Assembly (NCBI GenBank): GCA_002923195.1
Contig: BDTH01000076.1
Location: 1-42,951 of the forward strand
Source of the DNA: a bacterium BMS3Abin15
GTDB taxonomy: Bacteria; Patescibacteriota; Minisyncoccia; Moranbacterales; 2-12-FULL-40-10
Reading direction: 5' to 3'
DNA: 42,951 bases
Position 1 is the stretch's first letter; the number at the start of each line of letters is the position of its first letter. Shown piece after piece: positions 1 through 42,951 of the stretch. Made by a program: the position numbers and the translations under genes. The notes below the pieces were generated by a model. That model saw only the letters and a list, made by a program, of their open reading frames with translations, was not told the DNA's origin and ran no database searches.

Positions 1-340
1 CATCCTCTAGGTCCCATTTGATCTTCAAAGCGCATTCTTCTTTTTCCCTCCTTAGCTCTTTGATTCTTTCCTTAATGCGTATCGGCGTTTCATCAGGATG
101 ACTTCCAGGTTTAGTGGATTTTGGCTTTAATCCGGATTCTCCGTATTTTCTGTAATCAGCCAGCCACCTCTCCAGACTATGAGGGCATACCTTAACTGCG
201 TCTGCCAGCCTAATCTCTCTGTTGTAGGCAGGCCAATACCCATCTCAACCTCTCTTCCTTTAATTGTTTTTGGCATATTTATACACATATACCAGAATAT
301 CGCTATTCTGGAAAAACCGCCAAATGTATGTGGACATTAC
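1..340 (-). mobile_element. Left part of a decayed IS481-like insertion sequence: frameshifted transposase N-terminus (ATG at 276) running off the window edge
   Basis: Manual minus-strand translation across two frameshifts (~257 and ~230) gives MPKTIK/EERLRWVL../YNREIRLADAVKVCPHSLERWLADYRKYGESGLKPKSTKPGSHPDETPIRIKERIKELRREKEECALKIKWDLED, an HTH-type N-terminus (RW..Y...G..GL...S..P...P) like IS481/IS3-type transposases. Candidate terminal IR at 317-340 (minus strand GTAATGTCCACATACATTTGGCGG). Confidence 0.65.
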
Positions 341-490
341 CTACTGCTATTGACTTTTTCCGAATTTTGATATACAACAGAGCATCGTCTTAAGATAGAT
401 GATTGCAATTTAACAAATACTGCTCTTAGCAGTATAAATTTCAAAAATAGCAACATGTTTGCAAAAACACTGTTGCAAAAGGAGGCAACT

Positions 491-1183
491 ATGAGTGATT
501 TAATGCTCGATGTTGACCAAGCTGGAGAATTAAAGGCTGCATTCAGGCGCGGAGACTGGACAAAGACTGAAGTAAAAAGCTGAGCGAGGGAACTATTCTT
601 ACTCAGGTTCGACAGGTCGTGCTTGGTAATGCCAAGATCGTTCAAGCTGAACTACTGGAATTTGTCGGCACGGCCATTATTTCTGCAATCGCCAAAAAGT
701 TCATCGCCAAGGATAACTTTATTGTCGACACCAGCAAGAAAGCAAAGGTGAAAATTTCCTATCTTGAAGATAATTTCCGGGAAAATTTCCTTGGCAAAAC
801 AGAAGAGGCAATACCGGAAATCGTCCTCCGCTATCACAAATTGCGGAAAAGTTCAGTTGATAAGCCAATCCTCGCTGAACTGGGTGGCAAGGAAAAAGCG
901 GAAACCACCCTCACTGAAATGTTCGCCCTTATGGAAAAACAGGGCAACGGCGAGAGTGGATGCCTACTTACTAACGGATACGCCAATATTTTCTATATCC
1001 ACGATGTAAATGGTGTGCTGTGGGCGGTTCGACTGCCGCTGGGACGATGGTGGCTGGAACCTGGATGCTAGCGGGGTTGTCAGTCCGGATGAGTGGGACG
1101 ATGGCCGCCGGGTGTTCTCCCGCAACTCCTCTGACACCCAGACTCAACAGACCCTTTGTTCCTTTGAAACTTTGGCCCTCTGA
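491..1183 (+). pseudogene. Doubly frameshifted putative DGR target protein with C-terminal variable region
   Basis: AAGGAGG SD at 479-485, ATG 491 (MSDLMLDVDQAGELKAAFRRGDWTKTEVK). One A is missing in the A5 run at 574-578; the reading continues in the 619..1071 frame (KLSEGTILTQVRQVVLGNAK...NGYANIFYIHDVNGVLWAV). An extra base at 1027-1030 returns it to the first frame: DCRWDDGGWNLDASGVVSPDEWDDGRRVFSRNSSDTQTQQTLCSFETLAL, stop 1181-1183. Confidence 0.7.
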
Positions 1184-1216
1184 AATTTCTTTAAATTTCC
1201 AGGGGTCTTTTGTTTG
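1174..1216 (+). terminator. Imperfect hairpin with T-rich tail after the DGR-like gene
   Basis: CCCTCTGAAATTT-CTTT-AAATTTCCAGGGG followed by TCTTTTGTTTG. Confidence 0.5.
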
Positions 1217-1243
1217 CATAAATTTCGCCATTAGTGATATAAT
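1214..1243 (+). promoter_or_regulatory. Sigma70-type promoter for the ybaK-scpA-scpB operon
   Basis: TTGCAT (1214-1219), 18 nt, TATAAT (1238-1243), with extended -10 TG at 1235-1236. Confidence 0.55.
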
Positions 1244-1304
1244 GAACTGAACTGGCAAAAGTCCGTCCTAGTCTCCCTTTTAAAAAGGGAGAGAAGATAA
1301 GATT

Positions 1305-1802
1305 ATGGCAATATCCAAGAAAATAATTAAATATCTTGATGATAATAAGTATAGGTATGAAGTTATCCAACATCGGACTACTTATACTGCTTGGGATACG
1401 GCCCAGACAGAGAAAGTAAAGCCGCAGGAAGTAGCCAAGTCCTTGGTTTTAAAAACTGATAAGGATTATATCGTGGCAGTTGTTCCATCAAATAAAAACT
1501 TGGACAAAAAAAAGCTTCTTAAAATTATAAATACTAAGAGAAAAAAGGAAGACAATAAATCAGTTAAGAAAGTTGAATTTGCCAAAGAGACCTGGATGAA
1601 AAAAAACATTGATGGCAAGGTTGGCGCCACCCCTCCATTTGCAGGAATCTTAAAAACGGATATTTATGTCGACAAGTCATTGTTAAACAGCAGTAAGATT
1701 TATCTCGGTTCTGGCGAATACGATGCTTCTATTAGAGTAAGTACGAAAGAATATCTCAAGAAGGAAAATCCTATTACCGGAAGTTTCAATATGAAAAAAT
1801 AA
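1305..1802 (+). CDS. YbaK/EbsC-family aminoacyl-tRNA editing domain protein
   Basis: H-x-T-x-x-T-A N-terminus, VAKSLVLK motif, GATPPFA (G-x-x-P-P-F-G-like); 165 aa. Confidence 0.8.
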   Translation: MAISKKIIKYLDDNKYRYEVIQHRTTYTAWDTAQTEKVKPQEVAKSLVLKTDKDYIVAVVPSNKNLDKKKLLKIINTKRKKEDNKSVKKVEFAKETWMKKNIDGKVGATPPFAGILKTDIYVDKSLLNSSKIYLGSGEYDASIRVSTKEYLKKENPITGSFNMKK

Positions 1803-1818
1803 AGCTTTATAACGCTCT

Positions 1819-2550
1819 ATGGCTTACCAAATAAAACTGGAACAGTTTGAAGGTCCCCTGGATCTTCTTTTGAATTTAATTGAGGAGCAAAAGCTAGACA
1901 TCACTCGCGTAAGCCTATCCAAGGTAGCGGATCAATACCTGGAATACATTAGGAGCAAAGAAAATATCACTCTGGAAAATCTAGCCGATTTTCTTTCTGT
2001 CGCCTCCCGGCTTATTCTAATAAAGTCCAAGGCCCTACTCCCACTCCTAGAGTTTAGCCAGGAGGAGGAAGAGGATATTAAAGATTTAGAAAAACAACTA
2101 GCTGAATATAAAAGATTTAAGGATATTTCTAAGGAAGTAAAGAGGCTGGCTAATTCTAAAAGGGCTTGTTTCTCCAGGGAAGGGTATCTAGGCATCCAAT
2201 CATTTTTTTACCCTCCGAAAAATATTAATATTTTTGACCTTAAGAAAACATTTGTTAAGACATTAGGCGAGATCCCAATCATTGAAAAGTTGGAGGAGGA
2301 GATGGTTAAGGAAGTGATAACCATGGAAGAAAAAATCAATCATTTGCAGGAAGTACTGCGCGAAAAGATTGAAACATCATTCTCTGAAATTACTTCCAAT
2401 GCCAAAGATAAGATTGAGGTAGTAGTGTCATTTTTGGCGATATTAGAGCTGGTAAAGCAGAAATTAATCCAAGTGGAACAAACGGAATTATTTCAGGATA
2501 TTAAATTAAGGCATAATAATAACAATGAAACCCAAAGCACTAAATCCTAA
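1819..2550 (+). CDS. scpA: Segregation and condensation protein A (kleisin)
   Basis: FEGPLDLLLNLI N-terminus, LILIKSKALLP, C-terminal FLAILELVK...Q...FQDI; adjacent to scpB. Confidence 0.95.
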   Translation: MAYQIKLEQFEGPLDLLLNLIEEQKLDITRVSLSKVADQYLEYIRSKENITLENLADFLSVASRLILIKSKALLPLLEFSQEEEEDIKDLEKQLAEYKRFKDISKEVKRLANSKRACFSREGYLGIQSFFYPPKNINIFDLKKTFVKTLGEIPIIEKLEEEMVKEVITMEEKINHLQEVLREKIETSFSEITSNAKDKIEVVVSFLAILELVKQKLIQVEQTELFQDIKLRHNNNNETQSTKS

Positions 2551-2696
2551 ATCCCTGCCCGCCATCGCTGTGCTCAGGCATTGGCAGGCGGGCGAAACAA
2601 TATTAAAGCTCAAATATAAAAATCCAAAACATTTTGAAATTTAGATTTAGAAAATTTGAATTTGTTTAGTAATTAGAGTTTAGGGATTAGAATTTG
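2534..2696 (+). repeat. 7-mer-periodic imperfect palindromic element with nested GC-rich hairpin (2554-2592)
   Basis: Left arm AAAGCACTAAATCCTAAATC..CGAAACAA, right arm TTGTTTAGTAATTAGAGTTTAGGGATTAGAATTT. Left arm contains the scpA stop; similar to 3248-3372. Confidence 0.75.
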
Positions 2697-2703
2697 TAAC
2701 TAT

Positions 2704-3249
2704 ATGAATCAGGACAAGTTAAAATCAATAATAGAATCACTGCTGTTTGTCAGTGGTGAGCCGATAAAAATATCGCGCTTGGTTAAAATTTCCGGAGCGC
2801 CAAAACCAGAAATAGAAAATGCCATAATGGCACTGTCTAGCGAGTATGAGTCTCAGAACAGGGGATTGAGGATTGTTAAAAAGGAAAATCAGGTCCAAAT
2901 GGCAACCGGCCCAGAAAGTGCTCCTTACGTTCAGCAGTTGATTGAAGGAAAGTTGCAAGAAGAACTGTCTACAGCCTCTCTCGAAGTTGTATCAATTGTG
3001 GCTTACCGTGGTCCGATAACTCGGGCAAATATTGAATCTATTCGAGGGGTAAATTGTAGTTATACTCTGCGCAACCTTTTGATGAGAGGACTAATAGATA
3101 GAACGGAAAATCCTAAGGACGCCCGCGGATATGTTTACAGTATATCTTTTGACTTTTTGAAAAAATTAGGGATTGATGATGTTAAAAAACTGCCTGATCA
3201 CGAAATAATGTCAAAAGATGAAAGGATAGATAATATAATCCAATCATAA
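2704..3249 (+). CDS. scpB: Segregation and condensation protein B
   Basis: IESLLFVSGEPI, LSTASLEVVSIVAYRGPITRANIESIRGVN motifs. Confidence 0.95.
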   Translation: MNQDKLKSIIESLLFVSGEPIKISRLVKISGAPKPEIENAIMALSSEYESQNRGLRIVKKENQVQMATGPESAPYVQQLIEGKLQEELSTASLEVVSIVAYRGPITRANIESIRGVNCSYTLRNLLMRGLIDRTENPKDARGYVYSISFDFLKKLGIDDVKKLPDHEIMSKDERIDNIIQS

Positions 3250-3372
3250 ATTCTAATTCCCAAATTCTAAGCACGAAACAAACTATAATTATTTAAATTC
3301 AAATACCTTAAACTTTTAGAAAATTTGAAATTTGATATTGTTTAGGATTTAGATATTAGAATTTAGAGTTTT
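3248..3372 (+). repeat. 7-mer-periodic imperfect palindromic element, same family as 2534-2696, no insert
   Basis: AAATTCTAATTCCCAAATTCTAAGCACGAAACAA ... TTGTTTAGGATTTAGATATTAGAATTTAGAGTTT fills the whole scpB to DD-carboxypeptidase gap. Confidence 0.75.
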
Positions 3373-3381
3373 TAAATCATT

Positions 3382-4389
3382 ATGAATTTTATTTTAATTA
3401 TTTTAACTCTAACTTTCCCACTGGCTTCCTTTTTAGGATTCCAGAAAATGTATTCCTCTGCGGGAGAGGAAAAACAAGCGGAAATTTCAGAAAAGCTGGC
3501 TGATTCCGGCGGGGAGGTTAAAGGTGAAAATATTGCACAGAAAAGCGTACTTCCCGTTGTGCCATCCCGTCCCATAAGAAAGGAGGGGTATCCAGATCTT
3601 GTTGTGCCCGATGCGCACGCTTCCCTTATATTGGATGTGGATTCAGGAACAATCCTCCACTATAATAAAGGAAGAGAAAGGCGCCAGATCGCCTCTCTTA
3701 CAAAACTGATGACTGCTGTAATAGTGGTAGAGAAAATGTCAAATCTTGACGAGGTAGTAACTGTTGATGAAGAGGCGGTTTATGCCGATGGGACGAAAGT
3801 CGGATGTCCACGTTCCGGCTATTGCATAGGAAACCGGCTGAAAGTCGGAGAGAAAATAACGGCCAGGAATTTGCTTAAGGCAATGTTGATGAACAGTGCC
3901 AATGACGCGGCCATCGCTTTAGGAAAACACATTAGTGGCTCGCAGGAAAAATTTGCCAGACTAATGAATGATAGGGCTAAGGAATTAGGACTTAAGGACT
4001 CTAATTTTTGCACTCCGTCGGGATTGGAAATCGACGGGAAGGAAAAGGAGTGTTATTCTTCAGCCTACGACATCGCCCGCATCGCCGCCCATTCGATGAA
4101 GTATGCCATTATTTGGGAAGCTTTGCGTCTTCCTCCGCAGACGATATTTTCAGCTGACGGAAAATATTCCCACGACATATTAAACACCGACCAGGTATTG
4201 GATCAAATTCCAAACTGCCTAGGAGGTAAAACCGGATTTACTCCAATGGCCGGCAGGTCGTTGCTTTTGGCTGCTGGCGACAAGACAGGTGAACATAAAA
4301 TAATAGCAGTAGTATTAGATAATCCCTATCGTTGGCAAGATATTCCAATGATGATAAGTTGGGCATTTGAAGCCCATGAATGGCAATAA
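3382..4389 (+). CDS. D-alanyl-D-alanine carboxypeptidase (peptidase S11, DacA/PBP5-like)
   Basis: N-terminal hydrophobic anchor; SxxK (ASLTK), SxN (SAN) and KTG motifs. Confidence 0.9.
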   Translation: MNFILIILTLTFPLASFLGFQKMYSSAGEEKQAEISEKLADSGGEVKGENIAQKSVLPVVPSRPIRKEGYPDLVVPDAHASLILDVDSGTILHYNKGRERRQIASLTKLMTAVIVVEKMSNLDEVVTVDEEAVYADGTKVGCPRSGYCIGNRLKVGEKITARNLLKAMLMNSANDAAIALGKHISGSQEKFARLMNDRAKELGLKDSNFCTPSGLEIDGKEKECYSSAYDIARIAAHSMKYAIIWEALRLPPQTIFSADGKYSHDILNTDQVLDQIPNCLGGKTGFTPMAGRSLLLAAGDKTGEHKIIAVVLDNPYRWQDIPMMISWAFEAHEWQ

Positions 4390-4391
4390 TA

Positions 4392-4434
4392 TAAATCCCC
4401 AATCGACGCAAATCTTTCCCCAATAATCACGAAT
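4392..4434 (+). repeat. Left arm of inverted repeat flanking the GxxExxY gene
   Basis: TAAATCCCC-AAT-CGACGCA-AAT-CTTTCCCC-AAT-AATCACG-AAT; imperfect reverse complement of 4821-4864. Confidence 0.7.
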
Positions 4435-4447
4435 ATAAAAACATAAA

Positions 4448-4825
4448 ATGCCAAAACTAATTCATCCAGAGCTAAGCTATAAAATAGTAGGTGCCTTATA
4501 TGCGGTATATAATTCAATAGGCAGTGGCTACCAAGAAAGATATTACCAAAGGGCATTGTCGAAAGAATTTAAAGATGAAAAAATAAAATTTAAGGAACAA
4601 TTGCCGATAAAGCTGGAATACAAAGGCGATAATTTAGGCATATACTATATAGATTTTCTAACAGAAGATAAGATAATTTTAGAAATAAAGAATTCTTCTA
4701 AGTTTTACCCAAAAGATATCAAACAAGCCCTGGGATATTTAAAGGCAAAAAATAAAGAGTTAGGCATACTTGCTTGTTTTGGAAAAAATGGGTTGATACA
4801 CAAAAGAATTTTAAAAGGAAATTAG
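4448..4825 (+). CDS. GxxExxY protein (PD-(D/E)xK nuclease superfamily)
   Basis: GSGYQERYY signature, D-F-L...I-I-L-E-I-K catalytic-type motif, Q...YLK...LGIL; 125 aa. Confidence 0.9.
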   Translation: MPKLIHPELSYKIVGALYAVYNSIGSGYQERYYQRALSKEFKDEKIKFKEQLPIKLEYKGDNLGIYYIDFLTEDKIILEIKNSSKFYPKDIKQALGYLKAKNKELGILACFGKNGLIHKRILKGN

Positions 4826-4864
4826 AAATAATTCGTGATGAAATTGGTGTAGATTAGTGATTTA
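4821..4864 (+). repeat. Right arm of inverted repeat flanking the GxxExxY gene (includes its TAG stop)
   Basis: ATTAGAAATA-ATTCGTGATGAA-ATTGGTGTAG-ATTAGTG-ATTTA; 34/44 identical without gaps to 40008-40051 (hand count). Confidence 0.75.
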
Positions 4865-4869
4865 ATTCA

Positions 4870-5970
4870 ATGGAAATAGCACAGATACAAACAATTCCCA
4901 TGGTGATTAATGTTATGAAAGTTTTAGTTACGGGAGCTATAGCTTTCTTTTTGGCTTTTTTAATTACTCCATTTTGGACTAACGTTTTATATAGATTTAA
5001 AATAGGCATAAAGATAAAAGAAAAGTCGTATGATGGCGATAAATTGACGTTTGTGAATAAACTTCATGCGAGGAAGGCGGGGACTCCCACAATGGGAGGA
5101 GTTATAATCTGGGTTTCTGTTTTAATTCTGGTTTTTGCTTCTCATTATCTTTTCCCGATTTTTGCCAGGTGGACAGACATAAATTTTATTGCCCGCCTTG
5201 ATTTCTTAAGCCGTTCCCAAGTTTGGCTCCCACTTTTTGCATTAGTGACAGCCGGTGTTCTGGGGCTTTTTGATGACATCATGAGTATCCGCGGGTGGGG
5301 AAGCAATAAAGGAGGAGGGATGAAATTTGCTATGCGCTTTTGGTGGCTCTTCGCTATTGCCGGGGTTGGTGCCTGGTGGTTTTTCAGCAAGCTTGGATGG
5401 GATCAAATTCATATTCCAGCTGTGGGAGATTTCTCTATTGGATTTTGGTATGTTCCGTTGTTTGTTTTTGTAATCTTTTTTACGGCTTTTTCATCTAACG
5501 AAACTGACGGATTGGACGGGCTGAATGGCGGTGTGCTTCTTATGGCATTTGCGTCATTTACTATTATAGCTTTTCTTCAAAATAAGGTTGATATGGCAGC
5601 TTTTTGCGCCGCTATTTCAGGAACACTTCTGGCTTTCCTCTGGTTTAATATTTATCCGGCCAGGTTTTTTATGGGAGACACAGGAGCTATGGCTCTGGGG
5701 ACTACTTTGGGAGTAGTGGCTATGCTTACTAACTCAGTTTTAGTCTTATTTGTTATAATGGCTATTTATATACTAGAATCAGGAAGTGCCGCCGTACAGC
5801 TCTTGAGTAAAAAGTATCGGGGGAAGAAAATATTTTTGGCAGCGCCGATTCACCACCATTTTGAGGCTAAGGGCTGGCCGGAGCCTAAAATAGTTATGCG
5901 GGCCTGGATCTTTACCTCTGTCACTGCCCTTATTGGAGTAATTATTGGGATATTGGGAATGGGAAAGTAG
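4870..5970 (+). CDS. mraY: Phospho-N-acetylmuramoyl-pentapeptide transferase
   Basis: KAGTPTMGG, GLFDD, NETDGLDGL, PARFFMGDTG, APIHHHFE motifs; multi-TM. Confidence 0.95.
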   Translation: MEIAQIQTIPMVINVMKVLVTGAIAFFLAFLITPFWTNVLYRFKIGIKIKEKSYDGDKLTFVNKLHARKAGTPTMGGVIIWVSVLILVFASHYLFPIFARWTDINFIARLDFLSRSQVWLPLFALVTAGVLGLFDDIMSIRGWGSNKGGGMKFAMRFWWLFAIAGVGAWWFFSKLGWDQIHIPAVGDFSIGFWYVPLFVFVIFFTAFSSNETDGLDGLNGGVLLMAFASFTIIAFLQNKVDMAAFCAAISGTLLAFLWFNIYPARFFMGDTGAMALGTTLGVVAMLTNSVLVLFVIMAIYILESGSAAVQLLSKKYRGKKIFLAAPIHHHFEAKGWPEPKIVMRAWIFTSVTALIGVIIGILGMGK

Positions 5971-6089
5971 TTTATGGCTACTTTTTTTATTTCCACTTTT
6001 TTGGTAAAATTGCAGTGATACCGCTAAAAAATTAGAATGGAAAAAGTAGAGGATAGTTTTTATGTTAGGCGAAGAAAAACCGAAATAAA

Positions 6090-7151
6090 ATGATTTTAAA
6101 AAAAGTACAAGATGTAGAGTTGGTAAATAAGCGCGTTTTGTTGCGAGTGGATTTTAATGTGGCTTTAGAATATGGGCATATAAAGGAAAGCTTTAGAATT
6201 GAATCAGCCAGAGAAACAGTCGATTTTCTACTGAGCAAAAAAGCTAAAGTTGCCCTGGTGTCCCACCTGGGCCGTCCCAGCGGCACGATTAATTTAGGGT
6301 TTTCAATGGAACAGTTGAAAGGGGATGTAGAAAGAATTCTGGAAAAAGAAATAGAATTTGTTCCTAGTTGCACAGGAGAAGAAGTAAAAAAAGGATTGGA
6401 TAGTCTGAAAAGCGGAAGGGTTCTGCTTTTAGAAAACACAAGATTTTATGAGGAGGAGCAGTTGAATGATGAAAAGTTTGCCAAGGCTCTGGCGAAAAAT
6501 TTTGACATCTATGTTAATGACGCTTTCAGTGTTTGTCACAGGAGCCATGCGTCAATTGTTGGAGTAACTAAATTTTTACCGAGTTATGCAGGGTTGTGGA
6601 TGCAAAAGGAAGTAGAAAACTTAAATAGGGTGAAAAATAATCCTGACCGTCCGGCAACAGCCATTATTGGGGGAGCCAAAATAGAAACCAAGCTCCCAAT
6701 TATTAAAAACTTCATTGAGAGTTACGACCATGTTTTAGTGGGAGGGAGAGTAGCTTGTGAAGCTATTGATAGAGGGCTAAAGTTTGATGAGAAGGTTATA
6801 TTAGCTCAAGATTTTGCTGCTAACAGATATGATGTCGGACCGGAAACGATTAAGAAATTTAAAGAAATTGTTTCGCAGTCTAAGACTATAGTTTGGAACG
6901 GGCCACTAGGAAAGTTTGAGCATCCTCCGTATGACGAGGGGACCATAGGAGTTTTAGGCGCTGTAATTGAAAGTGGAGCCTTCTCGCTCGTGGGAGGAGG
7001 AGAATCAATTCAGGTACTTGAGGAAAATAATATGATGAATAAGATTTCTTTTGTTTCTACCGGCGGTGGCGCGTTGCTGGAATATTTAAGCGATGGTCCG
7101 ATGCCTGGGCTGGATGTGTTGAAATTTAATCCTGACAACATAGAAATATGA
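6090..7151 (+). CDS. pgk: Phosphoglycerate kinase (short form)
   Basis: RVDFNV, SHLGRP, LLENTRF, VNDAF...HRSHAS, IIGGAK, WNGPLG, STGGGA. Confidence 0.95.
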   Translation: MILKKVQDVELVNKRVLLRVDFNVALEYGHIKESFRIESARETVDFLLSKKAKVALVSHLGRPSGTINLGFSMEQLKGDVERILEKEIEFVPSCTGEEVKKGLDSLKSGRVLLLENTRFYEEEQLNDEKFAKALAKNFDIYVNDAFSVCHRSHASIVGVTKFLPSYAGLWMQKEVENLNRVKNNPDRPATAIIGGAKIETKLPIIKNFIESYDHVLVGGRVACEAIDRGLKFDEKVILAQDFAANRYDVGPETIKKFKEIVSQSKTIVWNGPLGKFEHPPYDEGTIGVLGAVIESGAFSLVGGGESIQVLEENNMMNKISFVSTGGGALLEYLSDGPMPGLDVLKFNPDNIEI

Positions 7152-7708
7152 AAAAAGTTGTCGTAATTCATTGCTGGGAGGGATATCCGGAGTATTGCTG
7201 GTACCCTTATGTTAAAAAAACCCTTGAGAAAAAGGGTTATGAAGTTAATGTTCCGGCATTTCCTGAAACTGACTTGCCCAAACTTGATAAATGGCTGCCC
7301 AAATTACAGGAGGCTGTTGGTCAGCCAAGTGAAAATGTTATTTTGGTGGGACATAGCGTTGGATGTATCACAATTCTGCGATACCTGGAATCATTATCAG
7401 AAGATCAAAAAATTGGTGGAGCTATACTAGTTGCTGGATATATAGGCGATCTTGGATATGACGAGTTAAAGAATTTTTTTGATTCGCCGGTTAATTTTGA
7501 GAAAGCCAAGAGACATTGTGAAAATTTTATTGCTATTCATTCTGATAATGATCCATATGTGGATTTAAAGCACGCTGATATTTTTAAAAAAGAACTAGAT
7601 GCAGAAATAATAATAAAACACAATGCTAAGCATTTTTCCGGTCCGTCTGATAAGGAAGATTCTTGCACTGAATTGCCTGACGTTGTAGACAGTATAGAAA
7701 AATTATGA
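7148..7708 (+). CDS. RBBP9/YdeN-family alpha/beta hydrolase
   Basis: GHSVG nucleophile elbow, SDNDPYV, HF catalytic His; 186 aa; ATGA overlap with pgk. Confidence 0.85.
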   Translation: MKKVVVIHCWEGYPEYCWYPYVKKTLEKKGYEVNVPAFPETDLPKLDKWLPKLQEAVGQPSENVILVGHSVGCITILRYLESLSEDQKIGGAILVAGYIGDLGYDELKNFFDSPVNFEKAKRHCENFIAIHSDNDPYVDLKHADIFKKELDAEIIIKHNAKHFSGPSDKEDSCTELPDVVDSIEKL

Positions 7709-8403
7709 AAAATAATAATAAAATTGCAGACAAAGTCTTAGTTGGAATCACTGGAAAAACAAATAAAGACTGGAAAGAAAAATTTAAAGAAATTGAAAAA
7801 TTTAAAATTACTAGAACAGCTTTATTTTTAGAATTATTTAAGAAGAAGCAAAGAGAGGAAATTTATAAAGCGCTCTTGAAATCAAGCATAAAAAAAATAC
7901 CACTGATCCATATCAGAAATGACATGTCCAGAAGCGAATTGAAATTTTTATGTGAGAAGTATAATAATCCCTGCCTCACCATTCATGAAAACAGTTTCAG
8001 ATATTTGAAAAAATGGAGTGGATACTATCAGAATCTTTTTTTAGAGATGAATACTGACAATTTCGTTTCTCGGCGCACAAAATTAAGAAAAATAGGAGGA
8101 TTTTGCGTTGACTTGGCTCATTTCAAAGTAGCAGAAGAAAAATGGTCTGAAGAATTCGAATATACTATCAGAAGAAGGAAAAATCCAAAACATTTTGACT
8201 GCAATCACCTGAGTGGCTATTCATACGAAAAAAACACCGATGTGCATAGTGTAAAAAATAAAAATGAATTTGATTACGTAAAAACCTTACCTAGATTTGT
8301 GTTCAGCAATGTTATTGCGATAGAGGTTTATAATAGCATCAAAGAGCAGCTGAAATTTAGGAAATATATACTAAGAATACTCAACAAAAAGTTCGATAAG
8401 TAG
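7705..8403 (+). CDS. Hypothetical protein, possibly a xylose-isomerase-like TIM barrel
   Basis: 232-aa ORF coupled to the previous gene; putative metal ligands in LE, CVDLAH, NHLS, DVH, IAIE. Confidence 0.6.
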   Translation: MKNNNKIADKVLVGITGKTNKDWKEKFKEIEKFKITRTALFLELFKKKQREEIYKALLKSSIKKIPLIHIRNDMSRSELKFLCEKYNNPCLTIHENSFRYLKKWSGYYQNLFLEMNTDNFVSRRTKLRKIGGFCVDLAHFKVAEEKWSEEFEYTIRRRKNPKHFDCNHLSGYSYEKNTDVHSVKNKNEFDYVKTLPRFVFSNVIAIEVYNSIKEQLKFRKYILRILNKKFDK

Positions 8404-8449
8404 CCTTTACTGATTTAGGGGGATGCACCGCGCGCCTCTTTTTGTTTTG

Positions 8450-8458
8450 TGATATAAT
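8450..8458 (+). promoter_or_regulatory. Extended -10 promoter upstream of eno
   Basis: TGATATAAT, 35 nt before the eno ATG. Confidence 0.45.
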
Positions 8459-8493
8459 GGAAGGGTAAAAAGCGATGAATAAAGAGTAAAAAT

Positions 8494-9783
8494 ATGGCAA
8501 AAATAACTAGAATCAAGGGGAGGGAGATTTTGGATTCCCGGGGAAATCCGACTGTTGAGGCTGAGGTAGAACTGGAAAGCGGGGTAAAAGCCAGGGCGGC
8601 GGTTCCATCCGGGGCATCAACTGGTTCTCACGAGGCGTTAGAGTTGCGTGATAATGAACCTCGTTATGGCGGCAAGGGAGTTTCAAAAGCAGTTGCTAAT
8701 ATTAACGGGTCAATTCAAAAAGCGATTGTGGGAATGGACGCTAGTGATCAGAAAAAGGTTGACGAAAAAATGATAAAACTGGATGGTACGGAAAATAAGT
8801 CTAAATTGGGAGCCAACGCAATACTGGGAGTTTCGTTAGCTGTCTGCCGGGCTGCTTCTGCAGATAAAAACATTCCTCTCTACAAGCATATTGCTGAAAC
8901 TTTTAAATTTTCCTCTGTGCCTAAACTTCCAATTCCAATGTTTAATGTTTTAAATGGAGGAGAACATAGCGACTCGGGACTGAGCATCCAAGAATTTAAG
9001 ATAGTACCTATCAGAATTGAAAAATATTCTGAACAGCTAAGAGCCGGGAGTGAGATTTTTCATAGCCTTAAGAGGCTTCTGGATAAGGATGGCCACAGTA
9101 CGGGAGTGGGAGACGAGGGAGGATTTGCTCCTAAATTAGAAAGCAATGTCCAGGCGCTGGAATTTATTGTTGATGCGATTAAGGAGGCCGGATACAAACC
9201 GGGAGTAGAGATTAGTATTGGGTTAGATGCAGCGGCCAATTCCTTTTATGACAAAAACGAAAATCAATATGTTTTAAAGCCAGAAGGGGCAAATTTAAGC
9301 CGGGAGAGTTTAATTAATTTATATCGCGAATGGATTGATAAATATTATATCATTTCCATTGAAGACGGGCTTCAGGAAGAGGATTGGGAAGGATGGAAAG
9401 TTATGATGGAAAAGATTACGAAAAAACAAATTCTTTCTGGGTTTGATAACTCAATCTTGAAAGAAAACATGATTATTGGCGATGACTTATTAGTTACCAA
9501 TGTTAAGCGACTCCAAAAGGCTATTGATAATAAGGCTTGCAATAGTGTTTTGATTAAAGTAAATCAAATAGGATCACTTTCTGAAACAATTGACTGCATA
9601 AAACTGGCTAAGAAAAATAAAATGAACACTGTGATTTCTCATCGCTCTGGAGAAACTACTGACGATTTCATCGCCGATCTAGCGGTGGCAACTGGCGCTA
9701 ATTTCATCAAGACCGGATCTTTATCAAGAGGGGAAAGAATTTGCAAATATAATCAATTATTAAGAATAGAGGAAGAGATATAG
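8494..9783 (+). CDS. eno: Enolase
   Basis: EILDSRGNPTVE, VPSGASTG, GDEGGFAP, SIEDG, GDDLLVTN, KVNQIG, SHRSGET. Confidence 0.98.
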   Translation: MAKITRIKGREILDSRGNPTVEAEVELESGVKARAAVPSGASTGSHEALELRDNEPRYGGKGVSKAVANINGSIQKAIVGMDASDQKKVDEKMIKLDGTENKSKLGANAILGVSLAVCRAASADKNIPLYKHIAETFKFSSVPKLPIPMFNVLNGGEHSDSGLSIQEFKIVPIRIEKYSEQLRAGSEIFHSLKRLLDKDGHSTGVGDEGGFAPKLESNVQALEFIVDAIKEAGYKPGVEISIGLDAAANSFYDKNENQYVLKPEGANLSRESLINLYREWIDKYYIISIEDGLQEEDWEGWKVMMEKITKKQILSGFDNSILKENMIIGDDLLVTNVKRLQKAIDNKACNSVLIKVNQIGSLSETIDCIKLAKKNKMNTVISHRSGETTDDFIADLAVATGANFIKTGSLSRGERICKYNQLLRIEEEI

Positions 9784-9784
9784 C

Positions 9785-9870
9785 TCTACTAATTACAAAT
9801 CAAGTACAAATATACGAATGTGAATTAAAAAATATTTGTAAATTTGTAAAAGATTTGTGGATTTGTAGGA
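9785..9870 (+). repeat. TAC(A/G)AAT-unit imperfect palindromic element
   Basis: TCTACTAATTACAAATCAAGTACAAATATACGAAT ... ATTTGTAAATTTGTAAAAGATTTGTGGATTTGTAGGA; close relative of 16054-16138. Confidence 0.75.
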
Positions 9871-9903
9871 CAATATTGCGGAAAATGTATCTACTAATTT
9901 TTT

Positions 9904-11463
9904 ATGAATAATAAAAAACCTACTTTATTAATAATTCTTGACGGTTGGGGGGTGGCCCCGCCGTCTAAGAACAATGCAATAACATTAGCTAAAACGCCGA
10001 TTATTGATCGGCTTTCTAAAGCTTATCCTTCTACTACGCTTGGGGCGACAGGAAGAGATGTCGGGTTGGATGATAATCAAATGAGCGGCTCCGAAGCTGG
10101 ACACATGAATATAGGAGCAGGAAGAGTAGTAATTCAGGACTCGTATCATATTACTGAAAGCATAAAAAATGGAAGTTTCTTTAGCAATCCCGCTTTGAAA
10201 GGGGCTGTTAAGCATGCAAATAAAAATGGAAGTAAGCTTCATGTCATGGGCCTTATGGGAAACAGCGATAGCCCGCATAGTAATCCAGAGCACCTTAGAG
10301 CCCTTTTGAAGTTGGCGAAAGACAGTAATGTCAAAGAAGTTTATTGCCACTTGTTTACTGATGGAAGGGACTCTTATCCTCAAAGTGCGCTGGATCATCT
10401 TAAATATTTCAGGCAGATAATGAAGGAAGAGAAGGTGGGAAAAATTGCAACTATGTCTGGAAGATTTTATGCTATGGATCGGTCAAAAAATTGGGATCGA
10501 TTAGCCAAAGCTTACGACGCTATGGTTTTTTCCAATTCAGAAAAGGCTGGTTCGGCTGAGGAAGCAATTAATAACGCGTACAGTAAAAATTTAACAGACG
10601 AATATATTCTTCCCACAGTGATTTTGGATAACGGAAAGCCAGTTGCTCAAATAAAAAAAGGCGACAGTGTTATTTTTTATAATCTCCGTTCTGACAGAGC
10701 CAGGCAGTTTACAAAGTTGTTTGCAGCCACAAATGGAGAAAGAATAATCAGTGACAACATGCCTGTCATTGACAAGATTGACGACTTGTATTTTGCGGCC
10801 ATGACTGACTTTGGTCCTGATCTGAGTATTAATACCGCTTTTTCAGGACAAACTATTTTATCCACCCTGCCGATGATTCTTAAAAATGTGAAACAACTTT
10901 ATATCGCAGAAATGGAGAAGTACGCCCACCTGACATACTTTTTTAACGGTGGTTATCCTGATCCAGTAGGAGGAGAAGACAGAATGACTATACCTTCTCC
11001 AAAGATTGATAATTACGCTAAAATTCCGAAAATGTCAGCTGGAGCTATAACGGACAACGTGTTAAAATACATAAAAGAGGATAAATATGACTTTATTGCC
11101 ATAAATTTTGCTAACGCTGATATGGTGGGGCATAGCGGAGATTTCAAAGCGGTAATAAAAGCGGTGGAATTTATTGATAAACAGGTAGGAAGACTAACGG
11201 AGGTTGTCCTTGAAAGAGAAGGAAATTTAATTATTACAGCAGATCATGGCAACGCTGATAGAATGATTGATGTTATTGATGGAAAGGAAATGATATTCAG
11301 TTTTCATTCTAAAAATCCGGTTCCTTTCTGCGTTGTTAGTGACAGATTTAAAGGAAATAAATTAAGCTCAGGAATACTAGGCAATATTGCGCCTACGGTT
11401 TTGGATATTATGGGAATTGAAAAGCCAAAGGAAATGAGGTGCAAATCACTGCTGAATGGTTAA
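9904..11463 (+). CDS. gpmI: 2,3-bisphosphoglycerate-independent phosphoglycerate mutase
   Basis: LIILDGWG, SEAGHMNIGAGR, FTDGRD, GRFYAMDR, ANADMVGHSG, TADHGNA. Confidence 0.97.
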   Translation: MNNKKPTLLIILDGWGVAPPSKNNAITLAKTPIIDRLSKAYPSTTLGATGRDVGLDDNQMSGSEAGHMNIGAGRVVIQDSYHITESIKNGSFFSNPALKGAVKHANKNGSKLHVMGLMGNSDSPHSNPEHLRALLKLAKDSNVKEVYCHLFTDGRDSYPQSALDHLKYFRQIMKEEKVGKIATMSGRFYAMDRSKNWDRLAKAYDAMVFSNSEKAGSAEEAINNAYSKNLTDEYILPTVILDNGKPVAQIKKGDSVIFYNLRSDRARQFTKLFAATNGERIISDNMPVIDKIDDLYFAAMTDFGPDLSINTAFSGQTILSTLPMILKNVKQLYIAEMEKYAHLTYFFNGGYPDPVGGEDRMTIPSPKIDNYAKIPKMSAGAITDNVLKYIKEDKYDFIAINFANADMVGHSGDFKAVIKAVEFIDKQVGRLTEVVLEREGNLIITADHGNADRMIDVIDGKEMIFSFHSKNPVPFCVVSDRFKGNKLSSGILGNIAPTVLDIMGIEKPKEMRCKSLLNG

Positions 11464-11508
11464 GCCATTTTTAGTAGTTTAATAATGTAACAGCGTAAAA
11501 ACTTAAAA

Positions 11509-12528
11509 ATGAACCAAGTAATTTGCATAGGATCAGCGTCTAAGGATGTTTTTTTTCCTACTGCCAGGGGAATAATAACCAATACTCCTGAAGATTTAAC
11601 TTCCCAAAAAAAGATTTCTTTCGAACTGGGTGCTAAGTATCAGATTGAGGACCGCTATGAAGCGCCTGGAGGAGTAGCGGCTAATGTCTCTCAAGGATTG
11701 GCGAGATTGGGAATAAAAGCAGGTTGTTGCTCGAAAATTGGAGATGATAAATTGGGAATGTGGATCGTAGATGAATTAGAAAAAGAAAATGTCGACACTA
11801 GCCTTATCCAGGTGGAAAATAACTGCAAAAGCGATTTGTCCGCAATAATAGTCGATACCAACAGTGGCGATCACACGATATTTTTTAACAGGGACGCTAA
11901 TGAAAGGTTAGAAATTGTTCCTGAAAAAATAAAAAATACCGAATGGTTTTTTATAAGTGCATTGAATGGCAGTGTTAGAAAAAGTTGGGAAGAAAATCTT
12001 GAAGAGATTATTAAAATTGCCAAAAACGAAAATATTCATATCGCTTTCAATCCGGGACAGAGAAATATAAAGGACAATTCTGAAAAAGTTGCAAAGGCGG
12101 TTGAAAATAGCGAAGTGTTAATACTTAATAGGGATGAGGCAATTGAAATAGTATCTGGTTATAAGAAACAAATAACAGGCGATAAGGAATTTAACGACGA
12201 AAAGTTTTTAATAAAAGAATTGCAAAGTCTGGGCCCGAAAGTTGTATCTCTCACCGACGGAATAAGAGGTGCTTGGGCATGTGATGAAAATAATTTATAT
12301 TATACTAAGGCTTCGGGAAATAAGCCTGTTGAGACAACCGGAGCAGGCGATAGTTTTTCCAGTGGTTTTTTGGCTGCTTATATTCAAGGGAAAAGCATTG
12401 AAGAAGCGTTGAGGTGGGGAACTGCCAATGGTGGCAGCGTGGTTGGATTCTATGGAGCAAAAGACGGACTAATAAAAGAAAATGAAATGTTGGAAAAAAT
12501 TGAAAAAATAAAAATTGAAACATTATAA
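11509..12528 (+). CDS. PfkB-family carbohydrate kinase
   Basis: PGGVAANVSQGLARLG, IGDDKLG, FNPG, ETTGAGDSFSSGF signatures. Confidence 0.9.
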   Translation: MNQVICIGSASKDVFFPTARGIITNTPEDLTSQKKISFELGAKYQIEDRYEAPGGVAANVSQGLARLGIKAGCCSKIGDDKLGMWIVDELEKENVDTSLIQVENNCKSDLSAIIVDTNSGDHTIFFNRDANERLEIVPEKIKNTEWFFISALNGSVRKSWEENLEEIIKIAKNENIHIAFNPGQRNIKDNSEKVAKAVENSEVLILNRDEAIEIVSGYKKQITGDKEFNDEKFLIKELQSLGPKVVSLTDGIRGAWACDENNLYYTKASGNKPVETTGAGDSFSSGFLAAYIQGKSIEEALRWGTANGGSVVGFYGAKDGLIKENEMLEKIEKIKIETL

Positions 12529-12539
12529 CAACTATTTGT

Positions 12540-13808
12540 ATGTCTTTTTTTTCTAAAATTTTTAAAAGGAAGAGAAAATCCGAATTGGTTTTAGCTTTGG
12601 ATATTGGAACGGAAGTGGTCAAGGCTTTAATTTTTCAAACTGATCCAGAGACTGGCAAAGGAGTAGTTATAGGGGTGGGAAAGGTGCGTCAAAAAATAGG
12701 CAATATGCAAAGCGGTGCAGTTTCAGATATTTCAGGCGTAATTACTACTGCTCAAGAAGCTATCGACATTGCCAAGAGAAAATCGGGAGTCAAAAATATT
12801 AAAAAAGCTATAGTAGGAATTGCTGGCGAACTAGTAAAAGGAACTACCACTACTGTTCACTATGAGAGAATAAGGCCGGAGGTGAGGATTGATTTGCCCG
12901 AACTGAAGAATATCGTGCAAAAAGTGCAACAGAAGGCCTATGAAAGGATCAAAAAGCAGTTGGGCTGGGAAACAGGACAGGAGGAAATTGATATTAAGCT
13001 GATTAATGCAGCTATTGTGGATGTCAGAATTGACGGCTATCGGATATCTAATCCAATTGGATTTCAGGGACGTGATGTTTCTATAAGTGTGTTTAATGCT
13101 TATGCACCCATGATCCATTTAGGGGCGCTTCAGACCATTGCTGACGAACTTGAAATTGATTTAATTAGTATCGCAGCCGAGCCTTATGCAGTAGCTCGAT
13201 CGATAGGAATTGATAAAGACAATTTGGACTTCAGCGCCATATTTATCGATGTAGGAGGTGGAACGACCGACATAGCAGTGGTGAGGAACGGCGGACTAGA
13301 AGGCACGAAAATGTTTGCTTTGGGTGGGCGAGCCTTTACTAAGAGACTAGCCCATGAATTAGGAATTGATTTTAATGAAGCGGAAAGCTTGAAAATAAAA
13401 TATTCCCAAAATAGACTGGGAGCGGACGTTAGTGAAAAGGTGGAGCAATTCCTAGAAAGTGATTGCCAGATTTGGCTTAGTGGACTGGAGATTGCTTTAT
13501 CAGAGTTTTCAGAGTCCGATATGTTACCTTCAAAAATACTGCTTTGTGGCGGAGGGTCGGCTCTTCCAGGAATCAAAAAAGCCTTATCTTCCTCGGAGTG
13601 GGTCCAAAGTCTTCCATTCTCAAAGGCTCCTGTCATTAACTTTCTCCAACCTAGAGATATCATAAGAATTATAGATACCACTGGCGATTTAAAAAATCCC
13701 CAAGATGTTACCCCGATGGGTCTGGCAAACTTAACTCTAGACTTAGAGAGTGAAGAAAAAATGCTATCTGGCATTTTAAGAAGAGCGGTGTATGTAGTAC
13801 AGGATTAA
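12540..13808 (+). CDS. ftsA: FtsA-like actin-family cell-division ATPase
   Basis: ALDIGTEVVK phosphate-1, IDVGGGTTDI phosphate-2, GGRAFT..LA..L..AESLK, LCGGGS adenosine motif; amphipathic C-terminus. Confidence 0.8.
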   Translation: MSFFSKIFKRKRKSELVLALDIGTEVVKALIFQTDPETGKGVVIGVGKVRQKIGNMQSGAVSDISGVITTAQEAIDIAKRKSGVKNIKKAIVGIAGELVKGTTTTVHYERIRPEVRIDLPELKNIVQKVQQKAYERIKKQLGWETGQEEIDIKLINAAIVDVRIDGYRISNPIGFQGRDVSISVFNAYAPMIHLGALQTIADELEIDLISIAAEPYAVARSIGIDKDNLDFSAIFIDVGGGTTDIAVVRNGGLEGTKMFALGGRAFTKRLAHELGIDFNEAESLKIKYSQNRLGADVSEKVEQFLESDCQIWLSGLEIALSEFSESDMLPSKILLCGGGSALPGIKKALSSSEWVQSLPFSKAPVINFLQPRDIIRIIDTTGDLKNPQDVTPMGLANLTLDLESEEKMLSGILRRAVYVVQD

Positions 13809-13862
13809 TATAAATTACATCTGGATTCAATTCGAACATAATTAGGATTAAAATTAGTATAT

Positions 13863-15734
13863 ATGCATCAAACGTTCTATATAGACATCGATGAAGAAAT
13901 CACCTCAGCCATCGATCGTCTAAGAAAGTCGAAAACTAAAGAAAATATTTTTGTGGTTCCAAAAAGAGCTTTAATCTTACAAAGCGTCGTTAATTTGAGG
14001 CTACTTAAAAAAGAGGCCGGGAAATTAAAAAAACAAATCATGATCATTTCCCAAGATGAGCAAGGAAGAGCTTTGGCTGAAAAAGTCGGAATTTTTTCCC
14101 AGCAGTCGTTAGAAGGCGTAGAAGTTAAAGAGGAATTAAAAATCAAAGTACATCCTCAGATAAATAGCGAACGGCAAAAAAATCTAAACAAGAAAGTCAA
14201 AAAGAAAAGAAAGCTGGAAAATGTAGGCTCTAAAGATTTTTACGAAAAAGACAAAAAAACCATGGATGCCAAGAACTCATTGGAGGCGGAAAAAAAGGTT
14301 GTAGTCGGCAAGAAAAAAATAGAAGAAAAAAAAATACTTGTCAAAAAACAAGGCAGGGACCATGTAGTATCGGGCGTTGTGAAGTCTGTAGATTTTCCAT
14401 CCTCCTCCTTAAAATATCATCCCTCAAATGTAAAAAAAGTAAAAAGCGGGAGTGGTGGGGATTACGCAAAGTATAAAAAAGACATTGACCCCAGAAAAGA
14501 AGAGGAATTAAAAGAACTTTTCCAACTTGACAAGCATCAGGATCAGCCAAAGAAACAGTTGCAAGTATCAGTTCCAAAGAAAACAAAAAAGATTTTTATT
14601 TTATTTGGAATAGTAAGTGTTGCTGTAATTCTTTTGGTGGGCATATTTTTGATTTTTCCCAGGGCTAAAATTAGCATTCACATGTCATCAAATGTGCAGA
14701 CAATTGACTTGGAGATTAAGGGGAATAGTAATGCTGTTATCTCTGATCTGGAAGGAAGAAGCGTACCAGCTAGAGCAATCGAGAAGGATGCAGAAAGAAC
14801 TGAGTCGTTTAGTGCAACCGGGAGGAATGAAATCTCAGATCAGAAAACGAGGGGGACTATCGCCATTTACAATGAACATGGAACCTCTCCTCAGCCGTTA
14901 GTAGCTACTACAAGGTTTTTAACTCCAGATGGAAAACTATTCCGATTAGTTAAAGGTGTGACAGTGCCTGGCATGACTGAAGTGGATGGCAAACTAAAAC
15001 CGGGAGTCATTGAAGCAGAGGTAATAGCTGACCAACCGGGTGAGGAGTATAATATTGGCCCTAGCGATTTCTCTATTCCTGGGCTTAAAGGAAGTTCTAA
15101 ATATGAAAAATTTTATGCTCGTTCTGCTAGCTCCATGAGCGGAGGTGGATCAAAAGGTGATGAGGTTGTTATCATTTCACAGAAAGATATTGATAATGCA
15201 AGATCGAAGGTGGAAGCTAGTCTTATGGAAGAAATTAAAAATGAAATTCGAAATAATCTTCAAGGAGATGAAGTGTTCATAGAAGAAACAGCTGAGAAAA
15301 TCATTCTGGAATCAGATTCACCTGAAATTGGCATAACAACTGATTCATTCGAGTTTAAACTAAAAATAAGAGTAAGGGCCATAGTTTTCTCTGAAGAAAA
15401 ATTAAAAGACGTAGTGATGGACAGTTTTGATAAAAAATCTGATGAAAAATTGAATTCGCTAAAAATTGAATACGGGGAAGCGACTCCCGATTTCGATACC
15501 GGAATCATCAATATCAAGGTGCATGGAAAAGCTTTATTTGATCCGCTTATAGATACTGATAAGTTAAAAGCTGAGTTATTGGGAAATAATGAGGAACAAA
15601 TAAAAGAAATTTTAAATAATTATTCCCGGATAAAAGAGATAGAAGTGGAATTATGGCCCGAATTTTTATCAGGAAAAATTCCCCGGTATAAAAAACGGGT
15701 TGAAATAGAAATAATCCCCTCTAGTTTTGAATAA
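13863..15734 (+). CDS. Single-pass membrane protein with baseplate-J/gp47-like extracellular region
   Basis: N-domain (FYIDIDEEITSAIDRL...VPKRA...NLRLLKK), Lys-rich linker, TM at about aa 245-265, then GTIAIYN..PLVATTRF..VIADQPGEEYNIGP motif. Confidence 0.65.
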   Translation: MHQTFYIDIDEEITSAIDRLRKSKTKENIFVVPKRALILQSVVNLRLLKKEAGKLKKQIMIISQDEQGRALAEKVGIFSQQSLEGVEVKEELKIKVHPQINSERQKNLNKKVKKKRKLENVGSKDFYEKDKKTMDAKNSLEAEKKVVVGKKKIEEKKILVKKQGRDHVVSGVVKSVDFPSSSLKYHPSNVKKVKSGSGGDYAKYKKDIDPRKEEELKELFQLDKHQDQPKKQLQVSVPKKTKKIFILFGIVSVAVILLVGIFLIFPRAKISIHMSSNVQTIDLEIKGNSNAVISDLEGRSVPARAIEKDAERTESFSATGRNEISDQKTRGTIAIYNEHGTSPQPLVATTRFLTPDGKLFRLVKGVTVPGMTEVDGKLKPGVIEAEVIADQPGEEYNIGPSDFSIPGLKGSSKYEKFYARSASSMSGGGSKGDEVVIISQKDIDNARSKVEASLMEEIKNEIRNNLQGDEVFIEETAEKIILESDSPEIGITTDSFEFKLKIRVRAIVFSEEKLKDVVMDSFDKKSDEKLNSLKIEYGEATPDFDTGIINIKVHGKALFDPLIDTDKLKAELLGNNEEQIKEILNNYSRIKEIEVELWPEFLSGKIPRYKKRVEIEIIPSSFE

Positions 15735-15782
15735 CAGAATTCAACAGACAGATAGCAATAAAATAAAATGACAGGGGGCTTG

Positions 15783-15812
15783 CCCCGTTAGAGGTGTGCA
15801 TCTCTAACGGGG
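15783..15812. repeat. CCCCGTTAGAG/CTCTAACGGGG mini-palindrome (REP-like)
   Basis: Perfect 11-bp stem, 8-nt loop; directly abuts TTGACA. Confidence 0.75.
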
Positions 15813-15841
15813 TTGACAATATTTTGATATATTGTTAATAT
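15813..15841 (+). promoter_or_regulatory. Sigma70-type promoter of the infA...rpsI operon
   Basis: TTGACA (15813-15818), 17 nt, TAATAT (15836-15841), with extended TG. Confidence 0.6.
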
Positions 15842-15868
15842 GAAAAACACGATAATTTAATATACAAT

Positions 15869-16050
15869 TTTACCCCCACACCTATATTGATAACTGCACA
15901 TCTAATAATAACCATATTGTGGCGTTGGGGGTGAACACAATAATAGAGGTTTAACCTCTGAGCTTCAGGAATTAGGATAAGATTTTCGGATACCTCAATA
16001 GGGCATGCTTAGCATGCTTAATTGAGGCAAAGCTCCTCTATTTTTTTGTT
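15869..16050 (+). promoter_or_regulatory. Structured 5' leader of the infA operon (candidate cis-regulatory RNA)
   Basis: Stems TTTACCCCCA/TGGGGGTGAA, AATAGAGG+AGCTT/AAGCTCCTCTATT and CCTCAATAGGGCATGC/GCATGCTTAATTGAGG, then a T7 run. Confidence 0.45.
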
Positions 16051-16053
16051 TGT

Positions 16054-16138
16054 TTCTACTAATTACGAATTGTGTACGAATATACAAATAAATAATTCGT
16101 TATTGGTAAATTTGTAATCGATTTGTAATTTGTAGGAA
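16054..16138 (+). repeat. TAC(A/G)AAT-unit imperfect palindromic element
   Basis: TCTACTAATTACGAATTGTGTACGAATATACAAAT ... ATTGGTAAATTTGTAATCGATTTGTAATTTGTAGGA; ends a few nt before the infA ATG. Confidence 0.75.
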
Positions 16139-16142
16139 GTTT

Positions 16143-16355
16143 ATGGAAAAAGAAATAATTAAACTAGAAGGAACTATTGCGGAAACGTTGCCCAGCACCA
16201 CCTTTAAGGTTAAATTGGAAAACGGGCACGAAATACTGGCTCACATTTCAGGTAGAATGCGAGTCAACTATATTCGATTGCTTCCAGGAGATAAGGTAGA
16301 GGTAGAGATGAGTCCATATGATTTAACAAAAGGCAGAATAATAAAAAGATTATAA
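16143..16355 (+). CDS. infA: Translation initiation factor IF-1
   Basis: [25 protein letters not shown]...[10 protein letters not shown]. Confidence 0.98.
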
Positions 16356-16359
16356 ATAA

Positions 16360-16444
16360 AACTCACGAATTAAGAACTAATAAAAAGCGAATAAGAACGA
16401 ATATTCGCACCAATTAGTTTCTAATTCGTTCGTGTTAGCGAGTT
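16360..16444 (+). repeat. CGAAT/ATTCG-unit imperfect palindromic element
   Basis: AACTCACGAAT-TAAGAACTAAT-AAAAAGCGAAT-AAGAACGAAT / ATTCGCACCA-ATTAGTTTCTA-ATTCGTTCGT-GTTAGCGAGTT. Confidence 0.7.
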
Positions 16445-16449
16445 ATTTT

Positions 16450-16563
16450 ATGAAAGTACGAGCATCAGTTAAAAAAATTTGCGCTAAATGCAAAATAGTC
16501 AAACGCAAGAGAAGACTCTATGTTATTTGTTCTAATCCTAAGCATAAACAGCGCCAAGGCTAG
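16450..16563 (+). CDS. rpmJ: 50S ribosomal protein L36 (not in ORF track)
   Basis: Manual translation [37 protein letters not shown]; between infA and rpsM. Confidence 0.97.
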
Positions 16564-16661
16564 TATGCGAAAAGCGCTCGCTCGCACTACGCACTCGCGA
16601 AATGCGAAAGCGCACATGCGAATAAGTTCGTAGATTCGTATTTAATTCGTAGTTTCGTATC
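16564..16661 (+). repeat. (T/A)GCGAA / TTCGTA-unit palindromic element with GC-rich insert
   Basis: ATGCGAA x3 on the left interrupted by GCGCTCGCTCGCACTACGCACTCGCG; TTCGTA x4 on the right. Confidence 0.6.
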
Positions 16662-16670
16662 GGTATAATT

Positions 16671-17060
16671 ATGATAAGAATTGCGGGAATTAATATCCCC
16701 GATGACAAAAGAATAGAAATTGCCTTAACCTATATTCATGGAATAGGGAAGTCTTCAAGTGGGAAGATTTTAAGTAGTTTAAATATTAGCAGAGATACCC
16801 GAACAAAAGATTTAACATCAGAAGAAGCCAATAAACTTAGGGACGAGATAGAAAAGAAATACAGAGTAGAGGGGGAGCTTAAGCATGAAATTAAAACGAA
16901 CATTAAAAGATTAAAGGAGATCGGATGCTATCGAGGAATTAGGCACCAAAGGGGTCTTCCCGTAAGAGGCCAGAGAACCAAGACTAATAGCCGTACTGTT
17001 CGGGGAAATGTCAGAAGAACTATGGGAAGCGGAAGAAAACCGGGGGCAGAAAAAACATAA
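16671..17060 (+). CDS. rpsM: 30S ribosomal protein S13
   Basis: [40 protein letters not shown]. Confidence 0.98.
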
Positions 17061-17072
17061 TACTAATTACAT

Positions 17073-17516
17073 ATGGAAGAAATTAAGAAAGCTAAAGAAA
17101 AAGAAGGAACGGATCAAAAATCCGAGAGCGTTGAAGTACCGAAAAAAAAGAAAAGAAAAATCAGACATCATATTCAAAAAGGCCAGGCTCATATACAATG
17201 CACCTATAACAATACAGTGATAACCATAGCCGATATTAATGGCGCAGCTTTGGGATGGTCAAGTGCTGGACTTCTTGGATTTAAGGGAGCTAAGAAAGCT
17301 ACTCCGTATGCGGCCACTCAAATAGCGGCTGATGTAGCGGAGAAAGTTAAAAAGTATGGGATTAAAGAATTAGAAGTTTATGTTAAGGGAGTAGGAAGTG
17401 GAAGAGAAGCATCAATAAGATCATTGGCTAACAATGGCTTTAATTTAGTTTTAATAAAGGATATTACACCTATCCCCCATAATGGATGTCGCCCACGGAA
17501 ACCTAGAAGAGTATAA
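17073..17516 (+). CDS. rpsK: 30S ribosomal protein S11
   Basis: [30 protein letters not shown]. Confidence 0.98.
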
Positions 17517-17521
17517 AAATT

Positions 17522-18154
17522 ATGGCACGTAATTTAGATTCAAAATGTAAAAAATGCCGAAGAGCTGGAGAAAAGCTCTTTCTTAAAGGTGATCGTTGTG
17601 ATTCTTCTAAGTGCGCTATGGTGAGAAAGCCATACCCACCAGGAATGCATGGCAAGAGTTTTTCCCGAGGCCTCAGCGAATACGGAAAACAGTTGGCAAT
17701 GAAACAGAAAATAAAAAGAATTTATGGAATTATGGAGCGGCAATTCAGAAAGCATTTTAAAGAAGTTAAAAGAAAAACAGGTGTTATTGGGGATCTTCTG
17801 ATGGCACGTTTAGAGATGCGCTTAGATAATGTGGTTTATCGACTTGGCATTGCTGTTTCTAGAACTCTAGCACGTCAGCTTGTGAGTCACGGGTATATTA
17901 AAGTAAATGGGAAAATAACCAATATTCCGTCCTACGAAGTTAAAATAGGCGATACTATTTCTATTAATGAATTAAAAAAAGAAAAAAATTATTTAAAAAA
18001 TCAACTTCAAGTCCTGAACAGCAAAAAGAATTTTCCAAAATGGATTGAATTTGATGCGTCTAAGCTAGAGGGGAAGATTAAAGCAATGCCAAAAAGAGAA
18101 GATATTGATGCCAATGTTGATCCTCAAGTAGTTGTAGAGTATTACTCTAGATAA
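17522..18154 (+). CDS. rpsD: 30S ribosomal protein S4 (Cys-containing type)
   Basis: CKKCRR..KLFLKG.RC...KC, LEMRLDNVVYRLG, VVEYYSR. Confidence 0.98.
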   Translation: MARNLDSKCKKCRRAGEKLFLKGDRCDSSKCAMVRKPYPPGMHGKSFSRGLSEYGKQLAMKQKIKRIYGIMERQFRKHFKEVKRKTGVIGDLLMARLEMRLDNVVYRLGIAVSRTLARQLVSHGYIKVNGKITNIPSYEVKIGDTISINELKKEKNYLKNQLQVLNSKKNFPKWIEFDASKLEGKIKAMPKREDIDANVDPQVVVEYYSR

Positions 18155-18202
18155 TAAAAATTTAAATTGTTTTATAGTGTTAATAATTATTAATATAAAA
18201 AA

Positions 18203-19186
18203 ATGACAACAATATCACTCCCCCAAAATCCAAAGTATACCGAAATTGACAAGAACAGCGGAAAATTTGAAATCCAGGGATGTTATCCTGGTTATGGAGC
18301 AACTATTGGAAATGCTCTTCGTCGAGTCTTACTTTCGTCATTAGAAGGGGCGGCCATAACCTCCATTAAAATTAAAGGGGTATCACATGAATTCTCTACC
18401 GTTCCTGGAATAATAGAGGATGTTATCCAAATTATTTTGAATATGAAGAAAATTCGTTTTAAAATGCATGGCGATAATTCAGTCAAGGTGACTCTGAAAT
18501 CCAAGAGTGAAGGGAAAATTACAGCCAAGGACATAAAGTGTCCCTCCGATGTTGAGGTAGTTAATGTTGATCAGATTATTGCTACCGTGAATGATAAAAA
18601 AACTGAAGTGGAGATGGAAATGGATATTTCCAATGGACTTGGATATATACCCGTAGAGCAACAGGAGAAGGAAAATAAGGAAATAGGCGTTATGGCGATT
18701 GATGCGATACACACTCCTGTAAAAAGAGTAAATTATAGTGTAGAAAATATGCGCGTGGGAAAAAGAACTGATTATGACAAGGTTACGTTGGAGGTAGTAA
18801 CTGATGGCAGCATTTCCCCACAGGACGCATTTGTTAAAGCAAGCCAGATTTTAGTAGACCAATTTTCTTCACTTCTTAAGATAGCATCCGAAAAAGAAAG
18901 TGAAAAAAAGGAGGCAAAAAAGGAGCCATTTTTGAAAACAGAAGAAATTAAAAAAGAAGAAGGAGATATTGAGATTGATGCACAAGAAACCGAAGTTACA
19001 GAACTTAAAAATCTATCCACCAGAACATTAAATGTTCTTGAGTCTAACAATATCAAAAAGGTTAAAGATATAACCCAATTAACAGAAGAAGAAATAAAGA
19101 ATCTTGAAGGCATGGGAGATAAGGGAATAAAAGAAATTAGAAAAACTATTGGGGATTTTGGATTAACACTTAAAAGTCACGAATAA
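18203..19186 (+). CDS. rpoA: RNA polymerase alpha subunit
   Basis: GYGATIGNALRRVLLSSLEG, HEFSTVPG, alpha-CTD LSTRTLNVL. Confidence 0.98.
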   Translation: MTTISLPQNPKYTEIDKNSGKFEIQGCYPGYGATIGNALRRVLLSSLEGAAITSIKIKGVSHEFSTVPGIIEDVIQIILNMKKIRFKMHGDNSVKVTLKSKSEGKITAKDIKCPSDVEVVNVDQIIATVNDKKTEVEMEMDISNGLGYIPVEQQEKENKEIGVMAIDAIHTPVKRVNYSVENMRVGKRTDYDKVTLEVVTDGSISPQDAFVKASQILVDQFSSLLKIASEKESEKKEAKKEPFLKTEEIKKEEGDIEIDAQETEVTELKNLSTRTLNVLESNNIKKVKDITQLTEEEIKNLEGMGDKGIKEIRKTIGDFGLTLKSHE

Positions 19187-19284
19187 TCACGAATTTTGAT
19201 GAAAAAGGTAAACTTTTTCATCTCGCTAATCAACGCGAATAATTCGGGATAGTTGGAGACAGATTCGAGTAGATTAGCGATTTA
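19175..19284 (+). repeat. GxxExxY-type palindromic element without gene, with nested hairpin 19198-19222
   Basis: CACGAAT-AATCACGAAT..CAACGCGAAT / ATTCGGGATA-GTTGGAGACAG-ATTCGAGTAG-ATTAGCG-ATTTA; last 16 nt 15/16 identical to the GxxExxY right arm; contains the rpoA stop. Confidence 0.75.
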
Positions 19285-19291
19285 TATCATT

Positions 19292-19657
19292 ATGAAGCAC
19301 AGAAAAACAGGTCGAAAATTAAGCAGAGTTAAGAGACAGCGAGAAGCGCTTATGAAAACGCTTCTGGGGAGTTTGATTATGTCCGAAAAAATTATTACTA
19401 CTGAAGCTAAAGCTAAAGAAGCAAAGTTATTAATTGATAAGATAATTAACAAAGCTAAAAAATCAAAAGCTGACAGCAAATTAAAAGTTTCAACAGTAAG
19501 AGGGTTAAAGAATAAGATTCCATCAGGGGCTGTTGATAAGCTCAGGGGTGATTTTCTGAATAAATTTAACAAAAGAAAAAGTGGCTACACAAGAGTTGTT
19601 AAGTTGCCTCCTAGAAAAAGCGACAGTGCCAAAATAGCAGTAATTGAATTTGTATAA
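19292..19657 (+). CDS. rplQ: 50S ribosomal protein L17
   Basis: MKHRKTGRKLSR..., IITTEAKAKE, GYTRVVK...RKSDSA; start set to ATG 19292. Confidence 0.96.
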   Translation: MKHRKTGRKLSRVKRQREALMKTLLGSLIMSEKIITTEAKAKEAKLLIDKIINKAKKSKADSKLKVSTVRGLKNKIPSGAVDKLRGDFLNKFNKRKSGYTRVVKLPPRKSDSAKIAVIEFV

Positions 19658-19661
19658 GCAT

Positions 19662-20051
19662 ATGAATAGAAAATATCACTCATTTAATGTTCGAGGGAAG
19701 ATTTTAGGCAGGATAGCAGTTGATATTGCTAAAGTTCTTAGCGGTAAGGGAAAAATTGATTTTTCGCCTCATATTGATGCTGGTGATTTTGCTGTAGTGA
19801 CTGATTCTGATGAAATTGCGGTAACGGGGAATAAGAGGGAAGGGAAAATGTATCACAGATTTAGCGGATATCCCGGGGGGATAACTTCAATTTCTCTTGG
19901 GGACCAAATTGAAAAAGATTCAAGAAAAGTCATAGAGAAGGCTGTATTCGGAATGCTTCCAAAAAACAGATTGAGAGGAAAGATGATGAAAAGACTTTTT
20001 ATTTACAAGAAGGATGATAAGCATAGTCACAAAGTTGACATTAAGCATTAA
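19662..20051 (+). CDS. rplM: 50S ribosomal protein L13
   Basis: ILGRIA...L.GK.K..FSPHIDAGDF, SGYPGG, AVFGMLPKN; start set to ATG 19662. Confidence 0.96.
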   Translation: MNRKYHSFNVRGKILGRIAVDIAKVLSGKGKIDFSPHIDAGDFAVVTDSDEIAVTGNKREGKMYHRFSGYPGGITSISLGDQIEKDSRKVIEKAVFGMLPKNRLRGKMMKRLFIYKKDDKHSHKVDIKH

Positions 20052-20060
20052 TATTTTTAT

Positions 20061-20555
20061 ATGGCGGTAAAGAAATCTCAAGAAAAAACCCCCGCAAATA
20101 CTGAAGTTAAACCGAGCAAGGAAGAAAATAAGGAGAAGAAGAGTGTTGCCAAGAAAGACAAGTATTTTTATGCTGTAGGCAGAAGGAAAACAGCAGTTGC
20201 TCAAATTTTTCTGTACACAGGAGCAGGGCTTAAGAAAGATGGTTCAGTTGTGAATAATATGAGTGTAGAGAATTATTTTCCTACTTCAACAGAGCAAAGT
20301 ATATTTTTTGCTCCTGTTAAAGCTGTAGGATTGGAAGATAAATCGAGAGTTTCTGTTTTAGTTAGAGGCGGAGGAAAAAAAGGTCAAGTGGAAGCAGCTC
20401 GTCTTGGAATAGCTAGAGCCCTGGTTAAATTTGATGGGAATTTAAAAAAAACCCTCAAGGGTTTTGGTTTCTTAACTCGCGATGCGAGAAAGGTTGAGCG
20501 TAAGAAACCAGGTCTTAAGAAAGCTAGACGTGCTCCGCAATGGAAGAAGCGTTAG
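20061..20555 (+). CDS. rpsI: 30S ribosomal protein S9
   Basis: GRRKTAVA, GGGKKGQ, LTRDARKVERKKPGLKKARRAPQWKKR. Confidence 0.98.
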   Translation: MAVKKSQEKTPANTEVKPSKEENKEKKSVAKKDKYFYAVGRRKTAVAQIFLYTGAGLKKDGSVVNNMSVENYFPTSTEQSIFFAPVKAVGLEDKSRVSVLVRGGGKKGQVEAARLGIARALVKFDGNLKKTLKGFGFLTRDARKVERKKPGLKKARRAPQWKKR

Positions 20556-20581
20556 GATTTGTATATATTTTTAGATATTTT

Positions 20582-20608
20582 AAAACCCGACATATTGTCG
20601 GGTTTTTT
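20582..20608. terminator. Bidirectional intrinsic terminator between rpsI and the PEGA gene
   Basis: AAAACCCGACA-TAT-TGTCGGGTTTTTT between convergent genes. Confidence 0.85.
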
Positions 20609-20622
20609 GATGAACACTTCTT

Positions 20623-22089
20623 TTAATTACCTAATCCCAGAATCCCGGTTTTTTCTGGGAAATTAATGGAATATAAACTTGATTGTCCCTCGTTGGTGTC
20701 TGTAAAATATATTTTGCTTTCAAAGAAATCAGTTATAACATTGGAATTATTAGTGTTGAGTGTTGTAATGTTCGTTAGGTTTCTATTGTCTCGATGGTCA
20801 AGTTCAACGATTTTTAATTCTTTTCCTACAGTAAAAATTACATGCTCGTAGTCTTTTGACCACTGGACATTATTAATTTTTTCAGAGAAGCGGGTTATGT
20901 ATTTTATGTCATTTTCCTGACGTTGTGGCTGGACGTCCCATTCCCTAGTGAAATAAACATTAATTTCATTATTGGTCCAGTATAAAATCTTTTTTCCGTC
21001 GTTAGAAAAATGTATATTGGAAGCATCTTGAGATAATTCGCTGAAATATTTTTCCTTTTCCCCGTCATTGTAAATATATAATTTACCGATTTTATTGAGA
21101 ATTGCCAGTCTCTTTTCATCGAAAACGATAATTCGATAAGAAACATCACTCATGTCATTGGGGGGAGAAGTGGTAACCTGTGAAATTATTTTGTTATTCT
21201 CCGGATTAATTCTGTAAACTATGCCGCTAGGCAATTGAAAATAATATATGTCGCGTGAGGAAATATCGTAACCAGATATGTTTTCCGCAATAATATTTTT
21301 TTCGGAATCACTAAGACTCATCCTGTATAGATTATTTTCTGAAATGTAATATATCGAATCCTTGCGCACAGAATCCCAGCGAACATTTTTCAATTCATCA
21401 GACTTAGTTATATTCTCAAGATTTATTATCTCTTTTTTCTTTATGTCAGCTATAAAATAATTTTTTCTTTCCCCATTAAAAGTAGGAATAATTAATTTAT
21501 GAGATTGGGGAGACCACTCAATATTCTCTTTTTCTTTTTCAAAGTCTTCCTTATTGAATCTATAGTCAGTCGAAGAAAACACTATTTCTATTTCTTCCGA
21601 ATCTAGGTCTAATATTTTTACGGAAAAATTTTGATCTTCATTTTGAGTATAAGCAACAAGCTTTCTGTCGGGAGACATAAAGAATTTTTCCATACCTGAA
21701 GTATTATAATTTTTTTTAGCGTATTCTTTTCTAGTCAAAAGAACATTCCAGAACTCAGTAGAAATTCCACTGTGGATAGTTATTTTTTTTGACCAATCAT
21801 TGTAATCAGACAACTTTAATTCTAGCAGATACTCTCCTGGCCTAATCCCGTCGATATGATAAGAATTATTTATCGGATTTAATTTTTTACTGGAGACTTG
21901 TTTTCCGTCAAGAAAGACACCTACTTTCTGGGGGTTAGGTTTTATGGTGATCGATCCAGAGTAAATAAAAATACCCCTTTCGAAACTAAATCGATATCCA
22001 CGGGCATAAAAAATAACCACAGGGGTGGTGGCGATAAAAAGCAACACTAGGATCCAAAAGAATATTCGTCTGAATTTTTTACTAGCCAT
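20623..22089 (-). CDS. Membrane-anchored PEGA-domain protein with TolB/WD40-like beta-propeller
   Basis: N-terminal TM + YARGYRF; PEGA-like GSITIKPNP..VFLDG..PGEYLLEL...Y..WSK; SPD/WSP/FSNDGKKI propeller motifs. Confidence 0.75.
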   Translation of the reverse strand: MASKKFRRIFFWILVLLFIATTPVVIFYARGYRFSFERGIFIYSGSITIKPNPQKVGVFLDGKQVSSKKLNPINNSYHIDGIRPGEYLLELKLSDYNDWSKKITIHSGISTEFWNVLLTRKEYAKKNYNTSGMEKFFMSPDRKLVAYTQNEDQNFSVKILDLDSEEIEIVFSSTDYRFNKEDFEKEKENIEWSPQSHKLIIPTFNGERKNYFIADIKKKEIINLENITKSDELKNVRWDSVRKDSIYYISENNLYRMSLSDSEKNIIAENISGYDISSRDIYYFQLPSGIVYRINPENNKIISQVTTSPPNDMSDVSYRIIVFDEKRLAILNKIGKLYIYNDGEKEKYFSELSQDASNIHFSNDGKKILYWTNNEINVYFTREWDVQPQRQENDIKYITRFSEKINNVQWSKDYEHVIFTVGKELKIVELDHRDNRNLTNITTLNTNNSNVITDFFESKIYFTDTNEGQSSLYSINFPEKTGILGLGN

Positions 22090-22185
22090 ATTTTCTTGTG
22101 ATCATGATAGCCGAAAATATACACTTTGTCCAATTTTTTATTTTCCAATAAAGTTGTATAATTTAGATAAGTAATTAAAGCATCT

Positions 22186-23793
22186 ATGAGCTTCAGCTTC
22201 TATTCCGTTTTTCCATTTTTAGCATCACTAGTGATGGTATTTCTTAGTGTTTTTGTTTTTCTTAAAAAGAGAAAATCCCATGTCAATCAGGGACTCAGTT
22301 TTTTCGCTTTCGTTAGCTTTATATGGTTGTCCCAATATGCTATTTCATATTCAACAAGCTCTGAGGGAATGGCACTTCTTTGGTTAAAAATAGGATATAT
22401 CGGTGTAATACTATTCCCACCTGCATTTTCACTTTTTATTTATGCGTTTCTAAAGGTAACTCATTATAAAAAAATAATTTACTTTTATTTTGCGTTAAGC
22501 TCTATATTTATTTACTTACTCTGGGCTACTAATTATTTTATAAACGGCACACATAAGTATTTTTGGGGATATTATCCCAAAGCTGGCCCCTTGCATCCGT
22601 TCTTTTTAACCTTTTTCGTTGCCACGGTATCTATTTGTTTAATACTATTGTTTACAAGTTGGATAAAAGCAAAAAAGAAAAAATCATTACATACACACAG
22701 AATACTTTATTTATTTTTGGGATATACAATTTATGTTATAGGCGCCGTGGACTTCGTTCCTAATTACGGAATAGAGATTTATCCGTTTGGCTGGATATTT
22801 GCGATTTTTTTTGTATCCATTATTACTTATGCCATCCTTAAGTACCAGCTAATGGACATAAGGGTGGTAATAAAAAGAGCTTTCTTTTATTCAATAGGAA
22901 TAGCTTTAGTTAGCGGAACAATAGTGGGCATAAGCTTTCTGGGCAGTTGGTTTACAAGAAACATCCCCGGTTTCCAATTCTGGATAGTACCGGCAGTTGC
23001 TGGATTCTTCGCTTTTATGGTGGGTAACATTTTCTGGCAAAAATCCAAGGAAGTAGAAAAAGCCTACGAAATAGAAAAACAAGCCCATGAAGAGCTGAGG
23101 CGTTTAAGCAAGGCCAAGGACGAATTCACTTTAGTCACCCAGCACCACTTGCGGACACCCTTGAGCATCGTTAAGGGGCATTTATCTAATATTTTAGAGA
23201 GTGATAAGACACTCAGCGATAGTACTAGGGATAGTCTGAATAAAACTATTAATTCCACCAACCGACTCACCAACCTCGTTGACGAACTGATTGACATAAC
23301 CCAAATGGAAGTAGGTAAGGAGGTTTTCGATATTAATCCTGTCGATATTAAGGAAGTGATTAATAGCATAGCAATTGAACTAGATACTGAGATTAAAAAG
23401 AAAAAACTGGATATAGAAATTACTCCTCAAAACAGCTGGCCTCAAATACCAGCTGATCTGGCAAAAATAAAGATAGCCTTGTTTAATTTAATAGATAATT
23501 CTATTAAATATACGGAACAAGGGAAGGTAACTATCAAAGGCGAAAAGAAAGGCAATTACTTTCAAATATCTATCAAGGATACTGGAATAGGAATGGATTC
23601 GGAAAGCACCAAGGATATATTCTCTAAATACTTTGAGAGAGGGAATAAGGCTCAAAAACTCTATGCTACTGGCAGGGGCATTGGATTATTTATCGCTGCC
23701 AACATAGTTAAGGCTCATAATGGAAAAATCTATGCCAAAAGTGAAGGGATTAACAAGGGAAGTGAATTTGTGGTAGAGTTAAAAATTAACTAG
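22186..23793 (+). CDS. Multi-TM (HisKA_7TM-like) sensor histidine kinase
   Basis: Long hydrophobic N-half, H-box QHHLRTPL, N-box NLIDNSIKYT, G1 DTGIGM, G2 GRGIGL. Confidence 0.92.
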   Translation: MSFSFYSVFPFLASLVMVFLSVFVFLKKRKSHVNQGLSFFAFVSFIWLSQYAISYSTSSEGMALLWLKIGYIGVILFPPAFSLFIYAFLKVTHYKKIIYFYFALSSIFIYLLWATNYFINGTHKYFWGYYPKAGPLHPFFLTFFVATVSICLILLFTSWIKAKKKKSLHTHRILYLFLGYTIYVIGAVDFVPNYGIEIYPFGWIFAIFFVSIITYAILKYQLMDIRVVIKRAFFYSIGIALVSGTIVGISFLGSWFTRNIPGFQFWIVPAVAGFFAFMVGNIFWQKSKEVEKAYEIEKQAHEELRRLSKAKDEFTLVTQHHLRTPLSIVKGHLSNILESDKTLSDSTRDSLNKTINSTNRLTNLVDELIDITQMEVGKEVFDINPVDIKEVINSIAIELDTEIKKKKLDIEITPQNSWPQIPADLAKIKIALFNLIDNSIKYTEQGKVTIKGEKKGNYFQISIKDTGIGMDSESTKDIFSKYFERGNKAQKLYATGRGIGLFIAANIVKAHNGKIYAKSEGINKGSEFVVELKIN

Positions 23794-23879
23794 ATGTATG
23801 TAAAAAAAATAAAGCATGACATTTTGTTATTTTTTAAAAATAATGTAAAATTAAGACGTTAAGTATTAAAATAAAAAAA

Positions 23880-25043
23880 ATGAAATATTTTCAGAAACAA
23901 AAAAATAACCTATCAGGCGCAACATGGATTTGGGCGGTTGTAATTGTTTTTTTAGTTGTGATACTGGTAGTAACCGTCGGAGCATTTTTCAAGAGGACAA
24001 CTAGCCTAAATACGGAAAAATCAAAACAAGAAGAATCTTCACGAACATCGCAGCAAATTTCTTATATTCGATCAGTTAAGGATAACGAAGAAATGTCATT
24101 GCTGGGAGCCCATGAATTTGCCATCAGGGACAATTATTTGTATGTGACCACCGTTAGAGATCATGGCTTGGAGATTATGGATATAACCAACCCGGCCAAC
24201 CCTAAGCATATTGGAGCATTTTTTGACAATGACGAAACTCTGATGAGAAAAATTCATAGCGTGGCTCTTTATAGTAATTATGCATTTCTAGGAAGTATGG
24301 AGGATAATGCCATACAAGTTCTTGATATTTCAAATCCCAAAAATATATTGCCCGTGAAGTCGCTTAAGCTAAATTTCAAAGGCATTCACGGAATGTCGAT
24401 ACATGGAAGCTATCTCTATATTGCCTATTCTTCTGATGATACGGTTGAAATAATTGATATTTCTGATCCGACGAATCCGAAGGTCGCTGTTACATTATCC
24501 GATAATGATCAGATGTCCCTAGGAGCTCCGCATGAGTTTTTATTTGTGGGTAGTTATGCTTATGTTATTTCCGGAACTGAAGGTATGGAGATACTGGATA
24601 TTTCCGATCCGACTAACCCAAAACATGTAGCGGCAGTAAAGGATAATGATAAAGTCGCGCTTAGCGGGGGACATGGCATGGATGTCGCGGGGAATTATAT
24701 TTATACCGCTAGTTATGTTGACGGTTTTGCAATTTTTGATATTACGAATCCACAAAACCCCGTCCAAGTAGCAAAGATAGATCCAACTGAAAATAATGGC
24801 CTTATATCAGCTGCAGATGTGGATGTTTCAGGCAAGTATGCGTTCGTTGTTTCTGAGGTGGGTAATGCCGTCGTTATGATTGATGTTTCTAATCCTGCAA
24901 ATCCAATTATTAAAGATATGATTAGGGATGATGGTTCTGGAGATATGTTTCTTTGGAATGGACATTACGTGGAAACCTACAATAATTATATTTATGTAGC
25001 TGGATTACAGGATGGATTCGGGATTGTAAAGATCTTGGAGTAA
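23880..25043 (+). CDS. Membrane-anchored LVIVD-repeat beta-propeller protein
   Basis: N-terminal TM, then seven repeats of Y-x-Y-V...G-L-E-I-x-D-I-S/T-N/D-P-x-N-P. Confidence 0.85.
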   Translation: MKYFQKQKNNLSGATWIWAVVIVFLVVILVVTVGAFFKRTTSLNTEKSKQEESSRTSQQISYIRSVKDNEEMSLLGAHEFAIRDNYLYVTTVRDHGLEIMDITNPANPKHIGAFFDNDETLMRKIHSVALYSNYAFLGSMEDNAIQVLDISNPKNILPVKSLKLNFKGIHGMSIHGSYLYIAYSSDDTVEIIDISDPTNPKVAVTLSDNDQMSLGAPHEFLFVGSYAYVISGTEGMEILDISDPTNPKHVAAVKDNDKVALSGGHGMDVAGNYIYTASYVDGFAIFDITNPQNPVQVAKIDPTENNGLISAADVDVSGKYAFVVSEVGNAVVMIDVSNPANPIIKDMIRDDGSGDMFLWNGHYVETYNNYIYVAGLQDGFGIVKILE

Positions 25044-25074
25044 TTAAGTAAAAATTGGAACAATACAATAAGAT

Positions 25075-26526
25075 ATGAAATACTCTGCTTGGCATATAAT
25101 TGCTTTTTTGTTTACCCTGATTGGCATTCTGGCGATACTTTTTGTGGTGGGCATATCCTTTTTCTTCCACCGCTTTAATGTTAATCAGGTGGTGAATGAC
25201 AAAATTACAGACCTGGAACTTATATCTAATACGATAGCCGGACCATCGTGGACGGTAAAAGAGTCTTATCCCGGAACTATAGAAAATACGTTTAGGGGAG
25301 TGTTGAAGATGCCAGGGGTAAAATTTATACGTCTAATTAGTTCCGAAAGCAATATAATTGAAAAAAGTGGCAACATAGATGAGGTAAATAATGTGAATAT
25401 TGATAACCTGCCATTGTTCAGTAGAGACGTTTCTGTCCGTGATGGGACGCTTGATGGAGAATTAATTAAGGAATTCAGCATAAAAACGAGAGATGGGAGT
25501 GATTTGTGGATGGGAGTTTCCTTAATAAATGTAAAGAAAAATATTTTATTTTCCGCAGTTTTGATGGGGATAGTCGCTATGGTGTTAATGACCATAACAA
25601 TCATGGTGGTATTTTTACTGGTTCGCTATGTATTTATGAGTCCGTTAGCAGTATTGATGAGTGCATTCGGAAAATTAAAAAATAGCGATTATGACGTTCA
25701 GTTGGGAAAAGCCAGGATTATTGAGATGCAAGAAGTGTTTGATTCGTTTAATCAGATGGTCGCCAAGGTAAAAGAAGCAGAAGTAAAACTAGCGGAAGAA
25801 CTGAAAAGAGCTAAGGAAATCGACCGCATGAAGTCAGAATTTATCTCCGTTGCCGCCCACCAGCTTCGCACCCCTCTTTCTGCCGTTAAGTGGACAATGA
25901 AAATGCTGATAGACGGAGATATCGGCCATCTGACCCATGAGCAGAGAACTTTTTTGATGCAGGGATACATAAGCAACGAGAGAATAATAAACTTAGTTAA
26001 CGATTTATTAAATGTAGCCAGGATTGAAGAAGGTCGTTTTGGATATAAATTTGCCATGATTCAGATAGAAGATTTGATTGAGAGCATAGTTCTTGACATT
26101 AAGCATAAAGTGAAGGAAAAGGAACTAGATTTCAAATTTGAAAGATCCGGACTTCCGAAACCGCCAAAAATTAAAATAGATCCTTCCAAGATGCGATTAG
26201 TTATACAGAATTTACTGGACAATGCCGTTAAATATACGCCCAAAAAGGGTAAGGTGACAATTTCCGTTAAGTATAGTAAACTGGGAGTAGAAGTGGCTAT
26301 TAAGGATACTGGCATGGGCATTCCTAAAGAACAGCAGAAACAGTTATTTACTAAATTTTTCCGGGGCAATAATGCTGTTAAATCGCAAACAGAGGGAACC
26401 GGCCTGGGACTTTTTATTGTAAAGAATATTGTCGAAAAGCATTATGGAAAAATATGGGCGGAGAGTGAAGAAAACAAAGGTACTACATTCCGCTTTACTA
26501 TTCCATTTCAAGCCGACATAGAATAA
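25075..26526 (+). CDS. Sensor histidine kinase (2 TM, extracellular domain, HAMP, HisKA, HATPase)
   Basis: Two TMs, HAMP-like PL..L...(E)...FNQM, AHQLRTPL, NLLDNAVKYT, DTGMGI, GTGLGL. Confidence 0.93.
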   Translation: MKYSAWHIIAFLFTLIGILAILFVVGISFFFHRFNVNQVVNDKITDLELISNTIAGPSWTVKESYPGTIENTFRGVLKMPGVKFIRLISSESNIIEKSGNIDEVNNVNIDNLPLFSRDVSVRDGTLDGELIKEFSIKTRDGSDLWMGVSLINVKKNILFSAVLMGIVAMVLMTITIMVVFLLVRYVFMSPLAVLMSAFGKLKNSDYDVQLGKARIIEMQEVFDSFNQMVAKVKEAEVKLAEELKRAKEIDRMKSEFISVAAHQLRTPLSAVKWTMKMLIDGDIGHLTHEQRTFLMQGYISNERIINLVNDLLNVARIEEGRFGYKFAMIQIEDLIESIVLDIKHKVKEKELDFKFERSGLPKPPKIKIDPSKMRLVIQNLLDNAVKYTPKKGKVTISVKYSKLGVEVAIKDTGMGIPKEQQKQLFTKFFRGNNAVKSQTEGTGLGLFIVKNIVEKHYGKIWAESEENKGTTFRFTIPFQADIE

Positions 26527-26608
26527 CTAATAATTTTTTGAAAATTTAGCAAACTTAATAAAACTCTAATATTTTATAAATAAAATATTAGAAGTTCCAC
26601 TAAGAAAT

Positions 26609-27400
26609 ATGTCTAAGAAACAAAAAATATTAATCGTCGAAGACGAAAAAATTCTACTGGATGCTATAGCTAAAAAGCTCCAAAAAGAAGATTATGAAAT
26701 CGTCACTGCTTTGGATGGAGAAGAGGGGCTTGAAAAGATAGAGAAAGAAAGGCCTGATCTGATTCTTTTAGACATCTTGATGCCTAAGGTTAATGGCATA
26801 GAAGTTTTGGAGAAGATGCATAATGACGAAGAGCTTTCAAAAATACCTGTGATAATAATTTCCAACTCCGGACAGCCGGTAGAAATAGAGAAAGCGTTAT
26901 CTTTAGGCGTGAGAGATTATTTAGTCAAGGCCGAATTTGATCCTGACGAGGTGCTTAAGAAGGTAAACAACGTTCTTTTGGGAGAAGATAGTGGCTCCGG
27001 AGAATCAGAAAAAGGAAGTAATGCATCGAAAAAGGTGTTGATCATTGAGGATGATCAACTGCTACGCGATTTGTGCAGCCGAAAAATTATCTCAGAAGGC
27101 TTTAATGTGGAGACAGCCATTGATCCTAAGGTAGGATTAGATAAGGTAATAAAATTTAAACCCGATATTATTTTGTTAGATTTAGTTCTTCCAGGAATGA
27201 GCGGCTTTGATGTTCTAAAAGAGATAAAATCTAATTCTGATAAAGAAATAGCAAAAATACCGGTAATAATCCTTTCTAATTTGGGGCAGGAGTCGGATAT
27301 TAAAAAAGGAGAGGAGCTGGGAGCAGAGGATTACCTGATAAAAGCTACGACCACTACCGATGAAATTGTAAAAAAAGTAAAAAAGGTGCTGGGAGCTTAA
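26609..27400 (+). CDS. Response regulator with two tandem receiver domains, no output domain
   Basis: ILIVEDE..PDLILLDILMP..SN..YLVK, then VLIIEDD..PDIILLDLVLP..SN..YLIK. Confidence 0.92.
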   Translation: MSKKQKILIVEDEKILLDAIAKKLQKEDYEIVTALDGEEGLEKIEKERPDLILLDILMPKVNGIEVLEKMHNDEELSKIPVIIISNSGQPVEIEKALSLGVRDYLVKAEFDPDEVLKKVNNVLLGEDSGSGESEKGSNASKKVLIIEDDQLLRDLCSRKIISEGFNVETAIDPKVGLDKVIKFKPDIILLDLVLPGMSGFDVLKEIKSNSDKEIAKIPVIILSNLGQESDIKKGEELGAEDYLIKATTTTDEIVKKVKKVLGA

Positions 27401-27419
27401 ATTAATATAAGGCTATATC

Positions 27420-27845
27420 ATGGATGAAAAACAAAATAAAACCGCGGTTTATTATGTGGAAGACGAGCCCGATTTGGTTGAGCTTTGTAAAATCGCATTT
27501 CAAATAAACGGATTTAATATGCAGAGTGTCGCAACGGGAGAAGGGGCGATGGAAGATGTAAAAAAAATCATAAACAAAGAAATTGATCCTCCCAGCGCAT
27601 TTATTCTTGATATTCTTCTGCCGGGTATCTCTGGAATGGATATTTTAAGGGAAATAAGAAAACATAAAGAACTTAATAGAATTCCGATCGTGCTGTTTAC
27701 CAACTATAGCGATAAAAAAATACGAGATGAAGCGGAAAATACGGAAAATACCGAGTACGTGTTAAAAACAGATGTTATACCAACCCAGCTGGTTAAGATT
27801 GTGTCTAAGAAAATAGAAGAATCCAAAGTAAAGTACAAGAAATAA
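27420..27845 (+). CDS. Single-domain response regulator (receiver only)
   Basis: YVEDE, FILDILLPGISG, FTN, YVLK. Confidence 0.88.
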   Translation: MDEKQNKTAVYYVEDEPDLVELCKIAFQINGFNMQSVATGEGAMEDVKKIINKEIDPPSAFILDILLPGISGMDILREIRKHKELNRIPIVLFTNYSDKKIRDEAENTENTEYVLKTDVIPTQLVKIVSKKIEESKVKYKK

Positions 27846-27876
27846 CGTATATTTAATTAAGATTATCTATATCAAA

Positions 27877-27906
27877 AAAGAGCGGTGATGACCGCTTTTT
27901 TATTTT
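27877..27906 (+). terminator. Intrinsic terminator of the two-component cluster
   Basis: AAAGAGCGGT-GATG-ACCGCTTTTTT. Confidence 0.8.
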
Positions 27907-28117
27907 AAAATTTTTCAAGATGCGATTTTTACCAATAGTGGGGCGCAGTATAACGATGTAATGACGGTTCGATTCTGCTTATCCTGGTACGTTGTAAAAC
28001 TTTTTAAAAATACGGTATAATTAAAGCAGTTAAGCTATATTTGGGCTTGGCTTCAGTATAGCTTTCCGTGTTTTTTTTAAACAAGGAATATCGGCCATAA
28101 ATTGGCAAGGAGGAGAG

Positions 28118-28336
28118 GTGACAATAAGTGAAATATTTGAATTAGGATGGCTTGTGATAAAAAATATTTTCGTATCATTCTTTGGGCCTATTGCCGAGAT
28201 GATATGGAGCCTAACCTATTCCTTCTGGTATTTATTGATTGAAACCCGTGATCCAGTACTTGTAGCTCTCTTGATTGTTCTGGCTTTAGTTACAGTGGTT
28301 GTTGTTTTTGAAAAAACTCCAAAGAAAACACAGTGA
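28118..28336 (+). CDS. Small hydrophobic hypothetical protein
   Basis: AGGAGG SD before GTG; 72 aa with a C-terminal TM and basic tail. Confidence 0.55.
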   Translation: MTISEIFELGWLVIKNIFVSFFGPIAEMIWSLTYSFWYLLIETRDPVLVALLIVLALVTVVVVFEKTPKKTQ

Positions 28337-28357
28337 GCGACAAATTGTCGCTCACTG
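28331..28357. repeat. 27-bp palindrome with perfect 13-bp arms, overlapping a stop codon
   Basis: CAGTGAGCGACAA-A-TTGTCGCTCACTG; no U-tract on either side. Confidence 0.75.
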
Positions 28358-28384
28358 CATCTCAAAATTTGAACAATTTAAAAT

Positions 28385-29092
28385 ATGACCGACCTTAAAT
28401 TTTTAAGAAAAGAATTAAAATTAAAATCTGATCCAAGGAGAGCGAAGCTCTTGCAGGGATTTTTCAAGACTGGTCCTGGCGAATATGGAGAAGGAGATAT
28501 CTTTTTGGGCATTACTGTGCCAGAGGTGAGAAAAACCGCAACCAAATTCAATGAATTAAAATTTTCAGATGTAAAAAAACTACTGGGATCAAAAATTCAC
28601 GAGGAGCGTCTGACAGCCTTGCTTATCCTGGTTCATAATTTCAACATAGGAAATGAAGCTGAACGGAACAAAATATTCAAATTTTATTTAGCCAATACTA
28701 AAAACATAAATAACTGGGACTTAGTGGACTTATCGGCGCATAAAATAGTGGGGGAACATATCCTAGATAGATCAAGAAATATATTATACAAACTAGCCCG
28801 TTCAAAAAAATTGTGGGAAAAAAGAATATCAATAATTTCAACGTTTGCGTTCATAAGAGACAACGAGCTTAAGGATAGCTTAAAAATTTCAGAAATACTG
28901 CTTAATGACGACCATGATCTAATCCACAAAGCGGTTGGCTGGGTCTTGAGGGAGGTGGGAAAGAAGTCATTAGCAACGGAAGAAAAATTTTTAAAAAAAC
29001 ATTATAAAAAAATGCCCCGAACGATGCTAAGATACGCCATAGAAAAGTTTCCGGAGAAAAAAAGAAAAGCTTATTTAAAGGGGAATATCTAA
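28385..29092 (+). CDS. DNA alkylation repair protein (AlkD-like)
   Basis: FFKTGPGEYGEGDIFLGITVP, INNWDLVD, IHKAVGWVLREVGK, PRTMLRYAIE. Confidence 0.9.
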   Translation: MTDLKFLRKELKLKSDPRRAKLLQGFFKTGPGEYGEGDIFLGITVPEVRKTATKFNELKFSDVKKLLGSKIHEERLTALLILVHNFNIGNEAERNKIFKFYLANTKNINNWDLVDLSAHKIVGEHILDRSRNILYKLARSKKLWEKRISIISTFAFIRDNELKDSLKISEILLNDDHDLIHKAVGWVLREVGKKSLATEEKFLKKHYKKMPRTMLRYAIEKFPEKKRKAYLKGNI

Positions 29093-29108
29093 TTTTTTTA
29101 ATTGTATC

Positions 29109-29555
29109 ATGAAAACAGACTTAGTAATTGCAGGATATATTATTCATCAAGATAAAGCTCTGCTTATTCATCACAAGAAGCTGGACTCATGGCTTCCTGT
29201 TGGCGGGCATATTGATGAAAATGAAACACCCGACCAAGCATTGCTCCGCGAAATTAAAGAAGAAGTCGATATTGACGTAGAAATACTTAATAAAAGTGAT
29301 ATTCCTTTAGGCGGTAACACCAAGCGCAATCTTGCTACGCCTTTTTGTGTTAATATTCATTCAGTTGGAGACCACGACCATTGTTGTTTATTTTATGTCT
29401 GTAAAGCTATAAATCCGGAACAATTGAAAATAAATGAGGAATTAAAAAATTTTAAATGGTTTACGAAAGATGATTTAAATAAAAATCATGTTCCTGTTGA
29501 TGTAAGAAACATATGCTTAAGAGCTTTTGACTTATACAACAGTTTTTCAAAGTAG
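29109..29555 (+). CDS. NUDIX hydrolase
   Basis: Nudix box GGHIDENETPDQALLREIKEEVD. Confidence 0.9.
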   Translation: MKTDLVIAGYIIHQDKALLIHHKKLDSWLPVGGHIDENETPDQALLREIKEEVDIDVEILNKSDIPLGGNTKRNLATPFCVNIHSVGDHDHCCLFYVCKAINPEQLKINEELKNFKWFTKDDLNKNHVPVDVRNICLRAFDLYNSFSK

Positions 29556-29605
29556 CACTTATCTAAAACGTTTAGCTAAATTTAATTAATAATTAAAATA
29601 AACCT

Positions 29606-29968
29606 ATGAGCTTATTAAAGCAATGGATTATAATCTCGCTGGTGATTTTTGCTGTCGCCTATATCGCTCCCGGAATAATGGTGGCCAATTTTACCACTGC
29701 CGTAGTTACGGCGGTAATTTTGGGACTTATCAACGCTTTCTTGCGTCCAATACTCATAATTTTCACGCTGCCCATTAATATTTTGACCTTGGGACTGTTT
29801 ACTTTCGTCATCAATGCCTTATTGGTTATGCTGACTGATAAATTAATCATAGGGTTTAGCGTGGCCAGCTTCGGGTGGGCGCTTATTTTAAGCTTGATAC
29901 TTTCTATCGTTAATTTCAGCATTAGCCACCGGGGAGAGAAATATGACGCGGAGAAATTCGGCAGTTAA
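29606..29968 (+). CDS. YvlD/'phage holin 4TM'-family membrane protein
   Basis: GLINAFLRPIL..TLPINILTLGLFTFVINA signature. Confidence 0.88.
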   Translation: MSLLKQWIIISLVIFAVAYIAPGIMVANFTTAVVTAVILGLINAFLRPILIIFTLPINILTLGLFTFVINALLVMLTDKLIIGFSVASFGWALILSLILSIVNFSISHRGEKYDAEKFGS

Positions 29969-29983
29969 ATAATAGTACATACC

Positions 29984-29997
29984 TTAGTACGTACTAA
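29984..29997. promoter_or_regulatory. Perfect 14-bp palindrome, candidate operator of the AbrB-like gene
   Basis: TTAGTACGTACTAA, 3 nt before ATG 30001; extra half-site TAGTAC at 29973-29978. Confidence 0.55.
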
Positions 29998-30000
29998 AAA

Positions 30001-30165
30001 ATGAAAAAATATATTAACAAGCTATCTAAAACTTCGAAGTATAGTTATTATCTTGTAATTCCCAAAGAAATTATTGACAAGTACGGCTGGAAAGAAAAAC
30101 AGAAGCTAGTCGTTAAAGATAAGGGAAGGGGAAAACTTGAAATACACGATTGGAGGAGAAAATAA
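30001..30165 (+). CDS. AbrB/MazE/SpoVT-family small DNA-binding protein (not in ORF track)
   Basis: Manual translation MKKYINKLSKTSKYSYYLVIPKEIIDKYGWKEKQKLVVKDKGRGKLEIHDWRRK; S-Y-x-x-x-IPKE-I...GW pattern. Confidence 0.8.
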   Translation: MKKYINKLSKTSKYSYYLVIPKEIIDKYGWKEKQKLVVKDKGRGKLEIHDWRRK

Positions 30166-30195
30166 ATTATATTTTAAGAATTGCAGCCTGATTTT

Positions 30196-31836
30196 ATGTC
30201 GCATATAAATGATTTTTTAGCCAGTGTGCATTATTTAAACCACCCGTATCTCTCCGGTTTGAGCGCGTTAATACTTTTGTCGTTGGGTGTTTTTGTTTTT
30301 TTAAAAAATAAAAAATCTGAGCTATACAGGGTCTTCTTTTGGTTGAATTTTACAATTGGCGTTTGGTTTTTTGGCAATGCTTTAGTTATGGCTAACTTTA
30401 AGAATACTGATCTTGCGATTTTTTGGTTCAAGGTTGCCTATGTGGGAGCGATCCTCATCTCCGCAACTTATTATCATTTTTACCTAGCTTACTTTAAAAG
30501 AAGCAAAACGGTTCTTTATTACTTTATCTATGCTATTGCCGCGTTAGAAATTGTTTATTTGTGGTTTTTTGCAGACCTAAAGCCGTTGTCTTATGTTTTG
30601 CCAAATGTAGGTTTGGTTTTTCCATGGATATCACATTTTTCCTATCTTTTAATTTTTGACATGCTTAAGTACATTGTCATTTCAATAGCGGTAGCAGTGT
30701 CTTTTTTAAAAGTATGCAGAAAAGAGATAAATTATTCTAAAAAGGATCAGTTGAAATGGCTAGCAATATTGTTTTTTGTACTCTCGCTCGGCGCGCTAGA
30801 ATGGATAACAGTATTTAATATACCGCTCCATATGGCGTGGATAGTAGTGCCCATCTTTTCCGCGTTTATGGCCTACGCCATTCTCAAATACCAGCTAATG
30901 GATGTAAAGGTAGTAATTAAGAAAGCTTTCTTCTACTCAATAGGAATGGCATTAGTCAGTTGTTCTATTGTAGGCATAAGCTTCCTGGGAAGTTGGTTTG
31001 CAAAAAACATCCCCGGCTTTCAGTTTTGGATAGTGCCAGCGGTTGCTGGATTTTTCGCCTTTATAGTTGGTAACATTTTCTGGCAAAAATCAAAGCAGGT
31101 GGAAAAAGCTTATGCAGTGGAAAAACAGGCTCGTGAAGAACTTCAAAATCTCGGTGAAGTGAAGGATCAATTCATTCTTGCTACTCAGCATCATCTGAGA
31201 ACGCCGCTAAGTATAATAAAAGGGTATCTCTCTACGGTTCTGGAGAGTAATAGTATTAATTCTGAAGATAGGCAACATTTGGACAGAACCCTGGAATCTA
31301 CAGATCGGCTTATAGGTACAGTCAATGAACTTCTGGATGTTGCTCAAATAGAAGTCGGGAAAAAGACTCTGGACATTAAACCTATTAATATAAAAAAATT
31401 GATAGAAGAAATAATTGGGGAACTTAGCAATGAAGCTAAGGAAAAGAATATTGAAATTGAAATATTTCCCAATAAGGATTGGCCCGATGTTATGGCTGAT
31501 AAGGAAAAAATTAAAATAGCGCTTACTAACCTCATTGATAATGCTGTGAAATATACTAAAGAAGGGGAAATAATAATAATGGGCAAAAAAACAAAAGACT
31601 GTTTCCAGATATCCATTAAGGATACGGGCATTGGCGTTGATCCCAAAAAAATAAAGACTATATTTTCCAAGTATTTCGAAAGAGGTAAAGAGGCCAAGAA
31701 AATATTCACCACTGGCAGAGGCATTGGTCTTTTTATCGCTGCCAATATAATTAAAGCTCATAATGGAAAAATCTACGCTAAGAGCCAAGGTGTCGGTAAA
31801 GGCAGTGAATTCATTATAGAATTACCAATAAAATAA
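30196..31836 (+). CDS. Multi-TM (HisKA_7TM-like) sensor histidine kinase, paralog of 22186-23793
   Basis: QHHLRTPL, NLIDNAVKYT, DTGIGV, GRGIGL; start set to ATG 30196 (TTG 30181 possible). Confidence 0.92.
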   Translation: MSHINDFLASVHYLNHPYLSGLSALILLSLGVFVFLKNKKSELYRVFFWLNFTIGVWFFGNALVMANFKNTDLAIFWFKVAYVGAILISATYYHFYLAYFKRSKTVLYYFIYAIAALEIVYLWFFADLKPLSYVLPNVGLVFPWISHFSYLLIFDMLKYIVISIAVAVSFLKVCRKEINYSKKDQLKWLAILFFVLSLGALEWITVFNIPLHMAWIVVPIFSAFMAYAILKYQLMDVKVVIKKAFFYSIGMALVSCSIVGISFLGSWFAKNIPGFQFWIVPAVAGFFAFIVGNIFWQKSKQVEKAYAVEKQAREELQNLGEVKDQFILATQHHLRTPLSIIKGYLSTVLESNSINSEDRQHLDRTLESTDRLIGTVNELLDVAQIEVGKKTLDIKPINIKKLIEEIIGELSNEAKEKNIEIEIFPNKDWPDVMADKEKIKIALTNLIDNAVKYTKEGEIIIMGKKTKDCFQISIKDTGIGVDPKKIKTIFSKYFERGKEAKKIFTTGRGIGLFIAANIIKAHNGKIYAKSQGVGKGSEFIIELPIK

Positions 31837-31859
31837 TTTATATTGTATAATTACGTATT

Positions 31860-32570
31860 ATGAGTAAATTAGTTTTTGACATCGAAACGGTCGGAGAGGA
31901 TTTTGATTCACTAGATAAGACCACTCAGGAGGTATTGACACGTTGGATTAAGAAGGAGTCAGTAAGCGATTCGGAATACAGGATTTCTCTTGAAGACTTG
32001 AAAAGCGGAATGGGTTTTTCGCCCTTGACTGGCGAAATTGTGGCCATGGGTGTTTTAGATGTGGAGAAAAGCAAGGGCGGAGTATATTACCAGGCGCCGG
32101 GCGAGAAAGTTGAAAATTTTGAAGAAGATGGAATAAAGTTTGAAGCGATGAGTGAAAAAGAGCTACTGGAAAAATTCTGGAACATAGCGGAAAAATACAC
32201 GGAATTTATCGATTTTAACGGCAAAAGCTTTGACGTTCCTTTTATAATGGTTAGGTCGGCTATTCACAAGGTCAAACCCTCAAAGAATTTAATGTCTAAC
32301 CGGTATCTGGGAAGCCAGAAATTTGATGCCAAACACGTGGATCTTTTGGATGAATTGACTTATTACGGAGCGGTGCGAAGAAAGGGAGGGCTGCATCTGT
32401 GGTGCCGGGCCTTCGGCATAAAAAGTCCCAAGGATGAAGGTGTAACCGGTGATGATGTAGGAAAGTTATTTAAAGAGAAAAAGTTCGCTGATATTGCCAA
32501 ATACAATGTAAGAGATCTCTATGCTACCAAGGAACTCTATGAATACTGGGATAAATACATAAGATTTTAA
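31860..32570 (+). CDS. PolB-like 3'-5' exonuclease (DEDDy, RNase H-like fold)
   Basis: ExoI FDIET, ExoII FNGKSFDVPF, ExoIII YNVRD. Confidence 0.85.
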   Translation: MSKLVFDIETVGEDFDSLDKTTQEVLTRWIKKESVSDSEYRISLEDLKSGMGFSPLTGEIVAMGVLDVEKSKGGVYYQAPGEKVENFEEDGIKFEAMSEKELLEKFWNIAEKYTEFIDFNGKSFDVPFIMVRSAIHKVKPSKNLMSNRYLGSQKFDAKHVDLLDELTYYGAVRRKGGLHLWCRAFGIKSPKDEGVTGDDVGKLFKEKKFADIAKYNVRDLYATKELYEYWDKYIRF

Positions 32571-32599
32571 TAAAATAAAAATATAACAAGGAGGTGTTT

Positions 32600-32773
32600 G
32601 TGAGAGAGACGAAAGTTTTTTACGGTTCAGCAGTAGAAGATTTGCGGATAGCTTTTTTAAAAAATAAAGATGTAATAACAGGGGATCTGGCAGTAGGTTA
32701 TTTCAACCCCGAGTCTCAACCTCCGCCGTTCGGATCACCCTCATGGGCTAATGATTACGGGATAGACGATTGA
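32600..32773 (+). CDS. Small hypothetical protein (57 aa; not in ORF track)
   Basis: AAGGAGGT SD then GTG; MRETKVFYGSAVEDLRIAFLKNKDVITGDLAVGYFNPESQPPPFGSPSWANDYGIDD. Confidence 0.5.
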   Translation: MRETKVFYGSAVEDLRIAFLKNKDVITGDLAVGYFNPESQPPPFGSPSWANDYGIDD

Positions 32774-32792
32774 AAAATAAAGGGAGGTATGT

Positions 32793-33263
32793 ATGCTCAT
32801 AAAAGCATTAACCATATTGGCAATGTCAGTTATATTGATTATTTTCTCTTGCCCGATTTTAATAGCCGGTGAGGAAGAAATATTCGCTATGACTGAATGG
32901 AAAAAGGTCATCGACCTTGCAGAAAAAGAAAATACTAGATTGAGAAAAGAGGTCGAGGACGTTACTGATCTATTAGAGGGGAAAATAATTTGTGGCACCA
33001 ATGTTGTTGTTCCCAGCGCTAAGGTCAAAGACGAACTCACGGTTATCCTAAGCGAAGCAAAGAAGCTTATTGCTCAAAGTAAGCAAATGACTAATAATGT
33101 TTCTGTTGAAAACGAAACAGACCTCATGGATTTATCTGATAGGATGTCTAAAAAACTATTAATTGCCAACAACGGACACGTAATGATAGCGGAGGATATA
33201 AAAAAATTCAAAAGCCTTCCTCTGTGCGACAAGGCAGAAACTATTAAAAAATTGCGGATCTAA
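32793..33263 (+). CDS. Hypothetical secreted/anchored helical protein
   Basis: GGGAGG SD, N-terminal hydrophobic signal, 156 aa. Confidence 0.65.
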   Translation: MLIKALTILAMSVILIIFSCPILIAGEEEIFAMTEWKKVIDLAEKENTRLRKEVEDVTDLLEGKIICGTNVVVPSAKVKDELTVILSEAKKLIAQSKQMTNNVSVENETDLMDLSDRMSKKLLIANNGHVMIAEDIKKFKSLPLCDKAETIKKLRI

Positions 33264-33304
33264 TTTCCCAAGGAGTTCTTATAAGATAAGAGGAGGAGTA
33301 AAAA

Positions 33305-33475
33305 ATGAAAAAAGACCCATTAAAGAAAGCAGTTGCTGCGGCAAAGTCATTTGAAAACACTCCGGCAGTTAAGGGCTATGGTGGTAAAAAAATAACAGGG
33401 GCGGTCTTTACGAGGTCTACAGCGGAGTCAGGTGAATTGGCAAGGGCAATTAGGAAGGCAACAGGAAAGGAATGA
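33305..33475 (+). CDS. Small basic hypothetical protein (56 aa; not in ORF track)
   Basis: GAGGAGGAG SD; MKKDPLKKAVAAAKSFENTPAVKGYGGKKITGAVFTRSTAESGELARAIRKATGKE; followed by a terminator; similar to 36329-36505. Confidence 0.65.
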   Translation: MKKDPLKKAVAAAKSFENTPAVKGYGGKKITGAVFTRSTAESGELARAIRKATGKE

Positions 33476-33482
33476 ATGTTAT

Positions 33483-33518
33483 TCAGCGCAATTTTAACAA
33501 ATTGCGCTGATTTTTTTT
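33483..33518 (+). terminator. Intrinsic terminator
   Basis: TCAGCGCAATTT-TAAC-AAATTGCGCTGA then T8. Confidence 0.85.
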
Positions 33519-33540
33519 AGAGTGTTATAATGATTAGACT

Positions 33541-34746
33541 ATGATAAAAACACAAGAACCATATACTCCTCTGGCTGATAAAATGAGGCCTGATAGCCTG
33601 GAAGACTTTTTCGGCCAGGAAGAATTAGTGGGAAAAAGCTCATATCTTAAAGGCGCTATTGAGACGGATCAGGTTCCGTCGATGATTTTTTGGGGTCCGC
33701 CGGGAAGTGGCAAAACCACTCTGGCCTCAATAGTAGCTAAAAAAACTGATTCGGATTTTCTTCAGCTTAGTGCAGTAACTAGCGGAGTAAAGGAGATAAG
33801 AAGCATAATTGACAGGGCTAAGGAAAATAAAAAAATAGGCAGAAAAACTGTTTTATTTGTTGATGAAATCCATCGCTGGAACAAATCCCAGCAAGATACT
33901 CTGCTTCCCCATGTCGAACAGGGAGTAATTATTTTAATTGGAGCCACCACTGAAAATCCCAGCTTTGAAGTGATTTCCGCTTTACTTTCGCGGGCCAGAG
34001 TTTTTGTTTTGCATAAATTAAGCGCTGGCGATATCGAAAAAATAATTCAGCGGTCGCTAAAAGATAAAGAAAAAGGGCTAGGAAAAGAAAATATCAAAAT
34101 AAATGAAAAAATAACAAAACTTATTGCCCAACTGTCTAACGGAGACGCCAGGGCAGCGCTTAATACTTTAGAATCTTGCGCCAATCAGAATAAAAAGATC
34201 ACGGAAGAATTAGTAAAGAAAGTTTTGCAAAAGTCGCATCTATTTTATGATAAAGGAGGAGAAGAACACTATAATATTATTTCCGCTCTGCACAAATCAA
34301 TGCGCGGCGGGGATGCTAATGCATCACTTTACTGGCTGGCCAGAATGCTGGAAGGCGGCGAAGATCCTATTTATGTGGCTCGCCGATTGGTACGATTTGC
34401 CTCAGAAGATATTGGGCTGGCTAATAACACAGCTCTTATTCTGGCCAATGCCGTTTTTGATGCTTGCCAAAAGTTAGGAATGCCGGAGTGTAATGTTCAT
34501 TTAGCACAGTGCGTAATTTACTTGGCAAAATCTAAGAAAGATATTTCCGCTTATCAGGGATACCATGAAGCCAAGAAAGACGTGGAAAAATTAGGCAACC
34601 TCCCCGTTCCTCTGCATATCAGAAATGCTCCAACGAAATTAATGAAAGATTTAAAATACGGAAAAGATTATAAGTACACTCCTAAAGAAGATAGTTCGGA
34701 GCAGGAGTATCTTCCTGAAGAAATAAAGAATAAGAAATATATTTAA
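33541..34746 (+). CDS. rarA: Replication-associated recombination protein A (MgsA/RarA AAA+ ATPase)
   Basis: PLADKMRP, WGPPGSGKTT, FVDEIHRWNKSQQD, GATTENPSF, YNIISALHKSMRG, ASEDIG, VPLHIRNAPT. Confidence 0.95.
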   Translation: MIKTQEPYTPLADKMRPDSLEDFFGQEELVGKSSYLKGAIETDQVPSMIFWGPPGSGKTTLASIVAKKTDSDFLQLSAVTSGVKEIRSIIDRAKENKKIGRKTVLFVDEIHRWNKSQQDTLLPHVEQGVIILIGATTENPSFEVISALLSRARVFVLHKLSAGDIEKIIQRSLKDKEKGLGKENIKINEKITKLIAQLSNGDARAALNTLESCANQNKKITEELVKKVLQKSHLFYDKGGEEHYNIISALHKSMRGGDANASLYWLARMLEGGEDPIYVARRLVRFASEDIGLANNTALILANAVFDACQKLGMPECNVHLAQCVIYLAKSKKDISAYQGYHEAKKDVEKLGNLPVPLHIRNAPTKLMKDLKYGKDYKYTPKEDSSEQEYLPEEIKNKKYI

Positions 34747-34755
34747 ACTTTTTAA

Positions 34756-34787
34756 TTTACTTCAGTATTCTAGTATACTAAAGTAAA
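34756..34787. promoter_or_regulatory. Imperfect 32-bp palindrome upstream of ddl (copy 1)
   Basis: TTTACTTCAGTATTCT-AGTATACTAAAGTAAA; contains -10-like TATACT (34774-34779). Confidence 0.55.
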
Positions 34788-34793
34788 AAATCC

Positions 34794-35894
34794 ATGAAGA
34801 GATTAAAAATTAGTTTGATATTCGGGGGTAAGAGCGGGGAGTATGAAGTTTCTCTGATTTCAGCCCGCTCAATTTATAACGCTCTGGATAAGAAAAAATA
34901 TAATATAAAATTAATTGGCATAGACAAATCTGGTATTTGGCATTTAGGTAATTCAAAAAACTTTTGGATCAGCCCGGAAAATCCGGAAAAAATAAAGCTG
35001 AATTTAAAAACTCCGAAAATTACAGCTGTAAATAAAAAAGACAAAGCATATTTAATTGATTTAGAAAACGGAAAAAATATTACGGACATTGATGTATTTT
35101 TCCCGATTACCCACGGTACTTTCGGGGAAGATGGTTGTTTACAGGGGTTCTTAGAGCTTCTGGACACTGCCTATGTCGGTTCGGGAGTCTTGGGATCATC
35201 AGTGGGAATGGATAAGGATATAATGAAACGCCTTTTTATAGAGGCCGGAATTTTAACCTGCAAATTCCAAACTCTTAATAAATCAAACGTAGGCAAAAAA
35301 AACATCAATAATATTATAAAGAAATTAAAATTCCCGATATTTGTAAAACCAGCCAATCTCGGTTCGTCAGTGGGAATTTCCAAAGCAGGTGATAAAAAAG
35401 AACTGAACAAGGCGATAAAGAACGCTTTCCAGTATGATAATAAAATTATCCTAGAAGAATGTGTTAATGGACGAGAAATTGAATGTTCTGTTTTAGGGAA
35501 TGAAAGGCCTATTGCTTCAGTTCCCGGAGAAATAAAATTAAAGCGTGGATTTTATTCATATGGCGCGAAATACATTGACGAAGATACGGCCGTTCCGGTG
35601 CCAAGAGCGGACTTAACCAGGAAAGAAATTAAAAAAATTCAGGACGTGGCAGTAAAGATTTTCAAAACTCTGGGATGTGAGGGAATGGGAAGAGTGGACT
35701 TTTTCTTAACGAAAAATGGAAAATTGTATGCCAATGAAATCAATACTTTGCCGGGATTTACCAGTGTCAGTATGTATCCTAAAATGTTTGAAGAATCCGG
35801 AATTCCGTATCCAAAATTACTAGACAAATTGATTCAGTTGGGAATGGAAAGGAAAAGGAGAAATGATAAACTAAGAAGAGATTTTCATCTTTGA
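34794..35894 (+). CDS. ddl: D-alanine--D-alanine ligase
   Basis: FGGKSGEYEVS, HGTFGEDG, GMDK, FVKPANLGSSVG, GREIE, YSYGAKY, NEINTLPGFT. Confidence 0.96.
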   Translation: MKRLKISLIFGGKSGEYEVSLISARSIYNALDKKKYNIKLIGIDKSGIWHLGNSKNFWISPENPEKIKLNLKTPKITAVNKKDKAYLIDLENGKNITDIDVFFPITHGTFGEDGCLQGFLELLDTAYVGSGVLGSSVGMDKDIMKRLFIEAGILTCKFQTLNKSNVGKKNINNIIKKLKFPIFVKPANLGSSVGISKAGDKKELNKAIKNAFQYDNKIILEECVNGREIECSVLGNERPIASVPGEIKLKRGFYSYGAKYIDEDTAVPVPRADLTRKEIKKIQDVAVKIFKTLGCEGMGRVDFFLTKNGKLYANEINTLPGFTSVSMYPKMFEESGIPYPKLLDKLIQLGMERKRRNDKLRRDFHL

Positions 35895-36023
35895 AAATAT
35901 ATTTTATTTCCATTATACGACATTTTACCGCGATCGCGAGATATTGTCACAAATTATTTTTTTTAGCACGTTTTGTATCAGTCACTGCAAGATATATTTC
36001 TTGAATCTAAGCTAGATTTTATC

Positions 36024-36051
36024 CACTTCAGTATTCTAGAATACTGAAGTG
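36024..36051. promoter_or_regulatory. Perfect 28-bp palindrome downstream of ddl (copy 2)
   Basis: CACTTCAGTATTCT-AGAATACTGAAGTG; 24/26 identical core to 34759-34784. Confidence 0.6.
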
Positions 36052-36096
36052 CCAATCTTAGTATTAATAGAGAACCAATCTGTATTTTTGCCAATA

Positions 36097-36126
36097 TTGA
36101 CTGTTTAAAACGAAACCTGCTAGACT
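36097..36126 (+). promoter_or_regulatory. Sigma70-type promoter for the small ORF-pyrF-pyrE unit
   Basis: TTGACT, 18 nt, TAGACT with extended TG. Confidence 0.45.
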
Positions 36127-36196
36127 AATAGCAGTTTTTTGGTTTCTTAACAATGAAATATACGTTAACCCTAAAAATGTACAAGGGAGGTAAAGG

Positions 36197-36505
36197 ATGA
36201 AATTTGGCCCCTGGGAAACACTAGCAACCGCCACAGTAATTTCAGCTGTTTTGATGTTTTTGTTTTTTTTGGCACTACATTTTAAAACAAGAAACAACAG
36301 AAAGAAGAAGGAAAATAAGGGGGAAAATATGGATGAGGGAACTGTGCTGAAAAAAGTTGTAAAGGCGGCACTTTCAAAGGAAACGTGCGTTACGGAAACT
36401 TTCGGCCCCAGAAACAAAATCATCGGAGCTACGGCCCTTACGAGATCAAAAGGAGTTGACATTGCGAAGGATATTAAAGAAGTTATGAAAGAAAGGTCTA
36501 TGTAA
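36197..36505 (+). CDS. Hypothetical protein: N-terminal TM plus a C-terminal module (internal start 36329) similar to 33305-33475
   Basis: GGGAGG SD at the first start; AAGGGGG SD before in-frame ATG 36329. Confidence 0.6.
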   Translation: MKFGPWETLATATVISAVLMFLFFLALHFKTRNNRKKKENKGENMDEGTVLKKVVKAALSKETCVTETFGPRNKIIGATALTRSKGVDIAKDIKEVMKERSM

Positions 36506-36526
36506 AGACCTCAAAAGGAGGGGAAA

Positions 36527-37273
36527 ATGAGAAGAATTATCGACGCAAAAAGAAGTGTGATTGTAGCGGCTGATGTCGCTGATATAGAATCACTTAAGCA
36601 ATTGATTGCCTCAACAATTGAAGTTCCCGGTATTGGTGGCTACAAACTTGGCATTGAACTCGGACTTGGAGGTCTGGGTGAAGCAGCAACAGTTATTCAC
36701 AAGATGAGTGAGGGAGTTGGCAGGCATATCGCCGTGATTTACGATCATCAAAAAGCTGGCAACGACATTCCGCCTATGGGGGATAAGTTTGCACTTAAAC
36801 TAAGAGACTCTGGAATAGATGCTGCTATACTTTTCCCTTTTGCAGGGCCGGCGACGCAAAAACGGTGGACAGAGGCATGTGTTAAAGTAGGACTTGATGT
36901 TATTACTGGTGGAGTCATGACTCATGATGAATTTCTTGTCAGTGAGGGTGGATACATATCCGATGATGCCCCAGAGCGTATCTATAGACTAGCGACCGAG
37001 CTGGGCGTTCGACATTTTGTTGTTCCGGGAACGAAGATACACTGGGTCGAAAAAATAAATAAATTGCTGGATGAGTTAATTGGTTCCGACCAGTATGTAT
37101 TATATGCTCCTGGATTTATCGATCAGGGTGGAGATATTTCCGTCTGTGGCAATGCCGCTGGTGAAGAATGGCATGCAATTGTGGGTACAGCCATTTATGG
37201 AAAAGGTGAGCTTAATTCTCCGGATGAGATGCGCAAAGCCGCGGAGATCGTAACGAAACAGATTGCTGCTTAA
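36527..37273 (+). CDS. pyrF: Orotidine-5'-phosphate decarboxylase (divergent)
   Basis: IVAADV, GYKLG, YDHQKAGNDIP (variant of DxKxxDIP), VVPG, APGFIDQGG, IVGTAIY; adjacent to pyrE. Confidence 0.85.
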   Translation: MRRIIDAKRSVIVAADVADIESLKQLIASTIEVPGIGGYKLGIELGLGGLGEAATVIHKMSEGVGRHIAVIYDHQKAGNDIPPMGDKFALKLRDSGIDAAILFPFAGPATQKRWTEACVKVGLDVITGGVMTHDEFLVSEGGYISDDAPERIYRLATELGVRHFVVPGTKIHWVEKINKLLDELIGSDQYVLYAPGFIDQGGDISVCGNAAGEEWHAIVGTAIYGKGELNSPDEMRKAAEIVTKQIAA

Positions 37274-37342
37274 ATGCAAAAAAATCAATCGGTGGTGAAG
37301 ATAATCTCAAAACCACCGAAATTTTTTGGAAGGAGAGAAAAG

Positions 37343-38149
37343 ATGCACGAAGACGAAATAAAGAAAATATTTTCAGACGCCGACGCTATTATAACGGATG
37401 ACCACTTCGTCTATGCGCAGAAGTCCGACGGATGGTATCATGGGTCTGCTTATGTCAATAAAGATGCGATCTACCCATACACTAGAGTTATCAGTCCGCT
37501 GTGCAAAGAAATTGCTAACTACTTCAAAGATGCTGGTGTTGAAGTGGTTGTAGGACCAACAATAGGAGGGGTTAGTCTTTCTCAATGGGTGAGTTATCAT
37601 CTAGCTTCTTCTAATGACCAAAAAGAAGTTCTAGCGGTATTTGCCGAAGAAGAAGATGTATTTGATATTCATGAGATGCCCAGCGGAGATTTTGTAACGA
37701 TGCTTGCAACAGATTTTAAGCCCGTTACTATTACTAGCGTTAGATTACAAGAAAGGGGAATGTATCCACATGCTCTTGAAAAAGTTGTTTATAAGATCAA
37801 AGTTGGTACCAAGAGGATTTTCAAGCGTGGATATGATAAAGTTGTAAAAGGAAAAAAATGTCTTGTTGTCGAGGATATTATAAATTCTGGGGCTACAGTC
37901 CAAAAGACAATTAAGGCAATCAGAGACGCCGGGGGTGATGTTGTCGGGGTAGGCGCGTTATGTAATCGGAGCGGCGGCACGGTAAAGGGAGAAACTCTTA
38001 GTGTACCGGTGCTTCATTCACTTTTGAACATTCGTATGAGAATGATCAAGGAGGATGTCTGTCACATTTGTAGGGAAAAAGGCGAGAAATCGGTGCGTAC
38101 GGACCTAGGAAAAGGGAAGGAATTTCTTGTCCGAAAAGGATTGTTATAG
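37343..38149 (+). CDS. pyrE: Orotate phosphoribosyltransferase-like PRTase with internal insertion
   Basis: HFVY....H...YVNKD, VVVGPTIGG, PRPP motif LVVEDIINSGAT, VGALCNRS, C-x-x-C tail; start set to SD-led ATG 37343 (37274 possible). Confidence 0.8.
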   Translation: MHEDEIKKIFSDADAIITDDHFVYAQKSDGWYHGSAYVNKDAIYPYTRVISPLCKEIANYFKDAGVEVVVGPTIGGVSLSQWVSYHLASSNDQKEVLAVFAEEEDVFDIHEMPSGDFVTMLATDFKPVTITSVRLQERGMYPHALEKVVYKIKVGTKRIFKRGYDKVVKGKKCLVVEDIINSGATVQKTIKAIRDAGGDVVGVGALCNRSGGTVKGETLSVPVLHSLLNIRMRMIKEDVCHICREKGEKSVRTDLGKGKEFLVRKGLL

Positions 38150-38166
38150 AGTAGGAAAAAAATAAG

Positions 38167-38195
38167 AAAGGAGCAGATAAATATCTGCTCCTTTT
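38167..38195. terminator. Intrinsic terminator between convergent pyrE and rpmB
   Basis: AAAGGAGCAGATA-AA-TATCTGCTCCTTTT. Confidence 0.85.
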
Positions 38196-38254
38196 AATTT
38201 TATGTTCATGCGCGTACATACGGACGTATGTACGTAAAGAAAAAAAGAATAAGA

Positions 38255-38434
38255 TTAAGCGGACTTAACCTTCGACATTGTCTTAATACATTTGGTACAG
38301 ACTTTTTTTCTTTTTCCGTCTATTTTTTTTGTCTGAAGATTAACGTTAAATTTTCTCTTGGTGGCAACCTTGGAATGAGATACGGCAAATCCTGTTTGAG
38401 GTCCACGACCACATATGTCACAAACTCGACTCAT
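38255..38434 (-). CDS. rpmB: 50S ribosomal protein L28, zinc-ribbon type (not in ORF track)
   Basis: Manual translation [59 protein letters not shown]. Confidence 0.96.
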
Positions 38435-38438
38435 GAAA

Positions 38439-38529
38439 TTAGTAACTCGTAACTAGTAACTCGTAACTAGCAATGAAATTTATCATAAGAGATATTTCTG
38501 ATTACTGATTACCGATTACTGATTACTAA
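38439..38529 (-). repeat. 7-mer tandem/inverted element in the rpmB leader
   Basis: Plus strand (TAGTAAC-TCGTAAC)x2 ... (T/C)GATTAC x4; arms pair with G-U only on the minus strand. Confidence 0.8.
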
Positions 38530-38587
38530 GTATATTTGATTAGTTACAAAATTCAGGTTATCATATAAATAAATTTTTGACAAGCAT

Positions 38588-39289
38588 ATGCCCGCAGAGA
38601 TTATATTAATAGTTTTTCAAGTAGCGATATTGATAATGTCGGTCGTCATTCATGAGGTTTCTCACGGAGTGTCCGCTTTGTGGTTGGGTGATCCGACTGC
38701 TAAATACGCCGGACGACTAACCCTTAATCCCCTGAAGCATCTGGATTTGTGGGGATCTTTTCTAGTACCCTTAATCATGATCTTAACCTTAGGCTTTGGA
38801 TTTGGCTGGGCTAAACCAGTACCGTATAATCCCTACAATCTGCGCGATCAGAAAAAGGGTCCTGCAATAGTTGGATTAGCTGGGCCACTTTCTAATATTG
38901 TCGTGGCTTTAATTTTTGGCTTAGGAGCCAGGTTTATTCCGCTAGGATCTGTTGTTAAGGTAGATATAATACAAAATTTAATGCAATTCAACTTTTCAGA
39001 TCTAGCCGTTGCCATCTCTGGATCTTTTGCCTCTATTTTCTTTCTGATTTTTGTAATGATAGTGTTTATTAATGTTATATTAGCCTTTTTCAATTTAATC
39101 CCCATACCCCCCTTAGACGGCTCTAAATTGCTATTTTCTATTATCCCACTTAGAACAGAAACGAAAATTATGTTGGAACAGTTCGGGTTTGTTTTTCTAT
39201 TAATGTTTATTTTCCTCTTTTCCGGATTATTAGGGAGTTTTCTAATAGGTGCTTTGTCGTTATTTTTCAGATATGTTGTCGGATTATAA
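38588..39289 (+). CDS. Site-2 protease family (peptidase M50) membrane metalloprotease
   Basis: HEVSH, GDPTAK.AGRLTLNP, GWAKPVP, AGPLSN, NLIPIPPLDG. Confidence 0.93.
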   Translation: MPAEIILIVFQVAILIMSVVIHEVSHGVSALWLGDPTAKYAGRLTLNPLKHLDLWGSFLVPLIMILTLGFGFGWAKPVPYNPYNLRDQKKGPAIVGLAGPLSNIVVALIFGLGARFIPLGSVVKVDIIQNLMQFNFSDLAVAISGSFASIFFLIFVMIVFINVILAFFNLIPIPPLDGSKLLFSIIPLRTETKIMLEQFGFVFLLMFIFLFSGLLGSFLIGALSLFFRYVVGL

Positions 39290-39308
39290 GGCGCGATTAG
39301 TCGCTATA

Positions 39309-39337
39309 TTGACATTATTTTAGAAGTTTTGTATTAT
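39309..39337 (+). promoter_or_regulatory. Sigma70-type promoter of the str operon
   Basis: TTGACA, 17 nt, TATTAT. Confidence 0.65.
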
Positions 39338-39359
39338 TAACTCTGCTAGCTATTTATAT

Positions 39360-39484
39360 AAAAATTAAATATCAAAGTGCAAATCTCAAAATTTAGGTAT
39401 TCGCTCCGCTTATGGTTTGTTTTGAAGAGATTGTTGCGAGGCGATTCCGAAGTTTTGATTTTTTATTTTTAAATTTTTATTTTA
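39360..39484 (+). repeat. A-rich/T-rich 7-mer-periodic palindromic element in the rpsL leader
   Basis: AAAATTAAATATCAAAGTGCAAATCTCAAAAT ... GTTTTGATTTTTTATTTTTAAATTTTTATTTTT, with an inner TCGCTCCGC/GCGAGGCGA stem. Confidence 0.6.
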
Positions 39485-39497
39485 AGCGAAAGCGAAT

Positions 39498-39917
39498 ATG
39501 CCGACTATCAACCAATTGGTAAAAAAGAAAAGAAAATCCATCAAGAAAAAGTCAAAGTCTCCGGCTATGACCCATGTTTTTAATACTTTAAAAAACAGGC
39601 CAGTTAAGTCTCAGGGTCCATTCAAGAGAGGAGTTTGTATAAAAGTCGGGACTGTTACTCCCAGAAAGCCTAACTCAGCGCTCAGAAAGATCGCCAGAGT
39701 CCGCCTTACCAATGGAATGGAAGTAACAGCTTATATTCCCGGAATTGGACATAATCTGCAAGAGCATTCAATTGTAGTAATCCGCGGGGGAAGAGTGAAG
39801 GATCTTCCAGGTGTTAGATATCATGTTGTGAGAGGGGTTCTTGACACTGGGGGAACGGAAAATAGAAAAAGAGGACGAAGTAAATATGGAGCAAAAAGAC
39901 CCAAGGAAAGCAAATAA
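39498..39917 (+). CDS. rpsL: 30S ribosomal protein S12
   Basis: [32 protein letters not shown]. Confidence 0.99.
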
Positions 39918-39922
39918 TGATT

Positions 39923-40051
39923 TAAATCGCGAATCAACTCGAATTTAATCTCCTGCCCGCAATGCTTCGCAATGGCGTTGCAGGCGGGCGAATATTCGCG
40001 AATAATTATCAGAGATAATTAGTGAATTAATTAGCGTAAATTAGAGATTTA
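39923..40051 (+). repeat. GxxExxY-type palindromic element without gene, with nested GC-rich hairpin 39952-39988
   Basis: TAAATCGCG-AAT-CAACTCG-AAT-TTAATCT[insert]CG-AAT-ATTCGCG-AAT / ATCAGAGATA-ATTAGTGAATTA-ATTAGCGTAA-ATTAGAG-ATTTA. Confidence 0.8.
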
Positions 40052-40058
40052 TAACATC

Positions 40059-40526
40059 ATGCCGCGAAAAAAAAGAAAACATGTAAGGCATTGGAAAATA
40101 GACCCAAAGCATGGCAACATACTGGTTGGGCGTTTTATTGGTATCATGATGATTGATGGCAAAAAGGGAAAAGCGGAAAAAATTGTTTATGATTCTCTTG
40201 ATATTATTCACGAGCGCACTAAAAAAGGCGGACTCAATGTATTCGAACAAGCCATAAAAAATATTTCTCCTCTTCTGGAAATTAAATCAAGAAGGATTGG
40301 GGGAGCTAATTATCAGGTACCCATACAGGTTGCCGGAGATAGAAGGCAAACTTTGGCAATGAGGTGGATAAGAGATGCCTGCAGAGGAAAAAAAGGTAAA
40401 AAAATGGCAGATAAATTGGCTAGTGAATTAATAGATGCTTCTGATAAAACCGGAGCAGCCATGAAGAAGAGAGAAGATACTCATCGTATGGCAGAAGCCA
40501 ACAAGGCTTTTGCTCACTTTGCATAA
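40059..40526 (+). CDS. rpsG: 30S ribosomal protein S7
   Basis: MIDGKKGKAE, SRRIGGANYQVP, HRMAEANKAFAHF. Confidence 0.99.
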   Translation: MPRKKRKHVRHWKIDPKHGNILVGRFIGIMMIDGKKGKAEKIVYDSLDIIHERTKKGGLNVFEQAIKNISPLLEIKSRRIGGANYQVPIQVAGDRRQTLAMRWIRDACRGKKGKKMADKLASELIDASDKTGAAMKKREDTHRMAEANKAFAHFA

Positions 40527-40529
40527 GTT

Positions 40530-42611
40530 ATGGAAAAAAAGACACCAATAGATAGGCTAAGAAACATAGGGATTATTGCCCATATTGACGCCGGTAAAAC
40601 CACAGTTACCGAGCGTATTTTATATTACACCGGAATTACTCACAAGATCGGAGAAGTTCATGAGGGTGAAGCTACTATGGACTGGATGGAACAGGAAAGA
40701 GAAAGAGGGATTACCATTACTAGCGCCGCTACCACATGCTTCTGGAAAGACGTTCAAATTAATATTATTGATACCCCTGGACACGTTGACTTTACTGTTG
40801 AGGTAGAGAGATCTCTCAGGGTACTTGATGGAGGTGTAGTTATTTTAGACGGAAAAGAAGGTGTTGAGCCGCAATCAGAAACTGTTTGGCGCCAGGCGGA
40901 CAAATATAATGTCCCGAGAATATTTTTTATAAATAAAATAGATAAGGAGGGAGCAGACTTTAATTATTCAATTAATTCAGTTTGGGACAGACTGACTCCC
41001 CATGCAGTGGCCATTCAGATTCCTATAGGGGAACGTTCTAATTTTAAAGGAGTTGTGGATCTTGTAAAAATGAAGTCGTATACTTTTGATGGAGAAAAAG
41101 GGGAAAAGGTCGTAGAAGCTGAAGTGCCATCTGAATTGCTGGACAAAGCTAAAGAGTGGAGGGAAAAAATGGTGGAAAAAATAGCAGAAACTGATGATCA
41201 ACTGACAGAAAAATTTTTAGAAGGAAAGGAAATCTCCGAAGATGAATTAAGGAAAGCGCTAAGAAAAGCTACTATCGAAGCTAAAATATTTCCTGTTCTT
41301 ACTGGAACAGCTCTTCGTAATAAAGGAGTTCAATTAATTCTTGATGCAGTAATTGACTACTTTCCTTCGCCGATTGACATTCCTTCAGTAAAGGGGACTG
41401 ACGTTAAAACAGAAAAAGAAATCGAAAGAGAAGTTTCAGATGGTGAGCCATTTGCCGCCCTGGCCTTTAAAGTAGCTACTGATCCATTTGTAGGACAGCT
41501 TACATTTTTTAGAATTTACTCAGGAACAGTTAAGGCTGGTTCCTATGTTTATAATTCTACCAAAGATGAGAAGGAAAGAATTGGAAGAATTTTGCGTATG
41601 CACGCCAACCACAGGGAAGAAATTGAAGAACTCGGCGCCGGAGAGATCGGAGCGTTAGTTGGACTTAAGAGCACTACTACTGGAGACACTCTTTGTGACG
41701 AGGATAAGCCAATTATTCTTGAGTCAATAACTTTTCCTGAACCAGTTATAGATATCACCGTTGAGCCAAAGACCAAGGCTGATCAGGAAAAAATGGGTCT
41801 GGCACTTAAGAAGCTAGCAGAAGAGGATCCAACTTTCAGAGTTAGAGTTGATGAAGAAACAGGACAAACTATTATTTCTGGAATGGGAGAGCTTCATTTG
41901 GATATTATCGTGGATAGAATGAGGAGGGAGTTTAAAGTAGAGGCCAATATCGGACAGCCGCAGGTAGCTTATAGGGAAACTATTAAATCCAAAGCTGAAG
42001 CGGAAGGAAAATATATCCGCCAGTCGGGTGGTCGGGGACAGTATGGGCATTGTTGGCTTCGAGTTGAACCTCAAGAGCCTGGAGAAGGCTACGAATTCCT
42101 TAATGAGATTAAGGGCGGGGTTATCCCTCAAGAATTTATTCCGGCTGTAGAAAAAGGTATCAAGGAAGCTATGGATAATGGAGTATTGGCCGGATACCCA
42201 GTGGTTGATGTTAAAGCCGCGCTTTATGATGGCTCATTTCATGATGTAGACTCTTCAGAATCGGCTTTTAAAATTGCAGGATCTATGGCATTTCAAGAGG
42301 CAGCCAGAAGGGCCAAGCTAGTTTTATTAGAGCCAATAATGAAAGTAGAAGTAACCACCCCAGAGCGGTTTATGGGAGATGTGGTCGGAGATTTAAACTC
42401 TCGTCGAGGAATTATTAAAGAGATAAATGACAGAGGAGAAGGAAATGCTGCAGTCAAGGAAATCAGCGCAGAAGTTCCTTTGGCTTCCATGTTCGGTTAT
42501 GCCACCCAGCTTCGAAGCATGACTCAGGGAAGAGCTAATTACTCGATGGAATTCGGGCATTATAGCGAAGTCCCGAACAATGTAGCAGAGGAAATCGCGG
42601 GGAATAAATAA
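40530..42611 (+). CDS. fusA: Elongation factor G
   Basis: [47 protein letters not shown]; 693 aa. Confidence 0.99.
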
Positions 42612-42694
42612 CTATTGCAATGTATTGGATTTGTAATATAATAAAACCAGTATAAAATAGCGAACAAAAACGACTCCAAAATTCATAATCCATC

Positions 42695-42951
42695 ATGCGA
42701 ACAAGAAAAGAATTAATTAAATTTCAAAAATCCAAAACAAGAGTATTCTTGTTGTTGGTTTTTTCTTTTCTATTCCTGATTATTTTATCCATGCCGAATA
42801 ATGCCAGCGCTGACATTACTTCCAGCTTAGTTGGCCATTGGGAATTTGATGAAGGAACCGGCAATACAACAACGGCTGATTCTTCCGGAAGCGGTTATAC
42901 GGGCACCATGACTAATATGGAAAGCGGGGACTGGGTAACGGACGGAGTAGG
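42695..42951 (+). CDS. Secreted LamG/concanavalin-A-like domain protein, 3'-truncated (not in ORF track)
   Basis: Manual translation: signal peptide MRTRKELIKFQKSKTRVFLLLVFSFLFLIILSMPNNASA, then DITSSLVGHWEFDEGTGNTTTADSSGSGYTGTMTNM...W, the typical LamG-like start; frame open to the window end. Confidence 0.8.
   Translation, partial: MRTRKELIKFQKSKTRVFLLLVFSFLFLIILSMPNNASADITSSLVGHWEFDEGTGNTTTADSSGSGYTGTMTNMESGDWVTDGV

What the first reader, a model, noticed from the sequence alone, without database searches (positions are those of the whole stretch)
4392..4864. GxxExxY nuclease gene sits in the loop of a palindromic element that also occurs 'empty' in ribosomal operons: candidate autonomous/non-autonomous mini-mobile system
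Seen: the 125-aa GxxExxY gene is bracketed by ~44-nt inverted arms built of four AAT/ATT units at 10-12 nt spacing, and the right arm contains its stop codon. The same arms without a gene lie between rpsL and rpsG (right arm 40008-40051, 34/44 identical, ungapped) and between rpoA and rplQ (19175-19284; terminal GTAGATTAG(T/C)GATTTA 15/16). A looser copy lies between infA and rpmJ (16360-16444). Established: GxxExxY proteins are PD-(D/E)xK-fold proteins of unknown function; REP/RAYT and MITE/IS pairs show this filled-versus-empty logic. Inference: a cassette that inserts at gene junctions of core operons, with GxxExxY as the enzyme that recognises, cuts or mobilises the hairpin (DNA or RNA). 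I cannot confirm from here whether this has been described.
Basis: partly seen in the sequence, partly recalled or inferred. Interest (0 to 1): 0.82.

Follow-up and report, generated by a model that had tools for sequence, protein, structure and literature searches.

The report
Word-armed GxxExxY nuclease gene cassette
A small nuclease gene wedged between two cell-wall genes of an ultra-small bacterium is bracketed by mirror-image rows of a short repeated DNA word, and gene-less copies of such rows are scattered through this and related genomes, pointing to an apparently undescribed selfish nuclease-plus-repeat element.

Summary
Window 4448-4825 encodes a 125-aa GxxExxY/PDDEXK_3 protein. It is bracketed by inverted arrays of four to five 7-nt words at 10-12 nt phase. 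The quoted similarities to gene-less spacers (34/44, 15/16) are exact and far above background.

The pattern is general. In 56 GxxExxY genes from this genome, its order and its phylum, 29 have flanks more complementary than 95% of mismatched flank pairs.

The dac-mraY junction is filled here. It carries a gene-less word hairpin in at least 5 of 26 comparable relatives, one with a left arm homologous to the window's. It is bare in 14.

Whole cassettes, arms included, sit in frame inside gatB, recG and a lepA-like gene elsewhere. TACRAAT arrays occur in 17 of 18 GxxExxY-positive relatives and 7 of 23 negative ones.

So the filled/empty cassette logic is supported. That GxxExxY is the mobilising enzyme is not shown. 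Four-helix-bundle genes use the same architecture with other words, and no excision product was seen. Only the words are complementary, not the spacers, so the hairpin looks secondary to inverted binding-site arrays.

This scan has noted such cassettes many times on other DNA. My literature searches found no description.

The parts
4392..4434 (+). Left arm: word array TAAAT / CCCCAAT / CGCAAAT / CCCCAAT / CACGAAT (7-11 nt phase), filling the dac-to-GxxExxY spacer
   Evidence: Sequence. Inverted repeats I1, I4 and I10. Homologous to the gene-less dac-mraY spacer of relative G036: local score 50 against a shuffle maximum of 37, reached by 0 of 1000 shuffles.
4448..4825 (+). GxxExxY / PDDEXK_3 gene (125 aa), a minimal PD-(D/E)xK nuclease fold with G27-E30-Y33, D69, E79 and K81
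   Evidence: In the alignment of 29 relatives Y33, D69, K81, Q93, Y97 and R120 are invariant. AlphaFold model pLDDT 95. Nearest folds are Cas4 SSO0001 and lambda exonuclease.
4826..4864 (+). Right arm: ATTCGTG / ATTGGTG / ATTAGTG / ATTTA. It ends 5 nt before the mraY start codon. The 44-nt similarity block 4821-4864 also covers the stop codon.
   Evidence: 34/44 identity to 40008-40051 and 15/16 to 19269-19284.
3382..4389 (+). Upstream host gene: D-Ala-D-Ala carboxypeptidase (Peptidase_S11)
   Evidence: Pfam 5.7e-50.
4870..5970 (+). Downstream host gene: mraY
   Evidence: Pfam Glycos_transf_4 and MraY_sig1. Found in 41 of 41 relatives.
39918..40058 (+). Gene-less word-array element between rpsL and rpsG: CGAAT words, then a nested GC-rich hairpin, then ATTAG words
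   Evidence: Its right arm is 34/44 identical to 4821-4864.
19175..19284 (+). Gene-less word-array element between rpoA and rplQ. It starts inside the rpoA end.
   Evidence: 15/16 terminal match.
16356..16444 (+). Gene-less word-array hairpin between infA and rpmJ, of another sequence family
   Evidence: MFE -24.9. Homologue at C53:9175-9285.
16570..16670 (+). Gene-less element whose right arm is homologous to the right arm of the GxxExxY cassette at G000:C40:4807-5199
   Evidence: blastn-short: 94.9% over 39 nt to C40:4751-4789. Flank sequences.
9785..9870 (+). Gene-less TACRAAT-family hairpin, with the same words as the cassette at G000:C74:56978-57376
16053..16140 (+). Gene-less TACRAAT-family hairpin just upstream of infA
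3250..3381 (+). Gene-less AT-rich word hairpin (CTAA/CAAA words against TTAG/TTTG words) upstream of dac. A similar one lies at about 2600-2703.

Best explanation
Window 4392-4864 is one copy of a self-contained insertion cassette. It consists of an array of about four 7-nt words (family consensus TNCRAAT, phased 8-12 nt), a promoter-less GxxExxY gene, and the same words inverted. The gene encodes a minimal Cas4/lambda-exonuclease-like PD-(D/E)xK nuclease with intact catalytic residues. The cassette sits in the dac-mraY spacer in operon orientation and is read through from the host operon.

Shown:
- The cassette, arms included, is a unit that is present, gene-less or absent at orthologous junctions.
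- It can land in frame inside essential genes.
- Gene-less word hairpins outnumber filled ones.
- Each paralogue has look-alike gene-less elements in the same genome.

Inferred, as the most likely mechanism:
- The words are the recognition sites of the encoded nuclease, as with Ssn and its SRM repeats or RAYT and REPINs. Several protomers would bind the phased words on both arms.
- Cutting there drives rare copying or homing of the cassette, or acts on the gene-less arrays in trans.
- The hairpin potential is a by-product of inverted site arrays, not the selected feature.
For: (1) Arms are copy-specific. In 56 cassettes the mean matched score of upstream flank against the reverse complement of the downstream flank is 29.6, against 15.6 for 3080 mismatched pairs. 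29 of 56 reach the 95th percentile and 18 of 56 the 99th. In 23 of 56 the gene's own downstream flank is the best partner. Among 116 neighbouring genes 11 reach the 95th percentile; Mann-Whitney p=3e-12.

(2) Words repeat at lags of 8 and 11 nt. The word before AAT is T-N-C-R. 28 of 56 cassettes have at least 3 AAT upstream and at least 3 ATT downstream, against 13 of 56 for the mirror arrangement.

(3) In 8 complete TACRAAT hairpins the spacers are complementary at 5 of 40 positions, while the words are kept. In filled cassettes word columns match at 81% and other columns at 61% (22 of 56 usable). This means sequence-specific constraint on words, not on a helix.

(4) Junction states at dac-mraY, classed by eye in 26 relatives with the same gene pair: 1 filled (this genome), 5 clear gene-less word hairpins plus 1 possible, 14 spacers of 36 nt or less, and 5 other. 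The G036 spacer is homologous to the window's left arm (0 of 1000 shuffles reach it) and to its right end (3 of 1000).

(5) In-frame insertion of arms plus gene in gatB (L030; this genome's own gatB is uninterrupted), in recG (L012) and in a lepA-like gene (L088).

(6) The closest homologue (68% identity, similar CCCYAAT words) lies between other genes in G024.

(7) Genome-level link: TACRAAT arrays occur in 17 of 18 GxxExxY-positive genomes and 7 of 23 negative ones. Spearman rho is 0.73, and the positive mean is higher in 6 of 6 families that hold both states.

(8) D69 and K81 are invariant in 29 sequences. The model has pLDDT 95 and a nuclease fold.
Against: - No biochemical or read-level evidence of cutting or movement. 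Contigs of 4 public runs show no joint across the gene, but contigs drop rare variants.
- Four-helix-bundle genes, which are not nucleases, sit in the same architecture in 6 of 7 cases. The cargo protein therefore need not be the mobilising enzyme.
- Arrays persist where no GxxExxY gene was found: G030 15 hits and G019 9 hits.
- Some cassettes are syntenic across families: upstream of a hydrogenase-like gene in 5 loci (my reading of the downstream sequence, no family search), and between rpsG and fusA in G003 and G016. Movement is therefore rare. One of these subfamilies has lost the motif glutamate.
- Word vocabulary could follow protein family simply because arms and gene descend together.
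- Genomes are related, so the association tests overstate.
- The window's own arms are degenerate at DNA level (rank 106 of 1105).
Confidence: 0.45

Rival explanations
1. IVS-like RNA element. The arms pair in the operon transcript, RNase III cuts the stem, and the inserted ORF is removed from, or separated within, the host mRNA, as for ORF-bearing intervening sequences of 23S rRNA. The ORF is a selfish passenger.
For: - Four-helix-bundle genes, the family first found in 23S IVS (PMC4990558, introduction read), have the same gene-in-arms layout here.
- Both neighbours are co-oriented with the gene in 44 of 52 cassettes.
- No promoter-like site lies in the left arm.
- The genome holds an RNase III gene.
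- Two TACRAAT hairpins fold much better on the sense strand: -27.8 against -16.8 and -29.2 against -14.0 kcal/mol.
Against: - Spacers between words are not complementary (5 of 40).
- G.U-type mismatches do not exceed A.C-type in the arms (71 against 53, p=0.13).
- Pairing alone does not explain why all four words of an arm are the same.
- In-frame cassettes inside gatB and recG must be translated through, because RNA excision would break those mRNAs.
Confidence: 0.2
2. Cargo model. The word arrays are ends recognised by some other enzyme acting in trans, host-encoded or from another element. GxxExxY and four-helix-bundle genes are interchangeable cargo, for example addiction or defence functions.
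For: - Two unrelated small-protein families share one architecture.
- Gene-less arrays far outnumber filled ones: 33 TACRAAT arm hits in this genome, of which 2 flank GxxExxY genes.
- Arrays occur in genomes where no GxxExxY gene was found.
- The genome holds IS200-like Y1 transposase genes.
Against: - The Y1 transposase genes are flanked by their own GC-rich palindromes, not by word arrays.
- No third gene family was seen to accompany the cassettes; I made no systematic search.
- GxxExxY arms share a core (TNCRAAT) that the four-helix-bundle arms of this genome lack.
- The genome-level association with GxxExxY.
Confidence: 0.15
3. Host regulatory hairpins. The word hairpins are native intercistronic signals (mRNA stabilisers, attenuators or translation controls) of core operons, and small selfish ORFs merely settle in their loops because loops tolerate insertions.
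For: - Elements lie in spacers of co-directional operons and end just before the next start codon.
- A conserved GTAGATTAGNGATTTATA motif precedes at least 6 start codons.
- Recalled, not tested here: the rpsL-rpsG spacer is a known S7 regulatory site in E. coli.
Against: - The same junction is bare in many close relatives: 14 of 26 at dac-mraY, and 9 of 30 rpsL-rpsG spacers are 44 nt or shorter. It carries different words in others. No conserved regulatory role is apparent.
- The arms travel with the gene into coding sequences.
- No Rfam family matches anywhere in the window.
Confidence: 0.12
4. Chance resemblance among AT-rich intergenic sequences.
For: - The genome has 37% G+C, and the individual 9-mers of the arms are not over-represented.
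- blastn-short found no hit for the window's arms.
Against: - 34/44 is exceeded at only 2 of 2.43 million positions.
- Matched flanks exceed mismatched ones across 56 cassettes.
- The TACRAAT array pattern gives 33 hits in this genome against 0 for the reversed control pattern.
Confidence: 0.01

Closest known systems
REPIN / RAYT systems (Bertels and Rainey 2011, PMC3116915; abstract read)
   Same: Short extragenic repeats in inverted pairs that can form hairpins. There are many gene-less copies per genome. A single enzyme gene is flanked by its own repeat family, with genome-specific families.
   Different: The enzyme here is a 125-aa PD-(D/E)xK fold, not a HUH Y1 transposase. Each arm is a phased array of about four 7-nt words rather than one palindromic REP. 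Spacers are not complementary. No transposition intermediate was seen. The gene lies inside the element, not beside it.
Ssn nucleases with NTS/SRM hairpin repeats (Chenal et al. 2025, PMC11893778; abstract and section 7 read)
   Same: A small single-domain nuclease gene flanked on both sides by its cognate repeat. That paper reports 42% of homologues flanked on both sides. Here 29 of 56 exceed the 95th percentile. Genomes rich in the repeat usually hold the gene.
   Different: The fold is GIY-YIG there and PD-(D/E)xK here. The repeat there is a conserved GC-containing hairpin, here lineage-specific AT-rich word arrays. The function shown for Ssn, ssDNA cleavage that modulates transformation, is untested here.
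ORF-bearing intervening sequences (IVS) of 23S rRNA (Warrier et al. 2016, PMC4990558; abstract and introduction read)
   Same: A small ORF sits in the loop of an insertion bordered by complementary sequences. Distribution is sporadic. The ORF has no promoter of its own and often a poor ribosome-binding site. Four-helix-bundle (S23p / PF05635) genes of this genome have the same word-arm layout.
   Different: The cassette lies in an mRNA spacer or inside protein genes, not in an rRNA helix. The cargo is a nuclease-fold protein. Arms pair only at the words. RNase III excision is untested here and is incompatible with the in-frame copies.
Rickettsia palindromic elements
   Same: Palindromic insertions that can sit in frame inside essential genes and be translated. 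Compare the gatB, recG and lepA-like insertions.
   Different: RPEs carry no gene. Here the in-frame insert includes a whole nuclease domain of about 125 aa.

Membership tests
GxxExxY / PDDEXK_3 (TIGR04256, PF13366) | Profile match above the curated cut-off | tested here: met
   PF13366 scores 103.1 bits against a cut-off of 22. TIGR04256 scores 104.6 bits against 35.
GxxExxY / PDDEXK_3 (TIGR04256, PF13366) | GxxExxY motif and the PD-(D/E)xK catalytic triad | tested here: met
   G27-E30-Y33, D69, E79 and K81 are present in the translation. Y33, D69 and K81 are invariant in 29 sequences.
REPIN/RAYT | The enzyme is a HUH Y1 (IS200-like) tyrosine transposase | tested here: not met
   Pfam gives only PDDEXK_3. 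The fold search finds Cas4 and lambda exonuclease. Genuine Y1_Tnp genes exist elsewhere in the genome with other repeats.
REPIN/RAYT | The enzyme gene is flanked by the repeat family, which is abundant elsewhere in extragenic space as inverted doublets | tested here: met
REPIN/RAYT | Excision or transposition intermediates in population reads | tested here: inconclusive
   Only assembled contigs of 4 runs were available, and they showed no joints. Contigs cannot show rare forms.
Ssn / SRM | Single-domain GIY-YIG nuclease | tested here: not met
   The protein has a PD-(D/E)xK fold.
Ssn / SRM | Site-specific ssDNA cleavage next to the cognate repeat | not testable with these tools
   Needs a nuclease assay.
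ORF-bearing 23S rRNA IVS | [quoted passage not shown] | tested here: not met
   The cassette lies between dac and mraY. No rRNA or any other Rfam match occurs in the window.
ORF-bearing 23S rRNA IVS | Bordered by complementary sequences that form a stem cut by RNase III | tested here: inconclusive
   The flanks can pair (-17.9 kcal/mol gain) and an RNase III gene is present. However, spacers are not complementary, there is no G.U excess, and no RNA data exist.
Cas4 | RecB-type nuclease of about 200 aa with a four-cysteine Fe-S cluster, in a CRISPR-cas context | tested here: not met
   The protein has 125 aa and a single cysteine. Only the fold is similar (4ic1, E 3e-4, TM 0.57). The neighbours are dac and mraY.
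Classical IS / MITE | A DDE, serine or tyrosine transposase with simple terminal inverted repeats and target-site duplications | tested here: not met
   No transposase domain is present. The arms are multi-word arrays. I could not identify a target-site duplication from the junction comparisons.

The most novel reading that the evidence does not exclude
GxxExxY proteins are a large family of word-specific nucleases whose specificity co-evolves with the 7-nt words that flank them. Four phased words on each side assemble a multi-protomer complex that copies or homes the cassette into operon spacers and even, in frame, into essential genes. That would be a transposase-free class of mobile element driven by a PD-(D/E)xK nuclease. 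Its gene-less word hairpins would be the non-autonomous progeny, and four-helix-bundle cassettes a parallel lineage using the same trick.
Probability: 0.25. Interest if true: 0.85.

Novelty: new variant of a known kind. Interest (0 to 1): 0.62.

Why it matters
GxxExxY / PDDEXK_3 is a widespread protein family listed as 'function unknown' in the 2012 survey of the superfamily (PMC3424549, passage read). Tying it to a defined DNA word array gives it a directly testable substrate.

If the nuclease reads its own words, three things follow:
- The family would be a natural library of small (about 125 aa) site-specific nucleases with varied specificities.
- Many of the AT-rich periodic hairpins that fill operon spacers of ultra-small (CPR) genomes would be explained as its footprints.
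- Annotators would know that odd insertions in genes such as gatB or recG, and long 'intergenic hairpins' in ribosomal operons, are parts of one selfish system.

Tried and rejected
- RNA evidence: no RNA holder was listed for the region, so transcript processing could not be examined.
- DNA polymorphism: contigs of runs X3-X6 laid on 3400-6000 show no joint, indel or variant at the cassette. This says nothing about rare forms.
- Rfam: no family matches in the whole window at gathering thresholds.
- RNA-versus-DNA test by mismatch type: 71 G.U-type against 53 A.C-type in 30 cassettes (p=0.13). In a noisy census of intergenic self-complementarity the counts were 746 against 681. Neither gives a usable signal.
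- Cofold with 110-nt flanks, counting intermolecular pairs, did not separate real from random flank pairs: means 19.8 and 19.5. Dropped.
- Duplex energy alone is confounded by genes that lie between two complete hairpins (iscS-like, ftsE-like and the window's 2704-3249; these names are my reading of the sequences, not tested) or between two copies of one palindrome.
- A strict census (at least 3 identical 5-mers per arm at 7-13 nt spacing) found 12 elements against 1 in a control. It missed all the window's elements, so it is only a lower bound.
- blastn-short with the window's two arms found nothing at E<=0.01. Ungapped scanning did find matches.
- A sequence search of the PDB gave no relative; the best hit was xylose isomerase at E 0.0056, taken as chance.
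- Literature: 'GxxExxY' (3 papers held, 2 listed; I read one passage, in the reverse-transcriptase paper, an incidental domain label, and did not open the other), 'PDDEXK_3' (1 paper) and PF13366 / TIGR04256 / PF05635 / TIGR02436 (3 papers) gave no description of such cassettes. Supplementary files were not open and subscription journals are not covered.
Words differ between copies and spacers do not pair, so a structure model would capture little.
Full report
**What is at the coordinates.**
- The window is contig C76 of a 1.22-Mb, 37% G+C genome in 114 contigs. Earlier notes of this scan call it a CPR/Patescibacteria (Moranbacteria) bin; I did not test that label.
- Window 4448-4825 (+) is a 125-aa ORF that matches PF13366 PDDEXK_3 (1.6e-29) and TIGR04256 GxxExxY (4e-30).
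- It lies between a Peptidase_S11 D-Ala-D-Ala carboxypeptidase gene (3382-4389) and mraY (4870-5970), all on the + strand.
- The 58-nt upstream spacer reads TAAAT, CCCCAAT, CGCAAAT, CCCCAAT, CACGAAT. The 44-nt downstream spacer reads ATTCGTG, ATTGGTG, ATTAGTG, ATTTA. The spacing is 7-12 nt and mirrored.
- No sigma-70-like site lies in the left arm.

**Is it more than chance?**
- As RNA, the two 60-nt flanks gain 17.9 kcal/mol by pairing with each other. That ranks 14 of 1108 crude ORF calls and is reached by 0.2% of 1000 random flank pairs.
- With Watson-Crick scoring only, the score is 20, rank 106 of 1105. This copy's arms are real but worn.
It is beaten at only two of 2.43 million positions in the genome.
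- The 15/16 match at 19269-19284 is also exact.
- blastn-short missed these similarities.

**The pattern is general for the gene family.**
- The genome has 8 GxxExxY genes above the Pfam cut-off, among 9 matches at E<=0.01.
- 18 of 41 genomes of the order sample hold the family, and 21 of 151 in a phylum-wide sample.
- I extracted flanks for 56 genes. Thirty came from this genome and the order sample. There, 36 domain rows fell on 34 ORFs; I dropped 2 without a start codon and the 2 in-frame fusions. Twenty-six came from the phylum sample, where I dropped 1 without a start and 1 fusion.
- The mean Smith-Waterman score of the upstream flank against the reverse complement of the downstream flank is 29.6 for a gene's own pair. 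It is 15.6 for the 3080 mismatched pairs.
- 29 of 56 reach the 95th percentile of mismatched pairs and 18 of 56 the 99th. In 23 of 56 the gene's own downstream flank is the best of 56 partners.
- Among 116 neighbouring genes in the same loci, 11 reach the 95th percentile (Mann-Whitney p=3e-12).
- Twenty-seven of 56 do not reach the 95th percentile. They include 4 of this genome's copies and several loci with no visible words.
- The flanks repeat 4-mers at lags of 8 and 11 nt, which sequence 50-100 nt further out does not.
- The letters before AAT give T-N-C-R-A-A-T. This facing (AAT words upstream, ATT words downstream) is seen in 28 of 56, against 13 of 56 for the mirror.
- Both neighbours are on the gene's strand in 44 of 52 cassettes. 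The median gaps are 52 and 46 nt, so the arms fill the spacers.

**Gene-less versions.**
- Many spacers of the window hold hairpin-like word arrays.
- The arms of the cassette at C74:56978-57376 belong to a TACRAAT family. Its complete gene-less hairpins include window 9785-9870 and 16053-16140.
- The right arm of the C40 cassette is homologous to window 16615-16670.
- A three-word TACRAAT pattern with up to 2 mismatches hits this genome 33 times, counting both strands. The reversed control pattern hits 0 times. Only 2 of the 33 hits flank GxxExxY genes.
- Genes such as the 411-aa and 226-aa ORFs at C47 and C48 looked 'bracketed' at first. They lie between two complete hairpins, not in a loop.

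**Orthologous junctions.**
- mraY was found in 41 of 41 relatives, and I read 30 loci. In 26 of them dac directly precedes mraY.
- Classed by eye, 1 is filled (this genome) and 5 carry clear gene-less word hairpins: G001 TACGAAT x4 (124 nt), G011 TCCGAAT (84 nt), G010, G028 and G036.
- A further 1 is possible, 14 have spacers of 36 nt or less, and 5 have longer spacers without evident words.
- The G036 spacer aligns to the window's left arm (score 50; shuffle maximum 37; 0 of 1000 shuffles reach it). It also aligns to the last right-arm word plus the mraY leader (3 of 1000). This is a gene-less orthologue of this very cassette in another family of the order.
- It has four left words but about one right word. 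That fits loss of the gene and most of the right arm at least as well as later gain of the gene.
- At rpsL-rpsG, 11 of 30 loci show clear word hairpins (by eye) with lineage-specific words. Nine have spacers of 44 nt or less, and the rest are ambiguous.
- GxxExxY genes sit between rpsG and fusA in G003 and G016, by coordinates and flanks.
- In G014 the hairpins on both sides of rpsG are near-identical to each other. They share their left arm with that genome's own GxxExxY cassette L022.

**The cassette moves as a unit.**
- In G014 the four CGAAT words, the GxxExxY domain and the four ATTCG words are inserted in frame in a loop of GatB. This genome's own gatB is uninterrupted at that point.
- In G020 a cassette is in frame in RecG between the DEQH and TATPIPRT motifs. 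The motif names are recalled.
- A third in-frame case, a 736-aa frame that begins like LepA/EF4, is in G128.
- The window protein's closest relative in my sample has 68% identity and similar CCCYAAT words. It lies between two unrelated small ORFs in G024, whose own dac-mraY spacer lacks it.
- Against frequent movement, cassettes upstream of a hydrogenase-like gene recur in 5 loci from 4 families. I identified that gene only by reading its N-terminus.

**Hairpin or site arrays?**
- In the 8 complete TACRAAT hairpins of this genome the 5 spacer positions per arm are complementary at 5 of 40. Word positions agree at 151 of 168, though that is partly by construction of the search.
- In 22 of 56 filled cassettes with a clear register, columns inside repeated words match at 81% and other columns at 61%. 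Choosing the register inflates both figures. A few copies are perfect palindromes, such as L078 at 36/36.
- Mismatches of the G.U kind do not exceed the A.C kind (71 against 53).
- I read this as follows. Arms are born as true inverted repeats, and afterwards only the words are kept. That is what binding sites would do and what an RNA stem would not.
- The point in favour of RNA remains that two TACRAAT hairpins fold 11-15 kcal/mol better on the sense strand. RNase III is encoded.

**Link to the protein.**
- Across the 41 genomes, TACRAAT arrays occur in 17 of 18 genomes with GxxExxY (median 9 hits) and 7 of 23 without (median 0). Fisher p=3e-5 and Spearman rho=0.73.
- In all 6 families that hold both states the positive mean is higher, only marginally so in f9. 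The genomes are kin, so these p-values overstate.
- G030 (15 hits) and G019 (9 hits) have arrays but no detected gene.
- The protein model is confident (pLDDT 95). It resembles the cores of Cas4 SSO0001 (E 3e-4, TM 0.57), lambda exonuclease, MGME1 and AdnAB, and more weakly Hjc. With one cysteine and 125 aa it is not a Cas4.
- D69 and K81 are invariant in 29 sequences. The motif glutamate is replaced in the hydrogenase-linked subfamily.

**The complication.**
- Seven PF05635 (23S-rRNA-IVS / four-helix-bundle) genes occur in this genome. Six are bracketed in the same way but by other words: CAGCTTT, AAAGTT, TCAGC, TTAACAT, TCTCAAA and AAGGATA.
- PF05635 is the family of IVS ORFs and resembles DGR Avd (PMC4990558 introduction; PMC10053308 passage).
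- Either each cargo protein reads its own words, or a shared mechanism independent of the cargo builds and moves such arms. I cannot decide between these with the tools at hand.

**Comparison with what is known.**
- The logic resembles REPIN/RAYT (PMC3116915, abstract) and Ssn/SRM (PMC11893778, abstract and section 7). The layout resembles ORF-bearing IVS (PMC4990558).
- The cassette fails the defining enzyme feature of the first two and the rRNA location of the third.
- My searches for GxxExxY, PDDEXK_3, PF13366 and TIGR04256 found only a superfamily table entry ('Unknown') and incidental mentions.
- Earlier notes of this scan report the same kind of cassette on much other DNA: 897 notes mention GxxExxY. 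One such note's claim that the nuclease reads the words was later marked as partly fallen. I therefore treat that step as inference.

**Verdict.**
- The role of the enzyme is plausible but unproven.
- I class it as a new variant of the known 'nuclease gene plus cognate repeat' kind.

Noticed in passing
Loci L030 (G014:C5), L012 (G020:C25), L088 (G128:C32): Whole GxxExxY cassettes, word arms included, are inserted in frame and without stops inside gatB, recG and a lepA-like GTPase gene. They would be translated as internal domains of about 150 aa.
   Followed up: partly
G000:C85:8989-9570 (L125), G000:C74:26153-26713 (L129), also C96:8978-9547, C85:11374-11952, C61:871-1455, C32:22927-23496, C39:5795-6409: A family of proteins of about 190 aa with a PaaX_M / Cas2-like domain (tested by Pfam on two of them). 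Each gene is flanked upstream and downstream by the same perfect palindrome, which is specific to that copy. This is a different kind of flanking repeat from the word arrays.
   Followed up: partly
G000:C58:4006-4650 (L126), C32:1619-2281, C24:7901-8569: IS200-like Y1 transposase genes flanked on both sides by their own GC-rich hairpin, a classical RAYT-like layout. They coexist with the word-array system. Pfam was run only on the first of the three.
   Followed up: partly
G000:C55:24733-25086 (L127), C86:2274-2621; C35:60502-60756 (L128), C24:16037-16291, C16:672-935, C88:306-551: DUF559 and 84-87-aa GIY-YIG genes are bracketed by GC-rich inverted repeats such as 'ccccacaccaa'. Earlier notes on this genome describe the GIY-YIG case.
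   Followed up: no
window 39948-39990 and 2553-2595; also downstream of the GxxExxY gene at G000:C49:2690-3106: A GC-rich hairpin (cctgcccgc...gcaggcggg type) sits nested inside or beside the AT-rich word elements. This suggests a second repeat family that targets the same spacers.
   Followed up: no
window 4848-4869, 19268-19291, 40035-40058; G000:C24:~9825-9850(-), C19:~3905-3931, C29:~32075-32100(-): A conserved motif GTAGATTAGNGATTTATA(T/A)CATT lies directly before start codons of at least six genes. It may double as a translation leader supplied by the right arm.
   Followed up: no
G000:C19:3862-3926 against window 39989-40053: A 65-nt stretch is 92% identical to the right half of the rpsL-rpsG element. 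It also follows a 139-aa ORF (C19:3410-3829), the same length as the window's rpsL; I did not identify that ORF. This is either a recent element copy or a second strain in the bin.
   Followed up: no
Loci L006, L031, L034, L023 (and L020, which shares the downstream gene): A GxxExxY subfamily sits immediately upstream of a hydrogenase-like gene (my reading of its N-terminus) in 5 loci from 4 families. In L006, L031, L034 and L023 the motif glutamate is replaced by H or N; L020 keeps it. These copies may be inactivated or domesticated.
   Followed up: no
Locus L040 (G024:C5), dac-mraY spacer, 223 nt: At the junction that is filled in the window, this relative has a different insert. It is bounded by a near-perfect inverted repeat of about 25 nt (gaaaacaaacaaaatatatttttct...) with no word periodicity.
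   Followed up: no
G000:C57:4292-4669: One GxxExxY paralogue is flanked by direct, GC-containing tandem units (ttgcgtcc / ttgcgagaa type) on both sides, not by inverted AT-rich words. This is an exception to the rule.
   Followed up: no
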